NCBI GenBank assembly: GCA_902593845.1
Contig: CACJJV010000002.1
Location: 15,028 to 79,027, forward strand
From: an uncultured Pelagibacteraceae bacterium
Lineage (GTDB): Bacteria; Pseudomonadota; Alphaproteobacteria; Pelagibacterales; Pelagibacteraceae
Direction: 5' to 3'
Length of the DNA: 64,000 nt
Shown here: piece by piece, positions 1-64,000 of the stretch
Layout: each line of letters begins with the position of its first letter
Position numbering within the stretch: the first letter of the stretch is position 1
Notes under the pieces: model-generated
What the model saw: the letters and a program-made list of their open reading frames with translations, nothing else
Databases searched by the model: none
What the model was told of the DNA's origin: nothing
Program-made: the position numbers and the translations under genes

Positions 1-224
1 AGTTCCACTAAATTAATTTTCTTTGGTGTTCCTAAATTTTCCCAAAAACCTAAAATCCATACAGCTATCATTTCAGAAAACATTCTAGAAATATTTGGTG
101 CAGTTATAAAATCACCCTTTAACCCGAAAGGGTTTTTTTGCATATAGTATCCTTTTTTTTTATCATATAGAGCAAAATCAATAAATTTATCTAAAGAGAT
201 TTCAAAATTATTTTTGATGGTCAT
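1..224 (-). CDS. SAM-dependent methyltransferase, MidA/NDUFAF7 family (5' part; runs off the window)
   Basis: Manual translation from ATG at 224: MTIKNNFEISLDKFIDFALYDKKKGYYMQKNPFGLKGDFITAPNISRMFSEMIAVW. GYY...GDFITAP.IS is the family motif. It overlaps the lgt 3' end, its usual alphaproteobacterial position. Confidence 0.85.
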   Translation of the reverse strand, partial: MTIKNNFEISLDKFIDFALYDKKKGYYMQKNPFGLKGDFITAPNISRMFSEMIAVWILGFWENLGTPKKINLVE

Positions 225-984
225 ATTTTTTTAAAGTCAGATAAGAACCAAATATAAAAAAAACTAAACATAAAATTTGCCCCATACTCAATTTAAATAG
301 AACGTAACCTAATTGTTCATCTGGCATTCTTAAAAATTCTATAAAAAATCTGAAAACAGAGTAAAATATTAAAAATATTCCAGATAAGAAACCAGGATTT
401 TTAGCTGAGGACGCTTTTCGAAAATATATCAATATAAAAAATAATAACAGTCCCTCAAAAAAAGCCTCATAAAGTTGAGATGGATGACGATATATTTCGT
501 CAATTTTTTCAAATTTAATTCCCCATGGTAAAGTTGTTTCTTTGCCATAAAGCTCTGAATTTATAAAATTTGCAATACGTCCAAAAAAAATTCCTATTGG
601 AGCGACTAACGAAACAATATCAAGATAAATATAAGAATTATGATTATGTTTTTTTGCAAACCATATGCTCATTACAATTACACCTAATAGTCCACCGTGA
701 AATGACATTCCTCCATTCCAAATTTTAAATATTTCAAAAATGTTCTCTAAATAGTAATCTAAATTGTAAAATATTACGTAACCTAATCTTCCACCAATTA
801 TAATACCTAAAATTATATAAGTAATATAGTCGTCAAATTTCTCTTTTAAATTATCATCTTTTATAAAAATTCTTTTTGCCAAAACCCATCCAGCGAGAAT
901 TCCAAATATATATGATAAAGAATACCATCTAAATTCTAATGAAAATAAACTAAATGCAACTGGGTCAAAATTATTAATGAACAT
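208..984 (-). CDS. lgt: Prolipoprotein diacylglyceryl transferase
   Basis: RWY, GGRLGYV, GGMSFHGG, GRIANFINSEL, HPSQLYE motifs. Confidence 0.97.
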   Translation of the reverse strand: MFINNFDPVAFSLFSLEFRWYSLSYIFGILAGWVLAKRIFIKDDNLKEKFDDYITYIILGIIIGGRLGYVIFYNLDYYLENIFEIFKIWNGGMSFHGGLLGVIVMSIWFAKKHNHNSYIYLDIVSLVAPIGIFFGRIANFINSELYGKETTLPWGIKFEKIDEIYRHPSQLYEAFFEGLLLFFILIYFRKASSAKNPGFLSGIFLIFYSVFRFFIEFLRMPDEQLGYVLFKLSMGQILCLVFFIFGSYLTLKKYDHQK

Positions 985-1034
985 TTTTAATTATAATAAT
1001 AGATTAAAGATATAATAACTTATTTAATAAATAT

Positions 1035-1283
1035 ATGAAAAATTCAAAATTTGTTTTTGATAAATTTACTAAACTTCTAGAACAAGGTTTAGTCTCATCT
1101 AGAGACTTAAAAAATGAAATAGTAAACATTTTAAAATCAAAAAGAGATGAAATCGTATTCAAAATGAAATTAACGAGTAAGGATGAATTTGATATCCTTA
1201 CTAAAAGAGTAGAAAATTTAGAGAAAGAACTTGAAAAAAAAAAGGTTTTAAAAAAAAAGATTAAACGGGTAAAAAAATCTTAA
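1035..1283 (+). CDS. Small coiled-coil protein, UbiK/BMFP (membrane fusogenic) family-like
   Basis: 82 aa with L.SKDEFD.L..RVE.LE pattern; divergent from lgt as in other alphaproteobacteria. Confidence 0.65.
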   Translation: MKNSKFVFDKFTKLLEQGLVSSRDLKNEIVNILKSKRDEIVFKMKLTSKDEFDILTKRVENLEKELEKKKVLKKKIKRVKKS

Positions 1284-2580
1284 CCTCAAGTCCATTCAAA
1301 TTGGATTTATTCAACTTTATATTACCACCGTGAGAACGTACAATGTCAGATGCAATTGACAGACCAAGTCCTACGCTTGATTTGGCGTCTGCTCTTCCTT
1401 TGTCTATTTTGTAGAAAGGTTTAAATACATTATCATATTCACTTTCTGCTATTCCTGGTCCATCATCTTCAACTTTTATTATTATGTTTGTTTTCTTTTT
1501 TTGAAGTTCAATATTTATTTTATTCCCATATTTAATTGAATTTTCTAACAGATTATTAAGACATCTTTTAATTAGATTTTTTCGACCATTTAAATAAACC
1601 TCTGGTAATATTTCTTTTGTAATGTTTTCATTATTATACTTACCTATAATCTCACCTATTAAATCGCTTAGATTGAACAGCTCATCCTTTTCCATAAATG
1701 AGGAACTTGTAAATTGTAAATATTCATTAAGCATTTTTTCCATTTCATTTATATCTTCGGTTAACTTCTTAGCTAGGGATTTATCTTTTATAAACTCGGT
1801 TTGTAATTTCATTCTTGTTAAGGGTGTCCTTAAATCATGACTAATCCCAGATAGCATTTCAGATCTTTGATTTAGATGTCTCATAATTCTTTTTCTCATT
1901 CTATCGAATTCATAACCTGCTTGACGTATCTCAGCTGCACCAGAGGGCTTAAATTCATCTACATTTTCCCCTCTTCCAAATTTTTCGGCAGCTTTAGCTA
2001 AAGCTGTGATTGGTCTTGTTTGATTTTTTAAAAATATAAGCGAAATAATTACGACTACGAACGCAGGTACAGTTATCCATAATCCAAACAGTCTTGCAGA
2101 AGTGCTTGTCAGTCTATCCTTAGGGACTATAAATTTAAAGAAACCATTTTGATATTTAATTCTTAAATCAACTAACTCTTTATAACTTGTAGTATCAAAC
2201 CAAAATATTTCTAATCCAAATTTAGATTTTAATTCTCTTCTCAGTGTTCTGTCTATTGGACTAAACCATCTTTCATTGTAAGAGAAATTAAAATTTTCAT
2301 CCTCCACAAATTCGATATTCAAGTCTTGATATAATGAAAAAATGTTTTTTATTTCATCTTTTTCATAACTATCATTACTATAAACCTCGATGAAAGTTTG
2401 TATTTCACTAACCAATGCTCTTGTCATTCCTTTGTTAGTTTTTATCCAAAGGCTGTCAAAAAAAACTATCGTAATTATTAATTGAATTAAAATTACCGGG
2501 ATAGCAACTATTAGCAAAGCTCTGTAAAATAATCTTTTTGGTAATAAATTTTTTACAAATTTATTCAATCCATAAAACAT
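1261..2580 (-). CDS. Sensor histidine kinase, EnvZ-like
   Basis: Two TM segments, HAMP, H-box SHDLRTPLTR, N-box, DDGPGI, GLGLSI. Confidence 0.93.
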   Translation of the reverse strand: MFYGLNKFVKNLLPKRLFYRALLIVAIPVILIQLIITIVFFDSLWIKTNKGMTRALVSEIQTFIEVYSNDSYEKDEIKNIFSLYQDLNIEFVEDENFNFSYNERWFSPIDRTLRRELKSKFGLEIFWFDTTSYKELVDLRIKYQNGFFKFIVPKDRLTSTSARLFGLWITVPAFVVVIISLIFLKNQTRPITALAKAAEKFGRGENVDEFKPSGAAEIRQAGYEFDRMRKRIMRHLNQRSEMLSGISHDLRTPLTRMKLQTEFIKDKSLAKKLTEDINEMEKMLNEYLQFTSSSFMEKDELFNLSDLIGEIIGKYNNENITKEILPEVYLNGRKNLIKRCLNNLLENSIKYGNKINIELQKKKTNIIIKVEDDGPGIAESEYDNVFKPFYKIDKGRADAKSSVGLGLSIASDIVRSHGGNIKLNKSNLNGLEVKIFLPV

Positions 2581-3238
2581 AGCCAGCTCCTCTTATAGTC
2601 TGAAGAAATTTTGGATTTTTTGGATCTATTTCAATTTTTTTCCTCAATCTAGTTATGATAACATCAATTGATCTCTCTTTATCTAAGTCAATTAATCTAC
2701 CAATTTCTTCTCGTTCAAAAACTTTTCCTGGGTTATTAATCATTTTCTCCAATATTGTTTTCTCAGTGTTATTTATTTTAAATTCTGAATTACCATGAAA
2801 AATTATCTGCTTACTTAGATCTATTTTTACATTTTCAAATTCTATTATTTTCTTGGAATTATTTTTTTTTGTTTTGTTAATTATATTTTTAATTCTAAGA
2901 TCAAGTTCCTTGGGCTCGAAAGGTTTAGGTAAATAATCATCTGCTCCCAATTCTAATCCCTCTATTCTTTCATTCGGCTCACCTTTAGCAGTTAATAATA
3001 TTATTGGAGTATTAATATATTCTTTATGTTCTTTTAAAAAATCAAGCCCACTTTTTCCAGGCATCATGATGTCTAAAATTATTAAGTCAAACTTAATAAC
3101 CTTTATTTTTTCAGATGCATTTTCTGCGCTATCAGCTGTGGTGACTAAATATTTTTTTTCATTTAAATATTTTTTAACCAATGATCTTATCCCTTCATCA
3201 TCATCAACAACTAAAATATGAGCCAGAAAACTATCCAT
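2561..3238 (-). CDS. OmpR-family response regulator (PetR-like)
   Basis: VVDDD, LDIMMPG, KPF receiver motifs; winged helix ending TIRGAGY. Confidence 0.93.
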   Translation of the reverse strand: MDSFLAHILVVDDDEGIRSLVKKYLNEKKYLVTTADSAENASEKIKVIKFDLIILDIMMPGKSGLDFLKEHKEYINTPIILLTAKGEPNERIEGLELGADDYLPKPFEPKELDLRIKNIINKTKKNNSKKIIEFENVKIDLSKQIIFHGNSEFKINNTEKTILEKMINNPGKVFEREEIGRLIDLDKERSIDVIITRLRKKIEIDPKNPKFLQTIRGAGYVLWIE

Positions 3239-3671
3239 TAATTATTCTTTTTAAAACTTCATCAAAATTAAGAACTTCTTGAGAGCTCGAATTAAGCAAT
3301 GCATTATAAATTCTTTTTTTTTGTATTTCAAAAATCTCTTTAAAAATTTTTTTTCCTTTTTCATTTAGAAAGATGTGTTTAATTCTTGTGTCAGTCTCGT
3401 CTTTATTAAAAAAAACCATTTCAAGCTTGATCAAATCTTTTAAAACTCTATTTAAGCTTTGTTTAGATACTTTAAGTTTCCTCATAAGCTCTGAGATTGA
3501 TATTCCCTCATACATAGATATTAAATGAATAGTTTTTTGATGAGCTAAGCCAATATGATATTTATTGAGAATTTTTTTTGAGTCTGAAAAAGTTTCTCTA
3601 TAACTTATAAATAATTTTTCAATTAAATGTTTTAATTGTTCATCTTTTAAATATAAAAGCTCTTTCATCAC
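3231..3671 (-). CDS. MarR-family transcriptional regulator (PetP-like)
   Basis: SKQSLNRVLKDL helix-turn-helix and D.R wing; MarR-OmpR pair divergent from ilvE. The start may be ATG at 3668. Confidence 0.88.
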   Translation of the reverse strand: MMKELLYLKDEQLKHLIEKLFISYRETFSDSKKILNKYHIGLAHQKTIHLISMYEGISISELMRKLKVSKQSLNRVLKDLIKLEMVFFNKDETDTRIKHIFLNEKGKKIFKEIFEIQKKRIYNALLNSSSQEVLNFDEVLKRIING

Positions 3672-3683
3672 AGGTAAGTTATA

Positions 3684-3712
3684 TTGACATATTATATATA
3701 CACAGATATTTT
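3684..3712 (+). promoter_or_regulatory. Putative sigma70 promoter of ilvE
   Basis: TTGACA (3684-3689), 17-nt spacer, TATTTT (3707-3712). Confidence 0.55.
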
Positions 3713-3737
3713 TCAGTAATAATTTTATATTTCATAC

Positions 3738-4619
3738 ATGATACCTTACGATAAAAGATCTGGTAAAATATGGTACAACGGCGAATTAGTTGATTGGTCA
3801 AATGTTAAAGTACATGTTTTAAGCCATGGATTACATTACGCTAGTTGTGTTTTTGAGGGAGAGAGAGTTTATGATGGTTCAATCTTCAAATTAGAGGAAC
3901 ATACTTCAAGATTTTTTCATTCAGCAAGACGAATGGGTTTTGAAATTCCCTATACTGAAACGGAAATAAACGCTGCTTCGAATACTATAATCAAAAACCA
4001 AAAAGTTGAAAATGGTTACGTAAGACCAGTTGCCTGGAGGGGGAGTGAAATGATGGCGATCTCAGCTCAACAAACAAAAATTCATGTTGCAATAGCAACA
4101 TGGGAATGGGGGTCCTATTTTGATCCAAAATTAAAAGTTGAAGGGATTAGATTAAATATTTCTAATTGGAGAAGACCGGCTCCTAATACAATACCATGGG
4201 ACACAAAAGCTTCAGGTCTTTACATGATATGCACCCTTTCAAAACATGAAGCTGAAAAAAATGGTTATACAGATTCTTTAATGCTAGATCATGAAGGTAA
4301 TATTGCTGAAGCCACTGGTGCAAATATTTTTTTTAAAGATACGAATGGTGAGCTACACACGCCGTTACCAGACTCTTTCCTAGATGGAATTACTAGAAGA
4401 ACAGTAATTGAAATTGCAAAATCAAAAAATATTAAAGTTCATGAAAGAAAAATAAACCCCTCAGAGTTGAAGAATTTTGTTGGATGTTTTTTAACCGGAA
4501 CTGCAGCAGAGGTAACCCCGGTATCTTGTATCGCTGAAAATGAATTTAAAGTTTGTGATTTAATTATTGGTCTTAACGAAAGTTATCAGAAACTTGTTAG
4601 AAAGAAAAAGGCAGCTTAA
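3738..4619 (+). CDS. ilvE: Branched-chain amino acid aminotransferase
   Basis: HGLHYASCVFEG, EATGANIF, LDGITR, GTAAEVTP (class IV PLP enzyme). Confidence 0.95.
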   Translation: MIPYDKRSGKIWYNGELVDWSNVKVHVLSHGLHYASCVFEGERVYDGSIFKLEEHTSRFFHSARRMGFEIPYTETEINAASNTIIKNQKVENGYVRPVAWRGSEMMAISAQQTKIHVAIATWEWGSYFDPKLKVEGIRLNISNWRRPAPNTIPWDTKASGLYMICTLSKHEAEKNGYTDSLMLDHEGNIAEATGANIFFKDTNGELHTPLPDSFLDGITRRTVIEIAKSKNIKVHERKINPSELKNFVGCFLTGTAAEVTPVSCIAENEFKVCDLIIGLNESYQKLVRKKKAA

Positions 4620-5200
4620 TCTTTATTATCTTCTGAGATAGCGTGATCAATACCTTTTCGTATATATTCATATCCCGTAAAAAGAGTTAAAGCAGCCGAA
4701 AGCCATAAAAGAATTATTCCAATAGTTTGAGCATTATAATCTTGAAAATTAATAATTTTGTTTCCAGTTTCACCAGAAAGTAAAAGTGCGATAGCAACCA
4801 TTTGCAATACAGTCTTTAATTTTGCCAGATTTGAAACTGGTAGTTTAATTTTTCCCTTAGCCAAAAATTCCCTTAATCCAGATATCAAAATTTCTCGAGT
4901 TAAGATAATGATTGCTGCTATTACCTCGTAATTTCTTATAGTTCCGTCCATTACCAAAAGTATTAAAGCAGTTGCAACGATAATTTTATCTGCAATAGGA
5001 TCAAGCAATTCTCCAAGTTTAGACTCTTCCCCAAGAAATCTTGCTAGCATTCCATCTAAAAAATCTGTGAAAGATGCAACTATAAATAAAATTAACGCTG
5101 TCAAATCTCCGTAAAAACCTGGCAAGTAAAATGCTAACACAAAAAAAGGAACAATTAAAATTCTTCCTATAGTTAAAATATTTGGTATTTTTTTAAGCAT
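4616..5200 (-). CDS. pgsA: CDP-diacylglycerol--glycerol-3-phosphate 3-phosphatidyltransferase
   Basis: PNILT..R and D.LDG..AR...G..LDP.ADK motif; directly follows uvrC. Confidence 0.96.
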   Translation of the reverse strand: MLKKIPNILTIGRILIVPFFVLAFYLPGFYGDLTALILFIVASFTDFLDGMLARFLGEESKLGELLDPIADKIIVATALILLVMDGTIRNYEVIAAIIILTREILISGLREFLAKGKIKLPVSNLAKLKTVLQMVAIALLLSGETGNKIINFQDYNAQTIGIILLWLSAALTLFTGYEYIRKGIDHAISEDNKD

Positions 5201-5208
5201 AATTTTTT

Positions 5209-7044
5209 TTATTCATGAAAAAAGTTATATATTTTTTTTGCAACTTTTTCTTCAACCCCTTCCACAGATTTAATTTCATCTAGACTTGCAGACTCAACTG
5301 CTCTAGCTGATCCAAAATGGTTTAATAAAGCTCTTTTTCTTATGGAACCTATTCCATCAATTTGGTCTAACAGCGATTTACTAATACCCTTCTTCCTTTT
5401 TGCTCTATGAGCACTAATTGCAAAACGATGAGACTCATCTCTTATTCTCTGAAGGAAGAATAAAGTAGGATCATTTTTAATGAATTTAAATTCCTTTCCA
5501 TTATGAAAGAAAGTCTCATTTCCACTATTTCTATATTTACCTTTAGCAATTGCAATTATCGGAATATCATGAAGCCCAAGTTCATTTAGAGTTTCTCTAG
5601 CTACTGAATATTGTCCTTTTCCTCCATCTACCATTACTAGATCAGGAAAAGTTAAATAGTTATCTTTTTCTTGTATTGCTCTTTTAAATCTTCTAGTCAA
5701 AACTTCTTTCATCATTCCATAATCATCTTGTTCATTCTTTTTTAGTTTGATGTTAAATTTTCTATATCTTTTTTTAATAAATCCATCATCACCATAAGCT
5801 ATCAATGCACCTACACTGTTTGTTCCCTGTATATGACTGTTATCATAAACCTCAATCAGATTAATATTGGTCTCTAGATTAAATTTACTTGCCACAGCTT
5901 CAAATAATTCCTTATTATTTTGACTTTCATAAAGCTTTCTATTTAAACTCTCTTTAGCGTTTTTTATTGCTTGATTAATTACTTTTAATTTTGACCCTTT
6001 TTTAGCTATTGATATAGTAACTTGTTTTTTTTCTTTAAGAGAGAGTGTTTTTTCGATTAAAACTTTTTCTTTTATCTCTTCAGATAATATTATTGAAGAG
6101 GGTACACTTTTATTTTCATAAAATTGCGTGACAAAAGAATTAATTATATTACTTAAATTCTCATCGGGATCGTGTTTTGGAAAAAAAGATTGATTACCCC
6201 AGTTTTGTTTTGACCTATAAAAAAAAACCTGAATACAAGCTTTGCCTGACTCCTTATAACCTGCGATTACATCAGCCTCTATTAGATTAGCCTCATTAAT
6301 TCTTTGTGATGATTGAATAATATTCAATGACTTTATTCGATCTCTTAAAATTACCGCTTTTTCAAAATCTAAATTTTCACTAGCTTTTTCCATCTGCTCC
6401 GAGAGGCTTTTTTGTATTTTCCTTGATTTACCGGAAACAAACTCAATAGCATCATCAACAGTCTTTTTATATTCCTCACTTTCTATGTAACCAACGCATG
6501 GGCCAGAGCATCTTTTAATTTGATATAAAATACATGGTCGTTCTCTGTTTTTGAACACAGTATCATCACAAACTCTAAGATGAAATATTTTTTGTATCAT
6601 TTTAATTGTCCAGTTAGCTGATCCAGCAGATGCAAAAGGTCCAAAATAAAAACCTTCAGTAGTTTTTTTTCCTCTGTGTCTTTTTATTTGTGGCCATTTA
6701 TCTTTGTTGCCAATGAATATAAAAGGAAAAGATTTATCATCCCTTAGTAAAATATTAAATTTTGGTTTATATTTTTTGATTAAATTTGCTTCCAGAAGTA
6801 AAGCTTCACTTTCATTAGATGTAGTTGTGATCTCCAATTTTCTAGTTTGTGACAACATTCTTTCGGTTCTAATAATATGGTTTTTTTCAGATACATAACT
6901 TTTGAGTCTATTGGGTAAATTTTTGGCTTTACCAACATAAAGAATTTCCTCTTTTTCATTTAACATCCTATAAACACCAGGAAGTTTTGGGATTAAAGGC
7001 AGCTCTTTTTTTATTATTTCTTTACCAATATCAGAACTTATCAT
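5209..7044 (-). CDS. uvrC: Excinuclease ABC subunit C
   Basis: GIY-YIG domain (PGVY...YVGKAKNL), DNSH, DGGKGQ, HhH. Start set at ATG 7044 (MISSDIG); the ORF track extends to 7074. Confidence 0.97.
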
Positions 7045-7456
7045 GACTTCTCTTTTTGGTAATTTGAATACCAACAGATGAGCATTCTTTTAAAATCTCT
7101 AATTTTTCAATTTTGAGCATTATCTTAGCAATTCTTTTATCTTTAAATAATTCGTCAAAGACAGCCTCTGCAAGAGTTTCTAAAAAGTTATAATGTTTTT
7201 TCTTAACCAGTTTTCTTATCAGTTTAACAATAGTTCCATAATTAACTATTGATTTTAAATCTTTATCATTTGACGGTTTTTTATCTTGATAATCTATTTC
7301 AAGGCTAAATTTAACTTTTTGAGCATTTTCTCTTTCAAAATCATAATATCCAAGTTTTAAATCTAGTATTAACTCGTTTATAAGGATCTTTTTTTCGTAA
7401 TTGAAAAGGGATTTTCCTTTATCAATTTTAACAATTTTAAAATCATTTTTTTTCAT
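7031..7456 (-). CDS. folB: Dihydroneopterin aldolase
   Basis: G.Y..ER...Q, VNY, LETLAE, I.K motifs. Confidence 0.88.
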
Positions 7457-8186
7457 TCCTTACCTAGAACATCTGGTGTTTGCCAGTTTAAACTTTGGCC
7501 ACTATCAATTGCCAGCACTTGACCAGTAATAGATCTGCTTTTTATAAAAAAGTCAACAGCATTACAAATCTCATTAACATCAACCTGTCTTTTTAAAGGA
7601 GTAGCAAGATATTGTTTTTTAAAATGTTTTTCAGTCTGCCTTTGATTTTTGATAGTAGGTCCTGGAGCAATACCATTTACCCTTATTTTAGGAGAAAGGC
7701 TCATAGCACTCGTTTTTGTCAAAGTATAAAGACCGGATTTACTAATAGTGTAAGAAAAGAAATATGGAGTTAGTTTAAAAATTCTTTGATCAATAATGTT
7801 AATAATATTGTTATTATTTTCTCTAATATTTTTAGAAAATTCTTTAGTTAAAAGTGCAGGTGCTTTTAAATTGGTTGATATATGTTTCTCCCAACTTTTA
7901 TTATTAAAATTTGCTAATTTATCATTCTCAAATAACGAAGCATTATTAACAAGACAATCAAAATACTTTAATTTAGATTTTGCTAATTTGATAATTTTGA
8001 TAATATCTTTTTCTTTACTTAAATCACCCTTGACTAAATAAACTTTAGTTCCATTGCCCTCTAATTTTTTTTTGAGAATTAGTGCTTTAGATTTTGATTT
8101 ATTAAAATGAAGAACTAACTCTTTATTTGGACCTGAAAGTTTTTTTGCAATTGCAGCACCTATTCTTGTTGCTCCACCTGTGATGA

Positions 8187-8205
<19 letters not shown>
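7453..8205 (-). CDS. SDR oxidoreductase, pteridine reductase/FolM-like
   Basis: TGGATRIG (Arg in the Gly-rich loop, typical of PTR1/FolM), NNAS, YxxSK; adjacent to folB. Confidence 0.8.
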
Positions 8206-11588
<3,383 letters not shown>

Positions 11589-12536
11589 TTATTTTTGATT
11601 TAAAATTTTTTTTGCTGGGATTGTTTTTTTAATCCAATTATTTGGAATAGAATTTATACCTTTTAAAGCTGCAAAATATGCTCCAGTAAAATTTGCTCTC
11701 GAACAATTGCACCCACCTGCCTTTATTGTTTTTAAAATAGCATCTTTATAATTTTTTGAATTAATAATTGTATATATTGAGCTGTTAAAAGTTCCTGGAT
11801 AGCTACATGCCATACCTAGTTTCTTTATCGTAGTTGGATTAAACTTTGTTCCAAATTTTTTTATTTTTTTAATGTCATTAACAATTCCTTTAAAAGAATG
11901 ATTTCTATTGAATTTTTCAATGAATTCTTTGATTGGGTCTTCAGCTCCCTTTAACGCAAAATCTATCAAATAAAATTTTGCCATAGCATATTTAAAACTT
12001 ATTTTTGAAACTGTTACAATTTTGAAAATTTTTTCTAAACTTTTAAAATCAAAGCCATAGAGAAAATATGGAAGAGTAGCACAAAAACCATCTGACTCAT
12101 TGACTTTTACACCACCAGAGATCTTCTTTTTTAACTTGATATTTTTTACCGTCTCAATAATATTTTGATGTATCCACGGTCCCTTGACTATACCACGCCA
12201 GTCTTTGACTTTTTTATATTTAGATCTCAGTTTTAAATTTTTCCAATATTTACTACCAGGGCCAAAGTTTTTAAGGATTTTTTTTTTGAAACGTTTCTCT
12301 ATATTTTTGTGTCCATCGAGTAGTGTATGAAACATCACTTGGCCAATTTCATTGTAACCAGAGACTTTTCCGGTTTTGATATTATAGAAGGGACTTCTAT
12401 TTTTTTTTAGAAAAGAAAAGTCTTTTTTTCCTTTAATATAAACGCCTAATTTTTTTTGATTATATACCCAATGTAATGGTCTGGCTGCTGCATCTGCCAC
12501 TGTAGCGCCCAAGAAAACATGAAGATTATTTTTCAC
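11589..12536 (-). CDS. ADP-ribosylglycohydrolase-fold protein, selenoprotein J/J1-crystallin-like (Cys form)
   Basis: GATVADAAARPLHWVY, SPFY, FGPGS.Y, GPW.H, ACSYPG.F, GGCNCSR..F.GA...G...IP..W; GTG start. Confidence 0.8.
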   Translation of the reverse strand: MKNNLHVFLGATVADAAARPLHWVYNQKKLGVYIKGKKDFSFLKKNRSPFYNIKTGKVSGYNEIGQVMFHTLLDGHKNIEKRFKKKILKNFGPGSKYWKNLKLRSKYKKVKDWRGIVKGPWIHQNIIETVKNIKLKKKISGGVKVNESDGFCATLPYFLYGFDFKSLEKIFKIVTVSKISFKYAMAKFYLIDFALKGAEDPIKEFIEKFNRNHSFKGIVNDIKKIKKFGTKFNPTTIKKLGMACSYPGTFNSSIYTIINSKNYKDAILKTIKAGGCNCSRANFTGAYFAALKGINSIPNNWIKKTIPAKKILNQK

Positions 12537-12537
12537 T

Positions 12538-13482
12538 TTAATGAGATAAAAACTTTTCAGCCTCTAGTGCTGCCATACATCCCATACCAGCAGCAGTTAC
12601 GGCTTGCCTAAATGTTTTATCCTTTACGTCCCCAGCTGCATAAACACCTGGTACATTAGTCTCTGTTGAATCTGGTTTTGTTATCAAATAACCCTCATTA
12701 TCCATATTAAGTTGATCTTTAAATAATTGCGTTGCAGGGTCATGACCAATAGCAATGAAAACACCGTCTAATTTTATTTCATCAATTTTATTTGTTTTCA
12801 CATTCTTAACTTTAATTCCTTTAACATTTTTTGGATCTTTATCTCCAATTACATCCTCAACAACTGTATCCCAAATGATTTCAATTTTTTTATTTTCCAT
12901 AAGTTTTTTTTGAAGCATTTTTTCAGCTCTTAAACTATCTCTTCTGTGAATTAATTTTACTTTTGACGCAAATTTTGTAAGAAACATTGCTTCCTCAACA
13001 GCTGCATTACCTCCACCTACAACAGCAACTTCCTTGTCTTTAAAGAAAAAACCATCACATGTTGCACATGCCGATACACCAAATCCTCTGAACTCTTGTT
13101 CAGATTTAATATTTAACCATCTAGCTTGGGCACCTGTGGAAATTATTATGCTATCAGCAGTATATTTTTGACCAGCGTCACCTACAGCCTCAAAAGGTGT
13201 TGTTTTTAAGTTTACTGAACTTATATGATCTTCAATCATTTCTGTTCCAACTGCTTTTGCTTGTTCTTTCATTTGATCCATAAGCCATGGACCTTGAATA
13301 ACATCAGCAAATCCAGGAAAGTTTTCAACATCAGTTGTTGTAGTTAATTGGCCTCCAGGCTCCGCACCATAAACTAAAATTGGATTCAACATTGCTCTCG
13401 CCGCATAAACTGCAGCAGTGTATCCAGCAGGACCAGACCCAATTATTAACACTTTTGTGTGTTTAGTTGGATTTTGACTCAT
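12538..13482 (-). CDS. trxB: Thioredoxin-disulfide reductase
   Basis: GSGPAG, CATCDG, GGGNAA, AAGDV. Confidence 0.98.
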   Translation of the reverse strand: MSQNPTKHTKVLIIGSGPAGYTAAVYAARAMLNPILVYGAEPGGQLTTTTDVENFPGFADVIQGPWLMDQMKEQAKAVGTEMIEDHISSVNLKTTPFEAVGDAGQKYTADSIIISTGAQARWLNIKSEQEFRGFGVSACATCDGFFFKDKEVAVVGGGNAAVEEAMFLTKFASKVKLIHRRDSLRAEKMLQKKLMENKKIEIIWDTVVEDVIGDKDPKNVKGIKVKNVKTNKIDEIKLDGVFIAIGHDPATQLFKDQLNMDNEGYLITKPDSTETNVPGVYAAGDVKDKTFRQAVTAAGMGCMAALEAEKFLSH

Positions 13483-13503
13483 ATGAAAGCTATATAGTGA
13501 TAA

Positions 13504-14454
13504 ATGACTAAATTAAAAGGTTTATTATTGACCGAGGGTATGCATGGCATGATTAGCCAAGTTGAGGGGCTTGCCAAAGCTCTTAATCTTGAATTTATAC
13601 ACGAAAAAATTGAACTAAATAATTTTTGGAAAATGATTCCTCCAAAATTAACACCCATAAAAGATTTTGTTTTCAAAAATAATATATCAAAAAAATTTAA
13701 TGTAGTAATTTCATGTGGGAGAAAAAGTGTAGTCCCATCAATCTTTTTAAAAAAAAAATTTGGAAGTAAAATTATGAACATTCATATTCAAGATCCGAAA
13801 GTATCATTAAATAATTTTGATTTTGTAATTGCGCCAGAGCACGACGGTCTTGAGGGAAAAAATGTTCTTAAAACCAAAGGAGCAATTCATTATCTTACCG
13901 AAAAAGAGTTAGAGGAAAATGTTAATTATTTAAAACCTAGAATTAAAAAAGAAAAAGTAATTGCGTTTATCGCTGGTGGTCCAAATAAGTATTATGATTT
14001 TAATGATGAAATAATTGAGGAAATTTTTGTTAAAGCCAAAAAAAATTTCATAAATCAAGGTTATCAGCTAATTTTTATACCTTCAATGAGAACACCGCAA
14101 AGAATTATAGATAAAGCTCGAAATTTTTTTGATGATGATCAGATTATAATTCAGGATATTGATAAGAAAGCCTATTTGTCATCACTTAAACTAGCTAATC
14201 ATATTATTGTAACTTGTGACTCTACATCTATGATATCTGAGGCAGCTATGTCGGGGAGACCAATATATGTGGCTCAAATGCCAGCTATTAAAAAAAATAT
14301 TCGTTTCAAAAAATTTTTCGAGCTTTTTAAATCCCTAGAAATAATTAAAAACTTAGGGGACGGAGTAGAAGAATGGAATTATAAAAAACTTAATGAAACT
14401 GATAGAATATCGGGATATATAGAGAAACAATTTAAAGATTATGACTTTTCTTAA
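13504..14454 (+). CDS. ELM1 (mitochondrial fission ELM1)/DUF1022 family protein, GT-B-like
   Basis: G..SQ..GLA, IQDP, FD.VI.PEHD, S.RTP, VT.DS.SMISEA motifs. Confidence 0.85.
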   Translation: MTKLKGLLLTEGMHGMISQVEGLAKALNLEFIHEKIELNNFWKMIPPKLTPIKDFVFKNNISKKFNVVISCGRKSVVPSIFLKKKFGSKIMNIHIQDPKVSLNNFDFVIAPEHDGLEGKNVLKTKGAIHYLTEKELEENVNYLKPRIKKEKVIAFIAGGPNKYYDFNDEIIEEIFVKAKKNFINQGYQLIFIPSMRTPQRIIDKARNFFDDDQIIIQDIDKKAYLSSLKLANHIIVTCDSTSMISEAAMSGRPIYVAQMPAIKKNIRFKKFFELFKSLEIIKNLGDGVEEWNYKKLNETDRISGYIEKQFKDYDFS

Positions 14455-15103
14455 TTCTATATTGAAAAACTCAAAAAAGTATGAATTCCCATTTAATCAC
14501 TGGGAATATAATAATGCTTTAAGTGAAGAAGCTATTAAAGAAATAGAAGGTGCAGACATTCCCGATGTAAGCAAACATAATCTCAATTATGATGGTACAA
14601 GAGCAATTGATGGTGGTGGTGCCGAATTTAGAGAAGGCATAGCTTCAGGCGGTAAGGCAATAAAATTTAGATGTTTTGTTACAAAAGAAAATGCTTCTCA
14701 ATTTCCACATTTAGTAAAATTCATTAATGAACTTCAATCTAAAGAAACATGCGAAACGATCTCCAAAATGATTAATAAAGATTTATCTGGTTCATATGTC
14801 AGACTTGAAGTTATTTGTGATCGTGAAGGTTTTTGGTTAAAGCCTCACTGTGACATTAAAGAAAAATTAATGTCAGGGCTTATTTTTGTAAATAATGCAA
14901 ATGAATCAGAGGAACTAGGCACTGATTTTTATAATGAAAAATTAGAAAAAGTTAAAACAGTTCCCTACAAACATAATTATGGTTATTTATTTACAAGCGG
15001 TCCAAATACATGGCACGGAATGGAAAAGAAAAAAATTGTTAAAGAAAGACGATGTATTCAAGTCAATTATGTTACATTTAAAACTGATTGGAAGGTTGAT
15101 TAA
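14441..15103 (+). CDS. 2OG-Fe(II) oxygenase family protein
   Basis: H-x-D (PHCD), distal His (TWHG), then R..IQ.NY. Confidence 0.8.
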
Positions 15104-18100
15104 ATATTTTGTAGAGACGTCACCTCTAATTTTTTTGTTTTAAGTGATTTAATACCCTCAATACATGCAAGTGCTGTTGACATATTTGTGCAGTAGGGCA
15201 CTTTATTTTTAAGTGTTGCTCTTCTTAAAGCAATAGCATCGTTTAATCTATGTTCGGTGTTACCTCCGCCAGTATTAATTACTAAAGCTATTTTTTTGGA
15301 GTTAAGAACATCAACGATATGAGGTGAACCACTACTTACCTTATTAATAATCTTACACCTCATGCCATTTTTTTTAATGTATTCAGCTGTTCCTTTTGTA
15401 GCGCACAAATGGAATTTTAGTTTCAAGAGTTCTTTTGCAAGCCCTAAACCTTCATCTTTATGAGAATCTTTTAATGATAAAAAAGCTAGTCCATTTTTAG
15501 GTAACGAATTAGACGATGCTATCTGGCTTTTTGCGTATGCCATTCCAAAATTTTTGTCAAATCCCATCACCTCTCCAGTTGATTTCATTTCTGGACCTAA
15601 CAATAAATCACTGTTTGGAAATTTATTAAACGGAAAAACAGCCTCTTTCACGGCAAACATTCCTTTAGATTTATCCTTTAAATTAAATTTTGAAAGTTTT
15701 TCACCAGCCATAACTCTCGAGGCTATCTTTGCTAATGGTATTCCTTTAGCTTTTGATACAAATGGAACAGTCCGACTAGCTCTTGGATTTACTTCAATAA
15801 CAAAAATTTCATCTTTCTTTATTGCAAATTGAACATTCATGAAACCTTTTACTTTCAGAGCCAGGGCTAAATTTTTTGTTTGTTTCTCAATTTCTTTTAG
15901 TAAAAAGGGTTTTATGGAAACAGGCGGTAAGCTGCAAGCCGAGTCTCCAGAATGAATTCCTGCTTCCTCTATATGCTGCATGATGCCAGCCACATGTACT
16001 TCTTTACCATCAGATATAGCATCAACATCCACTTCCATTGCATGATCTAAAAATTTATCAATAAGAATTGGATTTTTCTCTGCTGCTTTAAAGGCTTCCT
16101 CTACAAAATTTTTTAATTGGCTTTTTTTGTAAACAATTTCCATTGCCCTTCCTCCAAGAACATAAGAGGGTCTAACCATTAAAGGCAAACCAATTTTTTC
16201 AGATATTTCAATTGCTTGTTTAAAATTTTTTGCAATTCCACTTTCAGCTTGATTTAAATTTAATTTTTCTAAAAGTTTTCTAAATCTATCTCTATCTTCT
16301 GCTAGATCTATAGATGAGTATTGAGTTCCCAAAATTGGGAGATTATTATCATGTAAAAATTTTGCTAATTTAATTGGAGTTTGACCACCAAATTGCGTAA
16401 TAATGCCGACTAAATTACCTTTGTCCTTTTCTCTCTTTATAATGTTGAAAACATATTCTTCCTTTAAAGGCTCAAAGTATAATCTATCGCTAGTGTCATA
16501 ATCTGTTGAGACAGTCTCAGGATTACAATTAACCATAACAGTTTCAAAACCAGCAGCCTTTAAGGCAAAACTGGCTTGACAACAGCAATAATCAAATTCT
16601 ATTCCTTGTCCTATTCTATTGGGCCCTCCCCCTAATATTATAATTTTTTTCTTAACACTCGGGTCAGCTTCACATTCTGAATTTATTGAAAAATTTCTTT
16701 GATATGTTGAGTACATGTATGGTGTAAAGGATTTGAATTCTGCAGCACAAGTATCAACTTTTTTAAATACTGGTAAAAGTTTAAGTGCAGTTCTTTTTTT
16801 TCTCACAATGTCTTCAGATAAATTTGATAGCTCAGAAAGCTTTTTATCTGAAAAACCTATTGATTTTATTTTGTTAAAATCATCAAAATTTTTAGGCAAT
16901 CCATTAATTTTGATTTTAATTTCATTATCTATTATTTCTTTAATTTGGTTTAAGAACCACGGATCGATTTTTGATAAATTGTAAATTCTTTTAAGCTTGA
17001 TTTTTTTCCTCATCGCTTCTGCAACAAGTAAGATTTTATTTGGAATATTTTCTTTTAGTTTTTTTTCAATTTGTCTTTTATTTAGATTAAATATTCTATC
17101 TAAACCTGAAAAACCAGTCTCAAGAGAAACCAATGCTTTTTGAAGAGACTCTTTAAAATTTCTTCCGATTGCCATTGCTTCCCCTACTGATTTCATTGAT
17201 GTGCCTAAAATTGCGGGAGAAGTTGAAAACTTTTCAAAAGTAAATCTTGGAATTTTGGTTACTACATAATCTATACTTGGTTCGAATGATGCTGGAGTAA
17301 CTTTGGTAATTTCATTTTTTAATTCATCCAATGTATAGCCAACCGCAAGTTTTGCAGCAACCTTTGCAATGGGAAATCCAGTTGCTTTTGATGCTAGTGC
17401 CGACGATCTAGATACTCTAGGGTTCATCTCAATTATTACCATGCGCCCATTTTTAGGATTTATTGCAAATTGAACATTTGAACCACCTGTCTCAACTCCT
17501 ATTTTTCTCAAACACGCAATAGAGGCATTTCGCATTACCTGATATTCTTTGTCAGTCAATGTCAATGCAGGAGCAACTGTAACCGAGTCTCCTGTATGTA
17601 TTCCCATTGGATCTACATTTTCTATTGAACAAATAATTATACAATTATCTTTTTTATCTCTTACAACCTCCATTTCAAATTCTTTCCAACCTTCTAAGCA
17701 CTCCTCTACAAGTACTTGGCTAACTGGAGATTCGTGTAAACCATTTTTGATAATTTTTAGGTAATCCTTTTTGTTTTTTGCTATTCCTCCTCCTAAACCT
17801 CCAAGCGTAAAAGCTGGCCTAATTATTGCTGGCAGACCGATTTTATTCAAAACTTTTGATGCTTGATTTATATTGTTTACTATCTCAGATTTTGGAAGAT
17901 CTAAACCAATATCAATCATGTTTTTTCTAAATTTTTTTCTATCTTCCGCATTGGAAATAGCTTTTGAATTTGCACCAATTAATTCAATTTTATATTTTTT
18001 TAAAATTCCTTTTTTTTCTGCCTCCATTGCAAGGTTAAGAGCAGTTTGGCCACCCATGGTTGGAAGAATTGCATCTAGTTTTTCTTTTTTGAGAATTTTT

Positions 18101-18324
18101 TCTAAAACCTCTAAAGTAATAGGCTCAATGTAAGTTTTGTCTGCAACATCTGGATCTGTCATAATTGTTGCTGGATTTGAATTAATTAAAATAACTTTAT
18201 AACCCTCATCTTTTAATGCCTTACAAGCTTGTGTTCCTGAATAATCAAATTCACAAGCTTGACCAATGATAATTGGTCCAGCACCCACAACTAAAATTTT
18301 TTTAAGATCTTTTCTTTTTGGCAT
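15100..18324 (-). CDS. carB: Carbamoyl-phosphate synthase large subunit
   Basis: [15 protein letters not shown], duplicated ATP-grasp domains, MGS domain. Confidence 0.99.
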
Positions 18325-19495
18325 TTTTTTTCATGTTAGTAATAAATTCTTGGAATAAATAAACACTATCTTGTGGTCCCGGGTTTGACTCTGGGTGATA
18401 TTGAACTGAGAATACAGGATTATTCTTTAATTTTATTCCTTCGATACTATTATCGAACAAAGATTTATGAGTGATCTGAATGTTTTTTGGTAAATTTTCT
18501 CTCACAACTTCAAAACCATGATTTTGGCTAGTAATTTCCACATTTTCACTAATCAAATTTTTGACAGGATGATTTGCTCCTCTGTGACCCAATTTCATTT
18601 TTTTTGTTTTACCACCCAATGCAAGTGCGAGTATCTGATGACCAAGGCAGATACCAAATAATGGCATTTTCTTTTTAATAAGATTTTGAATTATTTGAAT
18701 TGCATATTTTCCTGTGGCAGCTGGATCTCCAGGACCATTAGACAAGAAGACACCATCAGGTTTAAGAGATAAAATTTTTTTCGCAGGTGTTTTACAAGAA
18801 ACTACGGTAACTTTACATCTAAAATCAGAAAAATATCTTAAAATATTTTTTTTTATTCCATAATCTATGGCGACTACATGTAATGAATTTTGATTATTTT
18901 TTCTAAAACCATATTCTTTTCTCCAAGTTTTAAGTCCTTTCCAAATATAATTTTTTTGTGTGGTAACTTTTTCTGCTAAATCTAAATTTTTTAGCCCGCT
19001 CCATTTGATCGTAGAATTAATAAGTTTGTTGACATGAAATTTACTTTTCTTTGAGTAAGCAATGGTTCCTTTTGGAGCGCCTTTATCTCTAATAAAATTC
19101 GTTAAACTTCTTGTATCAAGTCCAGTAATTCCAACTATCTTATTTTTTTTTAACCAAGCATCTAAATGTTGAAAAGATCTATAATTCGATGGTGATGTTA
19201 TCTCAGAATTAAAAATAACTCCTTTAGTCCATATTTTATCAGACTCAAAATCTTCTTTGTTTGTACCTACATTTCCAATGTGAGGGAAGGTAAAGTTTAT
19301 TATTTGTCCTGCATAAGAAGGATCTGATATTATTTCTTGGTACCCCGTTAATGAGGTATTAAAGCAAACTTCACCAGTTGCTTCTCCCTGATATCCAATC
19401 CCAATACCTCTAAAAATCTTTTTGTTTTCTAAAACTAAAATACCTGTGTTTTTTTGAGAATTTTTTGAGTGAGCTTTTTTTACTTTTTTGATCAA
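18302..19495 (-). CDS. carA: Carbamoyl-phosphate synthase small subunit
   Basis: [26 protein letters not shown]. Confidence 0.98.
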
Positions 19496-19619
19496 TTACA
19501 ACTCATAAGTTAAAGGTTAATACAATAATTGATTTATTATCGCAACAGAGATGTATTATAAAATTGTAAAAAAACAATTTTTCTTTTGAAGAATTTTTTC
19601 TTTAAAGTAGATTAAAATT

Positions 19620-20081
19620 ATGTCTTTAAAAGAAACAATTGAAGCAAAATATAAAAATGCGTTAAAATCTAAAGATAAAATTAAAATCTCAACTTATAGG
19701 TTAATTTTATCGTCAATTAAGGATCTCGATATTTCAAACAGGTCTGGTCCCAACAAAAAAGAGACAGACGATGAGGATATAAAAAAATTGTTAAAAAAGA
19801 TGATGAAGCAAAGAACCGAATCAATTGATATTTATAAAAAAAATAATCGCTCTGACCTTCTTGAAATTGAGCAAAACGAATTTAATATTCTGTCAAGTTT
19901 TCTACCTAAACAGCTTAATGATGAAGATACCAAAAAAATATGTGAAGAAATCATTTCCAAATTAAGCGCAAGCTCTATTAAAGACATGGGAAAAGTAATG
20001 GGTGAATTAAAAAAAAATCATGCTGATGAAATTGATTTTTCAAAAGCTGGCGCCTTGTTAAAACAAATATTAAATAAATAA
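19620..20081 (+). CDS. GatB/YqeY domain protein
   Basis: K.A.K.KD...R, KQR.ES...Y, LP.QL, DMGKVMG; upstream of dnaG. Confidence 0.92.
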   Translation: MSLKETIEAKYKNALKSKDKIKISTYRLILSSIKDLDISNRSGPNKKETDDEDIKKLLKKMMKQRTESIDIYKKNNRSDLLEIEQNEFNILSSFLPKQLNDEDTKKICEEIISKLSASSIKDMGKVMGELKKNHADEIDFSKAGALLKQILNK

Positions 20082-21856
20082 TGAAATATCCAAAAGAATA
20101 TCTAGATGAAATTAAAACTCGTCTTAAAGTTTCTAGCGTTGTTTCAAAAGTTGTAGCTTTAAAAAAAAGAGGAAAGGAGTTTGTTGGACTATCACCTTTT
20201 AAAAATGAGAAAACCCCTTCCTTTACAGTTAATGATGAAAAAGAATTTTATCATTGCTTCGCAACTTCAGAGCATGGAAATATTTTTGATTTTGTTATGA
20301 AAACTCAAAACTTAAGGTTTGGAGAAGCAGTAAAATATCTTGCTAATATTGCAGGAATGCAACCATATCTATTTACAAAACAAGATGAAGAGAGAGAAAA
20401 AAATTGGAAAGAATATTTATCAATTTATAGCAAATATGTTGATTATTATCATGATCAGCTATTAAAAAATGAAAAACTCTCAAACGCCAGAGATTATTTA
20501 AAGAATAGATCATTAGGTAAAAATGAAGTTAAAAAATTTAAAATTGGTTTTGTTGAAAAAAATCCAAGTTTTTTTGATGAACTTAAAAAAGAATTTGGTG
20601 AAAAAACTTTATTAGAAAGTGGTTTATTTTATTTTGATGAAAAGAAAAAAAAATGTGTAGAGAGATTCAAAGGAAGATTGATATTTCCGATAAACAATAT
20701 TTCAGGACAGCCAATCGCTTTGGGTGGCAGAATAATCGAAAATTTAGATTATTTAGCAAAATATATTAATTCACCAGAGACTAACTTTTTTAAAAAGGGT
20801 TCAAATCTTTATAATTTAGATCTAGCGAGAAAATTATCTAATAAGTTAGATCATATTTTTTTAGTTGAAGGTTATATGGATGTAGTTGGTTTAAGTAAAA
20901 ATGGAGTTGAAAATGTTGTCGCAAATCTTGGTACTTCCTTAACTGACAAACAAATTTTAACATTAAATCAGTTCTTCGATGACATTATAATCTGTTTCGA
21001 TGGAGATGAAAGTGGCTATAAAGCTGCTTTAAGAGCAGCAGAAAATTCTATTAAAGAATTGAAACCTGAAAAACAAATATCTTTTTTATTTTTACCAGAT
21101 AAAGAGGACCCTGATAGTTTTGTAAATAAAAATGGTAAAAACTATTTTTTAGATTTTACGAAACAGAACAAATTATCAATTCACCAATTTATTTTCAGCC
21201 ATTATAAAAAACAAACTGAAAATAATCCCTCTTCTATGGCAATATTTGAAAAAAAACTTAGATCCATAGCAATTAGAATTAAAGATAATTTTATTAAAAA
21301 ATATGTTCTTGAATTTTTTTTAGAGAAAATTGCAGAATTAACACCTCATTCCAATCAAAATAAGAATAAGTTTTCTGTTAAGAAAACAAGATCACTTGAA
21401 TCAACAAAAAAATTTTATAATGAAAGTAAGGGAATTACTGCTGTTGAGTTGAAAGAGTTTTCTTTATTATATTTGCTCTTGAATAATTTATCTCTTTTTC
21501 AATCAAATATTCATTTAGTAGAAAATATTAAATTATTCACAGTAATTAATAAGCAAATATTCAATTCGGTAATTAAAAAATTAAAATCAAATGAAACTAT
21601 TGATATTGAAAAACTTAATTTTGATAAACAATTGCTGGATAAGATAAATAAGTTTGCGCCAATTAAACATATTCTAAAAAATAAAACTAAAAATGACAAT
21701 CAAGTGATAGAACTACTGGATGATATTTCAAAAGATTTATTTAACCATGATTTGGAATTAAGAATCCAAGAATTAGAATCGAAGTTTTCAGAAGATTTAA
21801 GTGAAACGACATTTAATGAGCTAAAAGAGCTCAAAAACGAGAGAAAAACCAATTAA
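20081..21856 (+). CDS. dnaG: DNA primase
   Basis: N-terminal zinc-binding-type domain (SPF..EKTPSF, YHCF), KYINSPET, TOPRIM EGYMD and DGD. Confidence 0.97.
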   Translation: MKYPKEYLDEIKTRLKVSSVVSKVVALKKRGKEFVGLSPFKNEKTPSFTVNDEKEFYHCFATSEHGNIFDFVMKTQNLRFGEAVKYLANIAGMQPYLFTKQDEEREKNWKEYLSIYSKYVDYYHDQLLKNEKLSNARDYLKNRSLGKNEVKKFKIGFVEKNPSFFDELKKEFGEKTLLESGLFYFDEKKKKCVERFKGRLIFPINNISGQPIALGGRIIENLDYLAKYINSPETNFFKKGSNLYNLDLARKLSNKLDHIFLVEGYMDVVGLSKNGVENVVANLGTSLTDKQILTLNQFFDDIIICFDGDESGYKAALRAAENSIKELKPEKQISFLFLPDKEDPDSFVNKNGKNYFLDFTKQNKLSIHQFIFSHYKKQTENNPSSMAIFEKKLRSIAIRIKDNFIKKYVLEFFLEKIAELTPHSNQNKNKFSVKKTRSLESTKKFYNESKGITAVELKEFSLLYLLLNNLSLFQSNIHLVENIKLFTVINKQIFNSVIKKLKSNETIDIEKLNFDKQLLDKINKFAPIKHILKNKTKNDNQVIELLDDISKDLFNHDLELRIQELESKFSEDLSETTFNELKELKNERKTN

Positions 21857-21923
21857 TCTGAATAAATTAGCAATGGATTTTTGCTAATTTGATATTATAT
21901 AAGTCTTTCAAAATCAATTTGCT

Positions 21924-23750
21924 GTGGAAAGAATTATTACAAAATCATTCGCTAGATTAATGGGTCGAGGAACCCACAGAGGTTTCATTACTCACGAAGA
22001 ATTAAGCAAATCTCTTGGTAAAAGAAATCTATCTGATGAAAATTTATCAAAAGCTTTTATTCATATTCTAGATGAAGGGATAGTGTTAGTTGAAAAAAAA
22101 TCAGATTTTAAAGTTTTAAGAAAAAAAGAAAATTCTTCTAAAGAAGAGGGTAAAACAATCGAAAAGAGTGATGACCCTATTAGAATGTATTTAAGAGAAA
22201 TGGGTGGCGTTGAATTACTTTCCAGAGAGGGAGAGATTGCGATCGCAAAAAGAATTGAGGCAGGAAAAGATGTAATGTTAATTGCTTTATCCCAAAGTCC
22301 TATTACCGCACAACAATTATTTGAATGGGACGAAAAGTTACAAAAGGATGAAATATTAGTTAGAGAAATTATTGATATTGATACTAACTACATGGAAGAT
22401 GAGAATACAGGTCCTAGTGCTAAACAGAAGAATGCTGGAGAAGATGAAAAGGAGGAAAATTCCAATGATGATAGTGATGATGATTTTAACCCAACGCTTG
22501 CAGCAATGGAGTCTGAAATCAAACCAAAAGTTTTACAAACAGTTCATACACTCACAAAAGAGTATCGAAAGCTGATAAAGTATCAAAAAGAAAAATTAGA
22601 ATGTGCCCTTAATTCACAAACTTTTTCTTCAACAAAAGAAAAAGGATATGCAAAAATTGTCAATGACATTTTAGAAAATATCAAATCTTTGCAATTATCA
22701 CCATCTGTATTAGAGGAACTTGTACAAAAACATTATGTTGAAAACAAAAAAATTATTTCATTAGAGGGAAACCTTTTAAGACTTGCGATGGATCAGAAAA
22801 TACCTAGAAATGAATTTATTAAGTTTTACATTGGAAATGAAATCAATCCAAATCTTAAAAAATTTTTAGATACCAATACTTTGTGGAAACAATTTTTTAG
22901 TAAGAATAAAGAAGAATTTAAAAATATTAGAGAAAGATTAATTGAAATTAGCCATAAACTTGGAATGTCAGTTACTGATTTTAAAAAATTAGTAAGTAGA
23001 GTTCAAAAAGGTGAAAAAGAATCTAGAATTGCTAAAAAAGAGATGGTCGAGGCAAACTTAAGATTAGTTATTTCAATTGCCAAAAAATACACAAACAGGG
23101 GTCTTCAATTTTTAGACTTAATTCAAGAGGGAAATATTGGGTTGATGAAAGCAGTTGATAAATTTGAATATAGAAGGGGTTATAAATTTTCTACTTATGC
23201 AACATGGTGGATAAGACAAGCGATCACTAGATCAATTGCAGATCAAGCAAGAACAATAAGAATTCCAGTTCACATGATCGAAACAATCAATAAAATTGTT
23301 AGAACACAGAGATTAATTTTGAGTGAGTTTGGTAGAGAAGCTACACCTGAAGAATTAGCAAAAAAACTTCGCATGCCTCTAGACAAAGTTAGAAAAGTTC
23401 TTAAAATATCAAAAGAACCTGTCTCACTAGAAAAACCAGTGGGAGATGAAGAGGATAGTAGTCTAGGTGATTTTATAGAAGATACAAAAGCACTAGCTCC
23501 ATTAGAACAGGCAATTAAATCAAACTTAGGTGAAGCTACAACAAAGATATTATCAACTCTTACTCCAAGAGAAGAAAGAGTTTTGAGAATGAGATTTGGA
23601 GTCGGAATGAATACTGATCATACTTTAGAAGAAGTGGGATTACAATTCTCAGTAACAAGAGAAAGAATTCGACAAATTGAAGCGAAAGCTTTAAGGAAAC
23701 TAAAGCATCCGAGTAGATCGAAACAACTAAAAAGTTTCTTGGAGAGTTAA
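21924..23750 (+). CDS. rpoD: RNA polymerase primary sigma factor
   Basis: [55 protein letters not shown]; GTG start. Confidence 0.99.
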
Positions 23751-23753
23751 TTT

Positions 23754-23828
23754 GGGCCGTTAGCTCAATAGTAGAGTACTGCATTGACATTGCAGGGGTA
23801 GTTGGAGCGTAACCAACACGGCCCACCA
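23754..23828 (+). tRNA. tRNA-Val(GAC) with non-canonical D/T loops
   Basis: Acceptor stem GGGCCGT/ACGGCCC plus ACCA; anticodon arm CTGCA-TTGACAT-TGCAG; T arm GTTGG-AGCGTAA-CCAAC. Confidence 0.9.
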
Positions 23829-23882
23829 TAAAATTCTTTGTTTAATAAATTTTTCAAATTGATATAAATTAATTTAAATTAA

Positions 23883-23959
23883 GGGCCTGTAGCTCAGTTG
23901 GTTAGAGCAGTACACTCATAATGTATTGGTCCCAGGTTCGAGTCCTGGCGGGCCCACCA
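23883..23959 (+). tRNA. tRNA with CAT anticodon, probably tRNA-Ile2 (lysidine-modified)
   Basis: Canonical cloverleaf, GTACA-CTCATAA-TGTAT, TTCGAGT T loop, CCA. G1-C72 pair excludes the initiator; the GGGCCTG acceptor stem is Ile-like. Confidence 0.85.
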
Positions 23960-23970
23960 TTTCATCAATA

Positions 23971-24561
23971 TTAATTTTTTGAAAATTCTTCTAAGACTTT
24001 AAATAAAGCTTCAATATCATCATTATTTGAATTTAAAACAGAGGCAAATTCCTCTTTTTGAGTTCTTGCTAAACTTAGGCCCTCTATTATTAAATCTCTA
24101 ATTAACGGGTTTTCGGGTTTTTTAGTATAGATTCTCCAATCAATTTTTATCTCAGGTCTTTCATTAGTAGCTTTTAAAATACTATTTACGATAGTGTAAT
24201 TTTCGTTAAGCTTCTCTTTACTTTGGACATCAATTTCTGGATTAGTGTATTCTGCTAGTCTACTAGAAAAACTTTTTAAAAAATATTCCTCAAATAATTT
24301 AGCATACCTTTTTTTTTCCTGTTCGTTTAAAGATTTTCTTTTCTTTCCAAGTGTATAAAATCCAATTCCTCTGATATCCACAGTTTCTTTTGCAATTAAC
24401 TTTAGTTTTTCGATCTTTTCATCTTTTGTGATATCTTCTCCGAGTAATTTAGATGCTCTATTGACAGTCGATTGTACAAAAATGTCAGGCTCTATAGAAA
24501 ATGAATTAAATGTTATTGAAAAAAAAACAATTGAAAATACAAACAATTTTTTTTTTATCAT
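23971..24561 (-). CDS. mlaC: MlaC/Ttg2D phospholipid-binding periplasmic protein
   Basis: Signal peptide; I.D.I.EG.SL..TQ..EF motif; adjacent to mlaA. Confidence 0.85.
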   Translation of the reverse strand: MIKKKLFVFSIVFFSITFNSFSIEPDIFVQSTVNRASKLLGEDITKDEKIEKLKLIAKETVDIRGIGFYTLGKKRKSLNEQEKKRYAKLFEEYFLKSFSSRLAEYTNPEIDVQSKEKLNENYTIVNSILKATNERPEIKIDWRIYTKKPENPLIRDLIIEGLSLARTQKEEFASVLNSNNDDIEALFKVLEEFSKN

Positions 24562-24573
24562 TTGGTAATGAAA

Positions 24574-25362
24574 TTATTGTGTTTCTATTTCTTCCCAATC
24601 ACTATCATCTTGAGTTTCAATGACTTTTTGACTGTTCAAGATTTTTTGTTGTCTATCTTGTAAATAAAGACTTTTTACAGATGCGTAAAAATCAAGTGAG
24701 TTTTTTTCTAGATTTTCAAGAGAGTCAAAGTTTTTAGCCCTAAAATCAACCCCGCTCGTAACCTTGGATGAATAATAATCTTCATCCCTGAAGTAGTGAG
24801 TGTCATTTTTTACAGTTACATTATACCAAGCATCACCTCCAAAAAAGTTAGCTAGTGAAGCAATAGTGTCTCTGGCAGTAGTAGGACCTAATACTGGTAG
24901 CACCAAATAGCATCCTGGCCCAACACCATGTACAGCAAGGCTTTGTCCATAATCCTCTTTAGTGTACTCTTCAAATCCTAAATATGATGCAACATCAAAC
25001 AAACCTAGAATTCCCACTGTTGTATTGATTACAAATCTTCCAGCATTTACCCCTGCTAAAGCAAACTCTCCTTGAAGAAGATTATTCGGAACTGTAACTA
25101 AATTCGATAAATTGTTTAATGAATTGCTCACACCAGTCTTAACAGGAGAGGGCATTAATCTGTAAACGCTTGCGACAGGTTTAAAAATAACTTTGTCCAA
25201 GCCTTGATTTATTGCAAATGAAGCTTTGTTAAAAGTTTCAGAACAATCTTTTATTTCAGATGGTTCATTTTTTTTTAAAAGTAATTCGCCATCTGAACTA
25301 GCATGTAAATTTGAAACTAGCGTAAAAGTTGTAATTATTATAACTATAATTTTCTTAATCAT
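24574..25362 (-). CDS. mlaA: VacJ/MlaA family protein
   Basis: N.LQG, RF.INTT.G..GLFDVA, EDYGQ.L, GPG.Y.VLP.LGP.T.RD. Confidence 0.92.
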   Translation of the reverse strand: MIKKIIVIIITTFTLVSNLHASSDGELLLKKNEPSEIKDCSETFNKASFAINQGLDKVIFKPVASVYRLMPSPVKTGVSNSLNNLSNLVTVPNNLLQGEFALAGVNAGRFVINTTVGILGLFDVASYLGFEEYTKEDYGQSLAVHGVGPGCYLVLPVLGPTTARDTIASLANFFGGDAWYNVTVKNDTHYFRDEDYYSSKVTSGVDFRAKNFDSLENLEKNSLDFYASVKSLYLQDRQQKILNSQKVIETQDDSDWEEIETQ

Positions 25363-25427
25363 TGTTGATCTTGTATATTACAATGAGAAACAAAATAAAA
25401 TAAGAATTAATCAGAATTATAGCTTAA

Positions 25428-26159
25428 ATGTGGCTTAAAATAACACAAAATTATTCTCCAAATTTTAATACACCTAAAAGACAAAAAAAAAACATTAAAT
25501 ATATAATTATCCATTATACAGGAATGAAAAACGAGAAGTCAGCTTTAAATAGATTAACTGATTATAAGTCAAAAGTTAGTGCTCATTACTTTATTAAAAA
25601 AAATGGAAAAATACTCAATTTAGTTCCAGATCTTTACGAGGCTTGGCATGCAGGAAAATCAAATTGGAAAAATATTCAATCTCTAAATCGTTATTCAATT
25701 GGTATTGAAATACAAAATTCCGGTCATGAAAACTTATATGAGAAATACTCTAATAAGCAAATGAATTCAGTTAAAAAACTTTTAAGGTTTTTAACGAAAA
25801 AATACAGAGTAAATTGCAAGAATGTTTTAGGACATTCAGATATTGCTCCTAATCGTAAAAAAGATCCAGGAGAAAAATTCCCCTGGAAAGAACTAGCAAA
25901 AGTTAAACTTGCACATTGGCATCAAATACATGAAAAAGAACTTATCAAATATAGGCTCAAAAAGATTAATTTTTCAGAGGAGAAAAATTTTTTTATCAAT
26001 CTAAACAAGATTGGGTATATAAAAGTTCAATCAAAAAGCTCTATTTATAAAAAAAGACTTTTAATTAAAGCTTTTCAGCGAAGATTTCGACAGGGATTAG
26101 TCAATGGAATTTCTGACCAGGAATGCCTAATTTTGAGTAAAAATTTGATAAAGACCTAA
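25428..26159 (+). CDS. N-acetylmuramoyl-L-alanine amidase (Amidase_2, AmiD/AmpD-like)
   Basis: IIHYT, VSAHY, AWHAG, SIGIE, GHSDIAP.RK.DPG; C-terminal AFQRRF peptidoglycan-binding motif. Confidence 0.92.
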   Translation: MWLKITQNYSPNFNTPKRQKKNIKYIIIHYTGMKNEKSALNRLTDYKSKVSAHYFIKKNGKILNLVPDLYEAWHAGKSNWKNIQSLNRYSIGIEIQNSGHENLYEKYSNKQMNSVKKLLRFLTKKYRVNCKNVLGHSDIAPNRKKDPGEKFPWKELAKVKLAHWHQIHEKELIKYRLKKINFSEEKNFFINLNKIGYIKVQSKSSIYKKRLLIKAFQRRFRQGLVNGISDQECLILSKNLIKT

Positions 26160-26203
26160 CTAATTATTGTTGAAAAAATTTAATTTAGTAATAAATTGCA
26201 CTA

Positions 26204-26556
26204 GCCAGATAAACGACTTATCGCTTTAAGCAATTAAAGAGGAAAGTCCGGGCTCCGCAAGGATACAGTGCCAGGTAATACCTGGCGGGGGCAACCCTAG
26301 GGATAGTGCCACAGAAAATAAACCGCCATAACATGGCAAGGGTGAAAAGGTGTGGTAAGAGCACACCGGTTCTATTGGTAACAATGAACGCTGGAAAACC
26401 CCACTGGGAGCAAGACTAAGTAGAGGTGACATTGTTGAAAAACTAAAAGCCATCCTTGGCTAGTCACCTGGGTTAGTCGCTTGAGTTTGGAAGTGATTTC
26501 AAACCTAGAGAAATGATAGGTTTAAATGACAGAACCCGGCTTATAGTTTATCTGGC
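26204..26556 (+). ncRNA. rnpB: RNase P RNA (type A)
   Basis: GAGGAAAGTCCGGGC and ACAGAACCCGGCTTA signature motifs; terminal P1 helix GCCAGATAAAC/GTTTATCTGGC. Confidence 0.97.
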
Positions 26557-26637
26557 ATACTTTTCTTGATTTTAAACACCAACAATTTATGAAATAAATT
26601 CTTCAAATTTGTTCTTTTAAACCAGAAATTGTATGTA

Positions 26638-26700
26638 TTGACACCTAGCTTAAAAACCCATAATATCCCATATATTCCCATATAAAGGGAATAAAGGAAT
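26638..26700 (+). promoter_or_regulatory. dcw (mraZ) promoter with putative MraZ operator repeats
   Basis: TTGACA (26638-26643), 17-nt spacer, TAATAT (26661-26666); CCCAT repeated at 26657, 26667 and 26677 (10-bp period), then GGGA at 26687. Confidence 0.75.
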
Positions 26701-26709
26701 TTATGGTTT

Positions 26710-27165
26710 ATGTTTTTATCAACCTACGAAAACAAATTAGACAAAAAAGGAAGGGTGTCGGTGCCGGCAAGTTTTAGATCTTACTTATCTAATTTAGGTT
26801 ACAATGGAGTGATTTGTTATCCATCATTTAATAATCAATCAATAGAGGCATGGCCCCAAGATAGGATCGAAAAAATTTCAAATTCAATAGACACTTTAAA
26901 TCCATTTGAAGAAAAAAGAGATTTTTTTGCTACTTCAATATTATCGGAAAGTGCAAGTTTACAATTTGATAGTGAGGGGAGAATTTCACTCACACCAAAA
27001 TTATTAAAACATGCAAAAATTAAAAATAGCATGGTGTTTGTTGGTCAAGGTAAAACTTTTCAGATATGGGAACCAACAATTTTTGAAAAATTTAAGGTCA
27101 ATGCAAGAAAAAAGGCAAATTTAAATCGTGCAAGTCTTAAATGGGAGAACCAATTAAATAAATAA
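26710..27165 (+). CDS. mraZ: Division/cell wall cluster transcriptional repressor MraZ
   Basis: LDKKGRVSVPA and FDSEGRI repeats, F.IW. Confidence 0.96.
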   Translation: MFLSTYENKLDKKGRVSVPASFRSYLSNLGYNGVICYPSFNNQSIEAWPQDRIEKISNSIDTLNPFEEKRDFFATSILSESASLQFDSEGRISLTPKLLKHAKIKNSMVFVGQGKTFQIWEPTIFEKFKVNARKKANLNRASLKWENQLNK

Positions 27166-27183
27166 AAAGAGGGGGATAACAAG

Positions 27184-28650
27184 ATGACAATTAACTTTAA
27201 AACTCCTGAGATCAGAGAGTTACAACCAAGACTTTTGGTAATGGGAGTGGGTGGTGCAGGTGGAAATGCAATTAATGAAATGATTGAAAATGGCATGCAA
27301 GGGGTGGAATTTATTGCTGTTAATACTGATGCACAAGATCTTAAACATAGTAAAGCAAAATCAAAAATTCAAATTGGTTTAAATTTAACCAAAGGTCTAG
27401 GAGCAGGTGCAAAGATTGACATAGGTCAAGCTGCAGCTGATGAGTCTTTAAATGATATTGTCAATGTTTTACAAGGTGCAAATATGGTTTTTATAGCAGC
27501 TGGAATGGGTGGTGGAACTGGAACTGGTGCTGCACACGTAATTGCAAGAGCTGCAAAAGAATTAAATATTCTAACTGTTGGCGTAGTAACACTACCATTT
27601 TTATATGAGGGTCCTTCAAGAATGAGGAGAGCTCAAATTGGTCTTGAGGAATTAAGAAAACATGTAGATACTATAATAGTCATTCCAAATCAAAATTTAT
27701 TTAAAATAGCAAATGAGCAAACTACATTTGAGGAGTCTTTCAATCTATCAAATAATGTTTTAATGCATGGAGTTCAAAGTGTAACAGATCTGATGGTAAG
27801 ACCTGGGATCATTAATTTAGATTTTGCTGATGTTGAAACAGTTATGGCATCAATGGGTAAAGCTATGATGGGAACAGGAGAAGCTGAAGGAGAAGGTAGA
27901 TCTATGAAAGCTACTGAGATGGCAATTAGCAATCCTTTAATTGATGACTATACTCTAAAAGGTGCAAAAGGTTTACTTGTCAATATTACAGGCGGAAAAG
28001 ATCTTAAGTTATTTGAAGTTGATGAAGTGGTTAACAAAATAAGATCTGAAGTCGAGGCTGATGCAGAGGTAATTATAGGTGCAATAACTGACCCATCTCT
28101 TGAAGGAAAAATTAGAGTGTCAATTGTTGCAACGGCTTTAGATGGACAACAACCTGAGACAAAATCAGTAATTAACATGGTACATAGGATCCAAAATAGA
28201 AATCCTGGATACTCTGATTTTTCAAATTTAGGATCTAATACCTCTTTTAATTTTTCAACTAGTAACCCAATCTCAAATGGCGCTAATGCTTTAAAATTAG
28301 AGAATGAAGTATCAACTGAAAATGTTAGTGAGACTGTTGCAAATGAAAATATTAATCAAATTAATGATCAATATCATGAGGAATTATTAAAAAATCAACG
28401 AGTTGAAAGTTTAGTTGAAAACACTAGTAAAGATGAGGAAAGTTCTTTTACTCAAGAAGCTCTCAGTGATTCAACTAATGAAGGTGAGATAAAAAATGAT
28501 TTAAAAGAGTTTGGAGTAGATAGTGATGCACCAGACTTATTTAGCTCTGAAAACGAGACCTCTTCAACAGAAAATCTCTTGTCCCAAGAAAATGAAGATG
28601 AAGAGGACGACTTAGAGATACCAGCATTTTTAAGAAGACAAAAAAATTAA
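27184..28650 (+). CDS. ftsZ: Cell division protein FtsZ
   Basis: [23 protein letters not shown]-terminal [10 protein letters not shown]; strong SD GAGGGGG upstream. Confidence 0.99.
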
Positions 28651-28668
28651 TGGTCTTCGTAAAAATAA

Positions 28669-29679
28669 ATGGAAGCCACCATAGTACAGGATAAAACAAA
28701 ACATTATCCAGTACTGCTAAAAGAAATTATTAGCATTATTTCCCCTCAATATGGTGGCACATTTATTGACTGTACTTTTGGTCAAGGTGGTTACACTCGA
28801 GAAATTCTTAAAAATAAAAGCAACAAAGTTATTGGAATTGATAGAGATTCTGAAAGTTTAAAAGTTGCAAAAGAAATTGAAAAAGAATTTCCAAACCAAT
28901 TTATCTTTAAGAATTTAAGTTTTAGTAAATTAAGAAATTTAAAACTCAAAAATGAAAATATCAGAGGTGTATTATTTGATTTAGGTTATTCATTCACGCA
29001 AATTAAAGATCCAAAAAAAGGATTATCCTTTAATTCTACTGGATCATTAGATATGAGAATGGGTCTCAATGAATTTTCTGCTAAAGAGGCAATAAATAAA
29101 CTAGATGGAAAAAGTCTTATTAAAATTTTCAAATCTTTTGGTGACGAAAGAGATGCAAAATTAATCGTTAAGAATATTATTAAAGACAGATCGGTAAAAG
29201 AAATAGATACCCCTCATTTAGTAAAAATTATTGAAAAATCGAAAAAAGGAAATAATAAAAAAATTCATTCTGCAACTAAAGTTTTCCAGGCATTGAGAAT
29301 TTTTGTTAACAAAGAAGTAAGTGAGTTAATTCATGGAATGATACACGCAGCTAAAATTTTAAAAAAAGATGGTGTTTTGGTTATTGTTACTTTTCATTCT
29401 TTAGAAGATAAAATTGTAAAATATTTTTTTAGAAGTCTCTCCGAACATAAAAGTGTATCCAGATACCAACCTGAAGAAATACGTGATGAAATCTTATTTA
29501 AATTAAATCAAAAAAAGCCAATAGTGCCATCAAATCTAGAACTAAAAGAAAACTCTCCCTCTAGGTCTGCAAAATTAAGGTGCTTAATTAAAAAGGAAAA
29601 TTTTTATGATTTTAAAACCGATATTTTAGACAAATTTAAAGATTTAATAGAAATTGAAAATCTTGGAATTAACTTATGA
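28669..29679 (+). CDS. rsmH: 16S rRNA m4C1402 methyltransferase
   Basis: H.PVLL, DCTFG.GG, DLG.S, LDMRM, FQALRI.VN, FHSLED, SRSAKLR. Confidence 0.96.
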
Positions 29680-29987
29680 AAAAAATTTTAACTATTAGTT
29701 TAATTTTTTCACTAATTGTAATTACCTCTTTAATAAAAAATTCTACGAAAAAAATTGATGAAAAATTATTTAGTCTAAAAGAGAATATATCAGATTTAAA
29801 TTTAGAATTAGATAATGTTAAACTTGAATTCGATTATTTAAGCTCCCCAGAAAATCTGATTAATTATCAAAATCTTTATTTTGAAAACAAGTTAACCCGA
29901 AAGAGTATAAATGAAATTAAAATTATTGACTTCAAAACAGAAAAAATTCTCTCAAATGATGTCAAAATTATAGATAGCGAAAGATAA
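29676..29987 (+). CDS. ftsL: Putative cell division protein FtsL
   Basis: N-terminal TM, coiled coil, E..YL.SP..L; lies between rsmH and ftsI. Confidence 0.7.
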
Positions 29988-29991
29988 TAAT

Positions 29992-31662
29992 ATGAAGTTT
30001 ATTCTCCAAGAAAATAAAGAGGAATTTGAATTTAAAAACGACAAAAAGAACTTTGATATTAGATTTAATAGAGTTGCATTTATTTTTTTTATTTTTTTTC
30101 TTATTTCTGTAATTTATTGTATTCATCTTACTCACTTAGGATCTAGAGATTTAAATTCCAATATTTCAAAAAATTACGGCTCTTTTAATAAAATTCAGAG
30201 AGCAAATATCTTAGATCGAAATGATAATTTTTTAGCAAAAACTGTGAATTCTATAGATATTGGAATAAATCCAATTGAAGCGATAGATAAAAAAAAATTG
30301 TTACTTAATCTAAAATATATCTTTCCTGATAAAGATTTTGAATTAATCAATTCTAAAATTTCAAAAGATAAATTTTTTTGGTTTGAAAAAAAAATTTCAG
30401 AAGAGAATTATGAGAAAATTATGATGTTGGGTGATAAATCAATAAAACCCCATGAAAATCTTACAAGAGTTTATCCTCAAAAAAATTTATTTAGTCATAT
30501 AATTGGACAAATAGATGATGATAACCTGGGGATTTCTGGGTTAGAGAAATCATTAGATTTAGATTTAAAAAAAAACGATAAATCTATTCAACTTACTGTC
30601 GATAAAGATATTCAATTCCTAATAAGAGAAGAGTTAATAAGGTTTAATAAAATATTTAAAACTAAAGGTAGTGCCTCAATTTTAATGAATATTGATAATG
30701 GTGAGATATTATCAATTATTTCGTTGCCAGATTTTGACCCAAATCAAAGACAAAATATTACAGATTTAAATTATATTAATAGAGCAACTAAAGGTGTTTA
30801 TGAATTAGGTTCAGTTTTTAAAACTTTTACTTTGGCAGCAGCATTAAATGAAAAAATAATAGAGCCAAATACTGAATTTAGAAATTTAGAAAAAAGTATT
30901 ATTTGTGGAAAAAATAAAATAAGCGAATATGACAAAAAAATTCCCTCGAATTTAACTGCTGAAGAAATACTTATCCGCTCAGGCAACATAGGTTCGGTAA
31001 GAATCGGCCAAGCAATTGGGATTGAAAAATATAAAAAATTTTTAAATGATCTCGACTTAATTAACTCAATACGATTTGACATAGAGGAAATGGGTAAACC
31101 AATATCCTTTAATTGGGGAAAATGTAAGCTTGCAACTACCTCATATGGACATGGAATTACCACTACAATTTTACAATTAACTACTGCTTATTCTATTATC
31201 GCTAATGGTGGTTTTAAGATTAATCCTACTCTTATAAAGAAAAAAAAATATACTAAAGGGAAAAGAATTTTAGAGGAAAATGTATCAAAAAATCTTGTCA
31301 CAATTTTGAGAAAAATTGTAACCTCAAAGGAAGGAACCGCAACATTAGCTAACGTGGAAGGTTATGAAGTTGCAGGAAAAACAGGCACCGCTGAAAAAAT
31401 CCTAGAAGGCGGATACTCTCGGAAAAAAATTAATACTTTTGCATCCATATTTCCTGCCTCAAATCCTAAGTATAGTCTAGTTGTGATGCTGGATGAGCCT
31501 AAAACAAATAGTGAGTATGTTTATAATTATAGAGATGGATCAGGAATAAAATACAAAGGAACCCCTTTTAATACTGCAGGTTGGACTTCGGTTGAAGTTG
31601 TTGGTCAAATTATAGAAAAGATTGGGCCTATTTTAGCCACAAAATACGCGGAAGTTAATTAA
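29992..31662 (+). CDS. ftsI: Septal peptidoglycan transpeptidase PBP3
   Basis: R..I.DRN, SxxK (GSVFK), SxN (SGN), KTG. Confidence 0.92.
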   Translation: MKFILQENKEEFEFKNDKKNFDIRFNRVAFIFFIFFLISVIYCIHLTHLGSRDLNSNISKNYGSFNKIQRANILDRNDNFLAKTVNSIDIGINPIEAIDKKKLLLNLKYIFPDKDFELINSKISKDKFFWFEKKISEENYEKIMMLGDKSIKPHENLTRVYPQKNLFSHIIGQIDDDNLGISGLEKSLDLDLKKNDKSIQLTVDKDIQFLIREELIRFNKIFKTKGSASILMNIDNGEILSIISLPDFDPNQRQNITDLNYINRATKGVYELGSVFKTFTLAAALNEKIIEPNTEFRNLEKSIICGKNKISEYDKKIPSNLTAEEILIRSGNIGSVRIGQAIGIEKYKKFLNDLDLINSIRFDIEEMGKPISFNWGKCKLATTSYGHGITTTILQLTTAYSIIANGGFKINPTLIKKKKYTKGKRILEENVSKNLVTILRKIVTSKEGTATLANVEGYEVAGKTGTAEKILEGGYSRKKINTFASIFPASNPKYSLVVMLDEPKTNSEYVYNYRDGSGIKYKGTPFNTAGWTSVEVVGQIIEKIGPILATKYAEVN

Positions 31663-31664
31663 CA

Positions 31665-34508
31665 ATGTTATTAGGCAATTATTTTACCAATATAGATAGT
31701 AGTAAAAAAAAAATTTTTTTCTCTGGAATTTCATTTAATTCAAAAGATATTAAAAAAGATAATATTTTTTTTGCTATTAAAGGGAACCGTATTGATGGAA
31801 ATAAATTCATTTCTACTGCAATAAAAAAAGGTTCTAAAATTATTATTAGCGAGAAAAGAATTAAAAATTTTCAAAAGGATATTTTATTCATTCATACTAA
31901 AAATATAAGAAAACTTTTAGCAGAAACAGCTTTTAAAATTTATAAGAATAAACCAAATAATTTAATTGCTGTAACTGGAACAAATGGAAAATCATCTGTT
32001 TCAGATTTTTATTTTCAATTATTAAAACTTAATAAAATAAAAGTTGCTTCGATTGGAACTTTAGGTCTAAAATCAAAAAATATTAGACTTAATTTAGCAA
32101 ACACAACAATAGATCCAATTCGAATAGGACAAATATTATCCAAATTAAAATCTCAAAAAATTAATAATGTAATTATGGAAGCGTCTAGTCATGGTCTAAG
32201 CCAATATAGATTAGATGGTTTAAAGTTTTCATCAGGTATTTTCACAAATTTATCTCAAGATCATCTAGATTATCATAAAAATTTCAAAGAATATTTTAAG
32301 GCAAAACAGTACTTATTTGAAAATTTGATAAGAAAAAAAGGAAATGTAATTGTAGATGAAACAATACCAGAATTTAAAAAGATAAAAAAAACTGCAATTT
32401 CTAGAAAATTAAGATTGCAGACTTTAAATAATAACAAAAGCAAATTTCGAATCTTCTCTCATAGTTTTAGAGGTGAAAAACAAATATTAAAAATAAAATA
32501 CAATAATCTTACTAGAGAAGTAAATTTAAGTCTTATTGGAAAAATACAATTAAAGAATATTTTAATGGCGATTATTGCGGCAAAAAATAGCAAATTAAGT
32601 TTAATCAAGATACTAAATGTATTATCAAAACTTAAACCAATAGATGGAAGATTTGAAAAGATAGGTAAAATTAAAAATAAGTCTAAGGTAATACTTGATT
32701 ATGCACATACACCAGATGCGTTAAGAATATGTCTTTCAAATCTTAAAGAGCAATTTCCAAATAAAAAAATAATTTTACTTTTTGGTTGTGGAGGAAATAG
32801 AGATCAAAATAAAAGATTCAAAATGGGAAAAATTGCAAGTAATTATTCTAACGAAATTTATCTTACTGACGATAATCCTAGATTTGAAGATCCAAAAAAA
32901 ATTAGAAATGACATTAAAAAGGGTATTCAAAACACTTTGATAAAAGAAATTCCTAATAGAAAACAAGCTATATCTGATGCTGTTAAAAATTTAAATACAG
33001 GTGATATTTTGTTAGTCGCTGGAAAGGGTCATGAAAAAACACAAGATTTTGGTAAAAAGAAAATTTTCTTTTCGGATAAAAAAATCATTTTAGATTGTAT
33101 TAAACTTAAAAATATTAACCTATCAAAAAACTTAAAGATAAATATTATTAAAGAAGTATCCAAAACCAAAAATAATATTACTTTAGTTAAAGCAGATAAA
33201 GCAAGTATCAACTCCAAAGAAGTAAAAAAGAATGATATTTTTTTTGCTATTAAAGGAAAAAAAAATGATGGAAATGAATTTATTGGAGAAGCAATTAAAA
33301 ATAAAGCATCATTAGTTGTAGTAAATAAAATTCAAAATAAATTTGATAATAAACGTCAGATAAAAGTAAGAAACACACTAAAATTTATGACTGAAATTTC
33401 AAAAATATTTAGAAAAAATATCGATACAAATATAATAGCGATTACAGGAAGTTGTGGAAAAACTACTCTTAAAGAATTATTGGGCAATGTGTTAAGAAAG
33501 ATTTCTAGTGTTAATACTTCTCCTAAATCATATAACAATAAATTTGGAGTACCTTTAAGTTTACTTAATTTAAAACATAGTGATGAATTTGGAATTTTAG
33601 AGGTTGGTATGGATAAAAAAGGTGAGATTGATAATTTGACAAATATTATAAAACCAAATGTTGGCTTGATAACTAATATTAACTACGCACATGCAAAAAA
33701 TTTCAAAAATATAAAACAAATTGCCTTTGCTAAAGCAGAGATAATTAAAAATATATTACCTAATGGTTTCGTAGTCTTGAATGCAGATGATAGTTTTTTC
33801 AAATTACATAAAAAAATTGCCTCAGATAATAATATTAATGTGATTTCTTTTGGGATTAAAAGTAAAAAAGCAAATGTTAAGTTGTTGAATATAAAAAAAA
33901 TTAAAAAAAAATTTAAAATTAAAGTTAAAATAAATGATAAATTTAAATATTTTATAATATCTAATAATTTTCAAAGTAACATTTATAATCTTTTAGGTGC
34001 TTTAAGTGTAATAAGTATTTACAAAAATGTATTTAAATTGAATGAAAAAATTTTCTTAAATTTCAGAAGTCCAGCAGGAAGAGGAGATCGTTCTATTATT
34101 AAGATTGGTAACAAAAAAATTAACTTAATCGATGAAAGTTATAATTCTAATCCCCTATCTTTAAAATCAGCTTTAAAGAATTATGATAATATTGACACAA
34201 AAAAATATGGTAAATATCTTTTACTTGGAGATATGATGGAACTTGGGAAACATTCAAAAAAACTTCACCGATCAATGACTCCTCTAATTAATAAGACGAA
34301 TATAGATAAAGTATATGTTATGGGAAAAATGGTTAGAGAAATATTTAACAATATTGTGAAAGTTAAAAGAGGAAGAATTTTAGTAAATAAATTAGGAATA
34401 TTTGAATTTATTAAGAAGGATTTGAATAACAATGACTATTTAATGATTAAAGCCTCAAATGCGACAGGTTTCAATAGTATAGTCAATAATATAAAGAAGT
34501 TAAATTAA
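31665..34508 (+). CDS. murE: Bifunctional MurE-MurF fusion ligase
   Basis: N-terminal half: TGTNGKSS, EASSHG, DYAHTPD, DNPR (meso-DAP), AGKGHE. C-terminal half: TGSCGKTT, NN..GVP, DESYNSNP, GDM.ELG. One 947-aa ORF. Confidence 0.95.
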   Translation: MLLGNYFTNIDSSKKKIFFSGISFNSKDIKKDNIFFAIKGNRIDGNKFISTAIKKGSKIIISEKRIKNFQKDILFIHTKNIRKLLAETAFKIYKNKPNNLIAVTGTNGKSSVSDFYFQLLKLNKIKVASIGTLGLKSKNIRLNLANTTIDPIRIGQILSKLKSQKINNVIMEASSHGLSQYRLDGLKFSSGIFTNLSQDHLDYHKNFKEYFKAKQYLFENLIRKKGNVIVDETIPEFKKIKKTAISRKLRLQTLNNNKSKFRIFSHSFRGEKQILKIKYNNLTREVNLSLIGKIQLKNILMAIIAAKNSKLSLIKILNVLSKLKPIDGRFEKIGKIKNKSKVILDYAHTPDALRICLSNLKEQFPNKKIILLFGCGGNRDQNKRFKMGKIASNYSNEIYLTDDNPRFEDPKKIRNDIKKGIQNTLIKEIPNRKQAISDAVKNLNTGDILLVAGKGHEKTQDFGKKKIFFSDKKIILDCIKLKNINLSKNLKINIIKEVSKTKNNITLVKADKASINSKEVKKNDIFFAIKGKKNDGNEFIGEAIKNKASLVVVNKIQNKFDNKRQIKVRNTLKFMTEISKIFRKNIDTNIIAITGSCGKTTLKELLGNVLRKISSVNTSPKSYNNKFGVPLSLLNLKHSDEFGILEVGMDKKGEIDNLTNIIKPNVGLITNINYAHAKNFKNIKQIAFAKAEIIKNILPNGFVVLNADDSFFKLHKKIASDNNINVISFGIKSKKANVKLLNIKKIKKKFKIKVKINDKFKYFIISNNFQSNIYNLLGALSVISIYKNVFKLNEKIFLNFRSPAGRGDRSIIKIGNKKINLIDESYNSNPLSLKSALKNYDNIDTKKYGKYLLLGDMMELGKHSKKLHRSMTPLINKTNIDKVYVMGKMVREIFNNIVKVKRGRILVNKLGIFEFIKKDLNNNDYLMIKASNATGFNSIVNNIKKLN

Positions 34509-35594
34509 ATGCTTTATCAATTTTTACTTAATTTTGTAGATACCTTTAGTTTTTTGAATGTATTTAAATACCTGACATTTAGGACTGGTTTATCATTTTT
34601 TACCTCGTTGGTTATTGTTTTAATTATTGGAGGATCTTTTATAAAATTTTTTTCAAAACAAAAAATTTTAAACCCTATACGTAATGATGGTCCAGAAGAT
34701 CATATAGTTAAAAAAATTGGAACTCCAACAATGGGTGGAGTAATTATTTTGTTTGGGTTGTTGATATCAGTACTATTTTGGGCTGATTTATCAAATTTAA
34801 ATGTTTTATTTTGTATATATATCGCAATCTCTTTTGGTTTACTTGGAGCATTCGATGATTATAAAAAAATAAAGTATAGTAACTCCTCAGGTATCTCATC
34901 AAAGTTAAAATTAACCTTTCAAATAATATTAGCAATAATTGGTGTGAGTTTTTATGTTTACTTTAACGACTATCAAGATTTAACAAATCTATATTTTCCT
35001 TTTTTTAAAAACCTTATCGTTAATCTTGGATGGTTTTTTATACCTTTTTCAATATTTGTAATTATCGGTTCATCGAATGCTGTAAATCTCACCGATGGAT
35101 TAGATGGACTAGCGACAGTGCCAGTAATACTTGTTGCAGCTTGTTTTGCATTTATAAGTTACGTTACTGGAAATATTGTATTTTCCAATTATTTACAAAT
35201 TCCTTACATTGAGGGAACTGGAGAAATCTCAATTTTTTGTGGAGCCATTATTGGCTCTTGTTTAGGCTTTTTATGGTTTAATGCTCCTCCGGCAAAAATT
35301 TTTATGGGAGATACTGGCTCTTTATCTTTAGGTGGCTCCTTAGGAGCAATTGGCATAATAACAAAACATGAAATAGTATTAGCAATTACTGGAGGTTTAT
35401 TTGTTCTTGAAGCTGTTTCAGTGATTGCTCAAGTAATATCATTTAAAATTACTGGAAAAAGAGTGTTTAAGATGGCACCTATTCACCATCATTTTGAGAA
35501 AAAAGGTTGGCCAGAGTCAACAGTTGTAATTAGATTTTGGATAATTTCAATTATTCTAGCGATGATAGGACTTGCTACATTAAAATTAAGATAA
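34509..35594 (+). CDS. mraY: Phospho-N-acetylmuramoyl-pentapeptide transferase
   Basis: GTPTMGG, DD, NAVNLTDGLDG, FMGD.GS, APIHHHFE. Confidence 0.98.
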   Translation: MLYQFLLNFVDTFSFLNVFKYLTFRTGLSFFTSLVIVLIIGGSFIKFFSKQKILNPIRNDGPEDHIVKKIGTPTMGGVIILFGLLISVLFWADLSNLNVLFCIYIAISFGLLGAFDDYKKIKYSNSSGISSKLKLTFQIILAIIGVSFYVYFNDYQDLTNLYFPFFKNLIVNLGWFFIPFSIFVIIGSSNAVNLTDGLDGLATVPVILVAACFAFISYVTGNIVFSNYLQIPYIEGTGEISIFCGAIIGSCLGFLWFNAPPAKIFMGDTGSLSLGGSLGAIGIITKHEIVLAITGGLFVLEAVSVIAQVISFKITGKRVFKMAPIHHHFEKKGWPESTVVIRFWIISIILAMIGLATLKLR

Positions 35595-36904
35595 TGCGTG
35601 ATAATTCACAAATTTTTTTTAATAAAAAAATTTTAATTTATGGATTAGGAAAAAGCGGCCTATCATCATTCAATTTTTTAAGAAATAAAAATGATGTATA
35701 TTTATTTGATGATAATTTTAATCTTAAAATTAATAAGTCTATTAAAAAAAGAATTCTCAATTTTAAGGAATTATTAAAAATTAAATTTGACTTAATTATA
35801 TTAAGCCCGGGAATTAATATAAAAAAATGTAAATTAAAAAATTTACTTAAAAAAAAAAATAAAAATATCTATACAGATCTAGATGTTTTTTACTCATTTT
35901 ATAGAAATGTCTCTTTTACAATAACTGGTACAAACGGCAAGTCTACCACATGTAAACTTTTGTACGATATCTTAAAAGATCAAAAAAAAGACGTAAGATT
36001 AGCAGGAAATATTGGTACACCTATACTATCTATAAATAAGTTCTCAAAAAAAACAATTTTCGTAATTGAGGCTTCGTCTTACCAATTAGAATATAGTAAA
36101 ATTTTTTCCTCAAAATTTGCTGCTATCCTTAATATTGCACCAGATCATTTAGAAAGACATGGTAATCTAAATAATTACATAAAAGCAAAATTTAAAATTT
36201 TTAATAATCAAAAAAGAGGATCAATTGGATTTGTAAATAAAAATGATCATCTAATTCAAGAAAGAATTAAAACAAAAAAGCCTAATTTTAAAATAGTAAA
36301 TGTAGATACAAAGTTAGATAATCTTATTTTGAAAAAAATTAGAAACAAATATTTTTTATCAAGATCAAATCAAGCAAATCTTTCATTTGTTTTAGAAATG
36401 ATAAAAAGATTTAATGTAAAATCAAATAAATTATTAAAAAGTATTAATAAATTTAAAGGATTGAATTATAGGCAGAAAATTATCTATAACAAAAATAAAT
36501 TAATCATAATTAATGATTCTAAATCAACAAGTTATTCTTCTTCAAAAGAATTATTAGAAATGTATGAAAATATACATTGGTTAATTGGGGGTATTCCAAA
36601 AAAAGATGATAAATTATTATTATCAAAAAAATATTTTAAAAATATTAAGATTTATGTATTTGGTAAAAACTTTAAAAAATTCTCAAAAGATTTAAAGGAA
36701 AAGACCGAGTTTCAGAAGTTTAAAAATTTAAATCTTGCACTATCAGCAATTTTTAAAAATATTCGTAAAAAAAAACATTCAAATAATACGATCCTATTTA
36801 GTCCAGCTTCCGCCTCATTTGATAGTTTTAAAAATTTTGAGGAAAGGGGCTTATATTTTAATGAATTAATCAAAAGACATTTGGATGAAAGAAAAATTAT
36901 TTAG
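35594..36904 (+). CDS. murD: UDP-MurNAc-L-Ala--D-Glu ligase
   Basis: GLGKSG, SPGI, TGTNGKSTT, DHLERH, NDSK.T, SPA.ASFD. Likely start ATG 35594. Confidence 0.95.
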   Translation: MRDNSQIFFNKKILIYGLGKSGLSSFNFLRNKNDVYLFDDNFNLKINKSIKKRILNFKELLKIKFDLIILSPGINIKKCKLKNLLKKKNKNIYTDLDVFYSFYRNVSFTITGTNGKSTTCKLLYDILKDQKKDVRLAGNIGTPILSINKFSKKTIFVIEASSYQLEYSKIFSSKFAAILNIAPDHLERHGNLNNYIKAKFKIFNNQKRGSIGFVNKNDHLIQERIKTKKPNFKIVNVDTKLDNLILKKIRNKYFLSRSNQANLSFVLEMIKRFNVKSNKLLKSINKFKGLNYRQKIIYNKNKLIIINDSKSTSYSSSKELLEMYENIHWLIGGIPKKDDKLLLSKKYFKNIKIYVFGKNFKKFSKDLKEKTEFQKFKNLNLALSAIFKNIRKKKHSNNTILFSPASASFDSFKNFEERGLYFNELIKRHLDERKII

Positions 36905-38012
36905 CTATATTTCTTTTTATCAATGGTGGAAAAGTATTGATAAACCAATTTTATCATTGATCTTACTCTTATTTTTGGTGGGTTTATTTTTTTCACTTGT
37001 ATCAACTTCTCTAATTGCATCAGATAAATTAGATACGAATACATATTTCTTTTTTTTTAAACATACAGTTTTTGTTTTTTTTGGTTTTTTTTTGATTTTT
37101 TTCTTCTCTTTTATACCTGAAAAAGAAATATATAGGATTTCAGTAATATTTTTCTGCTTGTCGTCAATTTTGTTATTACTTGTTCCCATAATTGGAGTAG
37201 AGATTAAAGGTTCAAAGAGATGGATTGATTTAGTGATATTGCCAAGAATACAACCTATTGAGTTTGTAAAGCCTTTTTTAATTGTAATAATAAGTATGAT
37301 AATTTGCTCTCAAAAATATAATAATTTTAATTTGAAATACTTCTTATCCTTTTTATTAACTATGTTGATATCAGGTCTTTTGATGCTTCAGCCAGACATT
37401 GGTCAAACTCTTTTAATAGGTTTTATTTGGTTAGTTTTGATTTTTATTTCTGGTATTAGTATATTTTTTTTGAGCCTAGTTTTTTTGATTTCTTTAACTG
37501 GGATAGTATTCATCATTAATCACTTTACACAATTTAAATACATAAAAGATAGATTATTTTCTTTTTTTAATCCTGAAACGGGTTCTCATAACTTTCAATC
37601 AGATAAAGCATTAGAATCTATAATAAGCGGAGGTTTCTTTGGTAAAGGTATTGGAGAAGGAACACTAAAAAACAGAGTCCCTGAAGCTCATACTGACTAC
37701 ATTATTTCAGTAATTTCAGAAGAGTTTGGAGTAATCTTCATAATGTTAATTTTATTGACTTACCTTGTATTAATATTTTCAGTTCTGAAAAAAGTTTACA
37801 AAGAAAATGATAAAACGATCAAATTAATACTAACTGGATCTATTAGTTTAATACTGATGCAAGCGATGATTCATATAGGAGTAAATATTAGATTATTTCC
37901 AACTACAGGAATGACTTTACCATTTTTAAGTTATGGGGGATCATCGATTATAAGTATTTCTATTATGTCTGGTATAATTTTGAATTTAACAAAAAGAAAA
38001 ATAATCGAATGA
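36885..38012 (+). CDS. ftsW: SEDS peptidoglycan glycosyltransferase FtsW
   Basis: GSKRWI, QP.EF.K, QPD.G, PEAHTD, G.TLPF.SYGGSS. Confidence 0.96.
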   Translation: MKEKLFSYISFYQWWKSIDKPILSLILLLFLVGLFFSLVSTSLIASDKLDTNTYFFFFKHTVFVFFGFFLIFFFSFIPEKEIYRISVIFFCLSSILLLLVPIIGVEIKGSKRWIDLVILPRIQPIEFVKPFLIVIISMIICSQKYNNFNLKYFLSFLLTMLISGLLMLQPDIGQTLLIGFIWLVLIFISGISIFFLSLVFLISLTGIVFIINHFTQFKYIKDRLFSFFNPETGSHNFQSDKALESIISGGFFGKGIGEGTLKNRVPEAHTDYIISVISEEFGVIFIMLILLTYLVLIFSVLKKVYKENDKTIKLILTGSISLILMQAMIHIGVNIRLFPTTGMTLPFLSYGGSSIISISIMSGIILNLTKRKIIE

Positions 38013-39073
38013 AAAACATTTTAATTTCAACAGGAGGATCAGGAGGACATGTAGTACCAGCAAAAATTCTACGTGAACATTTACATTCAAATTTTAATGT
38101 TTTTATTTCTACTGACTCAAGAGGGTTGAAATATCTAGATGACAAAAAAAATGATATTATTTTGATCGATACACCCAAATTAAAACTTAATATATTTTTT
38201 ATCTTTAAAATATTCCATATAATTTATTTAGCGACTAAAACAGTATTAATATTAAAAAAAAATAAGATTAATATTGTTTTTTCAACAGGGGGATATATGT
38301 CATTGCCTGTTTGTTTTGGCGCAAAATTATTAGGAATAAAGATATACTTACTAGAACCTAATATTGTTTTAGGTAGAGCTAATAGAATCTTTTTGAGTTT
38401 TTGTAATAAAATTTTTACTTATACAAGAAACTTAAAAAACTTTCCTGAAAAACTTAAATATAAAATTCAAATAATATCTCCACTAGTAAAAAAAAATTTT
38501 TATGAGAAAAGAGAAATTAAAACAGAAAATAAAGTATTCTGTCTTTTAGTTGTTGGTGGAAGTCAAGGAGCAAAGATTTTTGATAATGTTGTAAAAAATG
38601 TTATCGTAAATTTGTCAAAAAAAAATAAAATTAAAATCATCCAACAAACTCATAAAAGTAATACTTATAATTTAAAGAATATTTATGATGAGGCTGAAAT
38701 CGAAAATACTATTTTTGATTTTGAGGAAAATTTAGCAGATTTGATTAATCAATCAGACCTATGTATTACACGTGCTGGTGCATCTACTTTAGCGGAATTA
38801 TCAATTATGAATAAACCATTTTTAACAATTCCTCTAATTTCAGCAAAAGACAACCATCAATTCGAAAATGCAAATTTTTATCAAAATTTAGGCTGTTGTT
38901 GGATTATGAGTCAAGAAGACTTCAATGAGGTTAATTTAGAAAAATTTTTAGATAATATTATTATGAATAAGTCTGAGTACAATATTAAAAAAAATAATTT
39001 AGAAAAACATAATTTCCAAAACTCATGGAATGATATAAACCAAAAAATATTGGAAACTATTAATGAAAATTGA
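38009..39073 (+). CDS. murG: Lipid II GlcNAc transferase
   Basis: GGSGGHV.P, GGY.S.P, GGSQGA, RAGAST, HQ..NA. Confidence 0.96.
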   Translation: MKNILISTGGSGGHVVPAKILREHLHSNFNVFISTDSRGLKYLDDKKNDIILIDTPKLKLNIFFIFKIFHIIYLATKTVLILKKNKINIVFSTGGYMSLPVCFGAKLLGIKIYLLEPNIVLGRANRIFLSFCNKIFTYTRNLKNFPEKLKYKIQIISPLVKKNFYEKREIKTENKVFCLLVVGGSQGAKIFDNVVKNVIVNLSKKNKIKIIQQTHKSNTYNLKNIYDEAEIENTIFDFEENLADLINQSDLCITRAGASTLAELSIMNKPFLTIPLISAKDNHQFENANFYQNLGCCWIMSQEDFNEVNLEKFLDNIIMNKSEYNIKKNNLEKHNFQNSWNDINQKILETINEN

Positions 39074-40457
39074 ATTAGCTAAAAAGGAAATTATCCACTT
39101 TATAGGTATTGGTGGAATAGGTATGAGTGGTCTCGCATTGATTATGAAGGCAAAAGGTTTTCAAATTCAAGGAAGCGATATTAATAAGAACAAAAATATT
39201 GAAAAATTAAAAAAACAGGGCGTCAGAATTTTTATTGGTCACAAAAAGCAAAATATAAAAGATGTTACAATTTTAGTGACCTCCTCTGCAATTAAAAAAA
39301 ATAATCCAGAATTACTAGAGGCTAAAAGAAAAAAATTACCAGTGATAAAAAGAGGGAAGATGTTAGCAAATCTTGTTTCTTTAATGAAAAATATTGTTGT
39401 AGTTGGCTCCCATGGTAAAACAACAACGACATCTTTAGTAAGTTCTATTTTTGAAAACACAAAGTTAGATCCTACAATAATCAATGGAGGCATAATAAAT
39501 TCAATAAAGAGTACTGCAAAATTAGGTATGAGTGACTGGTCTATATTAGAAGCAGATGAGTCAGATGGAAGCTTTACTCATATCTCGCCTACATATTCGA
39601 TTATAACCAACATAGATAGAGAACACATGGATTTTTATAAATCTATGAAGGATTTAAAAAATCATTTTTTACACTTTGTAAAAAAAGTTCCATCATTTGG
39701 AAAATCTTTTATTTGTATTGATGATAAAATTAACAATGAATTAATAAAAGATATCAAAAATAAAAATTTTTTTACTTATGGAATCAAGCCTAACGCTAAT
39801 TTTCTTATCAAAAATATAATTCAAGAAAAACTTTTCTCAAAATTTGATTTATCTATAAATTTACCGAATAAAAAAAAAATTATTTTAAAAAACCTTCAGA
39901 TCCCATTATTAGGTGTTCATAATATAAGAAATTCTACAGCTGCAATTGCAGTTGCTCTTACTGTCGGAATTCCAGTGTCTAATATTAAAAAAGGTCTTAA
40001 AAACTTTAAAGGTGTCCAGCGAAGATTTAATAAAATATTTACATTCAATGGAGTTGATTTTTATGATGATTATGCTCATCATCCAACAGAAATAAAATCT
40101 GTGTTAGAAGGAGTAAAAAAAGTTTTTGATAAGTTTGAAAGAGTGTGTATTTTTCAACCACATAGAATATCAAGATTACAAGATTTAAGAAATGAATTTA
40201 CTCATTGCTTCAGAGATGCAGACACTATTATATTATGTCCCATTTTTACTGCTGGAGAAAAAATAAAATTGGGTTTTAATTATAATGATTTTGCAAAAGG
40301 AATAATAAAAAATTCTAAAGTAAAACTATTTATGGTCAAAAATAATATTGAATTAGCCAAATTTCTTAAACAAAATATTTATGGAAAAAAGATCGTCATA
40401 GGAATGGGCGCTGGCTCAATCTCAAATTGGATGAAAAAATTACCTGAATTAATGTAA
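39063..40457 (+). CDS. murC: UDP-MurNAc--L-Ala ligase
   Basis: GIGGIGMSG, GSHGKTTTT, EADESD, DDYAHHPTE. Confidence 0.98.
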   Translation: MKIELAKKEIIHFIGIGGIGMSGLALIMKAKGFQIQGSDINKNKNIEKLKKQGVRIFIGHKKQNIKDVTILVTSSAIKKNNPELLEAKRKKLPVIKRGKMLANLVSLMKNIVVVGSHGKTTTTSLVSSIFENTKLDPTIINGGIINSIKSTAKLGMSDWSILEADESDGSFTHISPTYSIITNIDREHMDFYKSMKDLKNHFLHFVKKVPSFGKSFICIDDKINNELIKDIKNKNFFTYGIKPNANFLIKNIIQEKLFSKFDLSINLPNKKKIILKNLQIPLLGVHNIRNSTAAIAVALTVGIPVSNIKKGLKNFKGVQRRFNKIFTFNGVDFYDDYAHHPTEIKSVLEGVKKVFDKFERVCIFQPHRISRLQDLRNEFTHCFRDADTIILCPIFTAGEKIKLGFNYNDFAKGIIKNSKVKLFMVKNNIELAKFLKQNIYGKKIVIGMGAGSISNWMKKLPELM

Positions 40458-41365
40458 TGAAAATACCTCAGCTTAAGAACTTACTAAAAGATTTTGATAA
40501 AAATATAATTTATGGTCAAGATTTAAAGAAAAAAAATTGGTTTAATATTGGGGGAAAGTCAAAAGTTTTTTATAAGGCTGAAAATTTAAAGGAATTAATA
40601 AAATTTTTAAAATTGCTCGATAATAAGGAAAAAATCTTTGTTATCGGTGCGGGATCTAATATTTTAATTTCAGATAATATTTTTGATGGAGTTGTAATAA
40701 AGCTTAGTAAAAATTTTAATCGAATATCTTTATTGAAGGAAGATGTAATTATTTCTGGTAGTGCCGTTTTAGATAAAAGTTTATCTGAGTTTGCCACTGA
40801 GAATCATTTGAGTGGGTTTGAATTTTTATCCTGTATTCCCGGGTCAATTGGAGGAGGAATTAAGATGAATGCTGGATGTTTTGGTAAAGAATTCAAAGAT
40901 ATTCTTCTTTCAATTCAAGCAATAGATCAAAAAGGTAATTTGTTAACAATTCCGTCAAATGAAATAAATTTTGATTATAGAAAAAACGATTTGCCTGAGG
41001 ATTTAATTTTTTTAAGCGCTTCTTTTAAAGGGGTAAAAAGTGATTTTAGTAAAGTAAATAACGAAGTAAAAAAAATGAAATCTTTGAAAGAGAAAAATCA
41101 ACCAATGAAAATTAAAACTGGTGGAAGCACTTTTAAAAACCCAATAAATCAAACGAATAAAAAAGTTTGGGAGTTGATAAGAGAATCGGTTTCTATTGAC
41201 ACCAGGTTTGGGGATGCACATATATCAGAAAAACATTCAAATTTTTTTGTGAATAAAGGCAATGCAACATTTAATGATATGAAAAATTTAATTGATTTTG
41301 TTTCCCAAAAAGTTTTAGAAAAAACTGGTATAAAATTAGATAAAGAAATTAAGATATTGGAATAA
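40457..41365 (+). CDS. murB: UDP-N-acetylenolpyruvoylglucosamine reductase
   Basis: G.GSN.L, IPG..GG...MNAG, GSTFKNP, KH.NF. Confidence 0.96.
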   Translation: MKIPQLKNLLKDFDKNIIYGQDLKKKNWFNIGGKSKVFYKAENLKELIKFLKLLDNKEKIFVIGAGSNILISDNIFDGVVIKLSKNFNRISLLKEDVIISGSAVLDKSLSEFATENHLSGFEFLSCIPGSIGGGIKMNAGCFGKEFKDILLSIQAIDQKGNLLTIPSNEINFDYRKNDLPEDLIFLSASFKGVKSDFSKVNNEVKKMKSLKEKNQPMKIKTGGSTFKNPINQTNKKVWELIRESVSIDTRFGDAHISEKHSNFFVNKGNATFNDMKNLIDFVSQKVLEKTGIKLDKEIKILE

Positions 41366-41366
41366 T

Positions 41367-42281
41367 TTGAAAAAAAAAATTTTGATAATTTCTGGTGGTA
41401 TTTCTAAGGAGAGAATCATTAGCTTAGAGACTGGAAAACAGGTTGCTAAAGAACTAAAAAAAAATAATTATCTAGTAAGAACATGTGAACCAGATAAAGA
41501 TTTACTATATGCAATAAAAGACTTCAAACCTAATTGCATCTTCAATGCTCTACATGGCCAGTTTGGTGAAGATGGATACATACAAACAATCTTAGAAACA
41601 ATAGGAATACCCTATACTCATTCGGGTGTTATTGCCTCTGCCAAGGCAATGGATAAAGAAATTTCGAAAAAAATATTTTTAAAAAATAAAATTTTGACAC
41701 CTAAATATTTTATTTATAATTTTAATAAAACAAATAAGGAACTCATAAGTTTTGTAAAAAAAAAATTTAATTTTCCAGTTGTAATTAAACCAATTAATGA
41801 AGGTTCTAGTGTGAATGTGTACATATGCACTAAAAATAATTTAATAAAAAACTTAAAATTCTTAAAAGATTACAAAAAAGTAATGATTGAACAATTTATT
41901 CCTGGACGAGAAATTCAATCAGCCATAATTGGCAAGAAGAAACTTGGAGCAATCGAGCTAAAACCTAAGAGAAAATTTTATGATTATCAAGCAAAGTATA
42001 ATTCTAATGCTAAGACAGAACATATCATTCCAGTAGATTTATCAAAAAAAAAATACAAAGCTTTGATGAACATAACTTTAAAAGCACATAATTTGATTGG
42101 ATGTAGAGGAGTTACAAGATCAGATTTTAAATATTTTAAGGGTAAATTTTATCTTTTAGAAATTAATACACAGCCTGGTATGACAAAACTATCTTTGGTT
42201 CCAGAGATATCAGCGTATATTGGAATTAATTTCATAAATCTAATTAAGCTAATTTTAAAAGATGCATCTATTAATAAGTAA
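41367..42281 (+). CDS. ddl: D-alanine--D-alanine ligase
   Basis: GG.S.ER..S, LHG..GEDG, EGSS, YDY.AKY, EINTQPG. Confidence 0.97.
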   Translation: MKKKILIISGGISKERIISLETGKQVAKELKKNNYLVRTCEPDKDLLYAIKDFKPNCIFNALHGQFGEDGYIQTILETIGIPYTHSGVIASAKAMDKEISKKIFLKNKILTPKYFIYNFNKTNKELISFVKKKFNFPVVIKPINEGSSVNVYICTKNNLIKNLKFLKDYKKVMIEQFIPGREIQSAIIGKKKLGAIELKPKRKFYDYQAKYNSNAKTEHIIPVDLSKKKYKALMNITLKAHNLIGCRGVTRSDFKYFKGKFYLLEINTQPGMTKLSLVPEISAYIGINFINLIKLILKDASINK

Positions 42282-42936
42282 AAAAATTATAATTTACTTA
42301 TTACTATTTTGTTTCCTTGTATCAATAAACAATATTTCATTGATGAATTTTAATTTTCCAAAAATCAATAAAATAGAGATTGTTGGTCTCAATCTAAATG
42401 AAAGAAAAAAAATCGAAAGTATTATTAATGATGCAAATTTTAAAAATATTTTTCATATAGATAAACAATATTTAAAAAAAAAAATTGATTCAATTAATAT
42501 TATTGAGCATTTTGAAATTTTTAAAAATTATCCCTCAACTTTAAAAATATTTATAAAGGAAACAAAAATACTTGCACAAACAAAAAAAAATGGTTCTAAT
42601 TATTTTATTGGATCAAATGGAAAATTAATTCTGAACGATTTTTCAAGTTCTAGTTTGCCATTTGTGTTTGGTGATTTAAATGTTGAAGAATTTATAAATT
42701 TTAAGAATGAAGTCGATAAATCAAACTTTGATTTTAAAAAAATAATTAAACTATATTATTTTAAATCAAAAAGATGGGATATTGAAACATCAAAGGGATA
42801 TTTGATAAAATTATCGAGAAATGATGTTAAAAAAGATCTAAACTTGTTTGTTCGTTTATCTAATGAAGATAAATTTAAGAATAAATTAGTAATTGATTTC
42901 CGTCAAAAAGATCAAATAATATTAAATGGTAAATAA
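42262..42936 (+). CDS. ftsQ: Cell division protein FtsQ (divergent)
   Basis: N-terminal TM, POTRA-like region (K.YP.TL.I.I.E), RWD, ID.R; follows ddl. Confidence 0.8.
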   Translation: MHLLISKKIIIYLLLFCFLVSINNISLMNFNFPKINKIEIVGLNLNERKKIESIINDANFKNIFHIDKQYLKKKIDSINIIEHFEIFKNYPSTLKIFIKETKILAQTKKNGSNYFIGSNGKLILNDFSSSSLPFVFGDLNVEEFINFKNEVDKSNFDFKKIIKLYYFKSKRWDIETSKGYLIKLSRNDVKKDLNLFVRLSNEDKFKNKLVIDFRQKDQIILNGK

Positions 42937-43627
42937 TTTAGAAAATAAAATTTTTCTTTTTTTAGGAATTAATAAATTTACGATTGTTGCAATAAATTCC
43001 ACTAATGAGTTTGTTTATAAAGGAGAAACATTAACAAATAATCAAAATAATCAAATCGAGTTAGATTTTTTAGATAATTTCCTTAATGAAAATATTTTTA
43101 AGATAGAAAAAAAACTTAATGAATTTGTCAAAAATATTTTTTTGATTATTGATCATCAGAATATTTTTTCAATTCGTTTATCTATCAAAAATAAATTTGA
43201 TAATATTATTATTAATTCTAATTCCATAGATAAATTAATATTAGAAGCAAAAACTTGCTGTAACAAAACCCTAGAAGATCTTGATATTCTTCACATGAAG
43301 ATTGATAGATTTTATATTGATGGAACTTACTTTGAAACTTTACCGGAAAAAAAAAAATGTAATAATCTTTCTATTGAAGTCAGTTATATATGTATACCTA
43401 AAAGGATCACAAAAATTATTGAAGATGTTCTTAGAAAATACCAAATATCTTTGGATAAAATATTGAGCTTAGATTATCTAAATAGTTTTTTAGACGATAA
43501 AAATGATAATTTGTATGTAATGGCGCAAAAAATCTTAAATGGTTTTAACCATAATGAGGTGTATATCACAGATAAATACTCAAAAAAATTAGGATTTTTT
43601 GAGAGATTCTTTAATTTTTTTAACTAG
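42926..43627 (+). CDS. Shortened, divergent FtsA-like protein (subdomains 1A/1C plus membrane-targeting helix)
   Basis: Occupies the ftsA slot; ILH..IDRF.IDG resembles subdomain 1C; C-terminal amphipathic GFFERFFNFFN; only 233 aa. Confidence 0.7.
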   Translation: MVNNLENKIFLFLGINKFTIVAINSTNEFVYKGETLTNNQNNQIELDFLDNFLNENIFKIEKKLNEFVKNIFLIIDHQNIFSIRLSIKNKFDNIIINSNSIDKLILEAKTCCNKTLEDLDILHMKIDRFYIDGTYFETLPEKKKCNNLSIEVSYICIPKRITKIIEDVLRKYQISLDKILSLDYLNSFLDDKNDNLYVMAQKILNGFNHNEVYITDKYSKKLGFFERFFNFFN

Positions 43628-43690
43628 CTCGTATTTTCTTGTAATATTTGTTGTTTTTAAATTTAAAGATTACCAGACTAAAAGTTTTGC

Positions 43691-44611
43691 GTGTCTTTAT
43701 TAAATCAAAAAACTATTAAAAATCCTGTATCCTTCAGTGGGATAGGTCTTCATTCGGGAAAACCAGCTAAGATTTGTGTCAAACCATCAAGTCCAGACAC
43801 TGGGATTGTATTCAAAAGAATAGATCTAAAAGACAACAATCTAATTTACCCAAACTTTATGAATGTAAGTAATACAGCTTTGAACACCACTATCAGTAAT
43901 AGTGATGGAGTGAAAGTTTCTACTATTGAGCATTTAATGGGTGCTTTATTTGGAATTGGAATTGATAATGCGTTGATTGAAATTGATAATGAGGAAGTAC
44001 CAATTTTAGATGGTTCAGCGAAAATTTTTATAGAAGAAATATTAACCACAGGTTTAGAGCTAAGTAATAAACCTATTAAAATAATTAAGATCCATAAAAA
44101 AATTGAATTCAAAAATGGTGATAAATTTATTTCAATTGAACCTTCAAAATTAAGTTTGGATATCGATTTTGAATTAAAATATCAAAATCAAATTATTGGA
44201 AATCAAAGAAATAAAAAAAATGTTTATGAGGATGATCTAACAGAAATTTTCGAATCAAGAACTTTCTGTCTTTACGAAGACATAGAGAAAATCAAAAAAA
44301 ATGGTCTTGCCAAAGGTGGAAGTTTAGAAAATGCGGTCGTTGTTAAAGGTGGGGAAGTGTTAAATTCAGAGGGTTTAAGAAATTCAAAAGAATTTGTAAA
44401 TCATAAGATATTAGATTGCATTGGTGATCTTTATACATCTGGATACAGAATGATAGCTAGTATTAATTGTTCTCAAGGAGGACACTATTTAACAAACAGC
44501 TTATTAAGAAAAGTATTCAATAATAAAGATAATTTTTCTATAATAGAAATTCAAGAAAGAACACTACCTCATACTTTAATAAATAGAAGTTTGCTAAGAT
44601 CAATAGCATAA
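43691..44611 (+). CDS. lpxC: UDP-3-O-acyl-GlcNAc deacetylase
   Basis: G.GLHSG, TIEHL, E.PI.DGS, RTF, HK.LD..GD. Confidence 0.98.
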   Translation: MSLLNQKTIKNPVSFSGIGLHSGKPAKICVKPSSPDTGIVFKRIDLKDNNLIYPNFMNVSNTALNTTISNSDGVKVSTIEHLMGALFGIGIDNALIEIDNEEVPILDGSAKIFIEEILTTGLELSNKPIKIIKIHKKIEFKNGDKFISIEPSKLSLDIDFELKYQNQIIGNQRNKKNVYEDDLTEIFESRTFCLYEDIEKIKKNGLAKGGSLENAVVVKGGEVLNSEGLRNSKEFVNHKILDCIGDLYTSGYRMIASINCSQGGHYLTNSLLRKVFNNKDNFSIIEIQERTLPHTLINRSLLRSIA

Positions 44612-44659
44612 ATAAAATTCATCCTTATAATTTTGTCTAAAATATATATAGTTTGAAAA

Positions 44660-45493
44660 ATGCATAAATTTAAAATAATTCTTATCATTTTTTCTCTAAT
44701 ATTTTTATATTCATGTAGTAAAAAAACTGAAAACATTAAAGTAATAAAAGAGACTGATCAAAAAATGGAGATGATCTCTGCTTATGAAAATGGTATGGAT
44801 TTATTCGAAATTGGTGATTATTTTGCTTCGAGTAAAAAATTTTTAGAGGCTGAAATTTTATTCCCACAATCTGAATGGGCACCTAAATCGGTTTTAATGG
44901 CTTCTTATTCTTATTACATGCAAAGTTATTACACTTTGGCCATTGAAAATATCAAAAGATATTTTAAAACCTATCCTAATGACAAAAATAAGGCTTATGC
45001 ACATTATCTTTTAGCGATATGTTATTATGAGACAATTGAGGGTGAAAAAAAAGATCTAGCTCCACTACTTCTATCTAAAAAAGAATTTAATTTTGTAATC
45101 AAAAACTTTCCTAATACTGATTATGCTTACGATGCAAAATTTAAGATCGATTTGATTAATGATATACTTGCTGCAAAAGAAGTCTATATTGGTAGACATT
45201 ATATAAAGAAAAAAAAATGGATTCCCGCTCTTAATAGATTTAAGAATGTTTTAAAAGAATACGAGACTACAATTCATGTAGAAGAGGCGATACATAGATT
45301 AGTAGAAATTTATTACAAATTAGGCATGGAGGAAGAGTCACTAAAATATGCTTCATTATTAGGTTATAATTATAATTCAGGAGAATGGTATAAAGAAACT
45401 TATAAAATTTTTAATAGGAAATATGAAATTTCAGCTCCGGAAAAGAAAAAAGAAAAAAGTAAAATATTAGGAAAAATTAAGAGTCTTTTTTAA
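44660..45493 (+). CDS. bamD: Outer membrane protein assembly factor BamD
   Basis: Lipobox LYSC, TPR repeats, LA.KE..IGR.Y; follows lpxC. Confidence 0.92.
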   Translation: MHKFKIILIIFSLIFLYSCSKKTENIKVIKETDQKMEMISAYENGMDLFEIGDYFASSKKFLEAEILFPQSEWAPKSVLMASYSYYMQSYYTLAIENIKRYFKTYPNDKNKAYAHYLLAICYYETIEGEKKDLAPLLLSKKEFNFVIKNFPNTDYAYDAKFKIDLINDILAAKEVYIGRHYIKKKKWIPALNRFKNVLKEYETTIHVEEAIHRLVEIYYKLGMEEESLKYASLLGYNYNSGEWYKETYKIFNRKYEISAPEKKKEKSKILGKIKSLF

Positions 45494-45496
45494 AAA

Positions 45497-47518
45497 ATGT
45501 CTAATGATAAAATTAATCAAGATTACTTAAAAAAGATTAAGTTATTTCAAAAGCATAATAAGCATTATTATAATTTAAATAATCCTTTAGTTAGCGATAA
45601 AGAATTTGATAAACTTAAGTTAGAAATTCTTAAACTAGAGAAAAAATATAAACATTTAAATAATATTAATTCTCCATCTAATTCGGTAGGCTTTAAACCA
45701 TCTAAAGTTTTTAAAAAAGTTAAACATAAAGTTCCAATGCTTTCTTTAGGTAATGCTTTTGATGAAAATGATTTAATAAATTTTGAAAAAAAAATTTTAA
45801 ATTTTTTAAATGAAGACAAGAACTTCAATATAATATATAGCGCTGAGCCTAAAATTGATGGTATATCAGCTTCTTTAACTTACAAAAATGGAAAATTTAT
45901 TACTGGTTTATCTAGAGGTGATGGGAAAGAGGGAGAGGATATTACTGAAAATTTGAAAACTATTGATGATATTCCAAATATTATAAAGTCAAAAAATTTT
46001 CCAAGAGAAATTGATATAAGAGGTGAAGTATTTATTCAAAATAGTGATTTTGAGAAACTAAAATATAAGTTTGCAAATCCAAGAAATGCGGCCTCTGGAT
46101 CTTTAAGACAAAAAGATCCTAAAGAAACAAAAAAAATTCCCTTAAAATTCGTTGCTTATACATTTGGTTACGAGAAAGGTTTAAAAGCTACATCACAAAA
46201 TGAATATTTAAAAAATTTAAAGGAATGGGGTTTTAAAACTAATCCTTTAAATAAAACTTTAGAAAAAATAGAAAATTTAATGAATAATTATCATGAAATT
46301 GAAAAAAAAAGGGGTGATATAGATTTTGATATTGATGGGATAGTCTATAAAGTCAATAATTTTCAATTACAAAAAAGGTTAGGGAATGTAGCTAATGCGC
46401 CAAGATGGGCTATCGCTCATAAATTTTCAGCAAATAGCGGAATTTCAAAAATAAAAGGTATTGAAATTCAAATTGGCAGAACTGGTGCATTAACACCGGT
46501 AGCAAAGATTAATCCTGTAAATATTGGAGGAGTAGTTGTTTCTAATGCAACTTTACATAATGAGGAGGAAATAAATAGAAAAGACATAAGGGTAAATGAT
46601 ACAGTTCTAATAGAAAGAGCCGGCGATGTAATACCACATGTAATTTCTGTGGATCTCAAGATGAGGGATAAAGACTCAAAAAAATTTGATTTTCCTCTCA
46701 AATGTCCTTCTTGTGGTTCAACAACTATTAAAGATTTTAATTTTACAACTAAAAAGCAAGATGCAGTTAGAAGATGTTCAAGTGAAGGATATGAGTGTAA
46801 AAAAATGTCTATAGAAAAAATTAAACATTTTGTTTCAAAAGAAGCTTTTAACATAGAAGGTTTTGGTAAAAAGATAGTTGAGAATTTTTGGAATTTGAAT
46901 TTGATTAAACTTCCACCAGATATATTCAAACTTGATTTTAAAAAAATAGAAGGTTTGGATGGGTGGGGTAAACAATCCGTCGCTAATCTAAAGTATTCTA
47001 TTAATTTAAGAAAAAAAATTTCTTTTGAAAAATTTATCTATGCCTTGGGCATTAGGCACATTGGTTTAGAAAATGCTAAAATTATATCTAAGAATTTGAA
47101 ATCATTTAAAAATTTTTTAGCACTTTCAAAAAAGAGTAATTTCGATGATTTAATGAATATTGATGGAATAGGTGAGACTCAAATTAATTCAATTAAAAAT
47201 TTTTTTAATAATGATACAAATTTAAATGTTTTGAAAAGTTTGGATGAATTGCTTGAGGTAAAAGACGCAGAGACACCTAAAGCAGGTGGTTTATTAAACA
47301 ATAAAACATTTATGTTTACAGGCAAACTCTCAAATATGAGCCGTTCTGAGGCAAAATCTTTAATAGAGCAAAATTCTGGATCAATAGTTAGCAATGTTAC
47401 GAAAAAACTTGATTATCTTATCATTGGTGAAAAACCAACTAATAGGAAAGTCGATGCAGCAAAAAATTTGGGTGTAAAAATTTTAGACCAGTCTTCTTGG
47501 TTAAAGATGCTTAAATAA
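45497..47518 (+). CDS. ligA: NAD-dependent DNA ligase
   Basis: KIDG, RGDG..GE, NPRNAA.GSLRQ, zinc finger, HhH, BRCT. Confidence 0.98.
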   Translation: MSNDKINQDYLKKIKLFQKHNKHYYNLNNPLVSDKEFDKLKLEILKLEKKYKHLNNINSPSNSVGFKPSKVFKKVKHKVPMLSLGNAFDENDLINFEKKILNFLNEDKNFNIIYSAEPKIDGISASLTYKNGKFITGLSRGDGKEGEDITENLKTIDDIPNIIKSKNFPREIDIRGEVFIQNSDFEKLKYKFANPRNAASGSLRQKDPKETKKIPLKFVAYTFGYEKGLKATSQNEYLKNLKEWGFKTNPLNKTLEKIENLMNNYHEIEKKRGDIDFDIDGIVYKVNNFQLQKRLGNVANAPRWAIAHKFSANSGISKIKGIEIQIGRTGALTPVAKINPVNIGGVVVSNATLHNEEEINRKDIRVNDTVLIERAGDVIPHVISVDLKMRDKDSKKFDFPLKCPSCGSTTIKDFNFTTKKQDAVRRCSSEGYECKKMSIEKIKHFVSKEAFNIEGFGKKIVENFWNLNLIKLPPDIFKLDFKKIEGLDGWGKQSVANLKYSINLRKKISFEKFIYALGIRHIGLENAKIISKNLKSFKNFLALSKKSNFDDLMNIDGIGETQINSIKNFFNNDTNLNVLKSLDELLEVKDAETPKAGGLLNNKTFMFTGKLSNMSRSEAKSLIEQNSGSIVSNVTKKLDYLIIGEKPTNRKVDAAKNLGVKILDQSSWLKMLK

Positions 47519-49208
47519 AACTTGCTAACCATTTTTTTTCATTTCTATTTAAAAATGGAGATATTTTTGAGTAAACTTTTAAATGATAATTAAAGAGATA
47601 GTTTTTTTCTTGCTTCGTTAATAGCTTAAAATTGATTAATTCTTTTTCTATTGGAGCCAAAGTTAAATTTTCAAATTCTAATTTTCTTCCAATTTTTTTT
47701 ACATATACTAAATTTTCAATACGAATTCCAAATTTATCCTTTTTATAATAACCTGGTTCATTACTAAGTATCATGCCCTTTTGAATTTTTACTGAATTAC
47801 GTTTCGAGATTGCTTGAGGTCCTTCATGAACATTAAGAAAAAAACCAACTCCATGTCCTGTGCCATGGTTATAATCTAGATGGTCTTTTTTAAGAAATTT
47901 TCTTGCGTCTTTATCAATGAGTTTTCCAGTTTTTTTTTTATTAAGATCAGTTTGTGCAACAGCAATATGTCCTTTTAAAACATTTGTAAAAATTTTTTTA
48001 ATATTTTTATTTTGATTTTGAAAGCAGATAGTTCTCGTTACATCTGTTGTACCAAATTTATACTGACCACCAGAGTCACATAGAAATATCTCATTTTTTC
48101 TTAAGAGCTTTGTTTTATTTTTTGTAGCTCTATAGTGAATAATTGCTCCATTTTTTCCACTACCTGCAATAGTATTAAAACTTGGAAATAAATATTTTGA
48201 ACTCATTCTTCTAAATTTTTCTAATCTATTTTGAGCTTGAACCTCAGTTATATTCAGCTTTTTTAGATTTTTTATCCAGTAAATAAACCTAGTTAACGCA
48301 ACTCCATCTATAACATGAGCGCTTATCATATTTTTGATTTCAATATTATTTTTTATTGACTTAAGAATATAAATTGGATCTTCTTTTTTGGTTATTTTCA
48401 ATTTTTTTTCTATTACTTTTTCTAAATATAAAGAACATGTTTTTTCATCTATTAAAATGGTTCCTTTTTTTAATCTATCAAAAAAATCTAAAATATATCT
48501 CGGATCAATTACCTGTTTTTTTTGCAGTTTTTTCTCACTTAAAAGTTTTGTTGTTTTATTTTTTTCAACAATTAGGAAAATTTGTTTTTCTTTTGTAAGT
48601 AAAAGATTACTATTTGGTATTGGGCTTGTTGGATTATCGTATCCTCTAATATTTAATAACCATGCAACATTTTCTGGTGCTGTAATAAATAAATAATCAT
48701 ATTTATTTCTTTTTAGAAAAGATGAAACCCTAGAAATTTTTTTGTGATGAGTCTCACCAGCTATACTTTTATCAATTGAGTAAAATAAGGATTTTTTCTT
48801 ATTCTGTATTTTTGAAATTTTATCAATGAGATTTTCTTTTATAATAGTAACTTTATTCTTTTTTAAAAAAAAATTCTTAATTTGTTTAGAGGTAAACAAT
48901 GAAGGATCAATTCCTAAATTCAAATTTTTAAAAACACTTGTATTAATAATTTTTGAGTAATCTAAAATCTTAAAATTTTTGCCACTTTCAATTTTACTTT
49001 GGATCGTATATCTTCCATCGACAAAAAGGTAGTTTCTACTTTTTAAAATTACCGCATAACCCGCAGATCCTGTGAAATTTGAGATAAATTTAAGCCTATC
49101 CTTATTAGAATATTCAGAGAAAAATTCATCATTTTTAGGTACAACATATCCATCAATTCCATATTTTACAAATTTACTTCTAAGTTTATTTATTCTCTTT
49201 TTTATCAT
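47511..49208 (-). CDS. Xaa-Pro aminopeptidase (M24B, aminopeptidase P)
   Basis: DGRY, DSG.QY..GTTD.TRT, HGTGHGVG..L.VHEGP, EPG.Y, G.RIEN. Confidence 0.94.
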   Translation of the reverse strand: MIKKRINKLRSKFVKYGIDGYVVPKNDEFFSEYSNKDRLKFISNFTGSAGYAVILKSRNYLFVDGRYTIQSKIESGKNFKILDYSKIINTSVFKNLNLGIDPSLFTSKQIKNFFLKKNKVTIIKENLIDKISKIQNKKKSLFYSIDKSIAGETHHKKISRVSSFLKRNKYDYLFITAPENVAWLLNIRGYDNPTSPIPNSNLLLTKEKQIFLIVEKNKTTKLLSEKKLQKKQVIDPRYILDFFDRLKKGTILIDEKTCSLYLEKVIEKKLKITKKEDPIYILKSIKNNIEIKNMISAHVIDGVALTRFIYWIKNLKKLNITEVQAQNRLEKFRRMSSKYLFPSFNTIAGSGKNGAIIHYRATKNKTKLLRKNEIFLCDSGGQYKFGTTDVTRTICFQNQNKNIKKIFTNVLKGHIAVAQTDLNKKKTGKLIDKDARKFLKKDHLDYNHGTGHGVGFFLNVHEGPQAISKRNSVKIQKGMILSNEPGYYKKDKFGIRIENLVYVKKIGRKLEFENLTLAPIEKELINFKLLTKQEKNYLFNYHLKVYSKISPFLNRNEKKWLASFI

Positions 49209-51241
49209 TTAAGTCTCTTCTGATATCGAACCCAACCAGGACTTCTTTTAGAATCATCGTCTAATTCTAAATCTTGATTAAACTCAAATTCCTCAAATGT
49301 ATCTTTATTTTCATCAAAATATGAATTTTTTTCTAAATTATTTTCTGGAAGTTCATCAATAAATCTCGATGCCATACTATCTATCCAATCACCTTGGTAA
49401 AACCTATTCATTGAGAACGAGATAATTGCATTCTTTTTAGCTCTAGTGATTCCCACATAAGCTAATCTTCTCTCCTCCTCTAAACCATTGTGTCCTTTTT
49501 CTTCTATTGATTTTTGATGAGGAAACAGTCCCTCTTCCCAACCAGGTAAAAAAACAACGTCAAATTCCAATCCTTTGGCAGCATGCATAGTCATCATATT
49601 GATTTTTTCACCCTCCCAATCTTGATCAATAGACGTCGCAAGAGATACATGATCTAAAAAACTCTCTAAGTTGTCAAACTCTTTCATGGCACTTAATAAT
49701 TCTTTAATATTTTCTAAACGATTTTCATTTTCAAGATCTTTTTTATTTTTTAACATTGCAGAATATCCAGACTCATCTAAAAGAATTTGTAATAATTTCA
49801 CATGATTAAATTTTTTAATTTTTAAATCATTCCTCCATTTAGAAATTAAATCTAAAAATAAAGTTAAACCTATTTTTGCTTTTGGTTTTATTAGATTTTG
49901 CTGCATCATTTTTCTTGATGAACTCTCTAAGCTAATTTTATTTTTTTTCGAGAATTCGTGTATTGTTTTAATTGTGCTTTCACCGATAGACCTTTTAGGA
50001 TTATTTACAATTCTTTCAAAAGCTAGATCATCTTTTTCTTGATTAATCAATCTTAAATAGGCTACACAATCTTTAATCTCAGCTCTTTCATAAAATTTAA
50101 TTCCCCCCAAAATTCGATAAGGCATACCAATTTTTAAAAATCTTTCTTCAAATTCTCTTGTTTGAAAAATTGCTCTTACCAAAATTGCAATATTATTAAG
50201 TGAATATTTTTTTTTTATATTCTCAACTTCATCTGAAATCCCTATTGCTTCATCTTTTCCATTTTTAAAACAATTTAATTTTATGAGATCTCCTTCATCC
50301 ATTGTAGATTTTAAAGTTTTGCCAACCCTATTTTCATTGTTAGAAATTAACGATGAAGCAACAGATAAAATATTTTTTGAAGATCTATAATTCTCTTCCA
50401 GTCTTATTATCTTGGTATTTTCATAAATCTTATCAAAATCTAGAAAATTTTTAATTTCAGCTCCTCTCCAGCTATAAATTGATTGATCATCATCTCCTAC
50501 ACAACATATATTCTTATTTTTTTCTGCTAATAAATTAAGCCATTGACTTTGAATATAATTTGTATCCTGATATTCATCGACAAGAATGTATTTAAAATTT
50601 TTAGAATAAATTTCCCTAATATCTTTATTTTTTTTTAAAATTTTAACTGAATGCAAGATTAGATCTCCAAAATCGCAGGCATTCAACTCAATCAATTTCT
50701 GTTGATAAATTTTGTAAACTGGTAAGATAGTTTTTTCATAAATATCCTTAGAATTAATCTTTACCTCATTTGGATAAAAACCTTTATTTTTCCACTTATC
50801 TATTATTGCGATAACATATCTTGGTGCGAGCTGTTTGACGTCAATATTTTCTGCTTTACAAATGTTCTTAATCAATCTGATTTGATCATCAGTATCAATA
50901 ATTGTAAAATTTGAGTTTAGATTTACAGCTGGAGCATGTTTCCTCAGCAATTTTGCACATATCGAGTGAAATGTTCCAAGCCAAGACAAACCAACAGCAG
51001 ATGATCCTAAAATATTACTTACTCTGTTCTGCATTTCTTTCGCTGCTTTATTTGTGAATGTCACAGCAAGAATTTGATTAGGATAAGCATTTTTACTCTT
51101 AATTATGTGTGCAATTCTGCTTGTTAAAACTTTTGTTTTACCTGATCCAGCTCCAGCAACTATTAATAATGGTCCATCTAAAGCCAAGACAGCTTCTTTT
51201 TGGGCCTCATTGAGATTTTTTAAATAATCAGAGTTTACCAT
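49205..51241 (-). CDS. uvrD: ATP-dependent DNA helicase UvrD/PcrA
   Basis: AGAGSGKT, TFTNKAA, DEYQD, VGDDDQSIY, NYRS, H.AKGLEF, EERRL.YV.ITRA. Confidence 0.95.
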   Translation of the reverse strand: MVNSDYLKNLNEAQKEAVLALDGPLLIVAGAGSGKTKVLTSRIAHIIKSKNAYPNQILAVTFTNKAAKEMQNRVSNILGSSAVGLSWLGTFHSICAKLLRKHAPAVNLNSNFTIIDTDDQIRLIKNICKAENIDVKQLAPRYVIAIIDKWKNKGFYPNEVKINSKDIYEKTILPVYKIYQQKLIELNACDFGDLILHSVKILKKNKDIREIYSKNFKYILVDEYQDTNYIQSQWLNLLAEKNKNICCVGDDDQSIYSWRGAEIKNFLDFDKIYENTKIIRLEENYRSSKNILSVASSLISNNENRVGKTLKSTMDEGDLIKLNCFKNGKDEAIGISDEVENIKKKYSLNNIAILVRAIFQTREFEERFLKIGMPYRILGGIKFYERAEIKDCVAYLRLINQEKDDLAFERIVNNPKRSIGESTIKTIHEFSKKNKISLESSSRKMMQQNLIKPKAKIGLTLFLDLISKWRNDLKIKKFNHVKLLQILLDESGYSAMLKNKKDLENENRLENIKELLSAMKEFDNLESFLDHVSLATSIDQDWEGEKINMMTMHAAKGLEFDVVFLPGWEEGLFPHQKSIEEKGHNGLEEERRLAYVGITRAKKNAIISFSMNRFYQGDWIDSMASRFIDELPENNLEKNSYFDENKDTFEEFEFNQDLELDDDSKRSPGWVRYQKRLK

Positions 51242-51273
51242 TTGTATAATTTAATTATAAGTTTCAGCAATTT

Positions 51274-52857
51274 ATGTTTAATTTAAGTTTTTATAAAAAA
51301 AAGTTAAAAAAATTATTATTACCAATTAATAGAATTATAGGAAGTTTTTTTACTGAATTAAATAGGTCAAAGTCACAATCAAATACGCAAACACCTATAA
51401 AAAAAAAAATAATTCAGCTAGATGGAAGGATTGAAAGTTTTTTTGATAAATTTAAAAATTTAAGAAAATTCAATCAGAACAAGAAAAAATTTTTTTATCT
51501 AAATAACAAGATAGCAGTCTCTATTGCCTCATTGGTAATACTTTTTTTTAGTTATTTTTTAATTCCTGCATTTTACAATGAGGATAACATCAAAACTTCT
51601 CTAACAAATCAAATTTCAGATAGATATGATATAAAAATTGAATTCAATGAAAAAGTTAAATATGGATTATTTCCTAAACCATTTTTTTATACTAAAAATT
51701 TAGATATTAAATATAGGGAAAAAGTTATTTCTAACTCAGGATATGTTAAGTTTTACATTTCATTTGATAATTTCTTTTTATCAGAAAATATCTCGTTAAA
51801 AAATATAGTATTTCAAAACACAGAATTTAATATTAACTCAAATAATATTAATTTTTTTCTTAAAGCTTTAAATAGCTCTGATAAAGAAAATCAGTTTATT
51901 TTCAAAAAATCTAAATTTTTTTATAAAGATCAAAATGATGATTTATTATTTCTATCAAAAATAAATAATTTTAGTTTTTTTTATGATGATGTTAAAAATT
52001 TTCAAAAAGTAAAATTAAATTTCGAAGTATTTAATGTACCATTCAAATTAGATATTTCAAAAAATATTGTTAATGAAAATAAAAATATTAAATTATCTTC
52101 AAAAAAGATCAGACTAGATATTGAAACCTCTATTGAACATGAAGAGTCTGAAATAAGCGGTTTTTTTGATATTACATTAATTAATAAAAAAAATTTATTT
52201 GAATATATAATTAAAGATAACTCCTTAAATTTTTCATCGTCACAAAAAGATTTTCGAGGTGAAGTAAATTTTAAACCATTTTATTTTTCTTCAGATCTAA
52301 ATTTTAATTACATAAGTCAAAAAAAAATATTCCAAAGCGAATCTTTACTCGTAGATTTACTTGACTCAGAATTGTTGAATAATCCTAATTTGAATGCATC
52401 AATAAAAATAAATATTAACCAAATTGATAAATTTGAATATTTAAAAAATTTTGTTTCAAAAATAAATTTGGGTGATGGAAGAATCACTATGAAAGACTTT
52501 AAAACTTTATGGAATGAGTCTGTATTTATACGCTCCAATGAAATAGAGTTTCTAAATGACATAGATGGTAAAAAATTAGTTGGAGAAGTTACATTTAATT
52601 TTGAAGATATTGAAAAATTTTTTAGATACTTTCAAATAAAAAGAAATTATCGAGATGTCTTTGAAAAAATTAGATTAGATTTTGTATATGACCTTACCTT
52701 AGATAAATTAACTATGAATAATCTGAAAATTGATAACAAATCATTTGAAAAAATAGATAAATTTATAAATCAATATAATAAAAGTGAAAGCAATTTGCTT
52801 AATAAAGTTACTATTAGAAATTTTATAAAAGAATTTTTCCAAGTTTACGCAGGATAA
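51274..52857 (+). CDS. Hypothetical membrane-anchored protein, possibly AsmA-like
   Basis: One TM near residues 80-100 followed by a beta-rich region (..LFP.P.F); AsmA-family genes lie near fumC in other alphaproteobacteria. Confidence 0.5.
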   Translation: MFNLSFYKKKLKKLLLPINRIIGSFFTELNRSKSQSNTQTPIKKKIIQLDGRIESFFDKFKNLRKFNQNKKKFFYLNNKIAVSIASLVILFFSYFLIPAFYNEDNIKTSLTNQISDRYDIKIEFNEKVKYGLFPKPFFYTKNLDIKYREKVISNSGYVKFYISFDNFFLSENISLKNIVFQNTEFNINSNNINFFLKALNSSDKENQFIFKKSKFFYKDQNDDLLFLSKINNFSFFYDDVKNFQKVKLNFEVFNVPFKLDISKNIVNENKNIKLSSKKIRLDIETSIEHEESEISGFFDITLINKKNLFEYIIKDNSLNFSSSQKDFRGEVNFKPFYFSSDLNFNYISQKKIFQSESLLVDLLDSELLNNPNLNASIKININQIDKFEYLKNFVSKINLGDGRITMKDFKTLWNESVFIRSNEIEFLNDIDGKKLVGEVTFNFEDIEKFFRYFQIKRNYRDVFEKIRLDFVYDLTLDKLTMNNLKIDNKSFEKIDKFINQYNKSESNLLNKVTIRNFIKEFFQVYAG

Positions 52858-54233
52858 ATCATTTTTTTGGGGTCAACAATTTTATTGTAATCTTTTTCAC
52901 TAATAAGTTTAGATTTTAATGCTTCATGTTTGAGAGTTGTTTTATTTTTTAAAGCTAATTTAGCGATTTTAGCTGAGTTATCGTAACCAATATGTGGTGT
53001 GAGTGCAGTCACTAGCATTAAAGAATTGTCTAAATATTCTTTAATTTTAATTTTATCGGCTTTTAATCCCCGAATACAGTAGAGTGAAAAATTTTTTATG
53101 CTGTCAGATAAAAGATTAATTGATTGCAGAATATTATGTGCGATTAGAGGCTTAAATACATTTAACTCAAAATGACCATGTGATCCTGCCATTGTTATAC
53201 CGTTATGGTTACCTATCACTTTTACACACACCATGGTAACAGCCTCTGATTGAGTAGGATTAACTTTTCCCGGCATAATTGATGAGCCTGGTTCGTTTGC
53301 AGGTAAAATTAATTCTCCATAACCCGCTCTTGGACCAGATCCAAGAAATCTAATATCATTAGCAATTTTCATTAAGCTAACCGCAGTAGTATTTAATGTG
53401 CCTGAGAAGTTTACGATTTCATCATGTGCAGCAAGGGCTGCAAATTTATTTTTTGTAGGTTTAAATGGAAGTTTTGTAATTTTTCTTATTTCATTAATTA
53501 TTTTTTTATCAAAATTTTTTTTACTATTTATTCCAGTTCCAACAGCTGTACCTCCTTGGGCAAGTGAATAAATTTCATTTAAAGCCATACTAATCCTTTT
53601 TATACAATCTTTAATTTGAGACTGGTAACCTGAAAATTCTTGACCTAAAGATAGGGGTGTTGCATCCTGTAAATGAGTTCTACCTACTTTTATTATGTTT
53701 CTAAATTTTGATATTTTTTTTTTTAACTCTTGATCTAGCAACTTAAGGGAGGGTAATAATTTATTTTTTGTTTCTATTGCTATAGCAATATGCATTGCAG
53801 TTGGAAAAACATCATTTGTGGATTGAGATTTATTTACGTGATCATTTGGATGAACAGGTTTTTTAGAACCCTTTTTCCCTCCTAATTTTTCAATAGCTCT
53901 ATTAGCAATAACTTCATTAACATTCATATTAGTTTGTGTGCCAGATCCGGTTTGCCAAACTTTAAGTGGAAAGTGCTCATCAAATTTTCCAATGATGACT
54001 TCATTAGAGGCTGCAATTATCGCGTTAGAAATTTTTTTGGGAAGTTGTTTTTCTTTGAAATGTACTGTTGCTGCTGCTTTTTTTATAATTGCTATAGATT
54101 TTATTAAAACTGGTCGAACTAAAAAATCTCCAATATCAAAATATTTTTTTGATCTTTGTGTAGAGGCGCCCCAATATTTATCATTAGGAACATTTATAGA
54201 TCCAATACTGTCAAATTCTTTACGAAATTTCAT
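52845..54233 (-). CDS. fumC: Class II fumarate hydratase
   Basis: WQTGSGTQTNMN, SQS.ND, GRTHLQDA, GSSIMPGKVNP. Confidence 0.98.
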   Translation of the reverse strand: MKFRKEFDSIGSINVPNDKYWGASTQRSKKYFDIGDFLVRPVLIKSIAIIKKAAATVHFKEKQLPKKISNAIIAASNEVIIGKFDEHFPLKVWQTGSGTQTNMNVNEVIANRAIEKLGGKKGSKKPVHPNDHVNKSQSTNDVFPTAMHIAIAIETKNKLLPSLKLLDQELKKKISKFRNIIKVGRTHLQDATPLSLGQEFSGYQSQIKDCIKRISMALNEIYSLAQGGTAVGTGINSKKNFDKKIINEIRKITKLPFKPTKNKFAALAAHDEIVNFSGTLNTTAVSLMKIANDIRFLGSGPRAGYGELILPANEPGSSIMPGKVNPTQSEAVTMVCVKVIGNHNGITMAGSHGHFELNVFKPLIAHNILQSINLLSDSIKNFSLYCIRGLKADKIKIKEYLDNSLMLVTALTPHIGYDNSAKIAKLALKNKTTLKHEALKSKLISEKDYNKIVDPKKMIYPA

Positions 54234-54286
54234 TGATAATTTAATTATGTTTATATATTAAAAAATAGATAACTAACAGGAGCAAA

Positions 54287-54658
54287 ATGACAAATTTTGA
54301 AAAAGTAGGGACTTTTATGAAAACTTTTGGTCAAGACGTTAAACAGAATCCTTCATTTAGCACTTCTAAAATTAATCAACTAAGGGTGGATCTTATAAAA
54401 GAAGAACTTGATGAATTAATAGAAGCAATGAATAAAAAAGATTTAGTTGAAGTAGCTGATGCATTAACAGATATTCTCTACGTGACATATGGTGCAGGAC
54501 ATGCATTTGGTATAAATCTTGATGATTGTTTTGAAGAAGTTCAAAATTCAAATATGAGTAAATTAAACAAAGATGGTAAACCTATTTACAATAATAAAGG
54601 TAAAGTTATGAAGGGTCCTAATTACTTTAAGCCAGATTTGAATAAATTTATAAAATAG
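54287..54658 (+). CDS. MazG-like/PRA-PH nucleoside triphosphate pyrophosphohydrolase
   Basis: EE..EL...EVADAL.D..YV..G motif, SNMSK, GKV.KG.NY..P. Confidence 0.88.
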   Translation: MTNFEKVGTFMKTFGQDVKQNPSFSTSKINQLRVDLIKEELDELIEAMNKKDLVEVADALTDILYVTYGAGHAFGINLDDCFEEVQNSNMSKLNKDGKPIYNNKGKVMKGPNYFKPDLNKFIK

Positions 54659-54662
54659 TTTA

Positions 54663-54700
54663 AGGTGCGTTTTGCTGTGGATGTCCTAGATTTTTACTAC
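54663..54700 (-). repeat. Degenerate direct-repeat copy of the tmRNA 3' end (56256-56294)
   Basis: Manual alignment: 23 of 39 columns identical, 1 gap, 12 of 15 mismatches are transitions. Confidence 0.5.
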
Positions 54701-54787
54701 TATTCCTAATTTAATTGAATTGAAAAACCATTTATTATTTAAGAAAAGTAATCAGATCGCCAATTAGTAAAATGATATAATTATATT

Positions 54788-56233
54788 ATGAAATTAAATT
54801 TAAAATACTATTTTTTAAGAGTTTTTTTAATAAATATATTAGCTTTAGTTTATTTATCGGACACTTATTCCTTCGATTTTGGCTTTATCTCTATTCAATC
54901 TTTAATTTATTCAATTCATATATATTTATTATATTTTTTTATTTTTTTTGAGACAGTTTCAGCTATCATAAGTCAGTACGGACTTGATTTTCATTCTTAT
55001 AAATTAATTTTTAATAATTCTTTTAGTTTAAATTATGATTACGTTGGGTATGTTTTATACGAAAATATAAGTATTATTTATTATTTGGTCTTTACTACAT
55101 TAATAATTTACTATCTTGAGAAAAAAAAATATAAGATTAATTTTAAATTTAAATCATTTACTATTATTCAAAAATTTTATCTATTATCCTTCATTATTGC
55201 ATTTATTTTTTCATATATAAATCCATCACTTTCTCATCATAGTTTAATTGAAAGAATAAAAGGTGTGACTAATATGTGGACGGATTTTGAAAGAAATTAT
55301 TCCTACGATGTAAAATATTACAATCAAATGGTAAAAAACAATTTCTTTAGAAATGAGAATTGGTTTAATGCATTAAAGTATACGTTTATTTACTCTGGTA
55401 GTTCTCCCGCAGGTTCAAAAAAACTTAAGAATATAGAAAAACATAATTATTTTGGGAATTTTGAAAAATTTATTAATCAAAAAAAATTCAATAATATTTA
55501 TGTGATAATAAACGAATCTTACCCAAATTTTAGAAATCAAAAACTTAAAAATAATTTATTCCAAAAAATTGTTTTAAATAATGAGAGTTTAAATATTAAA
55601 AAATTCAAAAAAAAATGGAATAGATCTGTAACAACCCAGGGTTCAGAGATGGAATTCTTTTGTGATAAAGAGGTCGATTTTGATGAATTTAAAGATACAG
55701 ACCTTAATATTTTTTTGGAAAAAAATAATTGTTGGATAAATAACATTAAAGATAAAAATTTTATTTATATACATAGTTATAAAGAGTCGTTTTTTAATAG
55801 GTCGAGATATAAAACTTTTTTTGATAAATCATATTTTAGCGAAGATTTAAAAAGATTTAGTTTAAGTGAGTGTATTCAAAAATTTAGTGGGATTTGTGAT
55901 CATGATATTTTGGATAATATGGATATGTTACTCAATAAAAAAGATAACAATTTTGTGATTTTTTTGACAGTTAATAATCATATCCCGCTAGAACCAGTTA
56001 TGGATAAACAATATATAAATTGTGAAAAAAATTTTCCTTTAAATTTAAGTAAACAGTTTTGTACAATTTATAACAACCAGATGTTTTTTAACGAGAGTAT
56101 TTCTAATTTTCTTCTAAGAATGAAAAAAAATGATCTTTTTGTTTTATTTTCTGATACACCCCCAATGTTTTCTGGAAAAAGAAGAATCCATTTTGAGGAT
56201 ACTGTCGATGTATACTTTATTTCAAAAATTTAA
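54788..56233 (+). CDS. Membrane protein with C-terminal alkaline-phosphatase-superfamily (LTA synthase/sulfatase-like) domain
   Basis: About 4 N-terminal TMs; I.ES (INESY), T..SE, H.Y...F.R, T..NH.P, SD.PP motifs. Confidence 0.6.
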   Translation: MKLNLKYYFLRVFLINILALVYLSDTYSFDFGFISIQSLIYSIHIYLLYFFIFFETVSAIISQYGLDFHSYKLIFNNSFSLNYDYVGYVLYENISIIYYLVFTTLIIYYLEKKKYKINFKFKSFTIIQKFYLLSFIIAFIFSYINPSLSHHSLIERIKGVTNMWTDFERNYSYDVKYYNQMVKNNFFRNENWFNALKYTFIYSGSSPAGSKKLKNIEKHNYFGNFEKFINQKKFNNIYVIINESYPNFRNQKLKNNLFQKIVLNNESLNIKKFKKKWNRSVTTQGSEMEFFCDKEVDFDEFKDTDLNIFLEKNNCWINNIKDKNFIYIHSYKESFFNRSRYKTFFDKSYFSEDLKRFSLSECIQKFSGICDHDILDNMDMLLNKKDNNFVIFLTVNNHIPLEPVMDKQYINCEKNFPLNLSKQFCTIYNNQMFFNESISNFLLRMKKNDLFVLFSDTPPMFSGKRRIHFEDTVDVYFISKI

Positions 56234-56254
56234 TTTATTTTTATAGATAATTTA

Positions 56255-56518
56255 CAGGGGCGTTCTGTTGCCAGGTGCCCCAAACCCCGTCTACATAATT
56301 AACAAAGTTAATTAAGCAGCAAGTGCGTAACTTTCGTTAGCAATTATAAATTAGCCCTTTACGGAGGAACAATTCCGAACGAAAGAATAGCCTTTAGTCA
56401 CTCGTCGAATCTAGTTCACCCCCATAAATAATTAATGGTGGAGGTGGTGGGTACTGCCCCCACGTCCGCAATGGTTATTACGAAATTCGTTTATCGTTAT
56501 AGTTGGAAAACCAACAAG
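56255..56518 (-). ncRNA. ssrA: Two-piece (circularly permuted) tmRNA, tag ANESYALAA
   Basis: Acceptor piece ends CACCTCCACCA (56436); 12-nt intervening segment; coding piece starts GGGGGTG (56423) giving G3-U70; tag ORF 56341-56312; GGCAACAGAA 3' motif; ends approximate. Confidence 0.95.
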
Positions 56519-56579
56519 AAGAATATAAAAAAAAAACAAAAAGATTCAATCTTTATTATTAAATTTGAAAATAATTAAT

Positions 56580-57305
56580 TTATCTATATTTTTTTATTAC
56601 TTTAAGTAACTCACACAAAATCTCAAAATTTTTTATGAAATTAAACATTTTAATAGATGATTTCGATGGAACCAAATAGTTTGTTTTGACTGATTTAATA
56701 CTTAATTTTTTTTTAGAATATAAAGCTATTAACTCCAAATCGAAAAAAAATTTTCTAGATAAAAATTTTACTTTATTAAAATTTTTGAATTTTTTAAAAC
56801 CTTTTAAGCCAGCCTGGGAGTCACCACCTTTTATCTCTAATTTCAAAATTTTCAGGTTTATTATTCCTATTAAACTACCAATTATGTATCTTGTTATTTG
56901 ATACAAATTTAAATTTTTGCTAATTAATTTACTTTCCTTCATTTTTCTATTAACTGTGACAAGGTCATAACCTTTATTTAATTCAAAGATAATATTTTTA
57001 AGATTTGAAAAATAAGGAAGATCACAATCTATCAAAATAATTCTTTGGTATTTACTAATTTTGATACCTTTTATAGAGGAAAAAGACTTACCAATATTAA
57101 AATTGTTTTTTAAAATTTTTATTTCTTTAAAATTAAGATTAATTTTTTTTAAAATCTCTAAAGTTTTGTCTGTGCTACCGTCATCAATTAAAATAATTTC
57201 ATATTTAATTTTAAAATTATTAAGTTTTCTTATTAATTTAATTATATTTTTTTCAATAAATTGCGAGCAGTTATAGCAAGGTATAATGAGTGAATATTTA
57301 TTCAC
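56580..57305 (-). CDS. Family 2 glycosyltransferase (polyprenol-phosphate sugar synthase-like)
   Basis: IIPCYN, DDGSTD, N.GK, DxD (DCD), DSQ.G.K, FFDLE. Confidence 0.88.
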   Translation of the reverse strand: MNKYSLIIPCYNCSQFIEKNIIKLIRKLNNFKIKYEIILIDDGSTDKTLEILKKINLNFKEIKILKNNFNIGKSFSSIKGIKISKYQRIILIDCDLPYFSNLKNIIFELNKGYDLVTVNRKMKESKLISKNLNLYQITRYIIGSLIGIINLKILKLEIKGGDSQAGLKGFKKFKNFNKVKFLSRKFFFDLELIALYSKKKLSIKSVKTNYLVPSKSSIKMFNFIKNFEILCELLKVIKKYR

Positions 57306-57388
57306 AGCACAATCTGAAATTGAAAATAATAAATTTAATTTTATAAAACAACATTTATCAATTTATATTTTAGTATATATCTAAAAAT

Positions 57389-58336
57389 ATGAATCTTACT
57401 ATAGACCAAAAAAAAGAGATTGAGGAACAAAAATTACAAAACAATAAAACAAAAAGAGCGGTATCACCTGAGCTAGAGAAAATATTGTATGACGCGGTCC
57501 CAGCTTTAGACCATGGATTTGTAAGAGTAGTAGATTATATGGGAGACGACTCTTCAATAGTTCAGGCAGCAAGGGTTTCATATGGAAAAGGAACCAAACA
57601 AGTTTCAACAGATAGTGGTTTAATTAAATACCTGATGAGACATTGGCATAGTACTCCATTTGAAATGTGCGAAATTAAATATCATATTAAGTTACCAATT
57701 TTTATTGCAAGACAATGGATAAGACACAGGACTGCAAATGTAAACGAGTACTCAGCTAGATATTCAATTTTAGATAAAGAGTTTTATTTACCATCCTCTA
57801 AAAATTTAGCAGCTCAATCAACTAGCAACAGACAAGGTAGGGGTGATGTTTTAGAGGGCAAACAAGCGGAGGAAGTTTTAAAACTTTTAAAAAGTGATGC
57901 AGAAAGAACCTACGATAATTACGAGACAATGTTAAATGAAAGATATGATGGCTCAACAATCAATGAAAATAAAAAAGGATTAGCCAGAGAACTTGCAAGA
58001 ATGAATTTAACTTTAAACACATATACTCAGTGGTATTGGAAAACTGATTTATTAAATTTAATGAATTTCCTAAGATTAAGAGCTGATAGTCATGCTCAAT
58101 ATGAAATTAGGGTTTATGCTGATATAATGTTGGATACAGTAAAAAAATGGGTTCCAATTACATATGATGCGTTTATGGATTATAGAGTTGGTGGAACGGA
58201 GGTTTCAGCAAAAGGAAAAATGATTATTCAAAAAATTATCAAAGGTGAAAATGTCAATTTAGAAACTTCAGGAATGTCAAAAAGAGAATGGAATGAAATT
58301 ATGACAGCCTTTGATCTCACCGACTATTTGAAATAG
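57389..58336 (+). CDS. thyX: FAD-dependent thymidylate synthase
   Basis: AARVSY, H.TPFE, RQW.RHR.......SARY signature. Confidence 0.97.
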
Positions 58337-58351
58337 AATAAATACTGATTA

Positions 58352-59623
58352 TTGATGGTTAAAAATTATTATAAATTCGGTTTTCTTATTTTGTTGTCTT
58401 TACTAATTTATAGTCGGAGTCCGTATATTTTTAGTTATGGAAGATTTTTTTCTTTAGATTTAGTTCATCATTTTAAAATAGAGACACTAAATTTAACACA
58501 TTCATTATTTTATATAGATTACAATGCGAGATATTTAAATTTTATCTCAAATATATCATCTATCATTTCCTCACGTTTTTTTGCTCTAGAGAACGCACAA
58601 TATGTTGCAGTATATCTCAGTCTTTTAGTATATTTTATTATTTTATATAAAATTCTTTTTGAAGAATCTGAACTGTTCATAAATTTAGTTCAAAAATATA
58701 TATTCTCTATTTTAGTTATATTAACTCCCGTAATGAGTTTTGAGATTTGGTTAAATGCAATAAATCTTCAAGTTTATTTAGGGTTATTATCTATAATAAT
58801 TTTATTTTTAAATCCTGATAAAACAAAGAAAATATTTAATTATTTTCTTTTAATTGTTTGTGGTCTGTCCGGTATATATTCCTGTGCATTAACCCCTTTA
58901 TTTTTTTGGAATTATATAAGAAAAAAAAGTAGATATAATTTAATTTGTTTTTTAATTTTGTTTATATGTTCAATAATACAATTATCTTTAATATTAATAT
59001 CAACATCTATAGTTGAACATGGATCATCGAACACAGTAATAATTTTAGAGTTTTCAAAATATGAACCTATAAGCTTTATATATAATACCGTTATAAGAGC
59101 TTTTTTTGGATCAAGTTTTCCAAAATTTATTTTTGAAATTTTTGGATTAAATTTAAAAGAAGTTTTAACAAATAATAATATAAAAGATTTATTATTTTTT
59201 ATTTCATTATTTATCTCATTAATTTTGATATTTATTTCAATTTGGGTATTTAACAGTTTTAAAAAAAAAGAGAAAAAGATTGTATATATCTACCTGATAT
59301 CAATTTTTATTATAACATCTTTTGTTGTAATTGTTGGTGGAGTCTCAGATAGCCTTCATGGGAGGTATTCAGCACTTCCAGGTATTACTATAATTTTGAT
59401 AGTTTTACATGTTGCATCAAATTCAACAAAAACTTTTCTAAAAAATTTATCTATAATTTTGATAGGATGCACTTTATTCTTTGGCTTATATGACTATAGA
59501 CTTAAAAATTATCTAGTTTATTTTGACTGTATCAATTGTCCAGATTGGCAGATGGAAGTTAAAAAATATAAAAGCGATAAAAGCTATAAACCTAATGCAT
59601 GGCCTTATCACATAGATAGATAA
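58352..59623 (+). CDS. Polytopic membrane protein, putative GT-C/GtrII-like glycosyltransferase
   Basis: About 10-11 hydrophobic segments; N-terminal R.P....GRF...D loop, N.Q, GLSG, GRY; C-terminal WP. Confidence 0.5.
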   Translation: MMVKNYYKFGFLILLSLLIYSRSPYIFSYGRFFSLDLVHHFKIETLNLTHSLFYIDYNARYLNFISNISSIISSRFFALENAQYVAVYLSLLVYFIILYKILFEESELFINLVQKYIFSILVILTPVMSFEIWLNAINLQVYLGLLSIIILFLNPDKTKKIFNYFLLIVCGLSGIYSCALTPLFFWNYIRKKSRYNLICFLILFICSIIQLSLILISTSIVEHGSSNTVIILEFSKYEPISFIYNTVIRAFFGSSFPKFIFEIFGLNLKEVLTNNNIKDLLFFISLFISLILIFISIWVFNSFKKKEKKIVYIYLISIFIITSFVVIVGGVSDSLHGRYSALPGITIILIVLHVASNSTKTFLKNLSIILIGCTLFFGLYDYRLKNYLVYFDCINCPDWQMEVKKYKSDKSYKPNAWPYHIDR

Positions 59624-59628
59624 GATAT

Positions 59629-60453
59629 CTATTGAATTTTTTTTTTTACTTTGTCAGCTAAGTCAACAAATATCTTTGTTATTTCATGCTTAGGATTATC
59701 CTCAACAATTGGTTTTCCATTATCACTAGTTAAACCAACATCCGGGCTTATTGGAATTTCTCCTAAAAAATCTTTTTTAAATTCCGCAGCGGTTTTTTTT
59801 ACTCCACCTTCACCAAAAATATTATATCTTTTGTTGTCATCTCCAATGAAATAACTCATATTATCAACTAAACCTAAAATTTTTACACCAAGTTTATCAA
59901 ACATTTTAATTCCTCTTTTTACATCCAATAAAGCAACTTCTTGCGGAGTTGAAATAATAATAGCTCCATCAATTTTTATTTCTTGAGAAAAGGTTAGTTG
60001 CGTGTCACCAGTTCCTGGTGGCATATCAACAATTATAAAATCCAAGTCCTTCCAGCTAACTTTTTGTGTAAAAGTTCTGATTGCACTTGTTACCATCGGT
60101 CCCCGCCAAATCATAGGAGTTTGCTGATCAGTAAGAAAACCGATAGACATACATTGAATGTCGTATTTATTTATAGGTTCTAATTTTTCTCCATCACTTT
60201 TTGGTTTTTCATCAATTCCCATCATTTTAGGTATAGATGGACCATAAATGTCTGCATCTAATATACCAACTTTACATCCAACTTTTTTAAGAGCTAAAGC
60301 TAAGTTAGTTGCAAAAGTTGATTTTCCAACACCCCCTTTCGCGCTAGAAATTGCAATAGTAAACTTAGTTCCCTTTATTGGATTTTTCGTAGGCAATTTT
60401 CTACCCATTTTAGCTCTCATTGCGTCACTTAATTCTGGTTTTTCCTTTGGCAT
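59629..60453 (-). CDS. mrp: Mrp/NBP35/ApbC family ATPase
   Basis: KGGVGKST, DADIYGPS, WRGPM, D.PPGTGD, TPQ. Confidence 0.94.
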   Translation of the reverse strand: MPKEKPELSDAMRAKMGRKLPTKNPIKGTKFTIAISSAKGGVGKSTFATNLALALKKVGCKVGILDADIYGPSIPKMMGIDEKPKSDGEKLEPINKYDIQCMSIGFLTDQQTPMIWRGPMVTSAIRTFTQKVSWKDLDFIIVDMPPGTGDTQLTFSQEIKIDGAIIISTPQEVALLDVKRGIKMFDKLGVKILGLVDNMSYFIGDDNKRYNIFGEGGVKKTAAEFKKDFLGEIPISPDVGLTSDNGKPIVEDNPKHEITKIFVDLADKVKKKIQ

Positions 60454-60504
60454 TAAAGGATCTTAACTTGTTTTTCCTCATAAAGACATTATATAGATTG
60501 CCGT

Positions 60505-61620
60505 ATGTCGGATGATTTTAGACGAGGTGGCGGAAGTCCTTGGGGAACACCCCCAGGAGGAAGCGGTGGTGGAAGCGGCAATGGTTCTGGCCGAGGTCCA
60601 ACTCCACCGGACATTGACAAAATTATAAGAGAATTCCAAGAAAAAATTAAAAAATTTTTACCAGGAGGCAGTTCTTCTGGTGGTAAGCAAGTAGTTTTAG
60701 TTTTAATTATTTTAGGATTTGTTTGGTTAGCAAGTGGTCTTTATAGAGTTCTACCAGATGAGCAAGGAGTAGTTCTAAGATTTGGTAAATTTGTAAAAAC
60801 AACTCAACCTGGATTAAATTATCATATTCCTTTTCCTGTTGAGTCTGTTCTTACTCCAAAGGTTACCAAAGTTAATAGAATTGATATTGGTTTTAGATCT
60901 GAGAGGGATAGTGGGTTTACGTCTCAAGGAGGTGTAGCAGATGTTCCTCAAGAAAGCCTAATGTTAACTGGAGATGAAAATATTGTGAATATCGATTTCT
61001 CAGTTTTTTGGGTCATTAAAGATGCAGGAAACTTTTTATTCAAAATTCAAGATCCAGAGGGAACTGTTAAAGCAGCAGCGGAAACTGCAATGAGAGAGGT
61101 AATTGCAAGATCTGATATTCAACCTATTTTAACTGAAGGTAGATCAGTCATAGAAACAGATACCCAAGAAATTATTCAAAAGATTTTAGATGAATACACT
61201 AGTGGTATTCAGATAACACAAGTTCAAACACAAAAAGCTGACCCACCAGATCAGGTGATTGATGCATTTAGAGATGTACAGGCAGCAAGAGCTGATATGG
61301 AAAGATCTAAGAATGAAGCTGAAGCATATGCAAATGATGTTATCCCAAGAGCTCGAGGGGAAGCGGAAAAAATTTTACAAGCGGCTGAAGCATATAAGAA
61401 AGAAGTTGTAGCAAAAGCTGAGGGTGAAGCCAGCAGGTTCTTGGCAATCTATAACGAATATAAAAATGCAAAATCTGTAACACAAGAAAGAATGTATTTA
61501 GAAACAATGGAAAAAGTTTTAGCCGATATTGATAAAGTAATTATTGAAAAAAATGCAGGCTCAGGTGTAGTGCCTTATTTACCTTTACCTGAATTGCAAA
61601 AAAAGAAAGTAACAAATTAA
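60505..61620 (+). CDS. hflK: FtsH protease modulator HflK
   Basis: Gly-rich N-terminus with PPD.D, SPFH domain, MLTGDENI, R.YLETME, YLPL. Confidence 0.97.
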   Translation: MSDDFRRGGGSPWGTPPGGSGGGSGNGSGRGPTPPDIDKIIREFQEKIKKFLPGGSSSGGKQVVLVLIILGFVWLASGLYRVLPDEQGVVLRFGKFVKTTQPGLNYHIPFPVESVLTPKVTKVNRIDIGFRSERDSGFTSQGGVADVPQESLMLTGDENIVNIDFSVFWVIKDAGNFLFKIQDPEGTVKAAAETAMREVIARSDIQPILTEGRSVIETDTQEIIQKILDEYTSGIQITQVQTQKADPPDQVIDAFRDVQAARADMERSKNEAEAYANDVIPRARGEAEKILQAAEAYKKEVVAKAEGEASRFLAIYNEYKNAKSVTQERMYLETMEKVLADIDKVIIEKNAGSGVVPYLPLPELQKKKVTN

Positions 61621-61621
61621 T

Positions 61622-62491
61622 ATGAATGCAGGAAAAATTACAGCTGGAATTATTGTTGCCTTAGCAGTAGTTGCGTTCTTTTCAATTTTTATAGTTAAAG
61701 AAGTTAATCAGGCAATAGTTTTACAATTTGGAGACCCAAAAAGAATAATTTTAAAACCTGGATTAAATTTTAAAATTCCTTTTATTCAAAACGTTGTATT
61801 TTTGGATAAGAGAATTTTAAATTTGGACACACCGCCAGAAGAGGTGATTGCTTCTGATCAAAAGAGATTGATAGTTGATGCATTTGCAAGATTTCAAATA
61901 GTTGATCCTCTTAAGTTTTATATTTCAGTTGGAAATGAGAGAGTTGCAAGATCAAGATTGGCTACGATTATCAATTCAAGAATTAGGAACGTTCTTGGAC
62001 AACAAGAACTTCAAACGCTTCTTTCAGAGGACAGAACAAAACAAATGGCACTAATTCAAGAAGGTGTAAATAATGAAGCAGAAAATTTTGGAATAAAAAT
62101 AGTTGATGTTAGAATTAAAAGAGCTGATCTTCCCCAAGCTAACAGTGATGCAATTTTTAGAAGAATGCAGACCGAAAGGGAGAGAGAAGCAAAAGAATTT
62201 AGAGCAAGAGGAGCTGAAATGGCAGTTACAATTACATCGACTGCTGACAAAGAAGTAACTGTAATTTTAGCTGAGGCTCAAAAAAAATCGGAAATTATGA
62301 AAGGTGAAGGAGATGGTAAAAGAAATAATATCTTTGCTGCAGCGTTTGGACAGGATCCAGAATTCTTTGCATTTTATAGAGCTATGCAAGCTTATGAAAA
62401 AGCCTTGATAGGTGGGGAAACATCTTTAATTCTATCTCCTGATAGTGAATTCTTTAAATTTTTTGGAAATATAGAACCTAAAACAGAGTAA
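61622..62491 (+). CDS. hflC: FtsH protease modulator HflC
   Basis: PGL.FK.PF, DVRIKR.DLP, RM..ER, DPEF..F.R. Confidence 0.97.
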   Translation: MNAGKITAGIIVALAVVAFFSIFIVKEVNQAIVLQFGDPKRIILKPGLNFKIPFIQNVVFLDKRILNLDTPPEEVIASDQKRLIVDAFARFQIVDPLKFYISVGNERVARSRLATIINSRIRNVLGQQELQTLLSEDRTKQMALIQEGVNNEAENFGIKIVDVRIKRADLPQANSDAIFRRMQTEREREAKEFRARGAEMAVTITSTADKEVTVILAEAQKKSEIMKGEGDGKRNNIFAAAFGQDPEFFAFYRAMQAYEKALIGGETSLILSPDSEFFKFFGNIEPKTE

Positions 62492-62497
62492 ACTTTG

Positions 62498-62683
62498 ATG
62501 AAAGAATTGATCATTGCTCTTGGTCTATTCTTTTTTATTGAAGGAATTTTATATGCCTTATTTCCATCAAAAATGAAGAATATGTTGAAAAAGCTTGAGT
62601 TAATCAAAGATAGTCAATTACGTACTGGTGGATTAATTTTTGCTTTAATAGGATTTATAATTATTTATTACGCAAAAAGTTAA
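62498..62683 (+). CDS. DUF2065 family small membrane protein
   Basis: ALGL...IEG..YALFP and LR..GL; usual position after hflC. Confidence 0.85.
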   Translation: MKELIIALGLFFFIEGILYALFPSKMKNMLKKLELIKDSQLRTGGLIFALIGFIIIYYAKS

Positions 62684-62684
62684 A

Positions 62685-64000
62685 ATGACAAAAATAAAAG
62701 CAATATTTCTCTCTTTAATATTAGTATTTAATTTCTCATCAGTATCTAATTCTCAAAATATTCCTAATTCGTTTGCAGATTTAGCTGAAAAATTAATGCC
62801 TTCAGTAGTGAATATTTCAACAACCCAAACTGTTGTTGAGAGAAGTAATCCATTTCCAAATTTTCAGTTTCCACCAGGATCTCCTTTTGGTGATATGTTT
62901 AAAGAATTTGGAACTCCTCAAGAGAGACAATCCTCAGCACTTGGCTCGGGATTTATTATAGATGAAAAAGGAATACTAGTAACAAATAATCATGTGATTG
63001 AAGGAGCAGAGGATATTGTTGTTCAAGTAAATGGTGAAAAAAAATTTAAAGCAAAAGTTATTGGAGCAGACCCTCTTTCAGATATTGCTGTTCTAAAAAT
63101 TGAATCAAAAGAAAAGTTTTTACCTGTGAGATTTGGTGACTCAGATAAAGCAAGAATAGGTGATTGGGTTATAGCTATTGGAAATCCATTTGGGTTAGGT
63201 GGAACAGTTACCTCAGGAATAATTTCTGCAAGAAATCGATCAATTGGATTATCAAGATATGAAGATTATATTCAAACTGATGCATCTATCAACTCAGGAA
63301 ACTCTGGTGGTCCCTTGTTCGATATGAATGGTAATGTGATTGGGATTAACACGGCTATTCTCGGTAGAAGTGGAAATGTAGGAATAGGTTTTTCAATACC
63401 ATCCAATAGTGCAAAAATTGTAATTGATCAATTAATTGAATTTGGGGAAACAAAAAGGGGATGGTTAGGAGTAAGAATTCAAGATGTAACAAAAGAAATT
63501 GCAGATGTTGAAAAGTTAGATGAACCAAGAGGAGCTCTAGTAGCAAGTGTTGCACCAAATAGTCCTTCAGAAAAAGCAGGGGTGAAAAGCGGAGATATTA
63601 TTTTAGAATTCAATGGAGAAAAAATAAAGCAAATGAAAGAGCTTCCTATAATTGTTGCAAGAACTGAAGTTGGAAAAAAAGTAAAAGTTAAAATCTGGAG
63701 AAACAAAAAGGAAATTATCAAAACAATTACACTTGGAAGATTGGAGACATCAGAAGATTTTAAAATTTCAGAAAAAAAAGAGGAACTACCAAAAGAAACC
63801 TTAATTGAGAATCTGAAAATAAATGTAAGAAAACTCTCTGATCAAGATATTAAAACGAGAAACTTACCCAACCAAACTAGTGGTCTCGTGATTACAAGCA
63901 TTGAAAAAAATAGTCCCTTAACAGGCTCAATCGAAGTGAATAGCATCATTTTAGAAGCTCAGAAGAAAAAAATAAGGAATGTTGAAGATTTAAAACAAGC
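62685..64000 (+). CDS. degP: Do/DegP-family periplasmic serine endoprotease (runs off the window)
   Basis: Manual translation from ATG 62685: signal peptide, SFADLAEKL.PSVVNI, GSGFII, TNNHV, QTDASINSGNSGGPL, PDZ; absent from the ORF track because no stop lies in the window. Confidence 0.93.
   Translation, partial: MTKIKAIFLSLILVFNFSSVSNSQNIPNSFADLAEKLMPSVVNISTTQTVVERSNPFPNFQFPPGSPFGDMFKEFGTPQERQSSALGSGFIIDEKGILVTNNHVIEGAEDIVVQVNGEKKFKAKVIGADPLSDIAVLKIESKEKFLPVRFGDSDKARIGDWVIAIGNPFGLGGTVTSGIISARNRSIGLSRYEDYIQTDASINSGNSGGPLFDMNGNVIGINTAILGRSGNVGIGFSIPSNSAKIVIDQLIEFGETKRGWLGVRIQDVTKEIADVEKLDEPRGALVASVAPNSPSEKAGVKSGDIILEFNGEKIKQMKELPIIVARTEVGKKVKVKIWRNKKEIIKTITLGRLETSEDFKISEKKEELPKETLIENLKINVRKLSDQDIKTRNLPNQTSGLVITSIEKNSPLTGSIEVNSIILEAQKKKIRNVEDLKQ

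What the first reader, a model, noticed from the sequence alone, without database searches (positions are those of the whole stretch)
11589..13482. Selenoprotein J/J1-crystallin-like Cys homolog tightly linked to thioredoxin reductase
Seen: the 315-aa ORF has the ADP-ribosylglycohydrolase layout. The acidic Mg-binding motifs of DraG/ARH enzymes (TDD, GGDxDT) are replaced by SGYNE and GGCNCSR. It also carries ADAAA.PLHWVY, PFY, FGPGS.Y, GPW.H and C.YPG.F. From recall, these blocks match fish selenoprotein J and jellyfish J1-crystallins, with the Cys of MACSYPG (TGT at 11807-11805) at the position of SelJ's selenocysteine. Its GTG start lies 1 nt after the trxB stop, same strand. Inference: a thiol-based, thioredoxin-recycled enzyme on an ARH scaffold, retained in a streamlined genome. 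The linkage could supply a functional clue for the poorly understood SelJ family.
Basis: partly seen in the sequence, partly recalled or inferred. Interest (0 to 1): 0.85.

Follow-up and report, generated by a model that had tools for sequence, protein, structure and literature searches.

The report
SAR11 cysteine homolog of selenoprotein J
A SAR11 marine bacterium carries a cysteine version of the animal and algal selenoprotein J family, an ADP-ribosylhydrolase-fold protein that is likely a thiol enzyme, but its position beside thioredoxin reductase is only one of several gene orders and is a weak clue to function.

Summary
The 315-aa ORF (11589-12536, minus strand) starts 1 nt after trxB and has the ARH fold. 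It belongs to the SelJ/J1-crystallin clade: 27% identical to shark selenoprotein J, and separated from DraG/ARH at 100/100 support. C244 is kept in 64 of 66 diverse homologs. Two animal gene models stop at or skip that codon, as expected for a Sec UGA. By transitive alignment to ARH3, H22, D149, C244, C276 and C278 line the former Mg/distal-ribose pocket, and the acidic metal ligands are gone. The trxB clue is weak. trxB is the neighbour in 13 of 55 family loci, one derived clade with one gain and one loss; other loci lie beside rlmN or a methyltransferase. A persulfide-dioxygenase-like gene lies within 2.5 kb in 17 of 50 genomes. The gene was found in only 50 of 150 near-complete Pelagibacterales genomes. 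No TGA variant was seen in 214 bacterial loci. Best reading: an accessory, C244-centred thiol enzyme, likely recycled by the general thiol pool. It is a new member of a known, functionally uncharacterised family.

The parts
11589..12536 (-). SelJ/J1-crystallin-clade protein, 315 aa, ARH fold
11805..11807 (-). Cys244 (TGT); inferred Sec-equivalent; aligns to human ARH3 Ile271
11697..11711 (-). C276-N-C278-S279-R280, replacing ARH3 D314-x-D316-T317; R280 invariant in 66 of 66
12471..12473 (-). His22, at the place of the DraG Glu28 / ARH3 Glu41 'Glu flap'
   Evidence: coordinate computed from the ORF start
12354..12362 (-). S59-G60-Y61, replacing the T-D-D metal motif
12090..12092 (-). Asp149, at the place of the Asn of the G-N-G motif (ARH3 Asn151); Asp in 59 of 66
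12538..13482 (-). trxB, thioredoxin-disulfide reductase; upstream neighbour in this lineage only
10344..11588 (+). Aspartate aminotransferase-like gene, convergent; abuts trxB directly in genomes that lack the insert at this site

Best explanation
This gene is a cysteine-type member of the SelJ/J1-crystallin branch of the ARH fold and likely acts as a thiol enzyme whose Cys244 reacts with an oxidised or sulfur-bearing small substrate, while its place after trxB is a lineage-specific gene order. Shown: fold, clade, residue replacements, conservation and variable gene order. Inferred by transitive alignment: H22, Y61, D149, C244, C276, C278 and R280 line the pocket that holds two Mg ions and the distal ribose in ARH3, so binuclear-metal ADP-ribose hydrolysis is likely lost. 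Inferred: C244 is the catalytic thiolate (Sec in animals and algae). It would form a mixed disulfide or persulfide, C278 would resolve it where present, and the general thioredoxin or glutathione pool would re-reduce it, with no dedicated TrxB. The substrate class (persulfide, disulfide or peroxide detoxification) is the weakest step and rests only on recurring redox neighbours.
For: Cys conservation: C244 in 64 of 66 diverse homologs, 44 of 44 further homologs and 214 of 214 bacterial loci covering it. Sec position: animal-type P0270 ends one residue before this Cys, and a moray-eel gene model skips the segment. Sec/Cys exchange typically marks catalytic redox or nucleophilic sites (own knowledge). 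The lens crystallin J1B has Ser at 244 and Ala at 278, so the fold does not need these thiols. Pocket: C244 aligns to ARH3 Ile271, which shields C4''/C5'' of the distal ribose next to the Mg ligand matching C276 (PMC6309922 passages). The pyrophosphate-binding His of the T-H motif is lost. Gene order. Redox neighbours in different contexts: trxB; a persulfide-dioxygenase-like gene within 2.5 kb in 17 of 50 genomes; a catalase-peroxidase-like gene (my reading of the ORF, L197); GST near L140 and L152.
Against: No activity data exist. Cys-Cys distances could not be measured because the model's coordinates are not returned. Cys/Asp exchange at 276 (43/23 of 66) looks like a metal ligand, not a redox Cys. 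9 of 44 further homologs have E22/C244/D276/N278, with no resolving Cys. The commonest single neighbour is rlmN (25 of 55), which is not a thiol-redox gene. The dioxygenase-like gene is near-core in the window's genus (107 of 114), is far away or not found in 33 of 50 carriers, and much of its linkage is one inherited locus. The trxB order has been kept across two genera and down to about 72% identity, so a benefit from co-expression is not excluded.
Confidence: 0.5

Rival explanations
1. The pocket is a rebuilt soft-metal site (Zn or Fe held by H22, C/D276, C278 and C244) that still cleaves or binds an ADP-ribose-like or other nucleotide adduct.
For: H22, C276 and C278 sit exactly at former metal-ligand positions. 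Cys/Asp exchange at 276, and His/Glu at 22 in some homologs. Invariant R280 could bind a phosphate (inference).
Against: C278 is lost in several members while C244 stays. Sec is rarely a plain Zn ligand (own knowledge). The pyrophosphate His is lost. No macrodomain or sirtuin was found in the 88%-complete genome; the DraT search had no positive control.
Confidence: 0.25
2. One reading: trxB and this gene form a dedicated functional unit, and the protein is a specific client of TrxB/thioredoxin.
For: 80 of 80 closest loci abut trxB. The order is kept in members of two genera. Same strand, 1-nt gap, and no terminator-like site between the genes.
Against: One origin and one loss on the tree. 42 of 55 family loci and 9 of 9 non-SAR11 loci lack trxB nearby. 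In 3 of the 13 linked loci an SDR gene lies between. The slot after trxB holds aspC or other genes in 10 of 10 genomes checked that lack the gene there. The two WC[GA]PC thioredoxin-like ORFs are on another contig.
Confidence: 0.12
3. It is a non-catalytic ligand-binding or scaffolding pseudoenzyme, like lens J1-crystallins or trypanosome mt-SAF23.
For: mt-SAF23, a mitoribosome assembly factor by its PDB title, is the second-best PDB sequence hit of the family profile (E=4e-17). A structural role for SelJ has been suggested (PMC13134290 passage).
Against: Near-invariant C244, H22, Y61, D149 and R280 across bacteria, protists and animals. The actual lens crystallin J1B has lost C244 and C278.
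Confidence: 0.13

Closest known systems
Selenoprotein J (SELENOJ) / J1-crystallin subfamily
   Same: Same clade, same motif blocks, Cys at the inferred Sec site; 24-27% identity to shark SelJ and Tripedalia J1B.
   Different: Bacterial, Cys-encoded (TGT), no SelA found in 6 of 6 genomes checked. The papers I saw describe the family in fishes, invertebrates and algae and call it functionally uncharacterised.
DraG / ARH1 / ARH3 / Tri1 ADP-ribosylhydrolases
   Same: Same fold: VIA Z 29.3, rmsd 2.5, 268 aligned for DraG; Z 27.6, rmsd 3.0, 278 aligned for ARH3. PF03747.
   Different: The E...[T/S]DDT...DxDT metal ligands are replaced by H...SGY...CNCS; the T-H His is lost; far below the DraG and Tri1 cut-offs; separate clade at 100/100.
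Proteobacterial 'LHWLYD...GGDxCGR' ARH-like proteins (L139-L144)
   Same: Same motif change: His, Tyr, Cys244 in 6 of 6, Cys278 in 5 of 6; on the SelJ side of the tree.
   Different: Distant (60-77 bits vs 423), Asp at 276; no trxB-like ORF seen in the 1.5-kb flanks (my reading).
SAR11_1227 'ADP-ribosylglycohydrolase' of HTCC1062
   Same: Probably the same gene family (inferred from the name, not checked by sequence). It was listed in 2007 among genes never found on syntenic Sargasso Sea fragments (PMC2217521 section 12 part 1).
   Different: The passages I read make no link to SelJ or to the cysteine motifs.

Membership tests
SelJ/J1-crystallin subfamily | Groups with SelJ and J1-crystallins apart from canonical ARH/DraG | tested here: met
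   IQ-TREE 100/100; Atlas top hit 'crystallin J1A-like' 0.96
SelJ/J1-crystallin subfamily | Full-length similarity to named members | tested here: met
   Shark selenoprotein J 27% over 306 columns, E=3e-39; Q03443 J1B 24% over 312 columns, E=4e-33
SelJ/J1-crystallin subfamily | Cys at the position of SelJ's Sec | tested here: inconclusive
   Indirect support only: two animal-type records stop at or skip the C244 codon. No record bearing U was returned, and supplements with Sec alignments could not be read.
Selenoprotein proper | In-frame UGA and Sec machinery | tested here: not met
   TGT/TGC in 214 of 214 bacterial loci; SelA not found in the own genome (88% complete) or 5 of 5 relatives
Canonical ARH/DraG hydrolase | All-helical ARH fold | tested here: met
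   pLDDT 96, Foldseek TM 0.72 to 1t5j; VIA Z 30.7, rmsd 2.7, 280 aligned
Canonical ARH/DraG hydrolase | Binuclear metal ligands E...[T/S]DDT...DxD[T/S] | tested here: not met
   H22, S59-G60-Y61, C276-N-C278-S279
Canonical ARH/DraG hydrolase | Pyrophosphate-binding His (T-H motif) | tested here: not met
   Column is variable and not His in SelJ-clade rows
Canonical ARH/DraG hydrolase | Metal-dependent hydrolysis of ADP-ribosyl bonds | not testable with these tools
   Needs an enzyme assay
Dedicated trxB-coupled redox module | trxB adjacency kept across the family or gained repeatedly | tested here: not met
   13 of 55 family loci, 0 of 9 non-SAR11 loci, 2 changes on the tree
Dedicated trxB-coupled redox module | Co-transcription with trxB | tested here: inconclusive
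   Only assembled contigs of 4 RNA runs were available; they cannot show a transcript
Dedicated trxB-coupled redox module | Reduction by thioredoxin/TrxB | not testable with these tools
   Needs a coupled NADPH assay

The most novel reading that the evidence does not exclude
SAR11 and a few other marine bacteria obtained a eukaryote-type SelJ by cross-domain transfer. The family is an ARH scaffold rebuilt into a Cys/Sec sulfur-transfer enzyme that works with persulfide dioxygenase and rhodanese, which would give selenoprotein J its first function. The marine bacterial proteins group with Clytia and chrysophyte homologs at 100/99, and monophyly of the named eukaryotes is rejected at AU p=0.027. 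The direction of transfer is not established.
Probability: 0.15. Interest if true: 0.7.

Novelty: new member of a known kind. Interest (0 to 1): 0.36.

Why it matters
SelJ is a selenoprotein described as functionally uncharacterised (PMC13134290 passage). A compact, Sec-free bacterial version with a confidently modelled fold and a defined set of pocket residues (H22, Y61, D149, C244, C276, C278, R280) is an easy protein to express, mutate and crystallise. It occurs in about a third of the near-complete Pelagibacterales genomes searched. The trxB neighbourhood should not be taken as the answer; the persulfide-dioxygenase neighbourhood is about as common and deserves the same test.

Tried and rejected
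Viral origin: no relative in viral contigs or annotated phages. Plasmids gave 4 distant hits at 24-25% identity. Bacterial Sec variants: none in 214 loci, but these are mostly SAR11 and the sample cannot exclude them elsewhere. The GTDB scan returned only the best 80 of 405 loci, all Pelagibacteraceae, so the other 325 were not seen. The first metagenome scan found nothing; the second returned 80 of 519 from about half the collection. Promoter-like sites were at chance level (15 vs 10.8 +/- 3.4). RNA contigs touch the gene in 4 of 4 runs, but they show neither strand nor level. The DraT search was uninformative because no control rang. Dependence on the dioxygenase was rejected: none was found in 12 of 50 carriers. 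The AU test (p=1.6e-63) was discarded because unnamed, probably eukaryotic rows were forced outside; it was repeated with 25 named or context-assigned rows. No complex prediction was run, since no binding is claimed. Literature: ten searches showed no paper linking a SAR11 or bacterial gene to SelJ. The founding SelJ paper (Castellano 2005) is not held and may discuss bacterial homologs. Earlier-findings look-ups returned nothing.

Full report
Observation. The window comes from a Pelagibacteraceae (SAR11) genome: its nearest GTDB loci are all titled Pelagibacteraceae or Pelagibacter. The ORF at 11589-12536 (-) is 315 aa and starts with GTG one base after the stop of trxB (12538-13482); its stop abuts the convergent aspartate aminotransferase-like gene. 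trxB passes TIGR01292. The ORF hits PF03747 above cut-off but scores only 18-23 bits on the DraG and Tri1 models, whose cut-offs are 337 and 490. All motifs and the TGT at 11807-11805 are as stated.

Family. A search of 1.84 billion representatives gave 712 hits at E<=0.001. I looked up names for 30 of them. Named ones were shark 'selenoprotein J', Tripedalia crystallin J1B (Q03443), crystallin J1-like proteins of Aplysia, Branchiostoma, Antedon and Lingula, and homologs from moray eel, Solemya and Vitrella. Pairwise identity is 27% to shark SelJ and 24% to J1B. In a 58-row tree the SAR11 proteins, SelJ/J1 proteins and a distant proteobacterial group lie on one side of a 100/100 branch against three DraG and twelve other ARH proteins. 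With 25 named or context-assigned rows and a mixture model, the marine bacterial proteins join Clytia and Ochromonadaceae homologs at 100/99, and monophyly of the 11 named eukaryotes is rejected at AU p=0.027. The SAR11 rows have biased composition and the base of the clade is unresolved, so cross-domain transfer is a lead and its direction is not shown.

Structure and pocket. AlphaFold2 on a 66-row alignment gave pLDDT 96. Foldseek and VIA-align return ARH-family structures first (MJ1187 Z 30.7, rmsd 2.7, 280 aligned; DraG Z 29.3; ARH3 Z 27.6). No SelJ-named structure appeared among the hits. Coordinates are not returned, so I mapped residues by alignment: query to DraG and to an ARH3-like protein, and that protein to human ARH3 (numbering counted from the D314E chain). 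H22 takes the place of the Glu flap residue, S59-G60-Y61 of T-D-D, D149 of Asn151, C244 of Ile271, and C276/C278/S279 of D314/D316/T317. Passages of PMC6309922 place the Ile and Asn equivalents beside the Asp314-equivalent Mg ligand and over the distal ribose. Passages of PMC7050489 state that all characterised ARHs need the binuclear metal centre. The pyrophosphate-binding His is lost. So the cysteines are inferred to cluster in the former active site, and canonical hydrolysis is unlikely.

Which cysteine matters. In 66 diverse homologs C244 is kept in 64, C278 in 58, H22 in 60 and R280 in 66; position 276 is Cys in 43 and Asp in 23; C152 is kept in only 21. In 44 further homologs C244 is kept in all, while 9 have E22/D276/N278. 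The two exceptions in the 66 are informative: lens crystallin J1B has Ser, and a moray-eel automatic gene model skips the segment. An animal-type record, P0270, ends one residue before this Cys (the Cys of the partner sequence is read). Both fit an in-frame UGA there, but no U-bearing record was returned and the relevant supplements were unreadable or held no sequence hit. C244 is therefore the best candidate for the catalytic residue, and the CxC is not obligatory. In bacteria the codon was TGT or TGC in 214 of 214 loci covering it, and SelA was not found in six genomes.

The trxB link. The 80 best of 405 GTDB loci (77-98% identity) all abut trxB, but they are close kin. An even sample of 200 family genomes gave 55 with a match, one of them a 33-residue fragment that I dropped, and one genome with two copies. 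Of these 55 loci, 13 have trxB within 1.5 kb (3 with an SDR gene between), 25 lie beside rlmN, 14 beside a methyltransferase, and 3 elsewhere (the first 29 had only 1.5-kb flanks). Among 80 metagenome loci, 42 are trxB-linked (44 with the wider criterion), and the 9 non-SAR11 loci (39-44% GC) are not. On a FastTree of 134 proteins the trxB context needs two changes: a gain in one derived clade and a loss in a subclade that now sits before a dioxygenase-like gene. In 10 genomes without the gene at this site, trxB abuts the aminotransferase gene in 4 and other genes in 6. RNA-run contigs from 3 of 4 runs join trxB to the aminotransferase gene without the insert. A 2007 study listed a SAR11 'ADP-ribosylglycohydrolase' among genes never syntenic between two populations (PMC2217521, section 12 part 1); that it is this family is my inference.

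Distribution and other neighbours. The gene was found in 50 of 150 genomes at least 90% complete (39 of 114 in the window's genus, 9 of 9 in another, 0 of 13 in the sister family; the sample probably includes one unpublished genome as a single row). In 400 genomes of the phylum only 6 distant relatives turned up. A metallo-beta-lactamase plus rhodanese protein, which I read as a persulfide-dioxygenase type from own knowledge, lies within 2.5 kb in 17 of the 50 carriers, is farther or on another contig in 21, and was not found in 12. It follows the gene in three upstream contexts, but it is also near-core in the genus (107 of 114; this tally includes unpublished G853), so this too is only a lead.

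Mechanism. I commit to a C244-centred thiol enzyme for oxidised or sulfur-bearing substrates, recycled by the general thiol pool (0.5). Rivals are a rebuilt Zn/Fe site (0.25), a non-catalytic binder (0.13) and a dedicated TrxB client (0.12). The fold, clade, residue changes and gene-order variation are shown; pocket geometry, Sec equivalence, chemistry and substrate are inferred.

Novelty. SELENOJ is known as a distinct ARH subfamily with J1-crystallins, functionally uncharacterised, in fishes, invertebrates and algae (passages of PMC13134290, PMC7539508, PMC3473315, PMC2375036). Passages of PMC8120803 and PMC11488344 gave nothing on bacterial SelJ-like proteins. Ten searches showed no paper on a SAR11 member, but the founding paper was not available and unread supplements may bear on this. 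Verdict: a real new member of a known family, useful as an experimental handle, with the headline trxB clue largely explained by lineage-specific gene order.

Noticed in passing
L197:1541-3531, L191:177-2163, L208, L025 (G004), L159:5001-8309: A metallo-beta-lactamase(+rhodanese) persulfide-dioxygenase-like gene follows the SelJ-like gene in three different upstream contexts. In genus g5 the only genome with this gene (1 of 9) has it 1.3 kb from the SelJ-like gene.
   Followed up: partly
L152:4932-9802, L153:3-4856: Non-SAR11 marine bacterial contigs carry the SelJ-like gene, a canonical ARH with an intact TDD motif, and a glutathione S-transferase within about 4 kb.
   Followed up: partly
L139-L144: A distant proteobacterial ARH-like group (6 of 400 genomes) shares the His/Tyr/Cys replacements with Asp at 276; L140 has a divergent GST upstream.
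   Followed up: partly
window 11589-12537; L245-L254: The slot downstream of SAR11 trxB is variable: empty (trxB abutting the aminotransferase gene) or holding epimerase-like, HxlR-like, SDR, YtoQ or SelJ-like genes (some labels are my reading).
   Followed up: partly
PDB 6sga_FP / 9hny_FP: Trypanosome mitoribosome assembly factor mt-SAF23 is the second-best PDB sequence hit of the SelJ-clade profile and shares parts of its altered motifs.
   Followed up: no
L149:1575-2558; G848:C1:800046-800986; L014: A few homologs are interrupted by a stop or frameshift; pseudogene or assembly error was not resolved.
   Followed up: no
G006:C8:690-1628 and G006:C3:37562-38500: One genome holds two divergent copies in different contexts (contamination estimate 2%).
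   Followed up: no
window 13504-15103: An ELM1-family gene (PF06258) and a weak 2OG-Fe(II) oxygenase-like gene are divergent from trxB and stay there in the relatives whose upstream side I inspected, a steadier neighbour of trxB than the SelJ-like gene.
   Followed up: no
window 30001-60000: GC falls to 23-28% over a run of long, mostly plus-strand ORFs; possibly a variable island. Not examined.
   Followed up: no
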